NCBI GenBank assembly: GCA_031269945.1
Contig: JAISYK010000012.1
Span: 1,785-65,784 of the forward strand
Source: Candidatus Endomicrobiellum calonymphae
Lineage (GTDB): Bacteria; Elusimicrobiota; Endomicrobiia; Endomicrobiales; Endomicrobiaceae
Direction of reading: 5' to 3'
Length of the DNA stretch: 64,000 bases
Shown here one piece after another: positions 1 to 64,000 of the stretch. Positions within the stretch are counted from its first letter, which is position 1. Every line of letters starts with the position of its first letter. The position numbers were made by a program, and so were the translations under genes. Under the pieces are notes generated by a model. That model was not told the origin of the DNA. It saw only the letters and a program-made list of their open reading frames with translations, and did not search any database.

Positions 1-177
1 ATACCCCCCAAAAGAAAAAAACGACTTTAACAGTCGCCTAATTTTTCTTCTCACTGTGTGTGGGGGGGGGGAAAAAGAAGTAAAAAAAAAATGTTACCCT
101 ACGATACTTCAATATTTTAGAATTAACGTTGTAATGGGAACTGGTACATCAGTGTTCTGTTAATTTATTTGTATTCT

Positions 178-629
178 TTATTTTTTTAAATCTATTATCC
201 TTTCTTTATGCTTGTAATCCTCTATTTCTTTAAAGTAGTCATACTTGACGCGTTTAGGAACAAAATTCTCCTTTACCTCTACCAATTCTCCTTCCGAGTT
301 CCATTCGAAGCTATTTAACCCCTTACCCTCTGACATATCGACGATAAATGCCAATTCCTTCTTAGCCCTTAAATATTTACTTAATTCAAAGTTGAACTCT
401 TCGAAATCTCTTTCAGTTTCAATTATTAAGAAGCATGAAATCTTTAGGGGGTTGTCTGTTTTTCCTAAAATCTCTCTTATATCCCCAAATTCTTTCCCTA
501 ACGCAGTCTCTTCATCTGTAATATAAATATAGGCTTTCCTGTCATATAACCCTTTTTCATAGCGTCTCTAACGTTGTTATAACGAAATATTTCTACTCCA
601 TGTTCATTTAGTTCCGTAGTTTCAGCCAT
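178..629 (-). pseudogene. Frameshifted hypothetical protein (150 aa if one A is restored in the A5 run at 553-557)
   Basis: GAGG RBS then ATG at 629 (MAETTELNEHGVEIFRYNNVRDAMKK); -1 frame stays open from GLYDRKAYIYITDEE to IIDLKK, TAA at 180-178. Confidence 0.6.
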
Positions 630-724
630 TTCTTTTTTTCCTCACAGGGAAATAGTCTTTGTGTGTGTAATCTCTTAAAACAAGCTGGCATAGCGTAATT
701 GCCCATCAAATTTGCATATTTGAA

Positions 725-1741
725 TTAAATCGGGGGTGGACCCATATTGCGAGGATGTTCTAAAGTTTCAAGGTTAAGGTTAACGAACATTGTTTCAAGT
801 TGATCTATGATGAGCTTTCTTGAATCCAGCTTTGTAGATTGAGATTTCATTGTAGAAATCATAAAAGCTTTATATCTTTCGAATAATTGTTCTGGCGATG
901 CAGTATGGTGAAACTTTGTTTTTTTACTTTCGCTAAGCTTCTTTGTGAGATTTTCAACTTTTTGAACTAGGAATTCTCTACGTTCTTTATATAGAGGATC
1001 AGTAGAAGAAATTCTTCTTACGGCCATTTCATAACGTACTTCTTCGTGTTTATTTGTTATTGCTATGTTGTATTTTTCAATTAGTTTTTCTTTAGACCAA
1101 ATTTTTCTTATATAGTATCTTGGTGCATAGACAGGCTTACCATTATGAACGACTTTCCCTTCTTCTCTTACCTGTTTTGCATTGTCTATAATCCATCTTT
1201 TTCCTAGTCCTTTTGACATAAGCCTAAATGGTTTATTCTTTTTGTCAATTGGGTATCTAGGACTTTTTAAAGCGTATCCAGTTACATAAGCTACATTTGC
1301 TTCTAATTTCTTTACTTCCTCTGTTTTATTAAATCAGAATTTCCAAGTCTTATCGACTATTGGTTTAAGTTCTTCAGCTGAAATTTTCCCCAGAATAATT
1401 GAGTGATAATGTGGATTTTTCCCTTCCTCTCTAATACCTCTACCATCACCACCTTCAGGTACCGTAAAGAATTTTATTCTTTCCTCTTTCCCGAACTTTC
1501 TAGAAATATGTTCCCGAAGGCGTTTTTGCCAATCTTGAACATCCTTTTTTTTGAATGAATAGTCTTTTGGGAGGGAATCGTTATCATAAGTTAAAGTAAT
1601 AAACAGGCTGTGGGTGTGATATAAAGCTTCATGACTTAATCTTACTTGCCAATTTAAAGAGTCATTCCTTTTACACAATACACACTTATTGCAGGGAACA
1701 TACATTCCCTTAACATGCTTTGGATGTAGGCAAGATATCAT
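725..1741 (-). pseudogene. HUH rolling-circle replication initiator, Microviridae VP4-like, interrupted by one in-frame TGA (1336-1334)
   Basis: ORFs 1334..1825 and 725..1219 share a frame with 38 open codons between them; N-terminal CLHP..PCNKCVLC, motif I FITLTY, KRLR, motif II PHYHSII, motif III YVTGYALK, F.LMSKGLG, PRYY. Confidence 0.88.
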
Positions 1742-2337
1742 CAGTTTGCTGACTTCACTTACTATTGAAATTATTGGAATTATTGGATAATTAGAGCTGA
1801 TTTGTGACGTGGAATTTGTTCCCATTGCTCTGAGAGAGGTCTAGCCATATAACCAAAAAATGTATGTTGTTTTTTTAATATTTATTATGTTACAATGACT
1901 ATTGGCTGTTGTGTGACTGCTTGCTGGACCTCATAAACTCCTTCGAAAGTTGGGCTCTTTATGTGGTCCCATCCCTTTTTGTGATATTCGATTGTCACTG
2001 CATAAAAATCCTATTTTTAATTCTCCTTTTTATTGTATTGTGGCAATTGACAGATTTTTGAATTTATTGAGGATAAAATTCAAACTGTAAGAATGCTGTT
2101 AGCAATGAAAAAAGTGCAAAAAAGTGTTGATGTTACAGTCTGCTGTTGGTGTTTGCTTCTTCGTAGGATGTTACTTAGTTGATGTACAAATTAAAATTAG
2201 GCAAGTATGGTTGACATATTAGATGGGTTATTGTTACGACACTAGTTGGCTAAATTCGCAAGTTTATTTTTGTAGTTGCTCTTTTGACGAGCAAGCGTAT
2301 TTTTGTGTAGCATGGCTTAAGTGGTAGGTGGGGGTAT

Positions 2338-2409
2338 GCGGGCGTAGTTTAGTGGTAGAACGTCTCGTTGCCAACGAGAAGGTCATGGGTTCAAGTCCCA
2401 TCGCCCGCT
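2338..2409 (+). tRNA. tRNA-Gly(GCC)
   Basis: Acceptor GCGGGCG/CGCCCGC; anticodon arm TCTCG-TTGCCAA-CGAGA; GGTTCAAGTCC T-arm; no encoded CCA. Confidence 0.97.
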
Positions 2410-3180
2410 TTTCTGTGTTTTAGTGCTTTCCCGGTACATTTGTTTTTTTTCGTTGCCGCATTTATTGTATCTTTTTTGTCTTTTAGTTATATGTGTTTTG
2501 TTTTCTGTGTTATTTCCTATAATGCTCGCAATAAGTGTTTCGCCATTTGTTACATGAGAATTTTTCGCTATTTGTCCTACAAAGCTCAGACATGTAGTTC
2601 AGTTTTGCTGTTCTTTCCTATTATATTTAGATACCCTGTATAGTAATCCAAATTTGATAACTTTCAATAATTCAAATTACAGTTCCTGCATTCCCCATTA
2701 AGAATGATCCTCTCTTTTGCTATGGCTTAGATTATAGCTCCAATAGTGCCTTCGATAAATATATTTATTATGAGTTGTTTTACTCTAATCTCGTTAAGTT
2801 TACACTTTATTAAAATTAAACATTTTTTCATAATAATAATGCTCCTAAAAAATTCCTATTGAAAATATTAATTTAGTTGTCATTAGCATAAATATGATAT
2901 AAACATGATAAATATATATAAATATGAATTAAATTTATATTTGAAAGTATTTGTCCGTCTTGGGTAAAGGGGTTGCATAGTATTGGATTTGTAGATCTTG
3001 GTTAAAAATATAACAACAAAAGGTGACTTGCTAAAATACATTTCCAGAACAGAAAATTGTTATGAAAGATTATTTAGTAAATTGTCTAAAAAAAATAGAT
3101 AAGCTTGATAAAGAAGTAAAAAAATATGTGTAAAGACAAAGCGACTGCAGATACTCATCTTAATGGTGGTAGTTTCTGTT

Positions 3181-3570
3181 ATGGATAACAAAAAAAAAAG
3201 AAGAACAACTAAATTTTTGTATGTAACTATTTAGAGAATTACCAACTATTTGTACGTGTCAGTGGACGAATTTGGGTCTTCGAGCAAATATATTTTAGGA
3301 TTGCTGCTTTAGCAGTTTATTTCGAAAAATTTCTCATCTTATTATGTGTAAATGAGAAAGAGTAAATTTAATTATGCTCAACTTGCCTAATAAAAAGTGT
3401 AATAGTTCGTGAGTAAATAAGTCAATGAGAAGGAATTTTTTATTTTACTTTAACAGTTTTTTTTAAATGTCGGCTGCAACGATTTTGCGGTCAGGAAATA
3501 AATATAATTGTCTATAATTTTTGTCGTATAAGTATGTTTTTACATGATATAAATTCGGTAAAGTGGAAGG
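3181..3570 (+). pseudogene. hsdM: Type I R-M methyltransferase HsdM remnant with large internal deletions
   Basis: Fragments MDNKKK, YILGLLL*QFISKNF and GQEINIIVYNFCRISMFLHDIN match HsdM N-terminal and GQE(I/L)N..MFLH motifs. Confidence 0.75.
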
Positions 3571-3899
3571 GAGATTCTGCCTTTTTTTAATTAATGATCT
3601 CTTTGTTTATTTTGGTTTGAAAAATATGTATGGTACGGTGGGGCGGCAATAAGTTTTGTCTTTTGATGTTTTGTCTTTAAAGGTAGTGCAGGGCAAAAAA
3701 TCCGTAAATATTTAATTAATAGTAATTTTATATATACAATAATCCAACTTTTAAAAGATTTGTTTTTTTGCACGAGTATATTTTTATATATTATTATCTT
3801 AAAAAAATAAGGCTGATAGTAAAGCACTTTTTGTTTATGTGAATGCTGAGAGTTTGTTTGCGTTATCAACAAAAATAAATTTTTAGATGATAACGCCAA

Positions 3900-5245
3900 A
3901 ATATTAAAATCTTTTTCAGATTTAAAAGACATAACGTATTTTGCCAAATTTGTACCGAACGACGATGTTGTTAAAATGACTGTGGTTTTACAATAAACTC
4001 TTAGAGCAAAGGGATACTTGCGAGGCTGTGTGGACATAAAAAAGTTAATACTAAGATCGCGGTTTGCAGATAGTAAGAAGATAAAAGTGAGCCATGCAAA
4101 GAAATTGATGGAATAATTTCGAAAATAGAAGATTGAAAATATAAATTAAATTAGCAACCTTAGTAAAAGAAGACATATCAGTTATTTGACAGTGGGAATG
4201 GTGGATTATGACGTTTATTTTAAAACTGATTTTGATCCATAATCAAAAGACAAGAGACAAGAGATAAATTTAAAAATTAACATAAAAATGTCCCAATAAG
4301 AGTTTAAAATCGTGATATTGATTTTAATAATATGCAGTATTTCGATCCTACGCCGCAAATACTTTAGATGAACTTTTACAGGTGTTTGGCGGAACCAATC
4401 TCGTTTTAAACTCTGTTAAAATATTTGGTGATATTAATTTATTCCCGTGACTTAGAAGAAAAAAAACTAACGAAGCAATAGCGTTATTTGGCAATAAGTA
4501 AACTTAGGTAATGGTCTTGTTAAATCTTATTAAAAAGAATATTACTGAAGGGTTTAAAAGGATAGAGAATTAAATATGGTATACAGAATTAATTACCTAA
4601 CTTAAAAAGAACTTTCCATTGCCAATAAGTATTTTATAGGTGATTAAGTCGAGAAAAATTTTACAAGATTTTATAGGGGAGATAATATTTAAGATCTTTT
4701 GATGAGTTTAATGGCAATAGAATTTTACAGATAAAGCTTTCTAAAATTATTAAAGTGACTTAGCTTATGTTGATCTTTATCAAAAATTAAAAGATGGCTA
4801 TGATGTGCTGATAAAGGAAACGTTAACTATGCTATTATTGTTTTTGAGATGGAACTAATTGATTGAGCAATTTGTGAAGTCAATTTAAATTGTATCTTGA
4901 ATTTAGCAACTAAACTAAATACCTGAGATATAAAGAAATTTTGACTACTATTGAAAAAGTGATAAATTCAATAGTAAGTTTAGGAAGTAAAAAAGAGCTT
5001 ATAAGGAGACTTTATTAATGCTATAAATAGTAAAATGAATAAATCTGATGATCGGAAAAAGTTTTTGGATAAGCAAAGATATCGAGGTTTAGATAAAATT
5101 ATAAAAGAAGAAACTCTGAAAAAAAATAAGCCAAAAATTTTTACAAAATAATTTATCGATCTTTGGCGAAAATAACATTCGTACAAAAAGAAACAGTATT
5201 AGAAAAACTAAGAATATTTTTGAAAACTATTTTGAAGTTTGAGTC
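3900..5245 (+). pseudogene. hsdR: Type I restriction subunit HsdR remnant (EcoR124I-like C-terminal half); left boundary approximate
   Basis: Fragments LLQVFGGTNLVLNSVKIFGDI (cf. QA.SRTNR...K.FGNI), TNEAIALFGNK, FEMELI, LDKIIKEE, KETVLEKLRIF; many stops and frameshifts. Confidence 0.75.
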
Positions 5246-6254
5246 ATATTTTTATCGAAATTCAACGTGAATTTTTTTTCGACAACTACATAAGCTGTGC
5301 CCATGGGTAGGTGGGGATAAAACACTAAATTTTTATAACCAGAAGTAAAATAAGGTAATGAAAGATTTGAATTTGATGCTAAAGCAAACAATACTTTACG
5401 TTTGTAAATACAAATAGTAGAACTGGAACCGCTCTCATAGGCCTATAAATTCTTAATTATTTTGTTGACGTGGAAGATTCTTCATATACCTTTTCTTACA
5501 TCTTTCATCCATGTGCATGTCATGGAAGACATAATATTTTTGTCTGTTAGATTAATCTTTATAAAATTTTTTGATCAGTCTTCAATAAACGACTTCGATC
5601 CTCTTTGTATACTATAGTATCTTTTCCATACCTATTTTTTTTTGAAAATACCTAAAAGTTTCTATATCAAGAGATGTATAGAAGGTGTATTATAATTAAT
5701 CACTATGTAAAAAAATATGAACAATGAAGAAACATAACTCGTCTTTTATCTTTTATTTTTAGTTTTATCTAATGTACTTATGCATATACTGATTCTATAA
5801 AATGCAGTGAAATCAAGACATTCTTTTATTTTTCGCTAGTTTATCAGCTTTCTCTATCAATTTGTATGTCTTTCCTGTTGTTCCAATCTATTAACCTCAC
5901 TGTAACTTCTTGTTAAGTTTATCAAGATAACTTTCTTTATGTGGCGAAATACCACCAAGTTTGGTTCCGCATAATACTTTATAAACTCATCCCTTATTTT
6001 ACCTCTTCATTACGAAAAGTTTATCTTTAACATTTACATGTTTAGACGCTGTTTGGCAGAATATTTTTCAATATTAGAATAAAATCAAAATATATTTACT
6101 CTGAAATCTAAATTATATAACTCAAAAAATTCATAATAAATTAACTACTATTAATTTTTACTTTAATATTGCCACTAGCTATATCATATTTTATGAATTT
6201 ATAATTGAATAATTGATATAATAAATGTGTTTCATAATTGCAAAGGATCATTTG

Positions 6255-7571
6255 ATGTTAGCAAAAGTTGCCGTAATTGGTAGGTCTAACGTTGGTAAGT
6301 CTACTTTATTCAATAGATTTGTAGGCAAAAGGAAGGGTATTGTCCATAAAGCTTCTGGTACGACGAGAGATAGGAATGACTATGAGATTCTTTGGAGGGA
6401 TAAAAGATTTGTTGTTACTGACACTGCAGGTTGGAATATAGATTCTTCACCGTTTTCAGAAAATATACTCCGACAGGTAGATAATGCTATCGCAATGTCA
6501 GATGTAGTACTGTTTGTTGTAGATGGTAAGGAGGGAATTCATTCATTAGATTTTCAGATTGCTCATAAAATTAGACTTAGTAGAAAAAAAGTAATTCTTG
6601 TTGTAAATAAAATAGATACGCAGAAAGAAGAGGTAAATGGGTATGAATTTTATGAACTTGGGTTTGATGATTTAATTTTTGTGTCTGCAGATCACGGTAG
6701 ATGTATACATGACTTACTAAATAGAATCTGTGAAAATATAAATTATGCTAGAAAGGAGAAAAAAGCTGATGAAATATTAAAAATTGTCATTGTTGGGAAA
6801 CCAAATGTGGGAAAATCTTCTCTTGTTAACGCTATTTCTAATGAAGAAAGAAGCATTGTTCATGATGTTCCAGGTACGACAAGAGACTCTCTTGCTGTGC
6901 ATGTTCAAACTGAGAAGAGAGGGTATATTTTAGTGGACACTGCCGGACTTCGTAGAGGTAGTAAAATTAAAAATGACATGAAATATTTGTCTTCTTTAAG
7001 CACAAGTTATGCTATTGATGATGCAGATATTGCTGTTTTGGTTGCAGATGCTTCGCAAGGAGTAGGTGATACCGAAGTAAAAATTGCAAACCTTTTAATA
7101 AAAAAGAAGAAACCTGTTATTATAGCTGTTAATAAGTGGGATTTAATAAAAAAAAAGGATGAAGCTGCGAAATATTTTACTGAGCAATTTAGAAAAAAGA
7201 TGAAATTTATGCACTGGGCAGGTATTGTTTTTATATCCGCCGAGACGGGACAAAGGATAAATAAAATATTTCAAGAAGCTGAAATCGTTTTTGAACAGTT
7301 TTCAAGAAAATTGATGCAGAGTGAACTTGATGAGATAGTGAGAGATGTTATGATAAGAAAATCTTACGTAAGTAGGGGTAAAAGTTTGAAGTTTAAAGAG
7401 TATTTGCAAGTCGCTTCAAAACCACCTACCTTCATTTTTTCAGTTAATGATACAACACTTGTGCATTTTTCATACAAGAGGTTTATTGAAAATTGTTTGA
7501 GAGATAGATTCCAGTTTCGCGGTACTCCGTTGATTTTGAGGTTCAGAAAATATTATAAGGAAAAGTTATAA
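6255..7571 (+). CDS. der: Ribosome biogenesis double GTPase Der/EngA
   Basis: Two G domains: GRSNVGKS/DTAG/NKID and GKPNVGKS/DTAG/NKWD; C-terminal KH-like domain. Confidence 0.97.
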   Translation: MLAKVAVIGRSNVGKSTLFNRFVGKRKGIVHKASGTTRDRNDYEILWRDKRFVVTDTAGWNIDSSPFSENILRQVDNAIAMSDVVLFVVDGKEGIHSLDFQIAHKIRLSRKKVILVVNKIDTQKEEVNGYEFYELGFDDLIFVSADHGRCIHDLLNRICENINYARKEKKADEILKIVIVGKPNVGKSSLVNAISNEERSIVHDVPGTTRDSLAVHVQTEKRGYILVDTAGLRRGSKIKNDMKYLSSLSTSYAIDDADIAVLVADASQGVGDTEVKIANLLIKKKKPVIIAVNKWDLIKKKDEAAKYFTEQFRKKMKFMHWAGIVFISAETGQRINKIFQEAEIVFEQFSRKLMQSELDEIVRDVMIRKSYVSRGKSLKFKEYLQVASKPPTFIFSVNDTTLVHFSYKRFIENCLRDRFQFRGTPLILRFRKYYKEKL

Positions 7572-7581
7572 ATTAAAAATT

Positions 7582-8175
7582 ATGACAATACTAATAAAAA
7601 TTTTATACGTTGCTCTAGCTTATTTGTGTGGTGCGATATCTTTTGCGTATATCATTGCAAAAAGGTTTGGGAAAGTTGATATACGCAGTGTAGGTTCTGG
7701 CAATCCGGGAGCTGCAAACGTTTTTAGAACAGTAGGGAAAGGTCCAGGAATTTTAACTTTTGTAGCTGATGCTTTAAAAGGGTTTATTAGTGTGTATTTT
7801 GCAATATTTATAGAGAATTCTTTTTTTTATTCTCTGGCTGTCTCCGCTAGCGTAATGTTAGGACATATGTTTACTATATTTTTAAAATTTAAGGGCGGAA
7901 GAGGTGTTGCTACGGGGCTGGGGATATTTTTAGCTCTCATGCCTGTTCCATCTTTAATGGCAGTTTTTGTTTTTAGTTTGGTTCTCCTGCTTTCAGGTTA
8001 TGTTTCTTTGAGTTCAATATGTGCGGCCCTAAGTCTTCCCATAGCGTCTTATTTTTTAGGATACGCTACGGTAAAATCTATGACATTTACTTTTATAATA
8101 ACTTTTTTCGTTATTTGTAGACATAAAACAAATATTAAAAAATTGATAAAAGGCTGTGAAAATAAATTCAAATAA
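7582..8175 (+). CDS. plsY: Glycerol-3-phosphate acyltransferase PlsY
   Basis: GSGNPGA, D.LKG, GH.F...FKGGRGVAT, RH..NI motifs; hydrophobic; follows der. Confidence 0.95.
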   Translation: MTILIKILYVALAYLCGAISFAYIIAKRFGKVDIRSVGSGNPGAANVFRTVGKGPGILTFVADALKGFISVYFAIFIENSFFYSLAVSASVMLGHMFTIFLKFKGGRGVATGLGIFLALMPVPSLMAVFVFSLVLLLSGYVSLSSICAALSLPIASYFLGYATVKSMTFTFIITFFVICRHKTNIKKLIKGCENKFK

Positions 8176-8255
8176 TGGTTAATAGAGGAAAATGGCCATT
8201 TGAGACTTGTAGTCACCATTTCATTTTAATATGTAATTGAATTGCAGGCGGTTTA

Positions 8256-8516
8256 ATGACAAAATACGATATAGTTATAGCGTTGTCAAAAATTTTGAGT
8301 TCAAAAAAAGAAGCTTACGAGGCTGTAAACAAAGTCTTTGAGGAAATGTCAAATTCTCTAAGAAATGGTGATAAAGTCGTTATAACGAGTTTTGGGAGTT
8401 TTAGTATGTTCGAAACGAAGGTAAAGAAAGGAAGAAATCCTAAAACTGGGGCGAAACTCCTTATAGCTCCTATAAAAAAAATAAGATTTAAGCAATCTAA
8501 AAATTTTTTTGAATGA
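8256..8516 (+). CDS. IHF/HU-family DNA-binding protein (IHF-alpha-like position)
   Basis: FGSF...GRNPKTG motif; ihf-merR-tRNA-Pro synteny. Confidence 0.92.
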   Translation: MTKYDIVIALSKILSSKKEAYEAVNKVFEEMSNSLRNGDKVVITSFGSFSMFETKVKKGRNPKTGAKLLIAPIKKIRFKQSKNFFE

Positions 8517-8531
8517 TTTGAGAGATATGAA

Positions 8532-8915
8532 ATGCTTAAAATTCCACCAGTACCTGATAAAGAGTATTTTACTATAGGGGAAGTTTCGCAAATAACACTT
8601 GTTTCAGCACACATTTTAAGATATTGGGAAAGAGAATTTAGTCTCTTACGCCCTGTTAGAAAAAGTTCTGGGCAAAGAAGGTATCGTATAGAAGAGGTAG
8701 AATTAATTTTTAAAATTAAGGACCTGTTGTATAATAAAAAATATACAATAAAGGGCGCGAAAAAGTATTTGGTAGGAGACAAGCGTAAAAAACTCACAGA
8801 TTTACAAACAGATTTAAATTTAGATTTGGAGCATCACGTGCCAGATTCTAGATTTTTAAAAGATTTAAAATTTGAGCTTGATCACGTTTTAAAACTTTTA
8901 AAGGTGATACAATAG
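8532..8915 (+). CDS. MerR-family transcriptional regulator
   Basis: YFTIGEVS..HILRYWE.EF..L.P.R...QRRY..LLY..KYTI.GAK. Confidence 0.92.
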   Translation: MLKIPPVPDKEYFTIGEVSQITLVSAHILRYWEREFSLLRPVRKSSGQRRYRIEEVELIFKIKDLLYNKKYTIKGAKKYLVGDKRKKLTDLQTDLNLDLEHHVPDSRFLKDLKFELDHVLKLLKVIQ

Positions 8916-8977
8916 CGTAGTGTCAATATAAATGTAAAAAGTGTTAATATTATTTTTATTTTGTTTGTGTTTGGTGT

Positions 8978-9051
8978 CGGGACGTAGCACAGATGGTTAG
9001 TGCACTCCCTTGGGGTGGGAGAGATCACTGGTTCAAATCCAGTCGTCCCGA
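8978..9051 (+). tRNA. tRNA-Pro(GGG)
   Basis: Acceptor CGGGACG/CGTCCCG; anticodon arm CTCCC-TTGGGGT-GGGAG. Confidence 0.96.
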
Positions 9052-9099
9052 TTGTTTTTTGTATTTTTTTTATTTAATTTATCTTGAATGGGAATATGC

Positions 9100-10818
9100 A
9101 TGAAAGAACAGAGACCGTTGGATATTTTAAGACATTCTGCAGCACATATAATGGCTTTTGCTGTTAAGGAGCTTTTTCCTTTGACGAAAGTTGCGATAGG
9201 TCCGTTTACAGAAAATGGATTTTATTATGATTTTGATAGGGACGAACCTTTTACTTCAGGTGACTTAGTAAAAATTGAAGAAAAAATGAGGGAGATAATA
9301 AAGCAAGATTACGCTTTTGTATGTTTGTATGTGTCTAAATGTGAAATTATTAAAAGATTTCAGCAAGAAGACGAAAAATATAAAGTTGAGATAGCGTCTC
9401 AAATAGATGAGAATAAATTAAGCATATATAAAACAGGTGATTTTATTGATTTATGTAAAGGCCCTCATGTATCTTCAACGGGCCAGCTTAAATATTTTGG
9501 GCTTCTTTCGGTTGCAGGTGCTTATTGGAAAGGTGATTCTTCAAAAAAACAGCTTCAAAGAATTTATGGAACAGCGTTCTTTACAAGAAAAGATCTTGAT
9601 GATTATTTAAATAAGGTTGAAGAAGCTCAGAAAAGAGACCATAGAAAGCTAGGGAAAGATTTAGATTTATTTAGCTTCAGCAATATTGTTGGTGGCGGTT
9701 TAGTTTTATGGCATCCTAAAGGTGTTATTTTGAGGGATATTATTGAAAACTATTTTAAAAAATTTCACCTTGAAAATGGATATGAGCTTTTATTTACACC
9801 ACATATTGCAAGTGAAGAACTTTTTAAAGTGAGTGGGCACTTACAGACTTATTCAGAAAATATGTATGATTCTATGGAGATAGAAGGGAAACCTTATAGG
9901 GTGAAGCCTATGAATTGCCCTATGCATTTAATGATATATAAAACCAAACTTCATTCCTATAAAGAACTTCCGATAAGATATGCAGAATTAGGCACAGTTT
10001 ATAGATTTGAAAAATCTGGAGTTTTGCATGGGCTTTTAAGGGTTAGAGGGTTTACTCAAGATGATGGGCATGTGATTGTTACCCCAGAGCAGCTTGAAGA
10101 AGAAATGCTAGAAATTTTTAATATGGCGGTAAAGTGCCTTAAAACTTTTGGGTTTAATGAATATAAAATTTATATCGCTACAAAACCTAAAAGTAAGTAT
10201 ATAGGTAAAGTAGAAGATTGGGAAAAAGTGCAAAATTCTATCGAAAATGCTTTAAAGAAGACAGGTTGTGATTATGAGATTGATGAAGGTGGAGGGGCTT
10301 TCTATGGTCCGAAGATTGATATAAAAATAAAGGATGCTATAGATAGATTTTGGCAATGTTCAACTATACAATTTGACTTTAATCTTCCTGAGAGATTTGA
10401 TATTTATTACATTGATTCATCAGGGAAAAGAGTACGACCTTATATGATTCATAGGGCGTTAATGGGATCTCTGGAGAGATTTATAGGCATTCTTTTAGAG
10501 CATTATATCGGTGTTTTCCCACTTTGGCTTTCTCCGATTCAGGTTGCGATAGTTAATATTAATGAGGATCAGCAAGAATACTGTTCTTATTTATTGAAAG
10601 AATTAAAACGAAATGGTGTAAGAGTTGTTTTTGATAGTAGAAATGAAAAAATTAGTTATAAAATAAGAGAAAGTGCAATACAAAAAATTCCTTACATAGC
10701 AGTTGTAGGGAATAAAGAAATGGATGCAGGTAAGATTTCTGTCAGGGCAAGAGGTAACAAAGATTTGGGCGTTATGGGAATTGACAATTTTATTTCGCTT
10801 ATAAAAAATTCTTTTTAA
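9100..10818 (+). CDS. thrS: Threonyl-tRNA synthetase (short form without N-terminal TGS domain)
   Basis: RHSAAH editing motif, DLCKGPHV, RDHRKLG, KPMNCP, RVRGFTQDD, FYGPKID, HRA..GS.ERF. Confidence 0.97.
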   Translation: MKEQRPLDILRHSAAHIMAFAVKELFPLTKVAIGPFTENGFYYDFDRDEPFTSGDLVKIEEKMREIIKQDYAFVCLYVSKCEIIKRFQQEDEKYKVEIASQIDENKLSIYKTGDFIDLCKGPHVSSTGQLKYFGLLSVAGAYWKGDSSKKQLQRIYGTAFFTRKDLDDYLNKVEEAQKRDHRKLGKDLDLFSFSNIVGGGLVLWHPKGVILRDIIENYFKKFHLENGYELLFTPHIASEELFKVSGHLQTYSENMYDSMEIEGKPYRVKPMNCPMHLMIYKTKLHSYKELPIRYAELGTVYRFEKSGVLHGLLRVRGFTQDDGHVIVTPEQLEEEMLEIFNMAVKCLKTFGFNEYKIYIATKPKSKYIGKVEDWEKVQNSIENALKKTGCDYEIDEGGGAFYGPKIDIKIKDAIDRFWQCSTIQFDFNLPERFDIYYIDSSGKRVRPYMIHRALMGSLERFIGILLEHYIGVFPLWLSPIQVAIVNINEDQQEYCSYLLKELKRNGVRVVFDSRNEKISYKIRESAIQKIPYIAVVGNKEMDAGKISVRARGNKDLGVMGIDNFISLIKNSF

Positions 10819-12217
10819 GTTTAATTAACTCTTTTTTCTGTTACGACACACATTATACTATAGCAGTTATGAGGGAAAATGGATTAAAATGTGTAGATGG
10901 AATAAGTATAAATATTCTTTATTTAAAATAAATGTAAGCAAATAAAAAGTTGTCAGAGTTTTAAAAAATCTGGGCAATTGAAGAAATTTAGTCTAAAAAA
11001 ATTTGTAAAACTTTTATCGGTAACTAATTTCACGATCCCTCGAAAAATTTATGATACAGTTTCCTATGCAAAAGAATGGTATGTGTAGTGTACGAGCAAG
11101 TGTGTTGTGCTTTTTGTTCATCTTTTCATAAGTAATATTTGTACAAGTAGTTGTCTTTTTGCGATTTTTATTCAAAAAAAAAACAAAGTTATAATAAGAG
11201 GGGGGGGGCTTGTATTTTGAAAAACATTAGAACAAACTAAAATACTTTTAAAGAAAAGATATGAAATGTATTTTGATGGTTGCTAAAAGGATGGCCGATG
11301 ACCTATTCAAATATTTAAAAAAATTTGTTAAGAGGCTTCGGACTTTTTCTTTATGATCGTTTAAATGCTGTAGGTAATGCGATTAAAGCAGATGTTGAGT
11401 ATGTTGTGGTGTGTGTGTTTGGGGGGGGGGTGTATCCCACATCCCTTACATTATTAAGTTTTGTGATCATCGTTTTGAAATATTGAGTATCTAAAAAAAA
11501 CTTACGATTTATGGCCTTGCGTCATTTCTATTCCGTCTGTTGAATCTGTTCGTGGGTTTGTGTGCTTGTTGCAAGATATTTCAAACAGTATATTTCATAA
11601 GATAAAGGATTTAAAAAATTAATTTCAATTTTAAGACTTTCTGTCATTTGTACGAAAATGATAATGTCAATTTAAAGAAATTGCAAATTCAAGAAATATT
11701 CTTATAAGTTTAGTGGCTTGTCAAATGGGTGTGAAATATAAGGTTACTCTTGGTGAGTATATAGCTGGGTTAAAAAGAATTTTCGATGGTTACAAATTTG
11801 AGAAACAGTTTAATTTGGGCGATTAGTGATCGCTAAGTGAAATAGTAATTTCCATGCTTTCTGAAGAATTTATTCCGAGTTTTTGCTTCGTATGTTAAAA
11901 AGTAGTAATTGGGAGAACTTTGTTTGATTATCTGGTTCTGGTAAAGTAAAGCTATATGTGTGATCTAAACGCTTTAATTGCTTTTTAGAAATATTTTTTG
12001 AAAGATTTGCGTGTCTAAAAATTCAAGAATTATGGGACAGATTTATAAAAAATATAAGGTGAAAATTTTTGGTGAAGTAAGTTTTAAAACATTGGATAAG
12101 TTTTTATTAAGCGTAATGAAAAACCGTACGTTGTGATTATGTTTGGGTGACTATTTTCGTTTTTAAAATTTTGCAAATAGTTAATTAGGAGTAGTTTATT
12201 GGTTTACATTTTATTTA

Positions 12218-12273
12218 TTGACAAAAGTTGTTGTGTTTTTATATAATGAGCAGTCGCATAACGATAGTGCTAA
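12218..12273 (+). promoter_or_regulatory. Sigma70-type promoter plus CIRCE-like operator 1
   Basis: TTGACA(12218)-N18-TATAAT(12242); TGAGCAGTC-N9-TAGTGCTAA at 12247-12273 versus CIRCE TTAGCACTC-N9-GAGTGCTAA. Confidence 0.8.
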
Positions 12274-12375
12274 AAATGGAAAAATGAGAGATAATTGTGT
12301 AGCTTGTTACGAATAGAGTAGTAACTAAGGTAATGGTAAGTGACAGTGATAGAGCAAGGGACATGTACAAGCAAG

Positions 12376-12431
12376 TTGACAGAATTTCTTTGATTTTGTA
12401 TAACTGGGCTGTCGTGCCGTTACAGTGCTAA
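12376..12431 (+). promoter_or_regulatory. groESL promoter plus degenerate CIRCE-like operator 2
   Basis: TTGACA(12376)-N17-TATAAC(12399); TGGGCTGTC-N9-CAGTGCTAA at 12405-12431. Confidence 0.7.
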
Positions 12432-12482
12432 TGATGAAAAAAAATGCAAGAAAATAATATAGGTACAAGGGAGGAAGTAAAG

Positions 12483-12767
12483 ATGATTAGGCCATTAGGT
12501 GAGAAAGTTTTAGTGAAGCCTACAGAGGCTAAAGAAGTAAAGAAGGGGGGTATCATTATCCCTGATACTGCAAAAGAAAAACCTCAAGAAGGTGAGGTCA
12601 TAGCAGTAGGTAAAGGGAAGAAAACGGATGATGGGAAAGTAGTAGCTTTAGATGTAGAGGTGGGGAATAAAGTGCTTTTCGGAAAGTATTCTGGAACCGA
12701 AGTTAAAATTGACAATGGAGAGTATCTCATAATGTCGCAGGATGATATTTTAGGAATAATTGAATAA
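12483..12767 (+). CDS. groES: Co-chaperonin GroES
   Basis: [32 protein letters not shown]; GGAGG RBS upstream. Confidence 0.98.
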
Positions 12768-12793
12768 ATTAAAAAATATTAAGGAGGTAATAA

Positions 12794-14428
<1,635 letters not shown>

Positions 14429-14455
14429 TTAAGTGTAAATAATAAAAAGGTGATG

Positions 14456-14515
14456 CAAAAAGTAAAAAGGCAGATCTCAGTGTTATACTGCTGGGACGTG
14501 CCTTTTTGCTTTTTG
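14456..14515. terminator. Probable bidirectional intrinsic terminator between convergent groEL and xerC
   Basis: Inverted repeat CAAAAAGTAAAAAGGCA...TGCCTTTTTGCTTTTTG with A/T tracts on both sides. Confidence 0.8.
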
Positions 14516-14565
14516 TTGACAAGGGCGTGCATATATTTGTACACCTTCTATGCATTTTTTTTAAG

Positions 14566-15492
14566 CTACTTTGCCCTTGGATGTGTTTTATTGTAAACTT
14601 TTTTTAGGCTTTCTATCGTGACATGCGTGTAAATTTGAGTTGTAGAAAGATTTTTATGTCCTAACATTTCTTGAACGCTTCTTATATCACAACCATTGTC
14701 AAGAATATGTGTTGCAAATGTGTGTCTTAAAGTATGTGGGCTGACATTTTTTTTAATACCAGCTCTAAGAGATAATTTATGTAAAATCCTTCTCGCAGTT
14801 CTTTGATTAAGTCTTTTCGCATTGTTGTTTAGAAATATGGGTGACTCTATATTGCAAGAGAATCCGAGACTACGGCGTTCATTTATATAATTTCTGATTG
14901 CGTTAAGGCAGGTGTTTCCTGCTGGGACAATTCTTTCTTTTTTCCCTTTGCCCATTACTATTATGGTATTTGACATAAAATCTATATTTTTTATATTCAA
15001 ACTTGTCAATTCCTCAATTCTTAAACCGCAAGAATAAAGAAGTTCAATTACTGCTTTATCTCGCAGCTTTATGTTTGACAAGTTTAAAAGTTTCTGTATT
15101 TCATCTACAGTTAAAAATAGTGGTATTTTTTTGTCTTTTTTAGGTCCTTTCATCCCTTCCATAGGATTTTTTTTGATAATATCGTTAATTATTAAGAATT
15201 TATAAAAAGAACGAAGTACAGTAAATTTTCTTGCGATGGTTGCTTTGCTTAGTTTTTTGCTGTTTAGGTCTTCTAAGAACTCCCTTATGTTATGTTTGTC
15301 GGTGTTCAAAAAGGTTAGCCTTTTTTTTTGTAAAAAAAAATCAAAATCAAAAACGTCTCTTGCGTAAGCTCTTAAAGTATGTGAAGAAAAGTTTCGCTCG
15401 GCAGCGAGATATTTTTCAAAAGAATATTTTATATTTTTTATTTCTATGGCTTTATCGTGTTGAATTTTGAAATTTTTGTTGTTTTGATCCAT
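14566..15492 (-). CDS. xerC: Tyrosine recombinase XerC
   Basis: R(GLRIEE)...K(GKGKKER)...HTLRH...LGH...Y catalytic set; dprA-topA-xerC synteny. Confidence 0.92.
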   Translation of the reverse strand: MDQNNKNFKIQHDKAIEIKNIKYSFEKYLAAERNFSSHTLRAYARDVFDFDFFLQKKRLTFLNTDKHNIREFLEDLNSKKLSKATIARKFTVLRSFYKFLIINDIIKKNPMEGMKGPKKDKKIPLFLTVDEIQKLLNLSNIKLRDKAVIELLYSCGLRIEELTSLNIKNIDFMSNTIIVMGKGKKERIVPAGNTCLNAIRNYINERRSLGFSCNIESPIFLNNNAKRLNQRTARRILHKLSLRAGIKKNVSPHTLRHTFATHILDNGCDIRSVQEMLGHKNLSTTQIYTHVTIESLKKVYNKTHPRAK

Positions 15493-17633
15493 TTTAAATT
15501 TCTACACTTAGGGAACGATGAACAAGCTAGAAATGATTTTTTTTCTCCTTTTCTCTTAATCATTTTTGAACCACATTTTTCGCATTCTATATCTGTATAT
15601 TCTGGCGTAGGTTTAGGTACTTTATTACCGTTTTTATCAATATTGTAGGTAGTTTTACATGTTGGATAATTTTTGCATAAAAAATACTGTTTGCCTCGGA
15701 ATCCTGTTTTTCTTATTAATGGGCTTTGACACTTTTCGCATTTCATATCTGTTTCTTGGTAATTCTGGATAATTTTTCCGTTATTATCTATAGATAACGT
15801 TGTTTTGCATTCAGGATATTTTGAGCATCCTAGAAATTGTCCTCTTTTGAAATCTTTTATAATCATGGGACTTCCGCATTTGGGGCATTTCTCCGAAGTA
15901 TGTTTTTGTTGAATTTTTTGTTTCTGTAAATTTTTTACCGCTTTGCTTAAATTTTTGTCAAATGGATCATAAAAATCTTTTAATACGTTTTGCCATACAA
16001 TTTTACCTTCTGCGATTTTGTCCAGTTTTTTTTCTATATAGGCGGTAAATTTGATATTGATTATATCTCCAAAGTGAAGTTTCAGAATGTCGTTTACAAC
16101 AATACCTAAATTTGTCGGAATAAATTTTCCCCCATCGATTCGCACATATAATCTGTCAGAAATAGTTTCAATTATTGGAGCATAAGTTGACGGTCTCCCT
16201 ATGCCGTGTTCCTCAAGTGCTTTGATTAAGCTTGCTTCGTTGTAATGTGGTGGAGGTTCTGTGAAATGTTGTTGAGAGACCAACTGTAAAAAATCTATAT
16301 ATTCCTCGCTTTTTAAATGTGGGATTTTTATTTTATTTTCGCGTTCTTCTATTGTGTCATAAACTCTTAAAAATCCATCAAAAAGCAGCGTACTTCCAGA
16401 TGCTTTAAACAAGTAATCTTTTGCTAAGATTTCAACTGTCGTTATATTATAAATTGCACTTGCCATTTGACTTGCGATGAACCTCTTCCATATTAATTCA
16501 TAAAGTTTAAATTCGTCAATTGATAGATATTGTTTTATTTTTAATGGTATTTTGTTTGGTAAGGTTGGTCTTATTGCCTCGTGAGCCTCTTGTGCTTTTT
16601 TAATTTTTGTTTTATAAATTCTTGGATTTTTCGGTAGGAAATTGGTCCCATAAGAAGTTTTTATGAATTTTAATGTTTCGTTCTGCATACTTTTTGCAAT
16701 ATTTAGAGAATCTGTTCTCATGTAAGTTATTAGGCCAATTTCTGTGCCGTTGCCAATATTGATACCTTCATATAATTTCTGCGCTACAGACATTGTCCTT
16801 GCAGGTGAAAACCCAAGCCTTCTATATGCGTCTTGTTGCATTGTTGAGGTTGTATAAGGGGCATAAGGGGAACGTTTTTTTTGGCTTGCATTAATTAATT
16901 TTATAATGTATTTTGCACCCTCGAGATCTTTTAATATTTTATCTGCTTCCTCTTTGTTTTTTATTGAAAGCTTGTCATATTTAATATTATTTTTCGAAAA
17001 AAGTTGAGCTTTAAAAGGTACTGCATTTTTCTCGTGTTTTAATAATTTTGCTTCAATGTGCCAATATTCTATTGGGTTAAAGTTTTCAATTTCTTTTTTT
17101 CTGTTGCAAATAAGCATTACAGCTACAGATTGTACTCTGCCTGCAGAAAGTCCTAACTTTACTTTTTTCCACAAAAGAGGTGAAAGTTTATAGCCCACAA
17201 GTCTATCTAAAATCCTACGCGTTTGTTGACTATTTACGAGTTTCATATCCAATTTTCTTGGATTTTTCGCCGCGTTGATAATTGATTCAGTTGTTATTTC
17301 ATTAAATGTTATTCTCAAAACTTTATCATCAGGGAGTTTTAGAGCTTCTTTTAGGTGCCAAGCGATTGCTTCTCCTTCACGATCAAAATCGGTGGCGAGG
17401 TAGATTTTATCTGATTTCTCAGCTTGTTTTTTTAAGTCTGCTATAAGTTTCTTAGCTTTTGATATGTTTATATATGTTGGTTTAAAATTATTTTCAATAT
17501 CAATGCCCAGTTCGTTTTTTGGTAAATCTCTTATATGTCCATAAGAGCTCTTTACAATAAAATTGTTGCCTAAAATTTTTGATATTGTTTTTTCTTTTGA
17601 AGGCGATTCCACTATGACTAAATATCCTGACAT
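15444..17633 (-). CDS. topA: DNA topoisomerase I with three C-terminal Zn ribbons
   Basis: IVESPSK TOPRIM, ATDFDREGE, SAGRVQS, ITYMRTD, QEAHEAIRPT, GRPSTYA. Confidence 0.98.
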   Translation of the reverse strand: MSGYLVIVESPSKEKTISKILGNNFIVKSSYGHIRDLPKNELGIDIENNFKPTYINISKAKKLIADLKKQAEKSDKIYLATDFDREGEAIAWHLKEALKLPDDKVLRITFNEITTESIINAAKNPRKLDMKLVNSQQTRRILDRLVGYKLSPLLWKKVKLGLSAGRVQSVAVMLICNRKKEIENFNPIEYWHIEAKLLKHEKNAVPFKAQLFSKNNIKYDKLSIKNKEEADKILKDLEGAKYIIKLINASQKKRSPYAPYTTSTMQQDAYRRLGFSPARTMSVAQKLYEGINIGNGTEIGLITYMRTDSLNIAKSMQNETLKFIKTSYGTNFLPKNPRIYKTKIKKAQEAHEAIRPTLPNKIPLKIKQYLSIDEFKLYELIWKRFIASQMASAIYNITTVEILAKDYLFKASGSTLLFDGFLRVYDTIEERENKIKIPHLKSEEYIDFLQLVSQQHFTEPPPHYNEASLIKALEEHGIGRPSTYAPIIETISDRLYVRIDGGKFIPTNLGIVVNDILKLHFGDIINIKFTAYIEKKLDKIAEGKIVWQNVLKDFYDPFDKNLSKAVKNLQKQKIQQKHTSEKCPKCGSPMIIKDFKRGQFLGCSKYPECKTTLSIDNNGKIIQNYQETDMKCEKCQSPLIRKTGFRGKQYFLCKNYPTCKTTYNIDKNGNKVPKPTPEYTDIECEKCGSKMIKRKGEKKSFLACSSFPKCRNLKWIKTTKISKFNTIKP

Positions 17634-17659
17634 TGTATCCATTCCTTTGGTTTTCAATA

Positions 17660-18737
17660 CACTCTTATGTATGTTCGATTTAAAGTCATTTTAACAAATT
17701 TACAAATTTGTTTATTTTAAGTTTTAGAAGAGCTGTTGATGCTATTTCTAAAATGCTTGTGTTCAGCTTCTGAATTATTAGATCCGTAGCGTCATTTCCT
17801 ATAAACTTGAGCATCTTTGATTCTGGATTGTCAAAAGAGTGATGTGTTCATTTTTTAATTTTAGTGTTTTATCTTTTTTGATCCAACCGAAATAGTTTAC
17901 TACATAATTAAAACTCAATTAAAACTCAAAGTAAAAAATGCCCAATCTTGCGTGATTTTGTTTATCACTTTTGGTGCATTTAAATACAATATTCTCTAGC
18001 ATTATGTAATCCTCTTTACCATATTCTGCACCAAACTTTCTGTTATTAGCTCCGCTTTCATCTACTATTCTATTTTTAGAGGTGAGGATATTCTTCCAGA
18101 TTTTTTATTGAGAATGAATTTGCTTATAATTGCCCATTTTTGTGATTTTTTTTTAAGTTTTTTATTTTTATGAGGATAATTTACAAATAATCTATTTCTC
18201 AAAATAGCTATTAATTCTTGAATTATTCCCCAATACTTGTAATATGTGTATTTTGATGTTACAGCTCCTCTTACTAGACCTGAAACTATGGTAAATCCCA
18301 TTTTTTTGCAAAGTGGGATGCAGAAACTCTGATGTGGCAGTTTTTTCATAATTACTTATTTTCCTTGTTTCAACTATCGAAGTAAAGTCAAAACCAAAAC
18401 TTTTTTTGAACGTTATTTTGCGTAAAGAGCGAGCAGTTTATAAATTAAATTTTCAAATGATGCTGCATAATTATTAGTGTCGTTATAAAAAAATTATTTT
18501 TATATTGTTTCTGACAGCTGAGCCAGATTCTAGCTCAGGTTTAATATATTTCGAAGAATTGCGAATAGCATCTGCAATCCGTAAGCTCCACATCTTCAAC
18601 TGATAAAATGTTCCCTTTGTGTTTTAAAAATCAATTTTGCATTACCAAATTTGCCAAACAATCTAAAAAATTTTGCTGTTACTATAATTTTGTGTTGCTA
18701 AAAGGAGTTTTAATAAACAAAAATCTTTTTCATTCAT
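17660..18737 (-). pseudogene. dprA: DNA-protecting protein DprA (Smf) remnant
   Basis: Fragment GFTIVSGLVRG (cf. G.TIVSGLARGID) and other residual pieces; canonical position upstream of topA; many stops. Confidence 0.8.
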
Positions 18738-18745
18738 CGGAGGTT

Positions 18746-18775
18746 ATTGTAAACAATTTATTAAAAATTTGTCAA
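18746..18775 (-). promoter_or_regulatory. Near-consensus sigma70 promoter upstream of dprA-topA-xerC
   Basis: TTGACA-N18-TACAAT on the - strand. Confidence 0.7.
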
Positions 18776-19402
18776 AATTTGCTGTAAAAGTACTTCGTGA
18801 TTGATTTTTAGACTCAAAAGCTATACAATCAAAAATAGTGGTAATTGTTGTCGACGTTGTAGTCCCTCTTGTGGTATGTGTAAATAAGAGGTGCGGCTTT
18901 TTACATTTTGTACAAATTACTGTATAACGAAATGGAGAGCGGAAAATCTTATGTTGATTTTCTGGAGTTTAGCTACTATGGGCATGAGTTTGATTGTAAG
19001 GATGGTTGTAGTTGTTTGGTAATAGTTTTTTTTTAGTTCTTGTAGTTTTTCTCAGTGAGTGTTGTCAGTTATAACATTGCTTTTATCATAGTTGCATCAG
19101 AGGAATAAATAGTTGATGTAGTTGAAAAAACGTAGATATTGTGTATGTATAGAGAGTGTTAAAGCTACTACGGGTAGAAATGGAGGATATATTCATGCAT
19201 ATGCTACTGAGAAGACTAACTTAATTTTATGGACGATGACTTACTTAAAAGATTGTGGACTTTGTTAATGAAAATTGTAGATCTTATGAAATTTGAGTTT
19301 TAAGAGTGTAGAAGTTGAGGATGGCTTCAATAATGTAGACAATATGCGTATGAGTTTATCTTCGCATTTTTTTAATCCTTCTTCGTTAATTCAGTTTTGT
19401 GT

Positions 19403-20107
19403 ATGCTAAAAGAGTCTAAAAAAAGTGGTGTTTTGTATATCGTTCCAACTCCGATAGGAAACCTTGAAGACATAACTTTAAGAGCTTTAAGGGTTCTCAA
19501 AGAGTGTGATGCGGTTGCCTGTGAGGACACAAAGAAAAGTTTGAAGCTTTTATCCCATTTTGGGATTTCGAAACCCTTAGTTAGTTTCCATTCTTACAGC
19601 AAACGTTATAAAGTTGAGTATGTAATCAATAAATTGCTAAATGGGAATAAAATTGCTCTTGTATCAAATGCTGGTACACCGTGTATCTCAGATCCGGGAC
19701 ATATTTTAGTTAAAGTGGCGATAGAAAAATATGTAAAAATTGAAGTTTTGCCAGGAGCAAATGCACTAATAACTGCTCTTATAGGGTCGGGACTTCCTAC
19801 TGATGGGTTTGTGTTTTGTGGATTTTTAAGGAGAAAATCTGGAAAAATTAAAAAAGAGCTTTCTGAACTTCTTAGTTTAAAGAAGACCATCATTTTTTAT
19901 GAATCTCCACACAGAATAATTAAGACTATGTGTATATGTAAAGATGTTTTTGGTAAAAATGCCGAAATTTGTCTTGCAAGAGAAATAACAAAAAAATTTG
20001 AGGAATTTATAAGAGGGTCGATTGTAGAGATCTTGAGGAATATTGAATCTAGACGTGATTTACTTGGTGAATTTGTAGTTTTAATATATCCGAAAATAAA
20101 ATTGTGA
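19403..20107 (+). CDS. rsmI: 16S rRNA C1402 2'-O-methyltransferase RsmI
   Basis: LYIVPTPIGNLEDIT.RA, AGTP.ISDPG, YESPHR, REITK.FEE. Confidence 0.96.
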   Translation: MLKESKKSGVLYIVPTPIGNLEDITLRALRVLKECDAVACEDTKKSLKLLSHFGISKPLVSFHSYSKRYKVEYVINKLLNGNKIALVSNAGTPCISDPGHILVKVAIEKYVKIEVLPGANALITALIGSGLPTDGFVFCGFLRRKSGKIKKELSELLSLKKTIIFYESPHRIIKTMCICKDVFGKNAEICLAREITKKFEEFIRGSIVEILRNIESRRDLLGEFVVLIYPKIKL

Positions 20108-20212
20108 AGTGAATAAAATTGATTGTAAATAAGTATATACTTATTACTGGTGTTTATTACGTAGTTGCTGATTATACTTCGAGAAAGATGGTTAAACTTT
20201 GGAGAGGGAAAA

Positions 20213-21235
20213 ATGATAAGAGTAGGGATTGTAGGTATAACAGGATACACTGGAGAAGAACTTTTGAAAATTCTTTTGAGGCATCCAAATGTTAAAATAG
20301 TTGCTCTTTATGGGAGAAGTTCTTCAAAAGATAGACGTCTTAAAGATATTTATTCGCATTTTAGTCATTTGGATTTAAAAATAAATGCTTTGAACATAGA
20401 GCAAGTCGGTAATGAATGTGATGTAGTATTTTTAGCCTTACCGCATGCTGTTGCTTTCGAAATAGTTCCTAGTTTATTTGAGACTGGTGTTAAGATCATA
20501 GATTTATCTGCTGATTTTAGGTTAAACAGCTCGGAAATTTACGAGAGATGGTATAATGTTAAGCACGCTGCAAAAGAATATGTTGGTAGGGCAGTTTACG
20601 GATTATCTGAGTTAAATACAGATGAGATAAAGAAAGCTTTTCTTATAGCAAATCCGGGTTGTTATCCTACAACGGTTATCTTGGGATGTGCACCTGCTAT
20701 AAAGAGTTATTTTGTAGATTTAAAACACATGATTATAGATTCAAAAAGTGGTGTTTCTGGATGTGGTAGAAAGAGTGCACAAGAATATTTTAATTTCGAT
20801 CATCCAAACTTCAAAGCCTATAAAATTGCTGGTACACATAGACATATACCTGAAATAGAACAGGAATTGTCTAAATTATCTAAAAAAAATGTAACGATAA
20901 ATTTTACTCCTCATATTATTCCAATCGAGAGGGGTATGCTTTCAACTATTTACGTGGATATTAAAAAGCAAGCTTCTCTGGCTTTAATAATTGATAAGTA
21001 TAGAGAGTTTTATAAGAACAGAGAATTTGTGAAAGTTCTTGACGAAGATGTAATACCGACGATAAAAGATGTTTTGAATACTAATTATTGTAGAATAGGT
21101 ATGAAAATTGATAAGAGAACAAACAAGCTTATTATAATTTCAGTTATAGATAACTTGTTGAAAGGTGCATCTGGGCAAGCAGTACAGAATATGAATCTTA
21201 TGTTTGATTTACCTGAAACTATAGGGTTAATTTAA
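20213..21235 (+). CDS. argC: N-acetyl-gamma-glutamyl-phosphate reductase
   Basis: [41 protein letters not shown]. Confidence 0.97.
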
Positions 21236-21255
21236 TATAGAAAGAGGAATAAAAA

Positions 21256-22470
21256 GTGCTTCCTAAAGGCTTTAAAGTTGGTGGAATATGTAGTGGAATA
21301 GCGAAGAAAGATGAGAAAAAAGACCTGGCTCTTTTTGTTTCAGAGTCGCCTGCGAGCGCCGCGGGAATGTTCACAAAGAATCTTGTGAAAGCTGCACCAG
21401 TTTTAGTTGATATTGAAAGATTGAGAAAAGGGAATAAATTTTTTGGAATTGTAGCAAACTCAGGGTGTGCAAATGCATGTACTGGCGTTAAGGGTGAAGA
21501 AGATGCTAAAAATATGTGTTTGATGATTGAAAAATCTTTAAATTTGAATATAGGGTCGATTTTGTGTGCTTCTACTGGAGTCATAGGACAGCATTTAAAC
21601 ATTTCTAATGAAAAATTTTGGAGGAGTGTTGACTTATTAAAGAATAATATAGGCGTATCTATAGAAAATGAAAATGATGCTGTTCTTGCGATAATGACTA
21701 CAGATACTTTTGTGAAAAAGGTTAGTAGAAAAATTGAAGTTGAAAAAGGCGAGATTAAAATTTGGGGATGCGTGAAAGGTGCTGGGATGATTCATCCGAA
21801 TATGTGTGGGCCATTAACAGGTTTACATGCTACAATGCTCTCATTTATTTTAACTGATGCCGAAATTGAAAGTAACCCTCTTCAAAAAATATTGGAAAAT
21901 TCATCAGAAAATTCGTTTAATTGCGTTTCTGTAGATGGTGATACATCTACGAATGATACAGTGATAGTTTTAGCTAATGGGCAAAGTGGTACTGGAAAAT
22001 TGTCAAAATTAAATTTAGAAAAATTTGAAAAAACTTTGGACGAGGTTACCATAGAGCTTGCTCAATGTGTCGCTAAAGATGGAGAAGGAGCCACAAAGTT
22101 TATTGAAATTGAAGTTAGAAATACTAGAACTAAAATGGACGCAAGACTTATAGCCTCAACAGTAGCTACTTCTCCTCTTTTTAAAACAGCTATATTTGGT
22201 GCCGATGCAAACTGGGGAAGGATTTTAGCAGCTGTGGGTAGATCTGGGGTGATGTTTGACGTGAGTAAGCTTGATATATATATAGGAAGTATTAAAACTT
22301 TTAAGAATGGGAAAGTTCTGAATTTTTCTGAAGAAGCCGCTAAAGAATCGTTATTAAAAAAGGAAATTAAGGTTGTTATAGATCTTAAGGCCGGCAAAGA
22401 AGATGGTAAATATTACACCTGTGACTTTTCGTATGATTATGTTAGAATAAACAGTGTTTATAGAAGTTGA
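21256..22470 (+). CDS. argJ: Ornithine acetyltransferase / N-acetylglutamate synthase ArgJ
   Basis: NSGCANACTG, STGVIG, MTTDT, KGAGMIHPNM..ATML, DGDTSTND, DGEGATK, NWGR. Confidence 0.97.
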   Translation: MLPKGFKVGGICSGIAKKDEKKDLALFVSESPASAAGMFTKNLVKAAPVLVDIERLRKGNKFFGIVANSGCANACTGVKGEEDAKNMCLMIEKSLNLNIGSILCASTGVIGQHLNISNEKFWRSVDLLKNNIGVSIENENDAVLAIMTTDTFVKKVSRKIEVEKGEIKIWGCVKGAGMIHPNMCGPLTGLHATMLSFILTDAEIESNPLQKILENSSENSFNCVSVDGDTSTNDTVIVLANGQSGTGKLSKLNLEKFEKTLDEVTIELAQCVAKDGEGATKFIEIEVRNTRTKMDARLIASTVATSPLFKTAIFGADANWGRILAAVGRSGVMFDVSKLDIYIGSIKTFKNGKVLNFSEEAAKESLLKKEIKVVIDLKAGKEDGKYYTCDFSYDYVRINSVYRS

Positions 22471-22532
22471 AAGAGAGTAGGTTGATAAATAATTAAAGGT
22501 GTTGTCCTCTTGTTTTATTAATATTTGAGTGT

Positions 22533-23141
22533 ATGGCTTTAAAAATTTCGTCAATGGATAAAGATGTATATAAAAAAGTAAGTGAGGTAATAAGAAATGG
22601 TGGGATAGCTATTGTTCCTACTGAAACGGTCTATGGGTTTGTCGTTGATGCTTTTAATATTGAAACGCAGAAGGTGTTATATAGAATTAAAAATAGAGAT
22701 GCAAGAAAACCGCTTGTTATGATGTCGCATGATATTAGTAATGTGAGAATTTTTGTTGATATTTCTAAAAAAGCTTTGCAAATTGCTAAAAAATTTTGGC
22801 CAGGGCAGCTTACATTAATATTCTCTACGACAGGAGTTGGGCAGATTTTGTCGGGTGGTAGAAAGGATTTGGGAGTAAGGATTCCAAATAATAGATTTAT
22901 GTTAAAATTGCTAAGAGAAATAAAGAATCCTGTTTTTACAACTTCTGTGAATATTTCAAATGAAAAAAGTGCCAAAAATATGGACGAAGCCTTAAAGTTT
23001 GATGAGATGGTTGATATTATTGTTGATGGGGGACAATGTAAATTTTCTTTTGAATCTACAGTTGTAGATATGATAAAATTTCCATATGTTGTTGTTCGCA
23101 GGGGTTGTTTAAATACTAATAAGATATTGAAATGTTTATAA
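22533..23141 (+). CDS. tsaC: Threonylcarbamoyl-AMP synthase (YrdC/TsaC)
   Basis: PTETVYG, K.R...KPL, FWPG.LT, GVRIP, TS.N.S, STVVD. Confidence 0.94.
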
Positions 23142-23157
23142 GTATAGAGAGGAGAAA

Positions 23158-24408
23158 ATGGAAAATCTAAAAAAAAGTGATAGTGAAATTTATAGTGTGC
23201 TTGCAAAAGAGCTAAAAAGACAGAGGGAGACTATAGAACTCATTGCTTCTGAAAATATAGCTTCGCAGGCGGTCATGGAAGTACAAGGTTCATGCCTTAC
23301 AAATAAGTATGCCGAAGGATACCCTAATAAAAGGTATTACGGCGGATGTGAAATTGTTGATATAGCGGAAACTATTGCTATAGAAAGGGCTAAAAGACTT
23401 TTTAATTCAAAATTTGCAAATGTACAGCCGCATTCTGGCGCACAGGCAAATTTTGCCGTCCAGTTTGCTCTTTTAGATCCAGGTGACACTATTATGGGGC
23501 TTAGTTTATCTCATGGGGGGCATTTAACACACGGAAGTCCTTACAATGTTTCTGGTAAGTGGTTCAATATTGTTTCTTATACTGTAGAAAAGAGAACGTG
23601 TTGTATAAATTATGAAGAAATGGAAGAACTAGCTTTAAAGTATAAACCGAAACTTATAATTAGTGGTGGTAGCGCATATTCAAGGATTTGGGATTGGGAG
23701 AAAATAACCAAGATTGCAAAAAAAGTTAACGCTTATCATATGGCAGATATAGCTCATTATGCAGGTTTAGTGGTAGCAGGAGTTTATCCGTCAGCTGTAA
23801 ATTATGCTGATGTTACTACAACTACGACTCATAAGACTCTTTGCGGACCTAGAGGCGGTTTAATTCTTACTAATAATGAAGAAATTGCGGGGAAAATTAA
23901 TTCTGCGGTTTTTCCAGGTGTACAGGGGGGACCGTTGATGCATGTCATAGCAGCAAAAGCCGTAGCTTTCGGTGAGGCGCTTAAACCTGAGTTTAAAAAA
24001 TATCAAAAACAAGTTTTGATTAACGCTAAGAAACTTGCTAAAAGTCTTGAAAAAGATAATTTAAAAATTGTTTCTGGTGGCACGGATTCTCATGTGTTTT
24101 TGGTTGACTTAAGGCCTTTGGGTGTTACTGGTAAAGATGCTCAAGAAACTTTGGGTAGGGCAGGTATAACTTTAAATAAAAATGGAATTCCATATGACCT
24201 TGCAAAACCAACTATTACGTCTGGAATAAGAATTGGCTCACCGGCTGTTACTGCAAGAGGAATGAAAGAACCTGAAATGTTGAAAATAGCGGAGGCAATC
24301 GTCAAGGTTCTCAAAAATATTGATAATGAAAAAGTAGTTGCTGATGTTAGAGTAGATATGTTAAAGTTGTGTGAAGAGTTCCCCATATATAAAGATTTAA
24401 AGTATTGA
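23158..24408 (+). CDS. glyA: Serine hydroxymethyltransferase
   Basis: [38 protein letters not shown]. Confidence 0.99.
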
Positions 24409-24522
24409 TACGAATGGAACATGATTGTATTGTAGAATTGTAATAATATGTATATTCGCGGTTAATTTAAATGCTATATGTGTATATAATTTGGTGGTAG
24501 GGTTATATTATTGATAAATTTT

Positions 24523-24598
24523 GGGGACGTGGTGTAGCCTGGTTTAACACATTGCCCTGTCAAGGCAAAGAGCGCGGGTTCAAATCCCGTCGTCCCCG
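24523..24598 (+). tRNA. tRNA-Asp(GTC)
   Basis: Acceptor GGGGACG/CGTCCCC; anticodon arm TTGCC-CTGTCAA-GGCAA. Confidence 0.96.
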
Positions 24599-25060
24599 CT
24601 TGTCTTTGTTTTCTTTGATTTTGGGATATTTTTTGGATTATAAAAAGTTGCAGGGAGTGCTTTTTGTACAATTTAGATGGTTTTTATTTTCGAGAAATCA
24701 AAAGATGTAATTTTTGAGCTTTGGATATTATTAGATTCTCTTGTTATATAATACTAAAGATAGCATGAGAAGTAGCAAAAAGCTTTCATAGATATTATGC
24801 CTTTATAACGCAAGGTATAAGAGATAAGTAGATGATGATCTGTTGGTTTAGGCGTTGCCGCCTATTTGGCATGTGGATGTTTTTATTTTTTTTGAAAAAG
24901 GGTTCTAGAACTGTGGGATATTGCTGTATAAGCTTTGATAGCGGAGGAATGTAAAAAAACTGTTTTTTTGCTTGGATGGGTTCTGTGTGTGATGTCTAAA
25001 GGATAGAGTGCTTATGTCAAAATGTCATCTTTTTGCGTGAAGTGGTATTACAAATTGTTA

Positions 25061-25705
25061 ATGAGAAAAAAAATGATAGTGAGTGATGGATATATATCAA
25101 AAATAATAGAAGTTTTAAATGAGAATTATGAAAATGTAAAGTGTGCTCTTAATTTTTCTAATCCTTTTGAACTTCTTTCAGCTGTGATTTTGTCTGCTCA
25201 GTGTACAGATGAGAGGGTTAATAATGTTACAAAGGAGCTTTTCAAAAAGTATAGGAACATAGAGAATTATGCAAGTGCCGACACTCTGGAGCTTGAAAAT
25301 TGTATTAAGACTGTAGGGTTTTATAGGAATAAAGCGAAGAATATTATTAGATGTGCACAATTAGCAATGAATGAGTATAATGGCAGTATTCCACAGGTTA
25401 TGAAGGAATTGCTTAGGTTTCCTGGCGTTGCTAGGAAAACTGCAAATGTTGTTTTAAGTGTTGCTTTTGGGAAAAGTGAAGGGATTGTTGTTGATACGCA
25501 TGTTATAAGGATTTCAAATTTGTTAAAACTTACAAAACATGATGATCCTGTAAAAATTGAAAGGGATTTAATTAGTGTTGTTCCTAAAGAATATTGGATG
25601 AATTTTTCTTTTTTTATACAAACTCTAGGTAGAAAAATTTGCAAGGCAAGGGATCCAAATCACTTGATTTGTCCGTTGAGTAAGCTTTGCCCATCCTATC
25701 CATAG
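25061..25705 (+). CDS. nth: Endonuclease III (start uncertain)
   Basis: LSAQCTD..VN, HhH PGVARKTANVV, VDTHV, C-terminal CKARDP...CPL..LCP. Confidence 0.95.
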   Translation: MRKKMIVSDGYISKIIEVLNENYENVKCALNFSNPFELLSAVILSAQCTDERVNNVTKELFKKYRNIENYASADTLELENCIKTVGFYRNKAKNIIRCAQLAMNEYNGSIPQVMKELLRFPGVARKTANVVLSVAFGKSEGIVVDTHVIRISNLLKLTKHDDPVKIERDLISVVPKEYWMNFSFFIQTLGRKICKARDPNHLICPLSKLCPSYP

Positions 25706-25822
25706 ATAGCATATAATAAGCAATGTGATTGTTTTGGATATTTGTAATATTGGTATATAGGATTAGACGTTTTTGTTCTTATTGAATTTTTACTATTTAA
25801 TGTTTATGTTTATCGGTTGCCT

Positions 25823-26665
25823 ATGATTATAGATAATCTTATCAATCTTGCGTTGGAAGAAGATAGTGTTTTTGATGATATTACTACTAAAGAGTTTATA
25901 CATAAAGACGAACGGGCCGAAGCGTTGTTAATAGCGAATAAATCAGGAATTCTTTGTGGTATTGATATTTTCATAAAAGTATTTGAGACCATAGATGGGA
26001 GATGCATTATATCGCCGAGAAAATGGGATTGTTCGCGAGTAAAGCAAGGAGATGAAATCTTAATGATTGCCGGTCCTGCACACGCAATTTTATCAGGCGA
26101 AAGAACAGCTCTCAACTTTTTACAGTATATGTCTGGAATTGCTACTTTGACAAGTAAATTTGTAGAATGCGTAAGAAATAGTAAATCAAAAATATACGAT
26201 ACGAGAAAAACTGTCCCAGGATATAGAGAGCTTGCGAAGTACGCGGTAAGATGTGGCGGAGGGAGTAACCACAGAAAGAGTCTTATCGATATGGTTCTTA
26301 TAAAGGACAATCACTTAAAATTTGTTAAGGATTTGGCTGCTAGGATTGATAAATTTAGAGAAAGATTCAAAAATGTACCTGTTGAGATTGAATGTGAAAA
26401 TATAGAACAAATCAGGCGAGCTTTAGATGCGAGGGTTGATATTATACTGCTTGATAATACGAATTTTGAAGATACAAAAGAAATGGTTTCTCTTATAAGG
26501 GAGTGTTCTACAGAAAGATACAAGCCTGAGATAGAGGTTTCTGGAGGTATAAATATTGAAACCCTAAAAGAGTTTGCAAATCTTGATATAGAGAGAATAT
26601 CAATAGGGATGATTACACATTCGTCTCCAGTTTTAGATCTAACCCTTGAAATAAGAATGAAATGA
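25823..26665 (+). CDS. nadC: Quinolinate phosphoribosyltransferase
   Basis: ERTALNFLQ..SGIAT, DTRKT.PG, NHR, IKDNH, LLDN, EVSGGI. Confidence 0.96.
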   Translation: MIIDNLINLALEEDSVFDDITTKEFIHKDERAEALLIANKSGILCGIDIFIKVFETIDGRCIISPRKWDCSRVKQGDEILMIAGPAHAILSGERTALNFLQYMSGIATLTSKFVECVRNSKSKIYDTRKTVPGYRELAKYAVRCGGGSNHRKSLIDMVLIKDNHLKFVKDLAARIDKFRERFKNVPVEIECENIEQIRRALDARVDIILLDNTNFEDTKEMVSLIRECSTERYKPEIEVSGGINIETLKEFANLDIERISIGMITHSSPVLDLTLEIRMK

Positions 26666-26785
26666 ATGTTTAGGTGTTGTAATTATATTTCGAGTTTTAT
26701 CGGGTAAAGGAAAGTTTGGATAATTTTTTATTGGGGTTCTTTGTTTATAAATGAAAATAGGTAAGACTTAGATGAGAAATGTCAA

Positions 26786-27619
26786 GTGATGAAGTTCCCT
26801 TCTGTAAATTGTGTTTTTGTAAGAAGCAATAGGATATATAGGGAATATGAAATAAAAACGAATTTTATAGGACAGTCTAGTTTGTATAAAACGATAAGGT
26901 ACTACAAAAAGTTGGAGTCAACGCAAATTATCGTTAAAGAACTCGCGGAAGAAGGTTTTGGAGAAGGGATTGTTGTTATTGCAGGGAAACAAACTGGAAG
27001 TTATGGTAGAAATAAAAAAAAATGGGTTTCAGATATAGGTGGTTTGTGGTTTTCGACACTTTTAAAGCCTATGATGTATCCTAATGAAATTTCAAAATTG
27101 ATGTTATTATTAGGTATTGCTGTAGGGAGGGTTTTTGAAAAGAGATATAAGATTAGTCCTGAGATAAGATGGCCTAATGATGTTCTTGTGTTTGGCAAAA
27201 AAGTTGCAGGAATAGTAACAGAAATGTCTGTTAAACAAAACAAAATAAGTTGGGTCGCTGCTGGGGTAGGCATAAATATTAATAATAGACTACCTGAATA
27301 TTTAGAAAGCGTGTCGATTTCTTTAAAAGGTATACTAAAAAAAAAAGTAAATGCGTTGGAATTTATTTCTACGTTTTTTAATGAATTTGAGCTTTTATAT
27401 TTTGATTTTAAAAAAAGTGGGTTTGGAAATTTTTTGAAAGAATATAATGATAGGCTTGCGTATAAGAATAGATATGTAGATGTTGACAGTGGATATTATG
27501 TTATAACTGGCAAAAATCTTGGTGTTGATGCAAGCGGAAGACTTGTTGTAAAAACTAAGAATGAGCTTGAAAGAATAGTATCTGGTAGTGTGAGATTGGC
27601 AAAAAATATAGAAAAGTAA
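26786..27619 (+). CDS. birA: Biotin--protein ligase (no intact N-terminal HTH; start uncertain)
   Basis: STQ, QTGSYGR...W, RWPND, KKVAG, GVGININ, C-terminal G.D..G.L domain. Confidence 0.88.
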   Translation: MMKFPSVNCVFVRSNRIYREYEIKTNFIGQSSLYKTIRYYKKLESTQIIVKELAEEGFGEGIVVIAGKQTGSYGRNKKKWVSDIGGLWFSTLLKPMMYPNEISKLMLLLGIAVGRVFEKRYKISPEIRWPNDVLVFGKKVAGIVTEMSVKQNKISWVAAGVGININNRLPEYLESVSISLKGILKKKVNALEFISTFFNEFELLYFDFKKSGFGNFLKEYNDRLAYKNRYVDVDSGYYVITGKNLGVDASGRLVVKTKNELERIVSGSVRLAKNIEK

Positions 27620-27627
27620 TAGGGAGG

Positions 27628-27936
27628 ATGGGATTTAGAATGGAATTGTTTAAGATGGCGAAAGAAACAATGGCTATGAGAAGTAAGATAAATGAAATGG
27701 ACAAAAAGTTAAAATCTCAGATTATAGATGTGGACTATAGAGGCGTAAAAGTACAAGTAAATGCTAAAAATGAATTTCTAAATTTAAGTATTCCAGGTCA
27801 TTTATTTAAAGAGAGTAAAGACAAAATAGAGAAATTTATATTGTCGGCTTTTATTGAAGCGAATAAAAAGGCACAGAATGTCATGACTGAAGAATTTAAA
27901 AAACTTAGCGGTGGGTTAAAGATCCCGGGATTATAA
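27628..27936 (+). CDS. YbaB/EbfC-family nucleoid-associated protein
   Basis: 102 aa, V.V.VNA, A..EA..KAQ, terminal GGLKIPGL. Confidence 0.85.
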   Translation: MGFRMELFKMAKETMAMRSKINEMDKKLKSQIIDVDYRGVKVQVNAKNEFLNLSIPGHLFKESKDKIEKFILSAFIEANKKAQNVMTEEFKKLSGGLKIPGL

Positions 27937-27973
27937 AAAATTCAATGATTTGTTGTGTGTGTAACGAAATATT

Positions 27974-28681
27974 TTATTTAAATATTCCACCTGCATTCTT
28001 GCACCAAAATAACATATCCAAGTGAGACATGGGGATTTCTGTATTTTTTGAGAAGTGTTGCATTTGTTTTTCTGTTTCTAGGTATGCTTTTTCATTGAGT
28101 AGTGGGGGCACTTCTTTTATCGCGTCGTAAATTTTGAGATTCTTTAGTACATGTCTGTCCAGTATGGCAAGGTTTTTCTCAATGCCAATATTCCTTAAGA
28201 AATGTCCTGCCTCTTTATATCCTATACCTTTGATATTTTTTGTGAGCCATTTTCTTAATTCGTGTGCATCTTTGAGGGATTTGAGTTTTTCTTTTAGAAT
28301 TATTTTTAGAATTATTTTGGCGTTAATAGTGAACATCTTTCTTGCCTCAACTAAATATTTTGCTTTGTTATTTCTAAATCTGACTTTTTTTATTATTTTG
28401 GCTATGTTTCCTTCATTCGAATAGAGTATCATATTTTTTTTAGCTAGTTCGTTTACCGCGTTCCAACACCAAATGGCTTTACTTTGTGGAGTAAAAAGAC
28501 AAAATATAAGTTCGGCAAATATCTCTTCATCAGTTCCGCTTTTCCATATTTTGTCGAAATGCTTTTCTCTGCTTAAAATAATGGGAAGAACTTTCTCCCA
28601 AAATTTTTTCAATCCTGCGATTGTAGTAGAATCATCAGTCGGAGTTTTTAAAAAGTCAATTTGTATCAAACTGTTTTTCAC
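27974..28681 (-). CDS. ogg: 8-oxoguanine DNA glycosylase/AP lyase, Ogg2 family
   Basis: EL.FCL.TPQSKA, RFRNNKA, IKGIGYKEA.HFLRNIG, LDRH, C-terminal GGIFK. Confidence 0.9.
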   Translation of the reverse strand: MKNSLIQIDFLKTPTDDSTTIAGLKKFWEKVLPIILSREKHFDKIWKSGTDEEIFAELIFCLFTPQSKAIWCWNAVNELAKKNMILYSNEGNIAKIIKKVRFRNNKAKYLVEARKMFTINAKIILKIILKEKLKSLKDAHELRKWLTKNIKGIGYKEAGHFLRNIGIEKNLAILDRHVLKNLKIYDAIKEVPPLLNEKAYLETEKQMQHFSKNTEIPMSHLDMLFWCKNAGGIFK

Positions 28682-28828
28682 AAGTCTATTATATGATAAT
28701 TGTAAATTATTTAGTTTTTTTCAATTTACAATGAAGGCAAATACTTGAATTGTAAAATAGTAGAGGAGTATTTTAAAAAGTAAAAAGTAGTATTAATACA
28801 GATATAAATTTGATACAATACCCCGAGT

Positions 28829-29512
28829 ATGGATAAGGTACTAGCTTATAGAGAGATAAGAAGTAATGCTGAAGTGCAGATGTATTTTAAATATATGGAA
28901 GGGTATTTTGAAAATACAAAAGAGGCCTTTATAAGACGTAAAAATTGTGATAAAAATCATGCTTTGTATGCTGCTAAAACTGCAGAGAGGATTTTGAAAT
29001 ATTTGGGTTATAAAAAGAGAGAACAGGAGCTTGCTAAAATTGCAGCTTATATGCATGATGTTGGTAACATAGTTTCGAGGTATGGGCATGATCAGAGCAG
29101 TGCGATAATGTTTTTAAATGTTATTGGCGATTATAATAGGTACGATGAAGACGTTTTTACCATAGTAAGTGCTATAGGTTGTCATGAGGATAAAACTATA
29201 GAGCCAGTATCTCCGGTTGCAGCTGCTCTTGTGATTGGAGACAAGACGGATGTAAGTCACGAGAGAGTGGGGACAGAAGATTTATATGATTTGGATAAAC
29301 ATTCTTTAGTTGTCGCCGCCTGTAAGAAAGTTGATGTTATTGTGAATAAGGTAAAGATGAGTATTGAGTTGAAAATAAAGATTGATAGTACTATATGTTC
29401 AGTTATGAACTATTTTGAAATATTTATGTCTAGGATAAATTATTGTAGGAGAGCGAGTAGTGTTTTAAAATGTAATTTTGAGTTATACATTAATGACGAT
29501 AAATTTTTATAG
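28829..29512 (+). CDS. HD-domain phosphohydrolase-like protein, paralog 1
   Basis: YMHDVGN, HED, AAAL..GDKTD, YFEIFMSR...C.RA..VL.C.FEL.IN. Confidence 0.85.
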   Translation: MDKVLAYREIRSNAEVQMYFKYMEGYFENTKEAFIRRKNCDKNHALYAAKTAERILKYLGYKKREQELAKIAAYMHDVGNIVSRYGHDQSSAIMFLNVIGDYNRYDEDVFTIVSAIGCHEDKTIEPVSPVAAALVIGDKTDVSHERVGTEDLYDLDKHSLVVAACKKVDVIVNKVKMSIELKIKIDSTICSVMNYFEIFMSRINYCRRASSVLKCNFELYINDDKFL

Positions 29513-29605
29513 ATTTATGTGTTTAGATTTTAGATATTACACACATTGTGTATGATGTGGTTAAGTAAAGTTAGGTTATAAAGAAGAGTTGTAAATGGGT
29601 AGTTG

Positions 29606-30745
29606 ATGTTAAAATGTGGTTTTTATCAACTTATAAAAAAATCATCTGAATGTAGAGCCAGAGTAGGAAGGGTTTACACTACAAGGGGCGTTGTTGATAC
29701 CCCTGTTTTTATGCCAGTGGGAACACGTGGTACTTTAAAAGGCATTGCTAACGAATTTTTACGCAATTCTGATGTACAGATTGTGTTAGCTAATTCGTAT
29801 CATTTATATCTCCAGCCGGGCGTAGAGATAATCAAAAAAGCAGGGGGAATACAGAAATTTAATTCGTGGAATAGGCCTATGCTTACAGATTCTGGTGGGT
29901 TTCAAGTGTTTAGTTTAAGTGACACTAGAAAGATTAGCGAAAAGGGGGTTGAATTTAAGTCTTATATAGATGGTTCTAAACATTTTTTCTCTCCGGAAAA
30001 GTCTATACAGGTTCAAAAAGATATTGGTGCAGATATTATAATGTGTTTTGATGAATGTATACCTTATACTAGTAGTTATGAGTATGCAAAAAAGTCCACA
30101 GAATTAAGTTTTAGATGGGCTAAAAGATGCAAAGAAGAATTTTGTAAAGAAGAAGATTTTCATACAACTCGACAGTCGTTGTTTGGTATTATACAAGGGT
30201 CGATATATAATGATTTAAGGATAAAAAGTGTATATGAAATGTTAAATATAGGTTTTACGGGATATGCTATAGGCGGTCTCTCGGTAGGGGAGTCGAAAGA
30301 AGAAATGCGTTCGGTGTTGGAAAGTGTCGTGCCTATAATCCCTAACGATAAGGCTAAATACCTCATGGGCGTTGGAATGCCCGAAGATTTATGGGAGTGT
30401 GTTGAGCTTGGTATAGATATGTTTGACTGCGTTGTCCCTACTAGAAATGGACGCAATGGTCAGGCTTTTACAAGTTTTGGAAAAATTAATATAAAAAATT
30501 CGGAATTTAAAGATGACTTCAGTTCATTAGATAGTGATTGCTGTTGTCCTACATGCCGAGGATACTCGAAAGCTTATTTAAATCATTTGGTTAGATCTAA
30601 GGAGAGTTTATATTTGAGTCTTCTGTCTTTACATAATATATATTTTATGATACACTTGATGGGGAGGATAAGGGAGTCGTTAGAAATGGGTTCGTTTTTA
30701 AAATCTAAAAAAGAATTTTTTGAGAAGTATTATTCAAGGAATTGA
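29606..30745 (+). CDS. tgt: Queuine tRNA-ribosyltransferase
   Basis: TPVFMPVGT, TDSGGFQVFSL, GGLSVGE, YLMGVG, DMFDCV.PTR, Zn-binding C.C..C...H. Confidence 0.98.
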   Translation: MLKCGFYQLIKKSSECRARVGRVYTTRGVVDTPVFMPVGTRGTLKGIANEFLRNSDVQIVLANSYHLYLQPGVEIIKKAGGIQKFNSWNRPMLTDSGGFQVFSLSDTRKISEKGVEFKSYIDGSKHFFSPEKSIQVQKDIGADIIMCFDECIPYTSSYEYAKKSTELSFRWAKRCKEEFCKEEDFHTTRQSLFGIIQGSIYNDLRIKSVYEMLNIGFTGYAIGGLSVGESKEEMRSVLESVVPIIPNDKAKYLMGVGMPEDLWECVELGIDMFDCVVPTRNGRNGQAFTSFGKINIKNSEFKDDFSSLDSDCCCPTCRGYSKAYLNHLVRSKESLYLSLLSLHNIYFMIHLMGRIRESLEMGSFLKSKKEFFEKYYSRN

Positions 30746-30765
30746 GCGTTGGAGTTGAGGTTAAA

Positions 30766-31155
30766 ATGAAAAGGTTCGTTAACTTATTTGTTGTTTTGGT
30801 CGTGGTTTTTATGATGCCTTCGTTGGCATTTGCACAATTGTCTTCTGCAGGATTGTCTTCGCTTGGTGGATTACTGCCTCTTGTTTTTATATTTATTTTT
30901 TTTTATTTATTCTTGCTGAGGCCACAACAGAAAAAAGCGAAAGAGCATCGCAATTTGCTGAATTCTTTAAAAAAAGATGATAGAGTTATTACTGCAGGGG
31001 GGATGTATGCTACGGTAAGTAGCGTAAAAGGGAGCGTTGTTGAGGTAAAAGTCTCAGATGGTGTTTGCGTTAAAGTAGCGAAACAGTCAATATCTGCTGT
31101 TATAGAAAAAAAAGAGAAAGAGATGGCAAAAGAGCATGATGTAATAAAGAAGTAA
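30766..31155 (+). CDS. yajC: Preprotein translocase subunit YajC
   Basis: FYLFLLRPQQKK, L.K.D.V.T.GG. Confidence 0.95.
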   Translation: MKRFVNLFVVLVVVFMMPSLAFAQLSSAGLSSLGGLLPLVFIFIFFYLFLLRPQQKKAKEHRNLLNSLKKDDRVITAGGMYATVSSVKGSVVEVKVSDGVCVKVAKQSISAVIEKKEKEMAKEHDVIKK

Positions 31156-31225
31156 GGTAAGATAATATAATAGTTACGTGGGTCACAAAGTAATATGAAT
31201 TTTGGGTTGTAGACTCGTTAAAGTA

Positions 31226-31930
31226 ATGGGAATAGATACGGATATAAAGAGTAGATTGTCGGATGTAAAAATAAAACTTAAGGATATAGAAAAGAATTCT
31301 ATAATTACTGCGTTTATAAAGTGTGCTAATGAGTATTTGGGGACGATTGGTTATACCGAGCATGGTTTTAGACACGTGAGTTTGGTTGCTTCTAGGGCGA
31401 AAAATGTTTTGGTATATCTCGATTATTTGGAAAGATTTCAAAATCTTGCCGGGATTGCAGGTTATATGCACGATATAGGAAATGTTATAAATAGGCAGAG
31501 ACATGGACAATCATCGGCTCTTATATCGATGAGATTGTTAGAAGGTATGGGTATGAAGTACGAGGATATAGCACTTGTAATTTCGGCTATAGGGAATCAC
31601 GACGAAGAGTGTGGAGATTTTGGAAATCCCGTGGCAGCTGCTCTAGTTTTGGCTGATAAGTCTGATGTACATAAAACTAGAGTAAGGATGGATTTGGATT
31701 CAAAATGTGATAATATTCATGACAGGGTAAACTTTGCGGCGGAAGGGTCATCTTTAAGAGTTAGTAAGGACAAAAAAATTATATCGCTCCGGATTAATAT
31801 TAATACGCATATATCAAATGTAGCTGAATATTTTGAGATTTTTATGTCGAGGATGCTTATGTGTAAAAGAGCTGCAAGCGTTTTAAATTGTAAATTTGAG
31901 TTATTAATAAATGGCAAAAAGTTAGTATAG
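31226..31930 (+). CDS. HD-domain phosphohydrolase, paralog 2
   Basis: GYTEHGFRH, YMHDIGN, GNHDE, LADKSDVH, IHDRVN, YFEIFMSRM. Confidence 0.88.
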   Translation: MGIDTDIKSRLSDVKIKLKDIEKNSIITAFIKCANEYLGTIGYTEHGFRHVSLVASRAKNVLVYLDYLERFQNLAGIAGYMHDIGNVINRQRHGQSSALISMRLLEGMGMKYEDIALVISAIGNHDEECGDFGNPVAAALVLADKSDVHKTRVRMDLDSKCDNIHDRVNFAAEGSSLRVSKDKKIISLRININTHISNVAEYFEIFMSRMLMCKRAASVLNCKFELLINGKKLV

Positions 31931-33355
31931 ATGATCAAAAAAGATGGTTTGAAGTTATTTATTGCTGTCACATTGTTTACATTATCAATTTGGGCGTTGT
32001 GGCCGTCGTGTAAATGGATGTTGATGTGTAGCAGTGAAAGGGAGCATGCGGAGAAAGAAAGGGATCCGATTTTAAATAAAGTTTTAAAATTGGGGTTAGA
32101 TTTGAAAGGTGGGACGCATCTTCTTTTAGAGGTTGATTCGTCTAAGTTGTGTGAAAATATAAAAATTAAAGATGCTGTTGACAAAGCAGTTGAGGTTATT
32201 AGAGATAGAATTGATCAGTTTGGTGTAGCTGAACCTGTGGTCACAAAGCAAGGAAGTAAATGGATTATAGTGCAGCTTCCTGGAGTTAAAGATCCTAAAG
32301 CTGCAAAAGAATTGATAGGTAAGACTGCACTGCTTGAATTCAGGATAGTAAACACGAGTAAGGATGCAAATCGTGTTATTGAACTTATCTCTGGAAGAAA
32401 AATTACGCCTGGACAGTGTAGGGGAAATTTAGATATGTATCCCGAAATCAAGGCTGTTATGCCTAAGGGTGCGTCGATTTTTGAAAGTAAGGGAGGCGAA
32501 TGTTACGTTTTGGATGGGGTTCTATTGACAGGAGCTTCTCTAAAAAATGCAAAAGTTGAATTTGATGAATTCGGGCATTCTAGAGTTTCTATAGAATTTA
32601 CTAAAGAAGGTGGTAGAGCATTTGAAAGGATAACTGCGAAAAATAAAGACAAAAACCTGGCTATAGTCCTTGATGGTTTTGTACAATCTGCACCTGTAAT
32701 TCGTTCGACAGTTCCTAATGGAAGAGCAGTTATTGAGGGCGATTTTAATTCTGAGGATGCACGATTTCTTGCAACTGTTTTAAGGGCTGGGGCTTTGCCG
32801 GTTCCTGTTAAAGTAATAGAAGAGAGAATGATTGGCCCATCGTTAGGTAACGACTCCATAAAGAAAGGGCTCAGATCATCTGTTATTGGTGTTTTAGCGG
32901 TTTCCATTTTTATGATCGCATATTACCGTTTGTCTGGACTTATTGCGAATGTAGGCCTTATTTTAAATTTAATAATGCTTATGGCTGTAATGTCTTATTT
33001 TCAATTTACTCTTACGCTTCCGGGAGTGGCTGGTATAGCTTTGACACTTGCTATGGCCTTTGATGCAAATATACTTATATTAGAAAGAATACGCGAGGAA
33101 CTTTCCAATGGAAAGACCTCAAGAGTTGCAGTAGATACTGGTTATCAGAAAGTTTTTTGGACTATTTTTGATGCTAATTTTACAACTCTTATAGCTGCAT
33201 TTTTTTTATTTCAATTTGGTGCAGGACCTATAAAGGGTTTTGCCGTTACTCTTTCGATAGGACTTATAATAAGTATGTTTACTTCTATTACAGTAACTAA
33301 GCTTATTTATGAGTTTTTATTCAAAGAGAATTTTTTATTGAAAATAAAAATATGA
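31931..33355 (+). CDS. secD: Protein translocase subunit SecD
   Basis: LGLDLKGG, DQFGVAEP, LAIVLDG, LRAGALP, GPSLG, DAN.LI.ERIREE, DAN.TT. Confidence 0.98.
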   Translation: MIKKDGLKLFIAVTLFTLSIWALWPSCKWMLMCSSEREHAEKERDPILNKVLKLGLDLKGGTHLLLEVDSSKLCENIKIKDAVDKAVEVIRDRIDQFGVAEPVVTKQGSKWIIVQLPGVKDPKAAKELIGKTALLEFRIVNTSKDANRVIELISGRKITPGQCRGNLDMYPEIKAVMPKGASIFESKGGECYVLDGVLLTGASLKNAKVEFDEFGHSRVSIEFTKEGGRAFERITAKNKDKNLAIVLDGFVQSAPVIRSTVPNGRAVIEGDFNSEDARFLATVLRAGALPVPVKVIEERMIGPSLGNDSIKKGLRSSVIGVLAVSIFMIAYYRLSGLIANVGLILNLIMLMAVMSYFQFTLTLPGVAGIALTLAMAFDANILILERIREELSNGKTSRVAVDTGYQKVFWTIFDANFTTLIAAFFLFQFGAGPIKGFAVTLSIGLIISMFTSITVTKLIYEFLFKENFLLKIKI

Positions 33356-33366
33356 TGGGAGAGTAG

Positions 33367-34278
33367 ATGCAATTTTTTAGGTGTATGAATATGGATTTTA
33401 TTAAAAATCGTTATAAGTTTTTTTTGGTCTCTGGCTTTTTGTTGGCGGTAACTGTATTTGCTTTGATTTACAGGGGCGGTCCGAATTATGGGATTGATTT
33501 TGCAGGTGGTATTTTTATGCAGATTTCTTTTAAGAGTAAGGTTAAATTGCAAAATTTTCGCGAGGCCGTAAAAGAAAGTGGTATAAATTTTTTTGAGCTC
33601 CAGAGCTCTGAGAATGTCATTATATTAAGGACAAAAAAGGGTACAGAATCTTTAGAAGAGGTTGAGAAGTTAGTTAAGAATTCAATAGAATCAAAATTTT
33701 CAGACAATGTGGTAAAGATTGATAAAGTAGAGTATGTAGGATCTACCGTTGGCAAATATTTTTTGAAGCAAGCTGTTTATGCATTTTTATTTGCGTTTTT
33801 AGGGATGATTGTGTATCTTGCCTTTAGATTTAAATCTAGTTTGTGGGGTATTGTTTCTGTTATAGGCGTTTTGCATGATGTTTTCATATGTTTTGGTTTT
33901 TTGGTTTTTGCAAGTAAAGAGATCAATATAACAGTCGTTGCTGCTCTTCTTGCGGTTGCCGGGTATTCGATTAATGATACTGTAGTTTTGTTTGATAGAA
34001 TAAAAGAAAATTTAGAGTTTGTAGTTAAAGAAAACCTTTCGACTGTAATTAATAAAAGTATAAACGAAGTTCTTGCGAGGACTGTTGTCACTTCTTTTAC
34101 AGTTTTTATTATTGCATGCTCGCTGTTTTTCTTAGGCGGAGAAGTTATACATACTTTTGCGTATGTAATGATTATTGGGACAGTTGTTGGAGTATTTTCT
34201 TCAATATTTGTTTGTGCTCCGATTGTCTATGAATGGGAGATACGAAAAAATAAACGTTTAAAAAAAGTGCTACCTTAA
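33367..34278 (+). CDS. secF: Protein translocase subunit SecF
   Basis: GIDF.GG, HD, GYSINDTVV.FDRIKEN, RT..TS. Confidence 0.97.
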   Translation: MQFFRCMNMDFIKNRYKFFLVSGFLLAVTVFALIYRGGPNYGIDFAGGIFMQISFKSKVKLQNFREAVKESGINFFELQSSENVIILRTKKGTESLEEVEKLVKNSIESKFSDNVVKIDKVEYVGSTVGKYFLKQAVYAFLFAFLGMIVYLAFRFKSSLWGIVSVIGVLHDVFICFGFLVFASKEINITVVAALLAVAGYSINDTVVLFDRIKENLEFVVKENLSTVINKSINEVLARTVVTSFTVFIIACSLFFLGGEVIHTFAYVMIIGTVVGVFSSIFVCAPIVYEWEIRKNKRLKKVLP

Positions 34279-34769
34279 AACCAAAACATTAAGAAGTTTT
34301 CTATAATATGATGTGAAGAATTGATAATTTTAGAGTAAATTTGTATGTGGGGTAAACTTCGCGTTTAGCGATGATGGGTTGTAGGGTGTTACTTGGACTA
34401 CTGGGACTGTTTGAAGAAATTGAAAAATCGGTTCGGCAGTGTGTGTTGTTGTTGTCTTTGTTGTGAATTTGTTTCGTGCTGTATTCTAATTTATTACAAA
34501 TCTCCTTTTCTCATGAGTGTTTTTTTTTGTAACTTTGGGGTGTGTGGGTCTTTATGTAAAAAAATATGAAAAGGATAAGGAAATTTTTGGGAAATATTGA
34601 TATTTCCGAAAACTTGCGTATAGTGGCTGCAAAGAATATTTCTATTAGAAAATGGATACGAGTATAGAATCTAAAAAACTTAATCCTATGAATATTTTTT
34701 ATATAGAGTGTTTTGCTGTGTGTCATTAAAGAAATTATATAAAGCTAATAAAGTAGATGCTGAGTGGAA

Positions 34770-36060
34770 ATAATAAAAAATTTTACAAATATTATAGAAT
34801 TTTTTTGTTGTACTTTACGATGTTCTGGGTATTTTGTTTTTACCGTTTAACGTTTTGTTGCTTTAGTTAGTTTTTAATGATGAGTGTAACCAGAGGGGAC
34901 GTCTTCCATTTTATAAATTATCAGGTCTATGAACTGTAAGGTAAAAATCTAAAGATATTTTTTTTGGTATGCTGTGTGTTTCTCTTGACAAAAGAGTGCA
35001 TGGCGTATAGCTTGTTTTAGAAAATCTCAAAAATGAATATTACATTGTTTTAACGTTTTTTGTTGGTAGTGGGAGTAGGGCTATGCATAAAGTTTGAAAA
35101 AAGTGAATCTTATAATGTTTCTTTCATTGGATATAGTATCCCCCTCATCTACTGTACGTAAGTTTTTAATATTGTTAAGCTCCGGATACATATTTGTATT
35201 TGTTGATGCGGAAATTTATAAGTATAGTGTACTTTATGTTGTATATCACAAGAATATGACAAGAATATGAGAACGGTTAAATGGCAGAATGGTCATCTTG
35301 ATCGTTTAAAATTATAAAAAATTTAGGTTTTTCTGAAACGGATTTATTGTGTTGGTTTACATATGCTGCTATTGCGGTGAATAAAGATGATACTAATGGG
35401 TTTTTATTTTTAACTAATGGTAAATGTAAGGTTATCGTTTCTGAAAATATAAAGTACGACAGAAATTTTATACTAAGTTAGAAAAGAGAAGTTTTTTTTT
35501 GCAAAGCGAATTTTGTGTTTTCTGCAGAGGCAGTAGAGGATAGAGAGGAGTTGTGTACGTAGTGCAAAAAGATAAATGTGGCGATAGTTCCTTACAATAA
35601 GTTGTTTACTAAAGATAAGATAATTATGCTTTTTAACTCCTGTGGCAGATTACTGATAAATATTACTGAGCAAAAGATATATTAAGGTGGTTAGAGTACC
35701 AGTACAGTTCTAGGCTTAAAATTTTAATTGTACAGTTTGATACAGTAAATAGGGGATATATTTTTGTGGTTGTGGTTTGTTATTTTTTTTAGCCTGTTCT
35801 TTCAGCAACGAAGAAAAGATATCCTAATGTGAGATTAAGCTGAATTGTTGATGGAAGATATTCTGTGGAAATTTTAGATGATGATTCCTTTCTTTGCTGG
35901 ATAAAAATTTAAGATGACAATTGAAAAAGCTAAAGTTTGACTTAAGTATAAAAGAAAATTTACACGAATTTATTAAGTCTGCGTTGTTTGCTTGTGTTTG
36001 TTATATATATTGTTAATGCTAAGTTTGAATTTTAGCTTCCTAGCGCCTATGGAAGCTATG
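34770..36060 (+). pseudogene. Decayed membrane-protein gene, possibly LptF/LptG-type LPS export permease
   Basis: Hydrophobic fragments flanking a soluble stretch, LENLKNE...G.G segment, location beside GT9 remnants; weak assignment. Confidence 0.3.
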
Positions 36061-36084
36061 TGATGGAGTTTCGTAGCTGCTTTC

Positions 36085-37015
36085 AAAGGAAGTGAAATTT
36101 TTTAAAAATTGTCATCGGGGTGAACGTCGTTTTGATATTGAAAAATATTTAGGCTGGTTGTTATGATGTTAAATAAACTGAGTTATTTTTGATATGTGCG
36201 TGGACTTTCGTTTTGAAAGTTTGTCCTGATGTTGATAAAATAATACTTTGCAATAAAGGAAAGGCGGTAATAAAGTTTTTTTAAACGTTGATAATAATAG
36301 ATAATAGTTAATGAGAAAAGATTTGATTATAGATTTGTAGGGACTTTAAAGCAGTTGCATTACTTGTAAAATTTATAAAATCTAGAATTAAGAGTTAAGA
36401 GGGTCTGGAATGAAAGTGTGAAGGAATTTAGTAATCTTTCGATAGAGGATGTGTATATCTCCAACCAAAGTGATAATCTAAATGTCATGCTTTATAATTT
36501 TGAAATTATTCGTTTTTTTGATTGGTAAAAATTATTGTCCCAAAATCAATATAAAAATGAATTTAAATGTGGGTGTAACCTTGCAAAATAATAAATTTTG
36601 AGAATTTTTGTAAAAAGAAAAGGGAAGGATTAAGCATATGTACACAATTACTATAAATTTGTCAATTTGATAAAGAATAAGTGCTTTATAGTATGCAGAT
36701 TGTAATTTTTCGGTTCAATTAAAGATTTTGACAAAATAAATTTTGATATGACTATAGGTTTATGCGGTAAAACTGGCATAAAAAAACTCGCGACTGTTTT
36801 GTTAAAAAGCAAAGTTAATATTGGCATAGATACCGAACTTATGCACTAGTCAGGAGTTTTACAAATTCCTCAATTTTTGTTTCTAGATTTTTACGGGCGT
36901 TAGTAATACGTCTCCCTATGTACGAAGGTTTTCACATGTTTTAGAATAAAATGGTTTTAAAAGCATTAACTGATTATATTGAACCGGAGGTGATGCCTTT
37001 GTAGTGATAAACAAA
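36085..37015 (+). pseudogene. GT9 (LPS heptosyltransferase WaaC/WaaF-like) remnant 1
   Basis: Fragments CPDVDKII, DLIIDL*G and IGLCGKTGIKKLATVLLKSKVNIGIDTELMH (cf. L.GKT.L.EL....IG.DTG.MH). Confidence 0.75.
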
Positions 37016-37870
37016 ATGAATAAAATATTTTTCCCCCGTGAATCACACAGCTTGGAGATTCGCTTTTTTCGACTCCTGTCTTCAAAGTTGTATGTCACAA
37101 GAGTCAAAAGAGTTAAATATAAAATAAAGATATATTCCCGTTGTTGTACTTTGCAATAGCTCCGCTTTTAGTATTTTGTGTTTAGTTGATGAACATAATA
37201 AATACATGAAAGTGAAAGTTTTATAAAAGATATGTGGGAATATAAGCAAAGAGAGATTTGTCAAAGTTATTTTCTTTCAGAGTAAACAAATTTATTGATT
37301 TCATCTTGTCTTGTTTTGCTAAAACAGAAACAAGGGTGATTTCTTTTGAGACATCATCTTGGAGAAGCTACGTGGTGTGTTATATTGGATATTTTTGAAG
37401 ATAACTTAAGTAATGTCAAAAGGTATATATAGTTTGCAGTAAAATAATCTTGATGTTAAGGAAACAATTGCTATTTCGTTAAGTGCAAGTAGAAGAAAAT
37501 TATGTAAATATCTGGAAGAGGTTGAAGTGATATATATTTTATCGCAATGTAGATTAGAATGCGGGTTTTTAGATGCAATTCGTGAGAGTGAATTATTGAA
37601 TAGGATTACTAAGAAACGCAAGACTTTCCTAAAATATTTGTCGCAGAAAAAAAGATTTTAGGTAATGCTACAGTTTTGAAAGTGTGTTACTACAGACTCT
37701 GGGAATATTCATTTGGTTGCCGCTGTTGGAACAACAAAATTCGTATAGGCGAGCTTGCGGCCGAACAGATACAATTCAAGTTGTGCCTCTTTCCGTCTGT
37801 GTAGAGAGGTGCGTTTGTGTACAATAATATTAAAGGTAACTTGAGGGTAAGATTGTGATGGGGTGGTGAG
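37016..37870 (+). pseudogene. GT9 (LPS heptosyltransferase) remnant 2
   Basis: Fragments QLGDSLFSTPVFK and TTDSGNIHLVAAVGT (cf. .GD....TP and DSG..HLAAA.G). Confidence 0.75.
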
Positions 37871-37940
37871 GAAAACTCATCAATAGGTATTGTATCAAAA
37901 GATATGGACTAAGAGTAATAATTTAGAGAGGAAAATTCAA

Positions 37941-39605
37941 GTGAATAAAAAATTAACTTGTATTTCTAAGCTTCAGGTAGAAAGAAGAAAATTTAGGCCT
38001 GTTCTTCCAGATATACTGAAAAAAGGTGCTTCTTTTATAAGGCTTGTTAAGGGGAAATTTATGAGTTCTGCTGTGGATCAGGTCAATTTAAGGAAAATTT
38101 TTAAAAATACGTATGGTTTGCCTGAAATTATGTTTAAAAGAGGTGCAAGTGTAGATATTTCCAAAAAATCTATAAAAGTCGCTGTGGTTTTTTCTGGGGG
38201 ACAAGCTCCTGGAGGACATAATGTTATAGCTGGGCTTTTTGATGGATTGAAAAAAGCGAATAAAAAAAATATTTTAATAGGATATTTAGGTGGTCCTTCT
38301 GGAATTTTAGAGAATAGGTATAAATTGATTTCTAAAAAAATGTTATTTAACTATAGAAATACCGGTGGTTTTGATTTTATACAATCTGGAAGAGCTAAGA
38401 TTGAGACACCTGAGCAATTTCGTTTAATTAAAGATAATTTTTCAGCTTCTAAAGTTGATGCGTTAGTAATTGTCGGAGGTGATGATTCAAATACTAATGC
38501 TGCTATGATAGCTGAATATATGGAAAAAGAAAATTTGAATAAGTGCGTTGTAGGAGTTCCTAAAACTATTGATGGGGACTTAAAAAATGATTATATTGAA
38601 GCTTCGTTTGGTTTTGATACAGCTACAAAAATTTATTCGGAACTTGTTGGGAATATTTGTAGAGATGTAAATTCGTCGCGAAAATATTGGCATTTTGTAC
38701 GTCTTATGGGGAGAAGTGCTTCTCATATTACATTAGAAGTTGGGCTTAAAACTCAGCCTAATATTGTTTTAATTGGCGAAGAAATTTTGGAAAGTAAAAT
38801 GACACTTGTTCAAGTAGTTGAATATATTGTTAGTATTATAGTTAAACGGTCGCAGGATGGTAAAAATTTCGGAGTTATTTTAGTACCGGAAGGACTTATA
38901 GAGTTTATATATGAGATAAAAGAGTTAATATATAATCTCAACGATGTTTTAGTTAAAAATGCCGAAATTGTTACGAATGAGGAGAAAAAAGAGTTTGTTT
39001 ATGCTAAACTTCCTAAGGAACATTTTAATTTTATGAAATCTCTTCCTATTGAAATTGCTTCACAGCTTATGTTGGACAGGGATCCTCATGGAAATGTTCG
39101 AGTATCATTGATTGAAACGGAAAAACTTTTAGTTGAGATGGTAAAAAAAAGGCTTTTGGAGCTTAAAAAAGAGGATAAGTATGAATGGAAATTTTCGGCG
39201 ATTACGCATTTTTTTGGATATGAAGGACGCTGTGGAATACCGTCAAATTTTGATGCTAATTACACTTATGCTTTAGGATACAACTCGGCTGTGCTTGTGC
39301 TAAATGGGATTACGGGTTATTTATCGTCAATAAGAAACCTTGTAAGACCTCCAAAATATTGGAAATGTGGTGGAATTCCTCTTACGATGATGATGAATAT
39401 TGAAAAGAGACATGGTGAATATAATCCTGTTATACGAAAAGCTTTAGTTGATTTAAATGGAAAACCATTTAAAAAATTTGTTAAGAACAGAGTAAAATGG
39501 GCTGTTAATGATAGCTATGTTTTTCCAGGACCCGTGCAATACTTTGGCCCCTTAGAGCTGACAGATATGACAACTAAAACTCTTCAATACGAGCGTTCCG
39601 AGTGA
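37941..39605 (+). CDS. pfp: PPi-dependent phosphofructokinase (long clade)
   Basis: GGQAPGGHNV, GGDDSNT, PKTIDGD, MGRSASH, RDPHGN, FGYEGR, PGP.QY; GTG start with AGAGG RBS. Confidence 0.95.
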   Translation: MNKKLTCISKLQVERRKFRPVLPDILKKGASFIRLVKGKFMSSAVDQVNLRKIFKNTYGLPEIMFKRGASVDISKKSIKVAVVFSGGQAPGGHNVIAGLFDGLKKANKKNILIGYLGGPSGILENRYKLISKKMLFNYRNTGGFDFIQSGRAKIETPEQFRLIKDNFSASKVDALVIVGGDDSNTNAAMIAEYMEKENLNKCVVGVPKTIDGDLKNDYIEASFGFDTATKIYSELVGNICRDVNSSRKYWHFVRLMGRSASHITLEVGLKTQPNIVLIGEEILESKMTLVQVVEYIVSIIVKRSQDGKNFGVILVPEGLIEFIYEIKELIYNLNDVLVKNAEIVTNEEKKEFVYAKLPKEHFNFMKSLPIEIASQLMLDRDPHGNVRVSLIETEKLLVEMVKKRLLELKKEDKYEWKFSAITHFFGYEGRCGIPSNFDANYTYALGYNSAVLVLNGITGYLSSIRNLVRPPKYWKCGGIPLTMMMNIEKRHGEYNPVIRKALVDLNGKPFKKFVKNRVKWAVNDSYVFPGPVQYFGPLELTDMTTKTLQYERSE

Positions 39606-40985
39606 AGAATGGTGATTATTAGTGTGGGAGATCAAAACAAAATAGATAAGTTTATGGAAAGTATGTTATTTACTACAAAAAAAAGGGAGCAATGTTTGCG
39701 GTTTTAAGTTTGGTGATAGATGATAAGTAGGTTGTGCTAAATATAGAAGAAAATATGGTTGAAAAAACAATTAAATTGTTATCCTTGAGTTTCAAGTATT
39801 TGAAGTAAGAACTTCGTCTTAATTCTGAACGATGATGATTTGATCTGGTGGATGTTTGTTTAGTAATAACTTCTGTGTAAATTGTTTTAGAATTATTTTT
39901 TGAGAAAGATGGTTTATTATATAGCTAGTAATGTGTGGTTATGTATTTTATTTTAAGTGAAATGTGGATATTGTGCTAAAAGGATAGATCGTTAGTGTGT
40001 CATATAATAACATAATTTCTACCATGGAGAAAGCATGTGATATAAGTGATGTGATTATAACGAGTTAAAAAATTGTTACATTAATGGTTTCAGATTTTTT
40101 ATTTTCTGCAGATTGTGGTAGTGTTAAAAGTAAATCTGGAATTAATGTATCTGGCAGATGAGGTTGCTGAATAATATAATAGGCAATCCGCCTAGATAAG
40201 TATATAAAGTACAAACGGCGTTTTTTGCGTTGCTACAGAAAAGAAAAACGTATCTGATTGAAGGATAAGAAGTGTGTGTATTGGTTGAGGGTATGGCTGT
40301 GCTGGCCGCTGTGCCCACATATATGATTGTGTACTGTATGAGGAGAAAAGGCAAATATGGGAGTTCTGTACTCTTGAATCACACCTAATTTGCGATGCAG
40401 GAAGGAAGAGAGTGATGGAAAAGGGGTTAAAGGAGCGACAATAAAGTTTATCCAGAATTAGTGTTATTTGTGTTTGTAGTATTGGAATTAATAATCTTAA
40501 CTACTACGAGCACGGACGGTGGTGCGATGTTTTGGATAATTATTTGTTTTCTATTTGTGTTGTAGAAAAGTTGGTGACTCACTCTTTATGTAGTAAAATA
40601 ATCACTAAAAGTGTAGGTGCTTCTTGTTTATGTGTAAAGGTTCTCAAAATAGAAAATGATTTAAGAGTGAATGGACCTTTCACTCTTATTGCGTTATGAA
40701 AAAGGCTTAAAGTACATTGATTAAAGTAAGGGGTGATTAGGTGGATAAACAGGAAATGGATAGAAAATACTAGGGAGCTGTACCTTAAAATAGGATGATT
40801 TATTAATGGCTTTTAACGCATACACCTTCTTGTGCGGTGTCTGCGACTGTGTGTTTTTTTTGAAGTCTGAGCTTTCTGTTCTGCGCTGGGTTATTGTGTA
40901 AAATCTGAAGATTTCATTGTTGTGCAAAACGGCCTCTACCGGCGTATATAAGAACTGCCGTCTTGTGGATTCTTTATTCAAACTA

Positions 40986-41258
40986 CTATAATTTTTCTTT
41001 TAAATTTTCAGTAGGCTTAAATGAGATTTTTTTACCGGGTGGAACGGGAATTATCTCCCCAGTTTTGGGATTTCTACCTTGCCTTGCTTTGCAAGATTTA
41101 ACTCTAAAAGACCCCAAACCAGAAAGCGAAATTACTCCGCCATTTTTTAAAGTTGTCTGAACCATTTTAATCAAAGCTTTTATAGCTTTGCTTGAGTCTC
41201 TTTGTGTTAATCCTGAAATACTAGCTACCTCTCTAACAAGTTCGGTTTTTTTTATCAA
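40986..41258 (-). CDS. hup: DNA-binding protein HU
   Basis: K.ELV, GLGSF...AR.GRNPKTGE.I.VP....FKP; TTG start with GAAGGT RBS. Confidence 0.92.
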   Translation of the reverse strand: MIKKTELVREVASISGLTQRDSSKAIKALIKMVQTTLKNGGVISLSGLGSFRVKSCKARQGRNPKTGEIIPVPPGKKISFKPTENLKEKL

Positions 41259-41313
41259 ATTAGTACCTTCGCTATTGTCGCTTATTTTTTTGCAGGGACC
41301 ATCCCACCGCCTC

Positions 41314-41343
41314 ATTGTAAACAAATTTTTATAAATATGTCAA
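41314..41343 (-). promoter_or_regulatory. Sigma70 promoter of hup
   Basis: TTGACA-N18-TACAAT on the - strand. Confidence 0.7.
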
Positions 41344-41511
41344 CCAAATTCTATGTCGGATGTGTTATTTTACTAGAAAATAACGTATAAAATAAACAAT
41401 TGAATATGCTAAATAATAATTGCTAGTCATTAGAAAATTTAAAATTTTTCGTAAAAATAAAAGAATATTTATACTGTATTAGTATTAATGTGTGCGATGA
41501 AATTTTCAAAA

Positions 41512-41541
41512 TTGACAATATGTATATTTTTCATTTATAAT
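41512..41541 (+). promoter_or_regulatory. Sigma70 promoter upstream of tRNA-Ala
   Basis: TTGACA-N18-TATAAT. Confidence 0.65.
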
Positions 41542-41708
41542 CATGGTCCAATGAGTATAAGATTTGTGATTAGTTTAGAATGATAAATTTTTAATCGACA
41601 ATAGATCGTATGCTTGTTATGTAGTAGTTTAAATTGGTGTATGGTGTGCGTTGAGTATTGAAAATTCTTTATGAATAACATACATAAGTTTAAGAATAGG
41701 GAAGAGAT

Positions 41709-41781
<73 letters not shown>

Positions 41782-41940
41782 CTTACTTATGAAAAATTTT
41801 GTTATATAACCAGATAGTTAAGATTTAGACAGTTTAGTTTTTTGATATTAGTTGAAAAAGTTTATAGAGCTATCTGAAGAAATTATGATTTTAAATTTGA
41901 TTATGAGACGGCTTTTGTTTAATTTTTAAGGAATAGTCAA

Positions 41941-42513
41941 GTGGTTTTAAAGGTTATTTCTGGTATAGCACGTGGAAGAATGTTAAAAACTTTGCCTATT
42001 AGTGATTTGTCCGTACGTCCTATGCTTGGTAGAATAAAAAAGTCTGTCTTTGACATAATAAAATTTAAAATTCCTTATTCTGTTTTTATTGATTTATTTG
42101 CAGGTGTAGGTTCGGTTGGAATTGAAGCTCTTTCACGAGGTGCAAAAGAAGTTGTGTTTGTAGAATTGAGTGATATTTCTTTGTCGCTTATTAAGCATAA
42201 CATAGGTATGTTGGGTTTCAATGATAGAGCAAAAATAATTAAATGTGATATAGTGAAATGTTTTTCTATTTTGCAAGGCAAATATGATATAATCTTCGTC
42301 GGGCCTCCTTATGTGGATGAGAATAGGAATACGGTTGCTTTTACGAATAATGTGTTAAAAAGTTCAGTAAAATATGATATCCTGAAGGGTGACTCTGTAC
42401 TTATCACGCAGAGGCACATAAGGGAGCCTGTAGAAAATGTTGAAGGTCTTGAATGTTTTAGATCGGAAAGATATGGGAATACTCTTGTTTCATTCTATAA
42501 ACGTGTGATATGA
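41941..42513 (+). CDS. rsmD: 16S rRNA m2G966 methyltransferase RsmD
   Basis: VISG.ARGR.L, RP, DLFAG.GS.GIEALSRGA, .PPY, YG.T. Confidence 0.94.
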   Translation: MVLKVISGIARGRMLKTLPISDLSVRPMLGRIKKSVFDIIKFKIPYSVFIDLFAGVGSVGIEALSRGAKEVVFVELSDISLSLIKHNIGMLGFNDRAKIIKCDIVKCFSILQGKYDIIFVGPPYVDENRNTVAFTNNVLKSSVKYDILKGDSVLITQRHIREPVENVEGLECFRSERYGNTLVSFYKRVI

Positions 42514-43232
42514 AAATGAGGCAGAATTTTAAAATAAGTTATTCAAGAATTAGCACATATTTATTTTGCCCTAATAAATATAAGCTCGTGTATTTGGACA
42601 ATGTTTATATCCCTCTCAGTGTAGATATTGTTTTCGGACATATAATTCATAAGACTCTTGAACGGTTTCATAGTCTTGAAAAGTCAAGTTATGATTTGTT
42701 GTTGGAATGCTATGATGATTCATGGAGAAGTGACGGATTTGTTAATCCTCAACAGGTTTTTGAATATTACCAACGAGGCAAACAAATGCTTGAGAATTAT
42801 TACAGATCTTTCAAGGAGTCAAATAGTGAAGTTTTGTATGTTGAAAAGTCGTTTGATGCTAATATAGGGAAGTACAGATTTGTGGGTATTATTGATAGAA
42901 TCGACAGATATCCTGACGGAACATATGAAATTATTGACTATAAGACTCACGTGAATGTATGGGGGCCTGAAAAGATAGATAAGGACTTACAGTTGAGTTT
43001 TTATGCTTATGCTTGCAGAAGTGTTTTTGGTTTTAATCCGGACAAGATGTCGATCTATTTTTTGTCCGAAAATAAAAAAGTTTATACAACAAAGTCTCAA
43101 GGCGAAATATCTGATGCGATAGATATTGCAGTGAGTACTTCGGAAAATATAGTAGCGGAAAATTTTGATCCAGATGTCTCAAAATGCCATATATGTGATT
43201 TAAAGTTCAAGTGTAGATTTTGTATAGCTTGA
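42510..43232 (+). CDS. PD-(D/E)XK RecB/AddB/Cas4-like nuclease with putative 4Fe-4S staple
   Basis: SYS....Y..CP..Y, G..H..LE, E, G.IDRID, IIDYKT, QL..YA, C..C.....C. Confidence 0.88.
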   Translation: MKMRQNFKISYSRISTYLFCPNKYKLVYLDNVYIPLSVDIVFGHIIHKTLERFHSLEKSSYDLLLECYDDSWRSDGFVNPQQVFEYYQRGKQMLENYYRSFKESNSEVLYVEKSFDANIGKYRFVGIIDRIDRYPDGTYEIIDYKTHVNVWGPEKIDKDLQLSFYAYACRSVFGFNPDKMSIYFLSENKKVYTTKSQGEISDAIDIAVSTSENIVAENFDPDVSKCHICDLKFKCRFCIA

Positions 43233-43261
43233 AAGATTGAAAATTGACGTAGGGGAGACGT

Positions 43262-44017
43262 ATGAGGTTTTTGACAGTAATAAAATTTGGTGGAAGCTTG
43301 GCTAGTAATATACAGGTGCAAGGTCGAAATAGATTTCTTAAGGAAGCCGCCGAGCTTTCCAGAATGCAAAATGTTATTTTAGTTCACGGTGGAGGTCCTG
43401 AGATAAATGCTTTGCTTGAAAAGTTCTCTATGGAAAGTAGATTTGTGGATGGTTTAAGATTTACTGATGCGGACACTCTTGATGTTGTTGAAATGGTATT
43501 GAGCGGTAAGGTAAACAGAGTTTTAACGACAGAACTTATAAAAAATGGTGCAAATGCTGTTGGAATATCGGGTAAAGATGGGAAAAGTGTGATATGCAAG
43601 CAACTAAAAAAGTTTGGTTTTGTCGGTGAGCCGATTAGAATAGATAAAAAGCTTATAGATATTTTGATGAGGCACAGATTTTTGCCTGTTATAGCATCGA
43701 TCGCTGCTGATGCTGAAGGTAACGTTATGAACGTTAATGCAGATACTTTAGCTGCCTCAATAGCTGTGACTTTTAAAGCGAAAAGACTTATATTTTTGAC
43801 AGATGTTGCTGGAGTGCTTGATAGGGATAAAAATATTATTAAAGAAATTAGAATGAAAGAGATAAAAGCTCTCATAAAAGACCAAACTATAGTTGGTGGA
43901 ATGATACCGAAGATTAAAGGTTGTGCTGATTCTGTTGAAAAGGGTGTGGAAGAAGTGTGGATAGCGGATGGAGTATGCGGAATACAAGATGTAAAAGGAA
44001 CAGTGATAAAAATATGA
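43262..44017 (+). CDS. argB: Acetylglutamate kinase
   Basis: VIKFGG, VHGGGPEI, GLRFTD, NVNAD, LTDV.G, GGMIPK. Confidence 0.96.
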   Translation: MRFLTVIKFGGSLASNIQVQGRNRFLKEAAELSRMQNVILVHGGGPEINALLEKFSMESRFVDGLRFTDADTLDVVEMVLSGKVNRVLTTELIKNGANAVGISGKDGKSVICKQLKKFGFVGEPIRIDKKLIDILMRHRFLPVIASIAADAEGNVMNVNADTLAASIAVTFKAKRLIFLTDVAGVLDRDKNIIKEIRMKEIKALIKDQTIVGGMIPKIKGCADSVEKGVEEVWIADGVCGIQDVKGTVIKI

Positions 44018-45216
44018 ATATAAAACAGATTGAAGAAAAATATTTTATGCGTACATATAAGCGCGGTGATTTAATAGTGAAAAAAGCTAAAGATCAATTT
44101 GTGTGGGACGAAAATGGTAAAAAATATCTTGATTTTTTTTCTGGCATAGGTGTGTGCAACGTAGGTCATTGCAATGATTCTGTACTGAGAGCGGCAAAAG
44201 AGCAACTGGATAGTTTTGCACATGCTTCAAATTTATATTATGTGCCATCACAGATTAAGCTAGGAGAAGAACTTACTAAAAGAATATTTCCGGATGGTAG
44301 GGTTTTTTTTTCAAATTCCGGAGCTGAGGCGAACGAATGTGCGATAAAGCTTGCAAGGAAATGGGGCTTTTTAAATTCTTCTGAGAAGAATGTACATAGG
44401 TATGAAATAATCTGTTTTAAAAATTCATTTCATGGTAGAACTATGGCAACGCTTTCTGCTACAGGACAAGAAAAATTTCATAAATTTTTTAATCCGTTGC
44501 AGGAAAAGTTTGTTTTTGCGGAAATCAATGATATAGAATCAGTAAAAAAACTCGTAAATAAAAAAACTGTAGCTATAATGATAGAGCCTATACAGGGTGA
44601 GGGTGGGTTAATTCCGTCTAAAAAACCGTTTTTAGAAGAATTGAGAATGCTTTGCGATGAAGGTAATTTTCTTTTGATTTTTGATGAAATACAGTGTGGC
44701 ATGGGGCGTACTGGAAAGTTCTGTGCTTTTGAAAATTATGATGTTAGTCCCGATATTGTTACTTTAGCTAAATCTTTAGCTAATGGGTTGCCTTTGGGGG
44801 CTGTTGTGGCCGCAAAAAAATGTGCTGAAACCTTTGTTTACGGTGATCATGGATCTACTTTTGGCGGGAGTCCTGTTTCATGTGCGGCTGCTCTTGAAGT
44901 GTTAAATATTATTAGTCCAAAATTTTTAAATGATTCTTTAAAAGTTGCAGAGTATCTTTTTTTGAAACTTGAAGATTTTAAAAAAAAATACTCAATTGTA
45001 AAAGGAGTAAGAGGACTTGGTCTGATGCTAGGCATAGATCTTGCAATAAATGGTTCAAGTATAGTAAATTACTGTTTGGATAACGGATTGCTCATAAATT
45101 GTGTTCACGATACGGTACTAAGATTGTTACCCCCACTCATAATTACAAAAGAAGATGTAGATTTTGCCGTGAAGGTTTTGAGTAAATCTTTAAATTACAG
45201 TTTAGTTACAAAATAA
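44014..45216 (+). CDS. argD: Acetylornithine aminotransferase
   Basis: NSGAEANE, FHGRT, EPIQGEGG, DEIQCG.GRTG, LAK, HGSTFGG; ATGA overlap with argB. Confidence 0.95.
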   Translation: MNIKQIEEKYFMRTYKRGDLIVKKAKDQFVWDENGKKYLDFFSGIGVCNVGHCNDSVLRAAKEQLDSFAHASNLYYVPSQIKLGEELTKRIFPDGRVFFSNSGAEANECAIKLARKWGFLNSSEKNVHRYEIICFKNSFHGRTMATLSATGQEKFHKFFNPLQEKFVFAEINDIESVKKLVNKKTVAIMIEPIQGEGGLIPSKKPFLEELRMLCDEGNFLLIFDEIQCGMGRTGKFCAFENYDVSPDIVTLAKSLANGLPLGAVVAAKKCAETFVYGDHGSTFGGSPVSCAAALEVLNIISPKFLNDSLKVAEYLFLKLEDFKKKYSIVKGVRGLGLMLGIDLAINGSSIVNYCLDNGLLINCVHDTVLRLLPPLIITKEDVDFAVKVLSKSLNYSLVTK

Positions 45217-45268
45217 GTATTCTAAATGAAATGTAATTATTTAAAAATATGAAATGAGGTGTATTAAA

Positions 45269-46483
45269 ATGACGAAGATGGGTAATAATGTTAAAAAGGT
45301 AGTTGTCGCTTATTCTGGTGGTCTCGATACCTCCATTATTTTATATTGGATAAAGGAAAACTATAGTTGTGAAGTTGTTGCTTGTTGTGTAGACGTAGGT
45401 CAAGGATCGGAATTGAAAGGATTAAATGAAAAAGCGAAGAGGACTGGTGCCTCTAAATCGTATATAATTGACGCTAAAGAAGAGTTTATTGTCGATTATA
45501 TTTATCCTGCCATAAAAGCAAACGCTTTATATGAAAATAAATATTATTTAGGCACTTCACTTTCGAGACCGGTAATTGCTAAAAAAATTGCAAGTATTGT
45601 GAAGAAAGAAGGTGCTGATGCGGTTTGTCATGGTGCAACTGGCAAGGGAAATGATCAAGTGCGTTTTGAGCTTGCTTTTAAAGCTTTAATACCGGATGCG
45701 AAAATTATTGCTCCATGGAGAGAATGGGATATAAAATCTAGGGAAGATGCAATTGATTATGCCAAGAAAAGGGATATATCAGTACCGGTAACGAAAGCTA
45801 ATCCTTACTCTTCAGACGCAAATTTGTGGCATATTTCTTATGAAGGCGGGATTTTAGAAGATATTGTCAATGAGTACGATGAGTCAATGTTTAAGATGAC
45901 TGCTTCTCATGAAAAAGCTCCAGATAACCCGACTTATGTGACTATAGAATTTGATAGTGGCATACCAATTTCTATAAACGATGAAAAATTGTCGCCTATT
46001 GAGCTAATTATAAAATTGAATAAAATTGCTGGCACAAACGGAATAGGAAGAACTGATATGGTTGAAAATAGACTTGTCGGTATGAAATCAAGAGGTGTTT
46101 ACGAAGCTCCTGCAGCTGCTGTTTTATATGCTGCTCATAAGGAATTAGAGTCTATTTCTATGGATCGCGATACGTTACATTTTAAGCAAATTCTTGCTTT
46201 TAAATACGCAGAAATTGCATACTACGGATTGTGGTTTTCTCCGCTTAGAGAAGCTCTTGATGCTTTTGTTAATGAAACTCAAAAATATGTCACTGGCAGT
46301 GTTAAGTTAAAACTTTATAAGGGGAATATTACACCTGCTGCGAGAACTGCAAAATATTCTCTCTATTCTAAAAAACTTGCAACTTTTGAAAAAGATGAAG
46401 TTTACAATCATAAAGATGCCGAAGGTTTCATTAACTTGTGGGGCTTGCCGACAAAAGTATATGCTATGCTAAAAAATAAGTAA
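45269..46483 (+). CDS. argG: Argininosuccinate synthase
   Basis: [36 protein letters not shown]. Confidence 0.98.
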
Positions 46484-47140
46484 GTGTATTAAATTTAATC
46501 ACGAGTTTTTGTAGTTAAAATTTAAATTGCTTCGAGAATGAAGGGAATTATTTATTGGTTAAATTTTTGGATGTTAGATTTAAAAGTTCACTAAAATAAG
46601 ATAGATGTTGGAGGTCGTTTTATGTGAAGTATATATGTAGGAAATCCTTGCTATTTTGTAGGCGTTAGTTTTAGAATTATGCATAAATATATTTTGTCAA
46701 TAAGAAAAATTTCGAGCATGCTTATGACGGAATAGATGGGTGGATTTTTGTTGCAGGTATTATTTGTTTGTGTTTTCAGTTTTAACATCCTTCTTTCGTA
46801 CGTTTATATGTGTGTGATTACGGTGCTTGTACAAGAAAGAAGTTAGAGGCTTTTTTTGCCAAAAGTATCATTTAGGTCGTGTTTGTGTTGTTTGTAAATT
46901 AATTTTGAGTTTTGCAATAGGCATTTTGTCTGGTAGATCAGAAGTGGCTTGAGAATCTGAAATGTAAAGAATTAGAATTAAGTTCTAATGGTTTTGTAAT
47001 ATTATATAAAAATGGTGAGTACTTTACGCGTGACAAGATATTTTTTGTTCTGTTTTTTACAGCATTTGGTTTTCCGTACTCTTAAGCTTTTAGATAAATT
47101 TTTAAATAATATTTAATGTTATTAGTTTGTTGAGTTCAAT

Positions 47141-48214
47141 ATGAATTATGAAAAATATATGAAAATTGCAATAGAGCTTGCCAATAAAGGGGAAGGTGAA
47201 GTTTATACCAATCCTTTGGTTGGTTGCGTGATTGTAAAAAATAATAGGATTGTGGGGAAGGGTTGGCATCAGTACTTTGGGGGCAATCATGCAGAGATAA
47301 ATGCACTTGCAGATGCAGGAGAGAATGCTAAAGGGGCAGATTTGTACGTTACTCTTGAGCCTTGCGACAGTTATGGGAAAAAGCCTCCCTGCACTCTTGC
47401 AATTATAAAAGCTGGTATAAAAAATGTTTATTTTGCAATGTTTGATAGTAATGTGTCATGCAGCGGAGAAGTGTTGAAAGAAAATGGTATTAAAGTTTTT
47501 GGAGGACTACTAAAGGAGCAGGCTAAGATTTTAATAAAAGATTATTTGAAGTATTTAAAGAGTAAACCAAAAGTTTCAGTTAAAGCAGCTATGACACTGG
47601 ATGGAAAAATCGCAACTTATAAATATGACTCAAAATGGATAACGTCTAAAAAGTCGAGGACTTTTGTACATAAGATGAGATCTCAATACGATGCAGTTCT
47701 TGTTGGTACAAATACAGTCCTTAAGGATAACCCTTCTCTTAAAACACATTCTAACACATTAAAGAATCCGGTAAGAGTTGTTATAGATTCAAAACTGAAG
47801 CTTTCCGAGATTTGCCATTTGTTTGACGCGACTGTTCCAACAATTGTTATTTATGATTCAAATATTGCCAATATACCGACCCATTTAAATAAAAGAGGGA
47901 TAGTTCTTGCTTCAGTTAATATTGATATGGCAAAAAAAGATTTTGGTATAATAATAAAGAAATTAAATTCTCTGTCAATAAAAAGGATTTTAATTGAGGG
48001 TGGAGGTGAGGTAATAGCGTCAGCTTTGTTTTCAAATGTGGTAGATGATGTGTATTTTTTTATAGCTCCTAAAATAGTAGGTGGAAAGTTTGCGGTTTCT
48101 AGTGTAGGCGGGCAGGGTGTAGGAAAAATATGTGAGTCAATATCGGTAAGAAATATGGAATCGAGAAAAATAGGTTCAGACTTGATTATAACTGGAACTG
48201 TTGGGGATAAGTAA
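47141..48214 (+). CDS. ribD: Riboflavin biosynthesis deaminase/reductase RibD
   Basis: NP.VG, HAE, TLEPC....PPC, A.TLDGKIA, IEGG. Confidence 0.97.
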   Translation: MNYEKYMKIAIELANKGEGEVYTNPLVGCVIVKNNRIVGKGWHQYFGGNHAEINALADAGENAKGADLYVTLEPCDSYGKKPPCTLAIIKAGIKNVYFAMFDSNVSCSGEVLKENGIKVFGGLLKEQAKILIKDYLKYLKSKPKVSVKAAMTLDGKIATYKYDSKWITSKKSRTFVHKMRSQYDAVLVGTNTVLKDNPSLKTHSNTLKNPVRVVIDSKLKLSEICHLFDATVPTIVIYDSNIANIPTHLNKRGIVLASVNIDMAKKDFGIIIKKLNSLSIKRILIEGGGEVIASALFSNVVDDVYFFIAPKIVGGKFAVSSVGGQGVGKICESISVRNMESRKIGSDLIITGTVGDK

Positions 48215-48246
48215 AATTTCTTTTTAAAACTGAGAAAGGATTATAC

Positions 48247-48864
48247 ATGTTTACGGGACTGATCGAAGATATTGGCATAGTTAAAGGTATTTCACATTCT
48301 AGAATTGAAATTGAGACAAAACTTAATGATATTTCGAAAGGCGACAGTATTGCTGCGAATGGAGTGTGCTTGACTGCGATTTTCGTGCGTGAAAATAGTT
48401 TTGCTGCTGATCGTAGTCCAAATACGGATAAACTTACAACTCTTTCAAAATTGAAAAAAAATTCTAGAATTAATTTGGAGCGAGCATTGAAACTTTCTTC
48501 TCGTTTTGGTGGGCATATAGTAAGCGGACACATTGATGAAATGGCAAAAATAAAAAGTATAGAAAAATTGAAGCAGTTCTATAGAATTACATTTTCTTGC
48601 AAAGAAAATATAACTAAATACTGTGTTGATAAAGGTTCTATCGCGATTGATGGTATAAGTCTAACACTTTCATCCGTATCAATTTTAGAGTTTGAAGTTT
48701 TTGTTATACCTGGGACATTTAGTGGTACGACTATGCAATTTAAAAAACCAGGTGATAAAGTAAATATTGAGACAGATATTTTCGCTAAATATATAGAAAA
48801 ATTTACAAGTAAGAAAACAAATGGCATTACGTTTGAAATTTTAAAAAATAACGGTTTTATGTAA
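48247..48864 (+). CDS. ribE: Riboflavin synthase alpha chain
   Basis: MFTGLIE, NGVCLT, NLERA, GGH.VSGH.D, KGSIA.DG.SLT, VN.E.D. Confidence 0.97.
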   Translation: MFTGLIEDIGIVKGISHSRIEIETKLNDISKGDSIAANGVCLTAIFVRENSFAADRSPNTDKLTTLSKLKKNSRINLERALKLSSRFGGHIVSGHIDEMAKIKSIEKLKQFYRITFSCKENITKYCVDKGSIAIDGISLTLSSVSILEFEVFVIPGTFSGTTMQFKKPGDKVNIETDIFAKYIEKFTSKKTNGITFEILKNNGFM

Positions 48865-48993
48865 ATTAACGTAGTGGTTTTTTAGAAAAAGAATAGTTTG
48901 TAGTATTGTTTAATTAGTTAGGTAAATTATTGTCTTTGTGTTTTTGGTTTATGGTTATCAAAATCATTTTTTTCGTAGATTATGAGGTTAAAA

Positions 48994-50214
48994 ATGGATA
49001 GTGTGCATAACGAAATTTTTTCTTCGGTGAAGAGTGTTGTTGAAGATATTAAAATTGGGAGAATGACTATAGTTGTTGATGATCCGAACAGAGAAAATGA
49101 GGGCGATTTAGTTTGTGCTGCTGAAAAAGTTTCTCCTGAAATTATAAATTTTATGGCAAAATACGGAAGAGGCCTTATATGTGTTCCTATGAAACATGAA
49201 AGGCTTGAAGAGCTTAAAATAAAAAATATGACTAAAGATTCGACAGAAAGAAGAGGTTGTTCTTTTACGGTTTCAGTTGATTGTAAAATAGGAACAACGA
49301 CTGGGATATCGGCATATGATAGATGTGTTACCGTTAAAAAACTTATCGATGAGAATGCGAATCCTGAAGATTTTGCAAGCCCAGGACACATATTTCCTTT
49401 AAGATCAAAAGATGGGGGTGTTTTAGTTAGAACCGGGCATACAGAGGCGGCTGTTGATTTAGCTGAATTGGCTGGACTCTACCCTGCCGGAGTTATATGT
49501 GAAATAATGAATGATGATGGAACAATGGCGAGACTTCCTAATTTAGTAGAATTTGCTGAGAAGCATAATTTAAAAATTGTTACAATAGAAGGGCTTATAA
49601 ATTATAAACGTTCGTTAGAAAAATCTGTCAATAAAATCGTAAGTGTTGATTTACCTACAAAGTATGGGGATTTTAAACTTATTTTATTTGAGTATAAAGT
49701 AAATAAAGATTGTCATCTTGCAATTGTGAAAGGGGATATTGAAGGTAAGGATGATGTTTTAGTAAGAGTTCATTCTTCTTGTGAAACAGGGGATATATTT
49801 CGTTCTTTGAGATGTGACTGTGGAGATCAACTTGAAAAAGCTTTAAAATTAATTGAAAAAATTGGACGAGGTGTGGTTTTATATATGCATCAAGAGGGCA
49901 GAGGCATTGGTCTTGTAAATAAACTTAAAGCTTATCATTTACAAGAGAAAGGTATGGATACCGTAGAGGCTAATGTTGCATTGGGATTTGCCCCAGATTT
50001 AAGAAGTTATAAGGTGAGTGTGCAAATATTATTTGAACTTGGCATCAAAAGCGTTAATCTTATGACTAATAATCCTCAAAAAGTGATAAGTCTTGAAGAA
50101 TTTGGAATGAAAGTTTCAAAAAGGATTCCATTGGAGATTATTCCTACTAAATCTAATAAAAATTATTTAAAAACTAAAAAGGAAAAAATGGGACATATAC
50201 TGAAAACGGTGTAA
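48994..50214 (+). CDS. ribBA: Bifunctional DHBP synthase / GTP cyclohydrolase II
   Basis: DD..RENEGD, R.GHTEA, CEI, RVHS.C.TGD...S.RCDC, QEGRGIG, TNNP.K. Confidence 0.98.
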   Translation: MDSVHNEIFSSVKSVVEDIKIGRMTIVVDDPNRENEGDLVCAAEKVSPEIINFMAKYGRGLICVPMKHERLEELKIKNMTKDSTERRGCSFTVSVDCKIGTTTGISAYDRCVTVKKLIDENANPEDFASPGHIFPLRSKDGGVLVRTGHTEAAVDLAELAGLYPAGVICEIMNDDGTMARLPNLVEFAEKHNLKIVTIEGLINYKRSLEKSVNKIVSVDLPTKYGDFKLILFEYKVNKDCHLAIVKGDIEGKDDVLVRVHSSCETGDIFRSLRCDCGDQLEKALKLIEKIGRGVVLYMHQEGRGIGLVNKLKAYHLQEKGMDTVEANVALGFAPDLRSYKVSVQILFELGIKSVNLMTNNPQKVISLEEFGMKVSKRIPLEIIPTKSNKNYLKTKKEKMGHILKTV

Positions 50215-50378
50215 AAAAGGGAAGCGTTTAGATGTGTATTTTAGGCTAATTTAAGACGAAGTAGGGCAAATTGGTTCTGAGTGTGTTATTTATCACAGTA
50301 TGATGGATGGACGAGATTCGAAACAATTGTGTAGTTTAGATTACAGTTTAAAAGAATTATATAAGAAAAGGAAAGAAA

Positions 50379-50840
50379 ATGAATATTATTAGTGGGCAAT
50401 TAAACGGAAAAGGTAAAAAATTTGCAATAGTAGCTTCAAGGTTTAATGAATTTATAACAAATAAACTTATAAACGGTGCTGAGGATATTCTTAAAAGACA
50501 TTTAGTTGATGATGAAAATATTTCTATTTATTGGGTTCCAGGGGCTTTTGAAATTCCTGTTGTCACAAAAAAAATTGCAGAAAAAGAAGAAGTTGATGGA
50601 ATAATTTGTTTAGGCTGCGTTATTAGAGGAGATACACCACATTTTGATTATATTTCTTCTGAAGTTTCAAAAGGCATTGCCTCTGTTGGACTTAAAAGTA
50701 ATGTGCCAATAATTTTTGGCGTGTTGACAACAGATTCTATAGAACAGGCTATTGAAAGATCTGGCACTAAGGCTGGGAATAAAGGAGCTGATTCAGCTAT
50801 GAGTGCCATAGAGATGGTAAATCTGTGTTCTCTAATTTGA
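50379..50840 (+). CDS. ribH: Lumazine synthase
   Basis: [34 protein letters not shown]. Confidence 0.98.
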
Positions 50841-50912
50841 AAAAGAAAATGGTTTTTGTGTATACTCCACAAGAGCTTACTGAGTAATGGCTCGGCAGTT
50901 TGAGAAGAAGGT

Positions 50913-50985
50913 GGGCCCGTAGCTCAGTCGGTAGAGCACCTCACTTTTAATGAGGTTGTCGTGCGTTCGAGCCGCACCGGGCTCA
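50913..50985 (+). tRNA. tRNA-Lys(TTT)
   Basis: Acceptor GGGCCCG/CGGGCTC; anticodon arm CCTCA-CTTTTAA-TGAGG. Confidence 0.96.
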
Positions 50986-50988
50986 GTT

Positions 50989-51061
50989 GCTCCCATCGTC
51001 TAGGGGTCTAGGACACAGGATTTTCAATCCTGTGACACGAGTTCAAATCTCGTTGGGAGCG
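50989..51061 (+). tRNA. tRNA-Glu(TTC)
   Basis: Acceptor GCTCCCA/TGGGAGC; anticodon arm CAGGA-TTTTCAA-TCCTG; 3 nt after tRNA-Lys. Confidence 0.96.
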
Positions 51062-51207
51062 TTTGTCGAATTCTGGTTAGGTCGAGTTGTTGAGGTGAAT
51101 GTGGGTAGTAGTATTTGTATTATGAGCCCATCTTTAATAAAATTAAAATTGAATGCTAAAATTATTAAAGTTTTATTTTTTAATTTTGAAGAGGGGAATG
51201 GTTGATT

Positions 51208-52494
51208 ATGTCGACTTTAGTTGTTTTGGGAACACAGTGGGGAGATGAGGGGAAAGGAAAAGTTGTGCACTATCTCTCAAGGCAAGCGGATTATATTGTT
51301 AGATATCAAGGTGGTAATAACGCTGGACATACTTTGATTTTTGAAGATAAACCTTTTGTGCTTCATTTGGTACCTTCAGGAGTACTGTTCCCTGAAAAAT
51401 ATTGCTTGATTACAAACGGAGTTGTAATTGATTTAGAATCTTTGAAAGAAGAAGTTGATGCGTTAACTAAGAAAAAAGTTGTTGTTAAAAATAGACTTTT
51501 TGTAAGTGAACAGGCTCATATTATACTGCCTTATCATAAAATTATTGATGGTATTTTGGAGGATTGGAATGTTAAGATAGGTACTACTAAAAAGGGAATA
51601 GGTCCCGCTTATGCCGATAAGGTAAAAAGGATAGGGATAAGAGCTGTTGATTATTTAGAAAAAGATGTCTTTGAAGATTTGATTGAAAAGAACCTTATTG
51701 AAAAAGCGGCCATATTGAAAGGGAAAATAGATATTGAAATTTTAAAAAAGAGGATATTTGAAGACTATAACAAGCTTTCAGAGTTTCTTAGGCCTTTTGT
51801 TGCTAATACAAGTTTTATGCTTGAAGAAGCTATGAAAGAGAATAAAAAAATACTTTTTGAAAGTGCTCAAGGTACTTTACTTGATTTAGATTTTGGAACT
51901 TATCCTTTTGTTACGTCATCTAATCCTATAGCTGGCGGAGTATGCTCAGGTGCCGGAATTGGACCCACGAAAATAAATGGCGTCTTAGGTGTTGTAAAAG
52001 CATATACCACAAGAGTTGGAGAAGGTCCTTTTGCAGTCGAGCTTTTTGATGAAGTAGGAGATTTTTTAAGAAAAAAGGGTGAGGAGTATGGAGCAACAAC
52101 CGGAAGGCCTCGTCGTTGTGGATGGTTTGATTCTGTAGTAGTTCGTCACAGCGTAAGAGTAAATGACATAAGGAATTTAATTCTCACGAAACTCGATTGC
52201 ATGGAAGATTTGGATAAAATTAAGATATGTGTTGCATATAAATATAAGAATAAAATATATAAAGAGTTTCCCGCTTCAAGAACAATTCAAAATTACGCTG
52301 AACCGGTTTATGAAGAAATGCCTGGGTTTCAAGGTAAAGTTAAAGGTGTTATGAGCTTTGAAAATTTACCTGTTAATGCACAGAGATATATTAAGCGGTT
52401 GGAAGAGCTTGTAGGTGCTTCAATAGATTTAGTTTCTCTTGGAAGAAGGAGGGAGGAAATTATAGAAGTCAATAAAAATGTGAGTTGGTTTTAG
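51208..52494 (+). CDS. purA: Adenylosuccinate synthetase
   Basis: QWGDEGKGK, GG.NAGHT, GTYPFVTSS, TTGRPRRCGW. Confidence 0.99.
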   Translation: MSTLVVLGTQWGDEGKGKVVHYLSRQADYIVRYQGGNNAGHTLIFEDKPFVLHLVPSGVLFPEKYCLITNGVVIDLESLKEEVDALTKKKVVVKNRLFVSEQAHIILPYHKIIDGILEDWNVKIGTTKKGIGPAYADKVKRIGIRAVDYLEKDVFEDLIEKNLIEKAAILKGKIDIEILKKRIFEDYNKLSEFLRPFVANTSFMLEEAMKENKKILFESAQGTLLDLDFGTYPFVTSSNPIAGGVCSGAGIGPTKINGVLGVVKAYTTRVGEGPFAVELFDEVGDFLRKKGEEYGATTGRPRRCGWFDSVVVRHSVRVNDIRNLILTKLDCMEDLDKIKICVAYKYKNKIYKEFPASRTIQNYAEPVYEEMPGFQGKVKGVMSFENLPVNAQRYIKRLEELVGASIDLVSLGRRREEIIEVNKNVSWF

Positions 52495-52501
52495 AACTAA
52501 A

Positions 52502-53188
52502 ATGAAAATAAAGCTTCTAAGTTTTACGCATAAGGCAGAAAAAATGTGTGCGATTGCGGCAGGTTTATGTTATAGTTCTGTAAGTATTGAAAAAGTTTCT
52601 AAAAAATTTTTAGAAAATAATGAAGTAAAGAAGATTCTTAAAAAAGTTATTTCAGCAGGTCATTATTCTGTTTTAGAGCATGTTTCTTTTACTTTTGGTG
52701 TTGAGGGGGTATCGCGTAGTTTGCTTGCCCAATTTACAAGACACAGAATAGCTTCTTTTTCTGTACAAAGCCAGAGATATGTGAGGTTTAGAGATAGCAT
52801 CGAGTTTATAATTCCTGAAACGATAAAAAAGAACAAGTTACTTTTAAAAAAATATAATAGTACGTTAGAAAGTGTTGAGTCGTTATATAAAGGGCTATTA
52901 GATGCGGGTATCTCTGCTGAAGATGCGAGGTATATTTTGCCTAATGCTTCTCCGACAAAGTTGATGGTTACTATGAATGCTAGAGAGTTAAGACATTTTT
53001 TTTCATTGAGATGCTGTAATAAGTCACAAAAGGAAATAAGGTACGTGGCGTGCTGTATGTTGAATTTTGCAAAAAAAAAGGCACCATTATTGTTTTGCAA
53101 TGCTGGGCCTGAATGTGTAAGAGGGGATTGCAGGGAAGCTTCTTCGTGTGGTTCTCCTTGGGGAAAAGTTTTGATAGAAAGTTTATGA
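52502..53188 (+). CDS. thyX: Flavin-dependent thymidylate synthase
   Basis: GH.S..EH, RHRIASFSVQSQRY, EDARY.LPNA, N.REL.HF..LR. Confidence 0.97.
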   Translation: MKIKLLSFTHKAEKMCAIAAGLCYSSVSIEKVSKKFLENNEVKKILKKVISAGHYSVLEHVSFTFGVEGVSRSLLAQFTRHRIASFSVQSQRYVRFRDSIEFIIPETIKKNKLLLKKYNSTLESVESLYKGLLDAGISAEDARYILPNASPTKLMVTMNARELRHFFSLRCCNKSQKEIRYVACCMLNFAKKKAPLLFCNAGPECVRGDCREASSCGSPWGKVLIESL

Positions 53189-54381
53189 CTATGAATGAAA
53201 TGTTTCATTTTTTATTGATTTTAGGGGGTATTCTTTTTTTTGCAAAAATTTTTGGAGAAATTGCCTTAAGGTCAGGTCAAAGCACGATAATTGGAGAGCT
53301 TGTAGCTGGCATTATTATGGGACCTGCTGTGTTAGGCATAATTTACGAAACTCAAGTTTTGTCATATATGTCTGAACTAGGTGGGATGATTCTTCTTTTT
53401 GATGTTGGCCTTTCGATAAATGCAAAGAAATTTTTTAAAGTAGGGGGTTGGGCTACGCTTGTAGCTTTTGTAGGAATTATAATTCCTTACTTTTTAGGGT
53501 ATTTTGTATTTTTGCAATTTGGACTTACGAATGCGCAATCAATTTTTGCTGGAGCTGTGCTCACAGCAACTTCGATAGGTGTTACTGCAAGAGTGTTTTC
53601 AGATTTAAAGTATTTGGATACTCAAGAAGCAAGGATAGTAATCGGTGCTGCGGTTATTGATGATGTTGTAGTGTTGGGAATACTTGCTGTTGTTTCGGAG
53701 CTTATCATAAATAAAGCTGTTACTTTTGAAGCTTTGTTATATATAAGTAAAAATGCGGTATTATTTTTAGTTGCGTCTGTTGTTATAGGTATTTCTATTT
53801 TGTCTGTAATTTTTAAATTTATTTCAAAAATGAAGCAATCTAATGTGCTGTTTATTATTGGGGTTGCTTTATGTTTTATTTTGTCGGCATTCTCGCTTAA
53901 AGTTAAACTTGCTCCTATAATGGGGGCGTTTATTGCAGGGCTTGTTCTTTCAACAATAGGGGAGCAGCAAGTTGAAGAAATAAAGGAAGATATAAAGCCT
54001 CTTTGTGCTTTTTTTGTTCCTATATTTTTCGTTTTAATGGGAATTAATGTTGATATAAATACGTTTAATCCTTTTGTTGCTTCAAACACGGGGACTTTGG
54101 TTTTAACTGGAATACTTTTTATTGTTGCTTTTGTAGGTAAAGCTCTATCTGGTTTTGCTGTGTTGAAAAAAGGAGTTAATAAGTTTTTGATAGGTATTTC
54201 TATGATCCCTCGTGGCGAAGTTGGGTTGATATTTGCAGAATTGGGTTTAAAGAATAATGTTTTTGAAATACGATATTATAGTTCTTTAGTTGCGGTCATA
54301 ATTCTCACGACTTTCATTACGCCTATAATATTGAGATGTATCATATCCAAAGAAGCAAAGGGGAATGTTTGTGTCAGCTAA
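53185..54381 (+). CDS. Cation:proton antiporter (CPA2, NapA-like)
   Basis: GE..AG..GP, ATSIG.T, GAAVIDD, GAF.AG, M.PRGEV; multiple TM helices; ATGA overlap with thyX. Confidence 0.93.
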   Translation: MTMNEMFHFLLILGGILFFAKIFGEIALRSGQSTIIGELVAGIIMGPAVLGIIYETQVLSYMSELGGMILLFDVGLSINAKKFFKVGGWATLVAFVGIIIPYFLGYFVFLQFGLTNAQSIFAGAVLTATSIGVTARVFSDLKYLDTQEARIVIGAAVIDDVVVLGILAVVSELIINKAVTFEALLYISKNAVLFLVASVVIGISILSVIFKFISKMKQSNVLFIIGVALCFILSAFSLKVKLAPIMGAFIAGLVLSTIGEQQVEEIKEDIKPLCAFFVPIFFVLMGINVDINTFNPFVASNTGTLVLTGILFIVAFVGKALSGFAVLKKGVNKFLIGISMIPRGEVGLIFAELGLKNNVFEIRYYSSLVAVIILTTFITPIILRCIISKEAKGNVCVS

Positions 54382-54399
54382 TTTAAATGAAGTAATGCT

Positions 54400-55475
54400 A
54401 TTTTATATGATCGGGTGGGGATCCGGTAAAATAAGTTTTCTTTTTCAATGTAAGGGACCCGTGTGATGTACCAAAAATAGTGCAGGGTAGGAATGAAGCA
54501 ATGTGTGTATTAAGTTGTATGCATAAAAATCAAATACTCGATCTCTAAAATGTTTTTAAAATATATTATACGAGGTGTAGATAAGTTTTTCTCATGGATT
54601 GCTTGTGTGATTAAGGAGAGAATTTGAGGTGGTATACACCAGATTTTTAAGAATAGTAGTTTTGATAAATTAAAATTAGTTTCTGTTCTTCAAGATGCGT
54701 AGTAAGAATATAAATATTTTCTGAAAAAAAATTGGAATTTATATCATCTCCGCTAAATATTTCTACGGCAAAAACCTATGGCGTGGCGATATTTTTTTTG
54801 TGTGTTTTACTTTAGAGTTTGAGGATATGTAATAAGAATTTGTGATGTTGGCCAGTTTGTTATGTAAAAAAAACAGTTCTTTTTTTGTAAACGCTGTATG
54901 GAATGAGCTAAATTTATAATAGGATGAGTGTTCCGTGAAGGGATGTGTTTTTTGCCGTTGAAGTGGTTTCGTACTTTAGGCATACGGCGCTAAATAGTTT
55001 TCTAAGGATTTTAAAGAGTTTTATAAGTACTGCGGAAGAATTAGGGATTAATTTATCTGTTGAATTGCAAAAATATTGAAAACTTCACTTGTATTTAAAA
55101 GTAGTTGTTGAAAATTTTGCCAAAAGGCCATCTTTTAAGTATTTTACTTGATAAAATATTGTATACGAAAGTTGAAATTTATGATGTTAAGGGAATCTTG
55201 AAGATAACTATTGCAAATAGTGAGCTTTTAGATGAGTTTTGTTTGTGGTAATAGTAAAATAATGTAAAGGCCAGAATAAGATTTTTTTGTAAGAAGTGCT
55301 GCAAGAGTACTTATTTGGTGATTCTGGGTTGTCGATTTTAAGAATGTCAAGGAGTATGTTTTAGATGGAGAAGAGGATAGGATGTAAAGATGCGGAAAGA
55401 AGGTATTAAATTAATAATTTAAAATGTATAAAATGCGGGATTTGCGTAAGTATATGTAAGTTCAATGCGACGAAA
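54400..55475 (+). pseudogene. NuoF-like NADH-binding [FeFe]-hydrogenase beta subunit (HydB) remnant
   Basis: Fragments CME*AKF (cf. CMV..AKFF), LG/HTALNSFL (cf. LGQTAPNPVL) and terminal INNLKCIKCGICVSICKFNA ferredoxin motif. Confidence 0.65.
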
Positions 55476-55499
55476 TGGAGTAATTTTTGTGATTTTTAT

Positions 55500-56030
55500 A
55501 GTATGACTTCGTAAATCTTAACGATAGTAGAATAAATTTATAACTGTCATGAGATATTTCGGAATATTGTATGGAATGAGTGGGAATATAAAACTTATTA
55601 CGTTATTTGAAGTTTTAGTACGTATGGTTCACGTGTGCTTTTTTGGATTTAAAACTGGAGAGGAGTATTATTTGTCGTGTTAGCGAATCTGTTTTGAAGG
55701 AACATAATAAATAATAATTTGATTTTGTACGAGGGTGTGATGAGCAAATAAGTTAAATAAGTTGGAAATAAATATTGATGATAAAGAGTGTAAAATGGCT
55801 GTTGTTTGTGGATTAAAATGTAAAGAAAGTTTTAAGAGATATATTAAATCTAAGGTATGGCTTCATAGAAATTATGGCATGTCTCCGGCGAATATATATA
55901 GATAAATGGAGCAGGTAATACCGTTTGTCCAGACTTACAAATGACGAAGATAAGAGAGAGTTGATGCTTTATATAAAAATTATAAGACAATGAATGAACT
56001 TCAGTAAGTCACAAGGTAATCATTAGATGA
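55500..56030 (+). pseudogene. [FeFe]-hydrogenase catalytic subunit (HydA) C-terminal remnant
   Basis: FVRGCD, EINIDDKECKMAVVCGL, YGFIEIMAC (H-cluster P3 motif E.MAC..GC..G.G), RVDALY. Confidence 0.75.
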
Positions 56031-56400
56031 AGATAATAAGAGATTTAAAAAAACATTTGAAATCTAGAAGGTTAACACAAAAGGGAATAAATGTTGAAGT
56101 TAATGTATGTTTACGTAATAGGTTGCCTGTGCGTAAAAGTTCAGAAGAAATATTGTTAGCTTTATTAAGAGCAACTATATATAGAGGCCTCTATATGTTT
56201 AGAGAAGCGTGTTGCTAAAGTTGCAGATAAAATATTTGATAATTTATAGATTAACATATTAAAAAGTGTTATTTTTTAAAGAGTTGAATAAAATAGTGTG
56301 AAGAAATTTAAAAGCTTACTTCTTTACGTGTACGTCGATATAAGTGTGGCATATGTATAAATATATAAAAGAAATGTTAAAACAAAAAATTTTCATAAAA
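56030..56400 (+). pseudogene. Possible RecX remnant
   Basis: L.QKGI and KLTSLRVRR fragments; position upstream of ruvX; weak. Confidence 0.25.
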
Positions 56401-56460
56401 CTGCTAAAATAAGCTGTCATGAAAGGGATGTTATAGTGCGATTCATTGAGGAATAATATA

Positions 56461-56901
56461 TTGTCTAAGTTAATGGGTATTGATTATGGTTTTAAAAATA
56501 TAGGTATTGCTATGAGCGATGTAACTCAGACTGTGGCAAGTCCTTTTGGTGTTATTGAAAATTTATCTTTTAAAAAAAATGCATTAGGTGTTTTAAAAAT
56601 TGCAGAAGAAAATGATGTTTTTGTAATTGTTTTAGGATTGCCAATAAGTATGAATGGACATTTTGGAAAAATGACTAAAATTGTTTATAAATTTATTGAG
56701 ATAATTAAGTTTTTTACAGATATTAATGTTGAAACTGTTGATGAGAGGCTTACGACAGTCCAAGCTGAAAGAATGCTTATTGATGAAGCTGATCTATCAA
56801 GAAAGAAGCGTAAATATGTTAAAGATAAAATTGCTGCAGCATTGATTTTACAGATATATTTAGATATGCATATGCATATTCGGAGTGAGAATTTAAAATA
56901 A
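56461..56901 (+). CDS. ruvX: RuvX/YqgF pre-16S rRNA nuclease
   Basis: GIDYG.K.IG.A.SD, GLP..M.G, DERLTT..A, D..AA..ILQ.YLD. Confidence 0.95.
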   Translation: MSKLMGIDYGFKNIGIAMSDVTQTVASPFGVIENLSFKKNALGVLKIAEENDVFVIVLGLPISMNGHFGKMTKIVYKFIEIIKFFTDINVETVDERLTTVQAERMLIDEADLSRKKRKYVKDKIAAALILQIYLDMHMHIRSENLK

Positions 56902-56949
56902 GTAAAAATGAGTTTCAATTTTGTCTAATCGCATGTTATTAAGAGTAGT

Positions 56950-57230
56950 AATACATAAATTGTGTATTATGTGCATATTGAGTAGGTAAGTAGATATAAT
57001 ACAATTAATTTAAGCGGTGTGTTTTCTGTCTGTACCTCTTTTTTAGATAGGACAGGAAAAGTAAGTTGCTTGTCTCTTGCACAGAAGTTTTAGAAATTCT
57101 GTAACTGTTATCTTTGATTATAAATCAAAGAATTTGTGTGAATTTGGCGAAAGTATGATTAACAGATTATATAAATATAGTTGAGAATATTAAAATAGTC
57201 TATGGTAACGGGAACTACATATGCTCTATC
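56950..57230 (+). pseudogene. Possible Rrf2/IscR-type regulator remnant
   Basis: Cys-containing fragment followed by IWRK..ENIKI, upstream of iscS; weak. Confidence 0.25.
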
Positions 57231-57449
57231 GGTGTTATTGTAGTTGTAGCTGTTGTTACAAATGTGGAAAAGCAAAGGTGATAAGGTGTGGGAGTAGCTT
57301 TAAGTGGGGTTAAGAATGAAAAAGTGGAAGGGTGTTTTATAGAGAATGTTGTAAAAACATCAATGTTAGGATTGTGGTACTTAGAGTATTTTAATTTTTT
57401 CTTAAAGTAAAATGTGTGTGTGGATTTAATTAATTGTTGTGGAGGTAAG

Positions 57450-58664
57450 ATGCTAAAACAAAAAAAAGTTTATTTGGATAATAGTGCCACAACGATTGTT
57501 GATGCTGAGGTTGTAAGAGAAATGCAGTCGTATTTTTCTGACATTTATGGGAACGCTTCTAGCTTTCACTACTTCGGAAGACAAGCGAAGATGGCACTTA
57601 ACAGTGCGAGAAAAAAAGTAGCTGATATAGTAAATGCAGAACCTGAAGAGATATTTTTTAGTGGTTGTGGTACTGAGAGTGATAATATTGCGATATTGGG
57701 AGTAATTGCCGCTCATTGTAAAAAGGGTCACATAATAACAACTAAAATAGAGCATCACGCTGTTTTACACACATGCAAGTATCTTGAAAAAAATGGACAT
57801 GAGGTAACTTATTTGGATGTTGATAAGGACGGTGTTATTTCAGTTGAAGATTTTAAAAAAGCTATAAAGGGTGATACTTTGCTTGTGACAATAATGCATG
57901 CAAATAATGAAGTGGGCTCGATTCAGCCTATAGAGAGCGTAGCATCAGAATTGAAAAAAATTAATGAGAAAAGAAAGGATAAAATTTATTTTCATACAGA
58001 TGCTGTGCAGACTACAGGCAAAATTCAGCTAAATGTTAAAAAGCTTGGGATTGATTTACTTACTATGTCGGCTCATAAGTTTAATGGACCTAAGGGCATA
58101 GGTGCCATTTATATTAGGAAAGGAGTTAGCGTGTCTCCTATAACCTTTGGTGGTCATCATGAAGGCGAACTTCGTCCTGGAACTGAAAATATTCCATGTA
58201 TTGTAGGATTTGCAAAGGCTCTTGAGATTTCAAGTAATAGGATTGAAAAGTATAGCAAAAAAGTTTTTACTTTAAGGGAAAAACTTAAAAAAGGAATTTT
58301 AAATGTAATCCCTGATGTGATTATAAATGGAAGTGGTAATAAAGCTGTTTCTAGTATTTTGAATGTAAGTTTTAGCTATATAGAGGGTGAATCTTTGCTT
58401 CTTATGCTTGACATGAAAGGTATAGCTGTTTCTACAGGTTCAGCATGTACTTCTGCTTCTGCTGAGCCTTCACATGTTTTATCTGCAATGCGTGTTAACC
58501 CTATTTCGACTCAAGGAGCGATACGGTTTTCTTTTGATTACAATAATACTGAAGAAGATGTTGATTATGTGCTTGAGGTTTTGCCAAAAGTTGTGAGTAA
58601 TCTGCGTTTAATGTCTCCTGTGTGGAATAATCAAAAGACATTTAAAAATAAAAATGAGAATTAA
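57450..58664 (+). CDS. iscS: Cysteine desulfurase (IscS/NifS type)
   Basis: YLDNSATT, TESDN, EHHAV, NNEVG, HTDAVQ, SAHKF.GPKG, STGSACTS; GGAGGT RBS. Confidence 0.97.
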   Translation: MLKQKKVYLDNSATTIVDAEVVREMQSYFSDIYGNASSFHYFGRQAKMALNSARKKVADIVNAEPEEIFFSGCGTESDNIAILGVIAAHCKKGHIITTKIEHHAVLHTCKYLEKNGHEVTYLDVDKDGVISVEDFKKAIKGDTLLVTIMHANNEVGSIQPIESVASELKKINEKRKDKIYFHTDAVQTTGKIQLNVKKLGIDLLTMSAHKFNGPKGIGAIYIRKGVSVSPITFGGHHEGELRPGTENIPCIVGFAKALEISSNRIEKYSKKVFTLREKLKKGILNVIPDVIINGSGNKAVSSILNVSFSYIEGESLLLMLDMKGIAVSTGSACTSASAEPSHVLSAMRVNPISTQGAIRFSFDYNNTEEDVDYVLEVLPKVVSNLRLMSPVWNNQKTFKNKNEN

Positions 58665-58883
58665 AATATGTGTGTGTTTTTACTGATTAGATTTTGAATT
58701 GATATTGGGAGTAGTAATCTTTCGTATATTGTGTGGATGCTGTTGTTTGCTTGTTGTGTTTTATAAAAGGAAAGGAAATTTAAAAATGGTATTAATTCAT
58801 ATGCATTTTCAATTTAGTTTAAAAACGGAAATTGCATAATATAAACTTTTGTCATGATTTTTATTACAATAAGGAGAAGTTAT

Positions 58884-59381
58884 ATGGGCAATGAGTTTTC
58901 TTTTGATGTTGTCTCAGAGGTAAATATGATGGAGGTGTACAATGCTGTAGACCAAGCACAAAAAGAGATTGCAAACAGATTTGATTTTAAAGGTAGTAAA
59001 TCGTCTATAGAATTAAATAAGAATGATAAGAAAATAATCTTAGTTGCAGATGATGAATATAAATTAAAAGCTTTAAAAGATATATTAGAGGGGAGGTTTG
59101 CAAAAAGAGGAGTTTCAATAAAGTTTTTGAATTATAAAAATCAGGAGAAAGCTTTTGAAGGATGTGTGAGACAAACGGTCGAAATTGTTTCTGGACTTGC
59201 AGCATGTAAAGCAAAAGAGCTTTTGAAGATTATTAAAGATTCAAAAGTAAAGGTTCAAGCTCAAATAGACGGGTCAAAAGTGAGAATTGTTTCTTCAAAA
59301 AAAGATGATTTGCAAAAGGTAATAAATTATTTGAGAAAAATATCTTTTTCTTTGTCTTTACAATTTGTTAATTATAGGTGA
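58884..59381 (+). CDS. yajQ: YajQ-family nucleotide-binding protein
   Basis: SFDVVSEV...EV.NAVDQA..EI..RFDFKG, KVQAQI.G..VR...K.DDLQ, LQF.NYR. Confidence 0.96.
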   Translation: MGNEFSFDVVSEVNMMEVYNAVDQAQKEIANRFDFKGSKSSIELNKNDKKIILVADDEYKLKALKDILEGRFAKRGVSIKFLNYKNQEKAFEGCVRQTVEIVSGLAACKAKELLKIIKDSKVKVQAQIDGSKVRIVSSKKDDLQKVINYLRKISFSLSLQFVNYR

Positions 59382-59449
59382 TTTTAGGTTTTCTATTGCA
59401 ATTTTATTAATAGATTTCAATATTTTGTTTATCAATTGTCGTCATTTTT

Positions 59450-60925
59450 ATGCTTAATAATACTTTTAAAAATAAAGTTATTAATGTGGTAGCTGAAAAA
59501 ATCGTTTTTCCTGGGCGATCACTTTGTAGATGTGCGGATGGTATTGCTTTGTTTACTGATGGACTGCTCCCGAACGAAATTGCTGAGGTATTTGTAACAA
59601 AAGATAAAAAAACATTTAGAGAAGGGGTGGTTAAGAGTATTAATTCAGTATCCGTAGAAAGAATAGATCCTTTATGTGAATCTTTTGGTTTATGTGGAGG
59701 TTGTTCTTTTCAGAACGTTTCTTATGAGGCCCAGGTTAAATATAAGTATGAGTACACATCTGATTTTTTAAGTTTTATCGGAATAGAAATTCCGAAGGTG
59801 TTAGTTAATCTGCAGATTTGGTACTACAGAAATAAAATGGAATTTAGTTTTTTCAATTCTTCTCTTCTTAGTTTAAAATATCAAAATCGATGTAATTTTC
59901 AGATGTCATTGCCTAGTATTCATATTCAGGATGAACCTTATTGTGAAAAAAATCCCGGGAATGATGTTAGCAAAGAAAATTGTGCTGTAGATATAGGACT
60001 TCATTGTAGAGGAAGCTTTAACAGGTATGTTTCTGTACCAAATTGTTTTATATCGGATAAAGATTTCTCCTCTGTTGTAAAAGTAGTAAAAAAGTTTGCA
60101 AATAGAAATGATCTCACAGTTTATAATAATACAACGCATAAAGGTTTTCTTAGACATTTAGTTTTACGCAGAGGATGGAACGATAATCAGCTTCTTGTGA
60201 ATATAATTACGAGTGGTATTGGTTGTGGCTCAATATTTTTAAAACAACTTACAAATGAATTAAGTGATTTTTCAGATAGTATTTATTTGACAATTAATAG
60301 GTCAAAGTCTGATGCAATTTTATTTGATAGACTAACTCTTGTGTATGGAGAAGCGTTTATTACTGAAAGACTTTATGTAGGTAATAGAGAATATTTTTTT
60401 AATATTTCACCATTCTCATTTTTTCAAACAAGTTCAAAAGGTGCTGAGATTTTGTATAACGAAATTTTATGTATGCTAGATCCGTTGAAAACCGATATTA
60501 TGCTTGATTTGTACTGTGGTGTAGGTGTAATTGGTATTTTAGTGTCTGAAAATTTCAGTAGGATTATCGGAGTAGAACAGTCTGAGCAGTCAATTGAAAA
60601 TGCAAAAGAAAATGCATTGATTAATAATATTTATAATATAGAGTTTCAAGCTTTAGCTGTAGAGGAGTGGATCAAAAAAAATGAGACTAATTTTGACGCT
60701 GTAATTGTTGATCCTCCGCGTAATGGTCTCACAAAAAATGTTGTTAATTTTTTAATTAAGTCAAGAGCAAAAAAAATAATTTATATTTCCTGTAATCCTT
60801 CAACACTGGCTAGAGATTTGAAATTGATTATTGAAAACAGTAAATATAAAGTGAGAAAAATCAAGCTTATTGACATGTTTCCACAGACGTATCATATAGA
60901 AGTCGTATCGTTATTAGAATTATAA
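59450..60925 (+). CDS. rlmD: 23S rRNA m5U1939 methyltransferase RlmD, with an internal in-frame insertion
   Basis: TRAM domain, C.....CGGC, YRNKMEF, SFFQ, DLYCG.G, VDPPR.G, Y.SCNP.TL.RD, DMFPQT.H.E. Confidence 0.95.
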   Translation: MLNNTFKNKVINVVAEKIVFPGRSLCRCADGIALFTDGLLPNEIAEVFVTKDKKTFREGVVKSINSVSVERIDPLCESFGLCGGCSFQNVSYEAQVKYKYEYTSDFLSFIGIEIPKVLVNLQIWYYRNKMEFSFFNSSLLSLKYQNRCNFQMSLPSIHIQDEPYCEKNPGNDVSKENCAVDIGLHCRGSFNRYVSVPNCFISDKDFSSVVKVVKKFANRNDLTVYNNTTHKGFLRHLVLRRGWNDNQLLVNIITSGIGCGSIFLKQLTNELSDFSDSIYLTINRSKSDAILFDRLTLVYGEAFITERLYVGNREYFFNISPFSFFQTSSKGAEILYNEILCMLDPLKTDIMLDLYCGVGVIGILVSENFSRIIGVEQSEQSIENAKENALINNIYNIEFQALAVEEWIKKNETNFDAVIVDPPRNGLTKNVVNFLIKSRAKKIIYISCNPSTLARDLKLIIENSKYKVRKIKLIDMFPQTYHIEVVSLLEL

Positions 60926-60929
60926 ATAA

Positions 60930-62391
60930 TTGAAAATGGCCATGGTGTTTAAAGTATTAGAATTATCACTAACAATTAGTATGTTTGTTCTTGCAATAAA
61001 ACTACCCGCTTTCTGTGCAGTGTTAAGCGTAAAAGATTATATGGATATGATTGTTAAAGATAACAGAGAACTTAAATCTGTACATTTGAGAATTGATTCC
61101 GTAAGAAAAAAGCTTTTTCAAGCCGAGAAAAAGCATGCTTATTTTTTAAGAACAGGTATTAGTTACATCGATGCTAGGAATGAAACTGGGTGTAATTTTA
61201 GCAAAATAGCAATTTGTAACACGAATATAGACAAGTTTTTTAGAACTGGTACATGTATTTCTCTGGGGTTTAAATACAATGGGAATAATAAAAAAACTTG
61301 AACTTAAATATTGATAGTACTTCTATTGGAACTAATTGTCATCACTCGACATCAATTTCTTTGAGTCCTTTTTTAAATTTACAACAATCATTGTGGAAAG
61401 ACATAAATGGTGTGCTTATAAGAACTGTTGTAGCTAGGGAACAAGCAGTCGCAAGATCAAGTTTGTATTTGTTGGAATATGAAAGAAAAAATATTTTACT
61501 TAAAGCTAAATTTGCATATTGGGATTTGGCTTATTTGAGAACAGTTGTAGATCTTAAAAAGTTATCGTTAGAAAGATTAAAAAAAATCTAAAGAGTTATA
61601 TGATGAATTTATCTAAAAAATCGGATTTGCTTCAGGTCCTAGCTGCAGTGAAATTGAAGGAATTAGATTTAAATAATGCTTATGAAGCTGAAAATAGAGC
61701 GAGAAGGGAATTAAATCAATTTTTAAATATTGAAGATGGAAGCGTTAAGTATGACCTGGAGAAATTTGAAAATAAATGTGATAGTGATAGACTTAAAGAT
61801 AAGTCAATTCTTAAAAATAAAAAAATAAGAGCAGATGTACTTTCAGTTATTGAGAATGTCAAAGTTGCTTTATATGATCAAATAATTTCTAAAAAAGATC
61901 TGGGTGCGAATTTGATTTTGAAAGGAAGTTTTGATTATAACGTTGCTATTGGCAATGTATGTAAAAAAATGCGAACTAGCGGGCCGCCGAATTATTCAAT
62001 AAATTTAGAATATACGTTACCGCTCAATTTTGATGTTCAAAGAAATATAAATAATGGCTATGAATTGGCAAAATTTTCAGCTCAAAAATTTGCTGAAGAT
62101 GCTGTAATTAAAGAAAATAATGAGTGGCTTAAAATTTTAGATGATTGGAATAATGGAAAAACTAGACTTAAACTTAATGTAGAGATTAAAAAAATGCAGA
62201 TGCAAAAGTATCAGGAAGATCGAAATTTTCTAAGAAAAAAAAAGGGAGGAGTTATATGTTTAGTTTTGCATAGCGTCGGACGTGAGCTAGACGATGCCAC
62301 ATTAAATGTTTTACAAAATATTTTAGATCTTATTAAAACATATGAGAAAGCGAAAATTTTGTACGGCGAAAATTATAAATATGAATTTTAA
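60930..62391 (+). pseudogene. TolC-family outer-membrane protein split by two -1 frameshifts in poly-A runs
   Basis: Three consecutive ORFs (60930-61301, 61298-61591, 61600-62391); signal peptide, L.QSLWK, AYWDL, SDLLQ; adjacent to an RND remnant. Confidence 0.7.
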
Positions 62392-62520
62392 AATGTTAAA
62401 GATAGTTATTATTTTTATAAATTAACGTATTTGCAGTTGGGATTTTAATTTTTAAGAATTTATGTAGCAATAAATTGTATCTCTTAGGTTGTGAGTCTAA
62501 TTCAAACAAATAATTGATAG

Positions 62521-64000
62521 TTGAGGAATAAAAAATATAGTTTGACTAGGTTGGAAATAAAGTGCCCTGTTTTTGTTATGACTCTGTTTTTGTCTACATT
62601 TTTAGGGTTTATGTGTCTAAATGCTAAACGAATTAGATACAAAGATGTTCCTCTGAATGTTGTATTCGGTTGTGTATGTGTTTGCTGTAACCCAGTTATC
62701 CTAGTGTATGTGTATGGTGGTGTGTCGTTTAAAGGCATTGAGAAACTTGTAAGAAACCTGTATATATAAAAGATACTTTAAGCGAAATTTCTGAGTTTAA
62801 GTATTCTGGTTTTCCAGCGAGTAGAGGTATCGTGGTTGTAGTTTGTGATGGATTTTGACTTTCAAAAGATCCTGATATCCTGGAGTTGCAATTCAAGAAA
62901 TAAAGGATAAAGTAGAAAAAAATAGGATCTACTTTGCTTAAAAATATAAAAAAGCCTATCATAAATTAAAACTGATATGTGAATAGAAGTTGAGCTTGAA
63001 GTTTAAAAATATGAAATCTAGAGGGTTGTTCACTTTGCAGACAAAATAGTTTATAAAGATTTGGCTTAAGTTTAATGTGTTTAAGGAGTTTAACCCGTTG
63101 GATGGGATGTATAAAAAAATCTTTACGTTAATTCAGGATAAAAGAAAACTTAAAGAGCATGGACTTACTGTACTTGCCTCGCGGGTTTTGTTCAGTGATT
63201 TTAATATATCAAATGGAAGAGTCGGTTGTTGATAAGGAGATCGGGTAAATATAATGTTTATGACTTATAGGTGAATTCAAATCGGCAGGATAAAATATGT
63301 GTGTGATGTTATTGTAAATTTTTCCGGAAATAAAATGACAAAGCAGTCTCTGTAGAATGTAAAAAAAAACGTTGCAAATATTGAGTATAGTGCAAGGCAA
63401 GAAATTTCAAGATCGAGACTCGACATAAAAAAGGGAGAAAAAAATTATATATGAGACTTCTTTTTTATTAAATATTTATAAGCACATGCCAAGAGAAATG
63501 ATGTTGTGGTGTAAGCACAGATAGAGTAATAAAAAGAAATGTTTATATCAAAACTAAATAAAAAAAACACAGAATGTGTAAAAATAAGCCAAAATTTACA
63601 GTTATATCGAATTTTGCGGTTGGAGTGAGAGGAGGGTCTTGATGACGTAAAATCTACTATGGTTTGAGGTATTTTTGCCGTTATAAGTTGCGTATTTATT
63701 CTCAAGAAATTGGAGTTAGACTTTAATTATGGCTTTGTCTCTTTCGGGTTATTTTATTGATGTTCCCGTTTTATGTATGTTTTGATTTTAGTTTAAATAT
63801 GTTGCTTCGTCAATGGTGCATTTGTCTCTTAAAATGTAATGCGGACAACTTCACAGATGAAGGATTTGTTAATAAAAGTTTTAAATGAGAAATTTGGTGC
63901 TGAATTCGAATTTTCAATTAAGTGAATTATTTATAAATAGATGGTGGAGTGGCAAGCGAATTTATTACGAAACTTACAAGCGAGGATATTAAGATTCTTA
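62521..64000 (+). pseudogene. AcrB/RND efflux transporter remnant (runs off the window end)
   Basis: N-terminal L..L.IK.PVFV.., V.VY.G.S...IE.LV, D.LSEI pattern; many stops afterwards. Confidence 0.65.

Follow-up and report, generated by a model that had tools for sequence, protein, structure and literature searches.

The left end of a 64,000-nt stretch of an Endomicrobium chromosome (hereafter the window; C12:1785-65784 of G000, a MAG of 808 kb in 13 contigs, 83% complete, genetic code 11) holds what we judge, at a probability of roughly 70%, to be a defunct integrated rolling-circle module that probably travelled without a capsid; a gap in the assembly leaves room for a decayed provirus. 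The replication module would consist of two genes, one for an HUH initiator (Rep) of the microvirus type and one for a lineage-restricted partner (ORF2), closed by a hairpin terminator. Both genes are broken, and the element therefore appears to be locked in the chromosome and decaying.

Probable insertion between two host tRNA genes

To the right of the module, the first host feature is tRNA-Gly(GCC) (window 2338-2409, plus strand; C12:4122-4193). In the congeners G001, G063 and G067, the gene order is gap-pgk-secG-tRNA-Leu(GAG)-tRNA-Gly(GCC)-der, with 36-74 bp between the two tRNA genes. In G000, contig C11 closes on the right with gap-pgk-secG-tRNA-Leu and then 2.0 kb of DNA without a match, and 4.1 kb precede tRNA-Gly on C12, with rep and ORF2 inside. 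The tRNA genes are thus parted by at least 6.1 kb of foreign DNA, compared with 36-74 bp in congeners, indicating a lineage-specific insertion into the chromosome. The foreign DNA would take up window 1 to ~2,300, C12:1-1784 and the last 2.0 kb of C11. We infer the C11-C12 junction from synteny, the middle of the island being unassembled; the contig-end overlaps found were only those of C7 with L015 and of the left end of C11 with C9, and no contig spans the step from C11 (right end) to C12 (left end). With the junction so inferred, the synteny break in the tRNA-Leu/tRNA-Gly spacer is the integration into a host chromosome that is expected of a provirus. Between the 3' end of tRNA-Leu and the right edge of the island we found no att-like repeats, and among the ORFs tested in the assembled parts of the island none resembled an integrase or matched a Pfam or PHROG family.

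The preliminary description, made from the letters of the window, had placed the element in a reduced endosymbiont chromosome and held that it arrived long after its neighbours had decayed. The first point is supported, and we place the host in Endomicrobium, since its congener G067 has a contig identical in sequence to NZ_AP017461, a plasmid of Candidatus Endomicrobium trichonymphae. As to the second, the closest congeners, G001 and G063, carry neither Rep nor ORF2, and the insertion therefore post-dates their split from this lineage. To the right of tRNA-Gly, 3.8 kb free of ORFs extend to der (window 2410-6224) and align at 65-68% with genes of G027:C1:133267-139955, which marks them as the wreck of ordinary chromosomal genes and bears out the proposed contrast between old pseudogenes and a young element; the same tRNA-Gly-to-der spacing in E. 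trichonymphae is only ~90 bp.

The idea of a two-gene unit did not survive, since the insert measures 6.1 kb or more and includes intact ORFs of higher GC as well as the unassembled gap. A second Rep-ORF2 copy (below) adjoins a plasmid-type helicase. The genome has a GC of 32.4% and the island one of 34-40%, with 40% in C12:1-1784. Left of the window, on the strand opposite to rep, lie two intact orphan ORFs of 293 aa and 142 aa (L003:206-1087 and L003:1149-1577 on C12; GC 40-46%), the former with an N-terminus rich in Q, P, A and E. Neither belongs to a known family, and each matched only itself among 5.8 billion proteins. Possibly they are cargo that selection has maintained during the decay of the replication genes. 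The plasmids of E. trichonymphae showed no homology to any island protein.

The raised GC in the left part, and the position of both Rep copies within 3.6 kb of contig ends, could also be expected if C12:1-~4,100 were a separate plasmid or phage misjoined to the chromosome. We regard such an assembly chimera, or a free replicon, as very improbable: the contig passes from rep through tRNA-Gly to der continuously and without a repeat; contigs of this assembler overlap by 119 nt, and no 119-mer of the rep-to-der stretch recurs in another contig; foreign DNA breaks the spacer on its tRNA-Leu side as well; and a Rep-dependent replicon would not be maintained if a nonsense codon parted the HUH motif of its Rep from the tyrosines. 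Identical 119-mers are shared elsewhere by contig ends, namely the right end of C12 and the left end of C13, the left ends of C4 and C6, and the right ends of C4 and C5. These are junctions of the assembly graph, where unbinned repeats border the contigs; one of them adjoins the second Rep-ORF2 site.

A microvirus-type Rep cut by a nonsense codon

The rep pseudogene occupies window 725-1825 on the minus strand. From the first ATG its frame runs for 366 codons (1825 to 725) and is interrupted by a single in-frame TGA. Relatives start at the equivalent of Met29 (window 1741), so that translation probably began there, giving the ~338 codons of the preliminary description. Rep matched Pfam family PF23343 (1.1e-15, 58.1 bits; cut-off 27.8 bits) and phrog_942, annotated as 'replication initiation protein' (1.3e-54 over residues 18-326). 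When Rep is aligned with 13 relatives, the Cys cluster PCNKCVLC (window 1696-1673), motif I FITLTY (1603-1586), HUH motif II PHYH (1414-1403) and motif III YVTGY (1288-1274, reading on as YVTGYALK), all on the minus strand, fall in invariant columns, which include I76-Y80, H139/H141 and Y180/Y184/K187. Rep thus has the uuTLT of motif I, an HUH motif II and, in motif III, both tyrosines and the lysine, and the proposal that it is a microvirus VP4-type HUH Rep, first made on these motifs, is borne out by both family matches.

Among phage records, 2,663 matched Rep, all below 60% identity and mostly named microviruses; only 3 of 72,556 plasmid records did so, at ~25-33% identity. The best matches are at most 39% identical, with metagenomic microvirus Reps at 30-39%. 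Scans of GTDB genomes, JGI metagenomes and IMG/VR yielded no close relative, and a profile search of the PDB with the Rep alignment matched no solved structure. Compared with the Microviridae initiator (gokushovirus-like VP4, phiX174 gpA), Rep shares the Cys cluster, FITLTY, PHYH and YVTGYALK and the lack of a helicase domain. It differs in its stop codon, in a 6-residue insertion before the HUH motif, in a long C-terminal tail found only in the nearest clade, and in not standing beside VP1 or VP2.

By analogy with its family, a working Rep would nick a plus-strand origin (not found here) through the motif III tyrosines and so start rolling-circle replication. The TGA (codon 164; window 1334-1336, minus strand; placed on the 13-relative alignment) lies between motifs I/II and the catalytic tyrosines of motif III. 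Its column holds Gly in 13 of 13 aligned relatives, downstream of an invariant Trp161, and the change is therefore to a stop, not to a Trp codon. Code 4 mostly lengthens spurious frames; since host genes terminate at TGA, the host uses code 11 and the TGA in rep is a real stop. A code 4 reading of this TGA was ruled out by the host's TGA stops together with the conserved-Gly site. For a working gene one would expect an uninterrupted frame, and in this code-11 host rep is interrupted at codon 164. With the HUH metal site on one side of the stop and the nicking tyrosines on the other, neither half of Rep could be expected to act.

ORF2 and its broken frame

ORF2 begins 95 nt past rep and encodes an acidic protein of ~150 aa, spread over two frames by one frameshift (window 178-629, minus strand, read from 629 to 178). 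Nucleotide alignment with three related DNA copies (L014, L015 and L016) located a single missing base at window 530-545, minus strand, between GGAAAGC and CTATATT; an A-run at 551-560 is not the site. In L014, ORF2 is one continuous frame. The copies on C12 and L016 miss one base at the same alignment column, and L014, the closest to L016, keeps it. Either the base was deleted twice independently at this spot, or L014 has regained it by re-insertion.

The protein belongs to no recognised family. No match was found in Pfam, PHROGs, NCBIfam, 50,697 phage records or IMG/VR, in line with the earlier view that it is unlike VP5 and VP3, to which hhalign gave a probability of 0.3%. Scores in the ESM Atlas (at most 0.82) were at chance level, and an AlphaFold model reached a pLDDT of only 41.7. 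An exhaustive HMMER search of 1.84 billion proteins returned only four fragments as relatives, all from JGI metagenome 3300042616, one of them the protein's own cluster. The contigs L014 and L016 of that metagenome carry ORF2 fragments at ~80% identity, without rep. Between copies, the ORF2 core has a dN/dS of 0.16-0.43 at a dS of 0.7-1.7 (estimates from 50-100 codons). Taken with the differing lesions, these values imply that the copies diverged while working and were broken independently, and suggest that they parted as genes under purifying selection, not as dead duplicates.

That each gene has exactly one lesion, as described from the outset, might point to recoding, with the rep TGA read through or read as Trp, a programmed frameshift in ORF2, and both genes still expressed. 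The rep frame is fully open under code 4, and C12 and L016 lack their base at an identical ORF2 column. We nevertheless give recoding almost no credence. The TGA stops host genes and replaces a conserved Gly, not a Trp, and code 4 mainly extends spurious frames in the window; break positions differ among the ORF2 copies, L014 is open in one frame, and there is no slippery heptamer at the ORF2 frameshift site. On the preferred reading the module is dead, the Gly-to-stop change having cut Rep between the metal-binding HUH motif and the tyrosines, and ORF2 being one base short.

Hairpins and non-coding remnants

The module ends in a long hairpin (window 4-68; -28.6 kcal/mol, z -2.9), matched in quality by 0 of 200 shuffled sequences, which upholds the early mention of a long hairpin after ORF2. 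It lies 110 nt past the ORF2 stop, between ORF2 and the convergent orphan ORFs on the left, with terminator-like sites on both strands at window 19-39, and looks like a two-way intrinsic terminator. Upstream of rep, a short interrupted hairpin (window 1926-1969; 5+6 bp stem, 20-nt loop) is weak at -7 kcal/mol (z -1.5 to -1.8; 10-13 of 200 shuffles as good) and thus not above chance. It is at most a candidate origin or terminator, and the region is missing from the second copy. A 65-nt stretch further right (window 2048-2112, plus strand) is shared with that copy at 78% (L015:2113-2177); it is probably a remnant of the non-coding or promoter region of the element and sets a minimum for the right-hand extent of the insert.

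A second Rep-ORF2 copy beside a plasmid-type helicase

A second, more decayed copy begins at the end of another contig of the same genome, where C7:1-365, 73% identical at the nucleotide level, covers codons 234-357 of Rep and contains a frameshift and a TAG. The metagenomic contig L015 (metagenome 3300042616) overlaps the C7 end over 119 nt at 100%, and continues through the rep stop into an ORF2 homologue broken at another site, a 434-aa helicase and a 146-aa ORF. C7 and L015 together align with the window copy without a break, at 74%, across the 3' end of rep and ORF2, which speaks for Rep and ORF2 travelling together. Genes flanking the second site are adjacent in congeners, so that this copy too is an insertion. 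The Rep C-terminus gave a dN/dS of 0.6 over 101 codons between the two copies, which is uninformative.

The helicase (L015:718-2022) is intact, consists of a DnaB_C domain only and overlaps the end of the second ORF2 copy. It matches phrog_19, and its identity to the helicases of small plasmids from Firmicutes is 32-37%; DnaB_C-only helicases of this kind are typical of Firmicutes plasmids of 6-14 kb.

The preliminary description had proposed a search of the same metagenome for free circular copies. No related circle was found in the metagenome, in IMG/VR or in the genome scans. A more distant circle was recovered (L068; G036:C34:1-5288), binned with another Endomicrobium MAG, with a 119-nt terminal repeat, a length of ~5.17 kb and a GC of 27%. 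It encodes an intact Rep of 482-500 aa (phrog_942/PF23343) and five unassigned ORFs, has no capsid gene and is a candidate capsid-less Rep replicon.

Absence of capsid genes and spread of Rep fragments

The 1,784 bp of C12 that precede the window (C12:1-1784) yielded no capsid gene, and the VP1/F family PF02305 is absent from the 808-kb assembly, which is 83% complete and has the unassembled gap in the island. Searching the assembly by tblastn with three VP1 proteins and the VP2, VP3 and VP5 proteins of relatives gave nothing below E 0.2. In the assembled parts we thus found neither VP1, the pilot protein VP2 and the scaffold proteins VP3/VP5, which a provirus would be expected to have, nor the VP2-Rep-VP1 order of the Rep clade. 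The remark in the preliminary description that no capsid gene was in view accordingly holds for the DNA just left of the window and for the assembly as a whole.

Across the genus, PF02305 was found in 0 of 44 Endomicrobium genomes (a microvirus record used as positive control scored 3.6e-107), compared with PF23343 fragments in 9 of 44, including the chromosome of E. trichonymphae. HUH Rep fragments in Endomicrobium chromosomes include those on G024:C26 (L043) and G024:C65 (L070). Ca. E. trichonymphae carries a Rep fragment at G067:C1:831416-831586 (L045), and a 155-aa open fragment occurs in the species. A weak match in G000 itself (G000:C4:23711-23980; E 0.003, two stops) is a possible third Rep fossil.

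All recognisable relatives of Rep are viral, those with visible gene context included. The closest of the latter (L006, L064 and L065) lie on contigs of 3-5 kb with a VP2-like gene, rep and, directly after rep, a VP1 that matches PF02305, in this order and with no ORF2-like gene; a further relative (L005) belongs to a tandem gokushovirus provirus, likewise without an ORF2-like gene, in a 206-kb bacterial contig. With every such relative a microvirus or a microvirus provirus, the window could hold the remains of a complete provirus whose capsid and pilot genes have since been lost by deletion or fall within the assembly gap, leaving Rep and a virus-specific ORF2. Reduced genomes lose DNA quickly, and the unassembled middle of the island could contain capsid genes. 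An ORF after VP4 has also been described in microviruses of termite guts (proposed subfamily 'Sukshmavirinae', order VP1-ORF1-VP2-VP4-ORF2; PMC5759034), which makes a virus with an ORF after rep a plausible ancestor. Several findings weigh against this origin. Neither Rep-ORF2 copy is flanked by VP1, and orphan ORFs or a plasmid-type helicase stand there instead; ORF2 is absent from the phage records and IMG/VR; and the 44 genomes of the genus show Rep traces in 9 and a VP1 trace in none. VP1 is the longest and best-conserved microvirus gene, and it should for that reason be the easiest fossil to detect. We consider a decayed complete provirus possible, and the less favoured of the two origins. 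It competes only with the claim of travel without a capsid and not with that of an integrated, dead module, and our confidences in these readings are not mutually exclusive.

Discussion

An integrated module for rolling-circle replication, with both genes broken, is the reading that the synteny break, the Rep motifs and the two lesions jointly favour. How the module travelled was posed at the start as a choice between an endogenous microvirus and a capsid-less element. Both are still alive; the evidence leans to the latter without settling it, and we put travel in a capsid-less plasmid-like or integrative element only slightly ahead of a decayed provirus. In its favour are the linkage of Rep and ORF2 in two diverged copies, neither with a capsid gene beside it and one adjoining a plasmid-type helicase, the occurrence of Rep fossils in the genus without any capsid fossil, and the L068 circle, where an intact Rep of the same PHROG is found with no capsid gene.

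Microvirus proviruses are known in other phyla. Those of Bacteroidota ('Alpavirinae') and the enterobacterial gokushoviruses (Krupovic & Forterre 2011, as cited in PMC5759034), like the L005 provirus, resemble the window in having a microvirus-type rep integrated in a bacterial chromosome. They retain VP1, VP2 and the scaffold genes, L005 among them, whereas none is detectable here. Elusimicrobiota is not among the phyla named for microvirus prophages in the list given in PMC9753089. The 'Sukshmavirinae' share the termite-gut habitat and a gene after VP4; compared by description, that gene resembles VP5 in some contigs (PMC5759034), unlike ORF2 of the window, which resembles neither VP5 nor VP3. 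Rolling-circle and integrative plasmids with HUH Reps (Kazlauskas et al. 2019, PMC6668415) are similar in combining a Rep with accessory genes in the absence of a capsid, and in the DnaB_C-only helicase of the second copy. They differ in that the Rep described here clusters with viral sequences, and no origin, copy-control or mobilisation function was found with it. A network of HUH replicons ties microvirus Reps to plasmid Reps (PMC6668415), and because this link is published, a capsid-less element and a provirus would both fit known biology.

One speculative extension, which we think less likely than not, is that Rep-ORF2 forms the core of an undescribed family of capsid-less rolling-circle elements that either descend from microviruses or are plasmid kin of their Reps. 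Such elements would circulate among the Endomicrobium that live in flagellates of the termite gut as endosymbionts, and would bring in orphan cargo genes by repeated integration into chromosomes that are themselves shrinking. Such a family would explain why Rep fossils occur in 9 of 44 genomes and capsid fossils in 0 of 44.

Since both genes are dead, the interest of the locus is chiefly evolutionary. The intracellular symbionts that live in termite-gut protists are thought to be mostly out of reach of mobile DNA. The recent insertion, together with the repeated Rep fossils in the genus, indicates that small rolling-circle elements still reach them. Links between viral and capsid-less HUH replicons are usually inferred from trees alone. 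Should Rep-ORF2 truly be mobile in the absence of a capsid, it would provide a natural case of the link proposed in PMC6668415, and would extend microvirus-type replication genes to the Elusimicrobiota.
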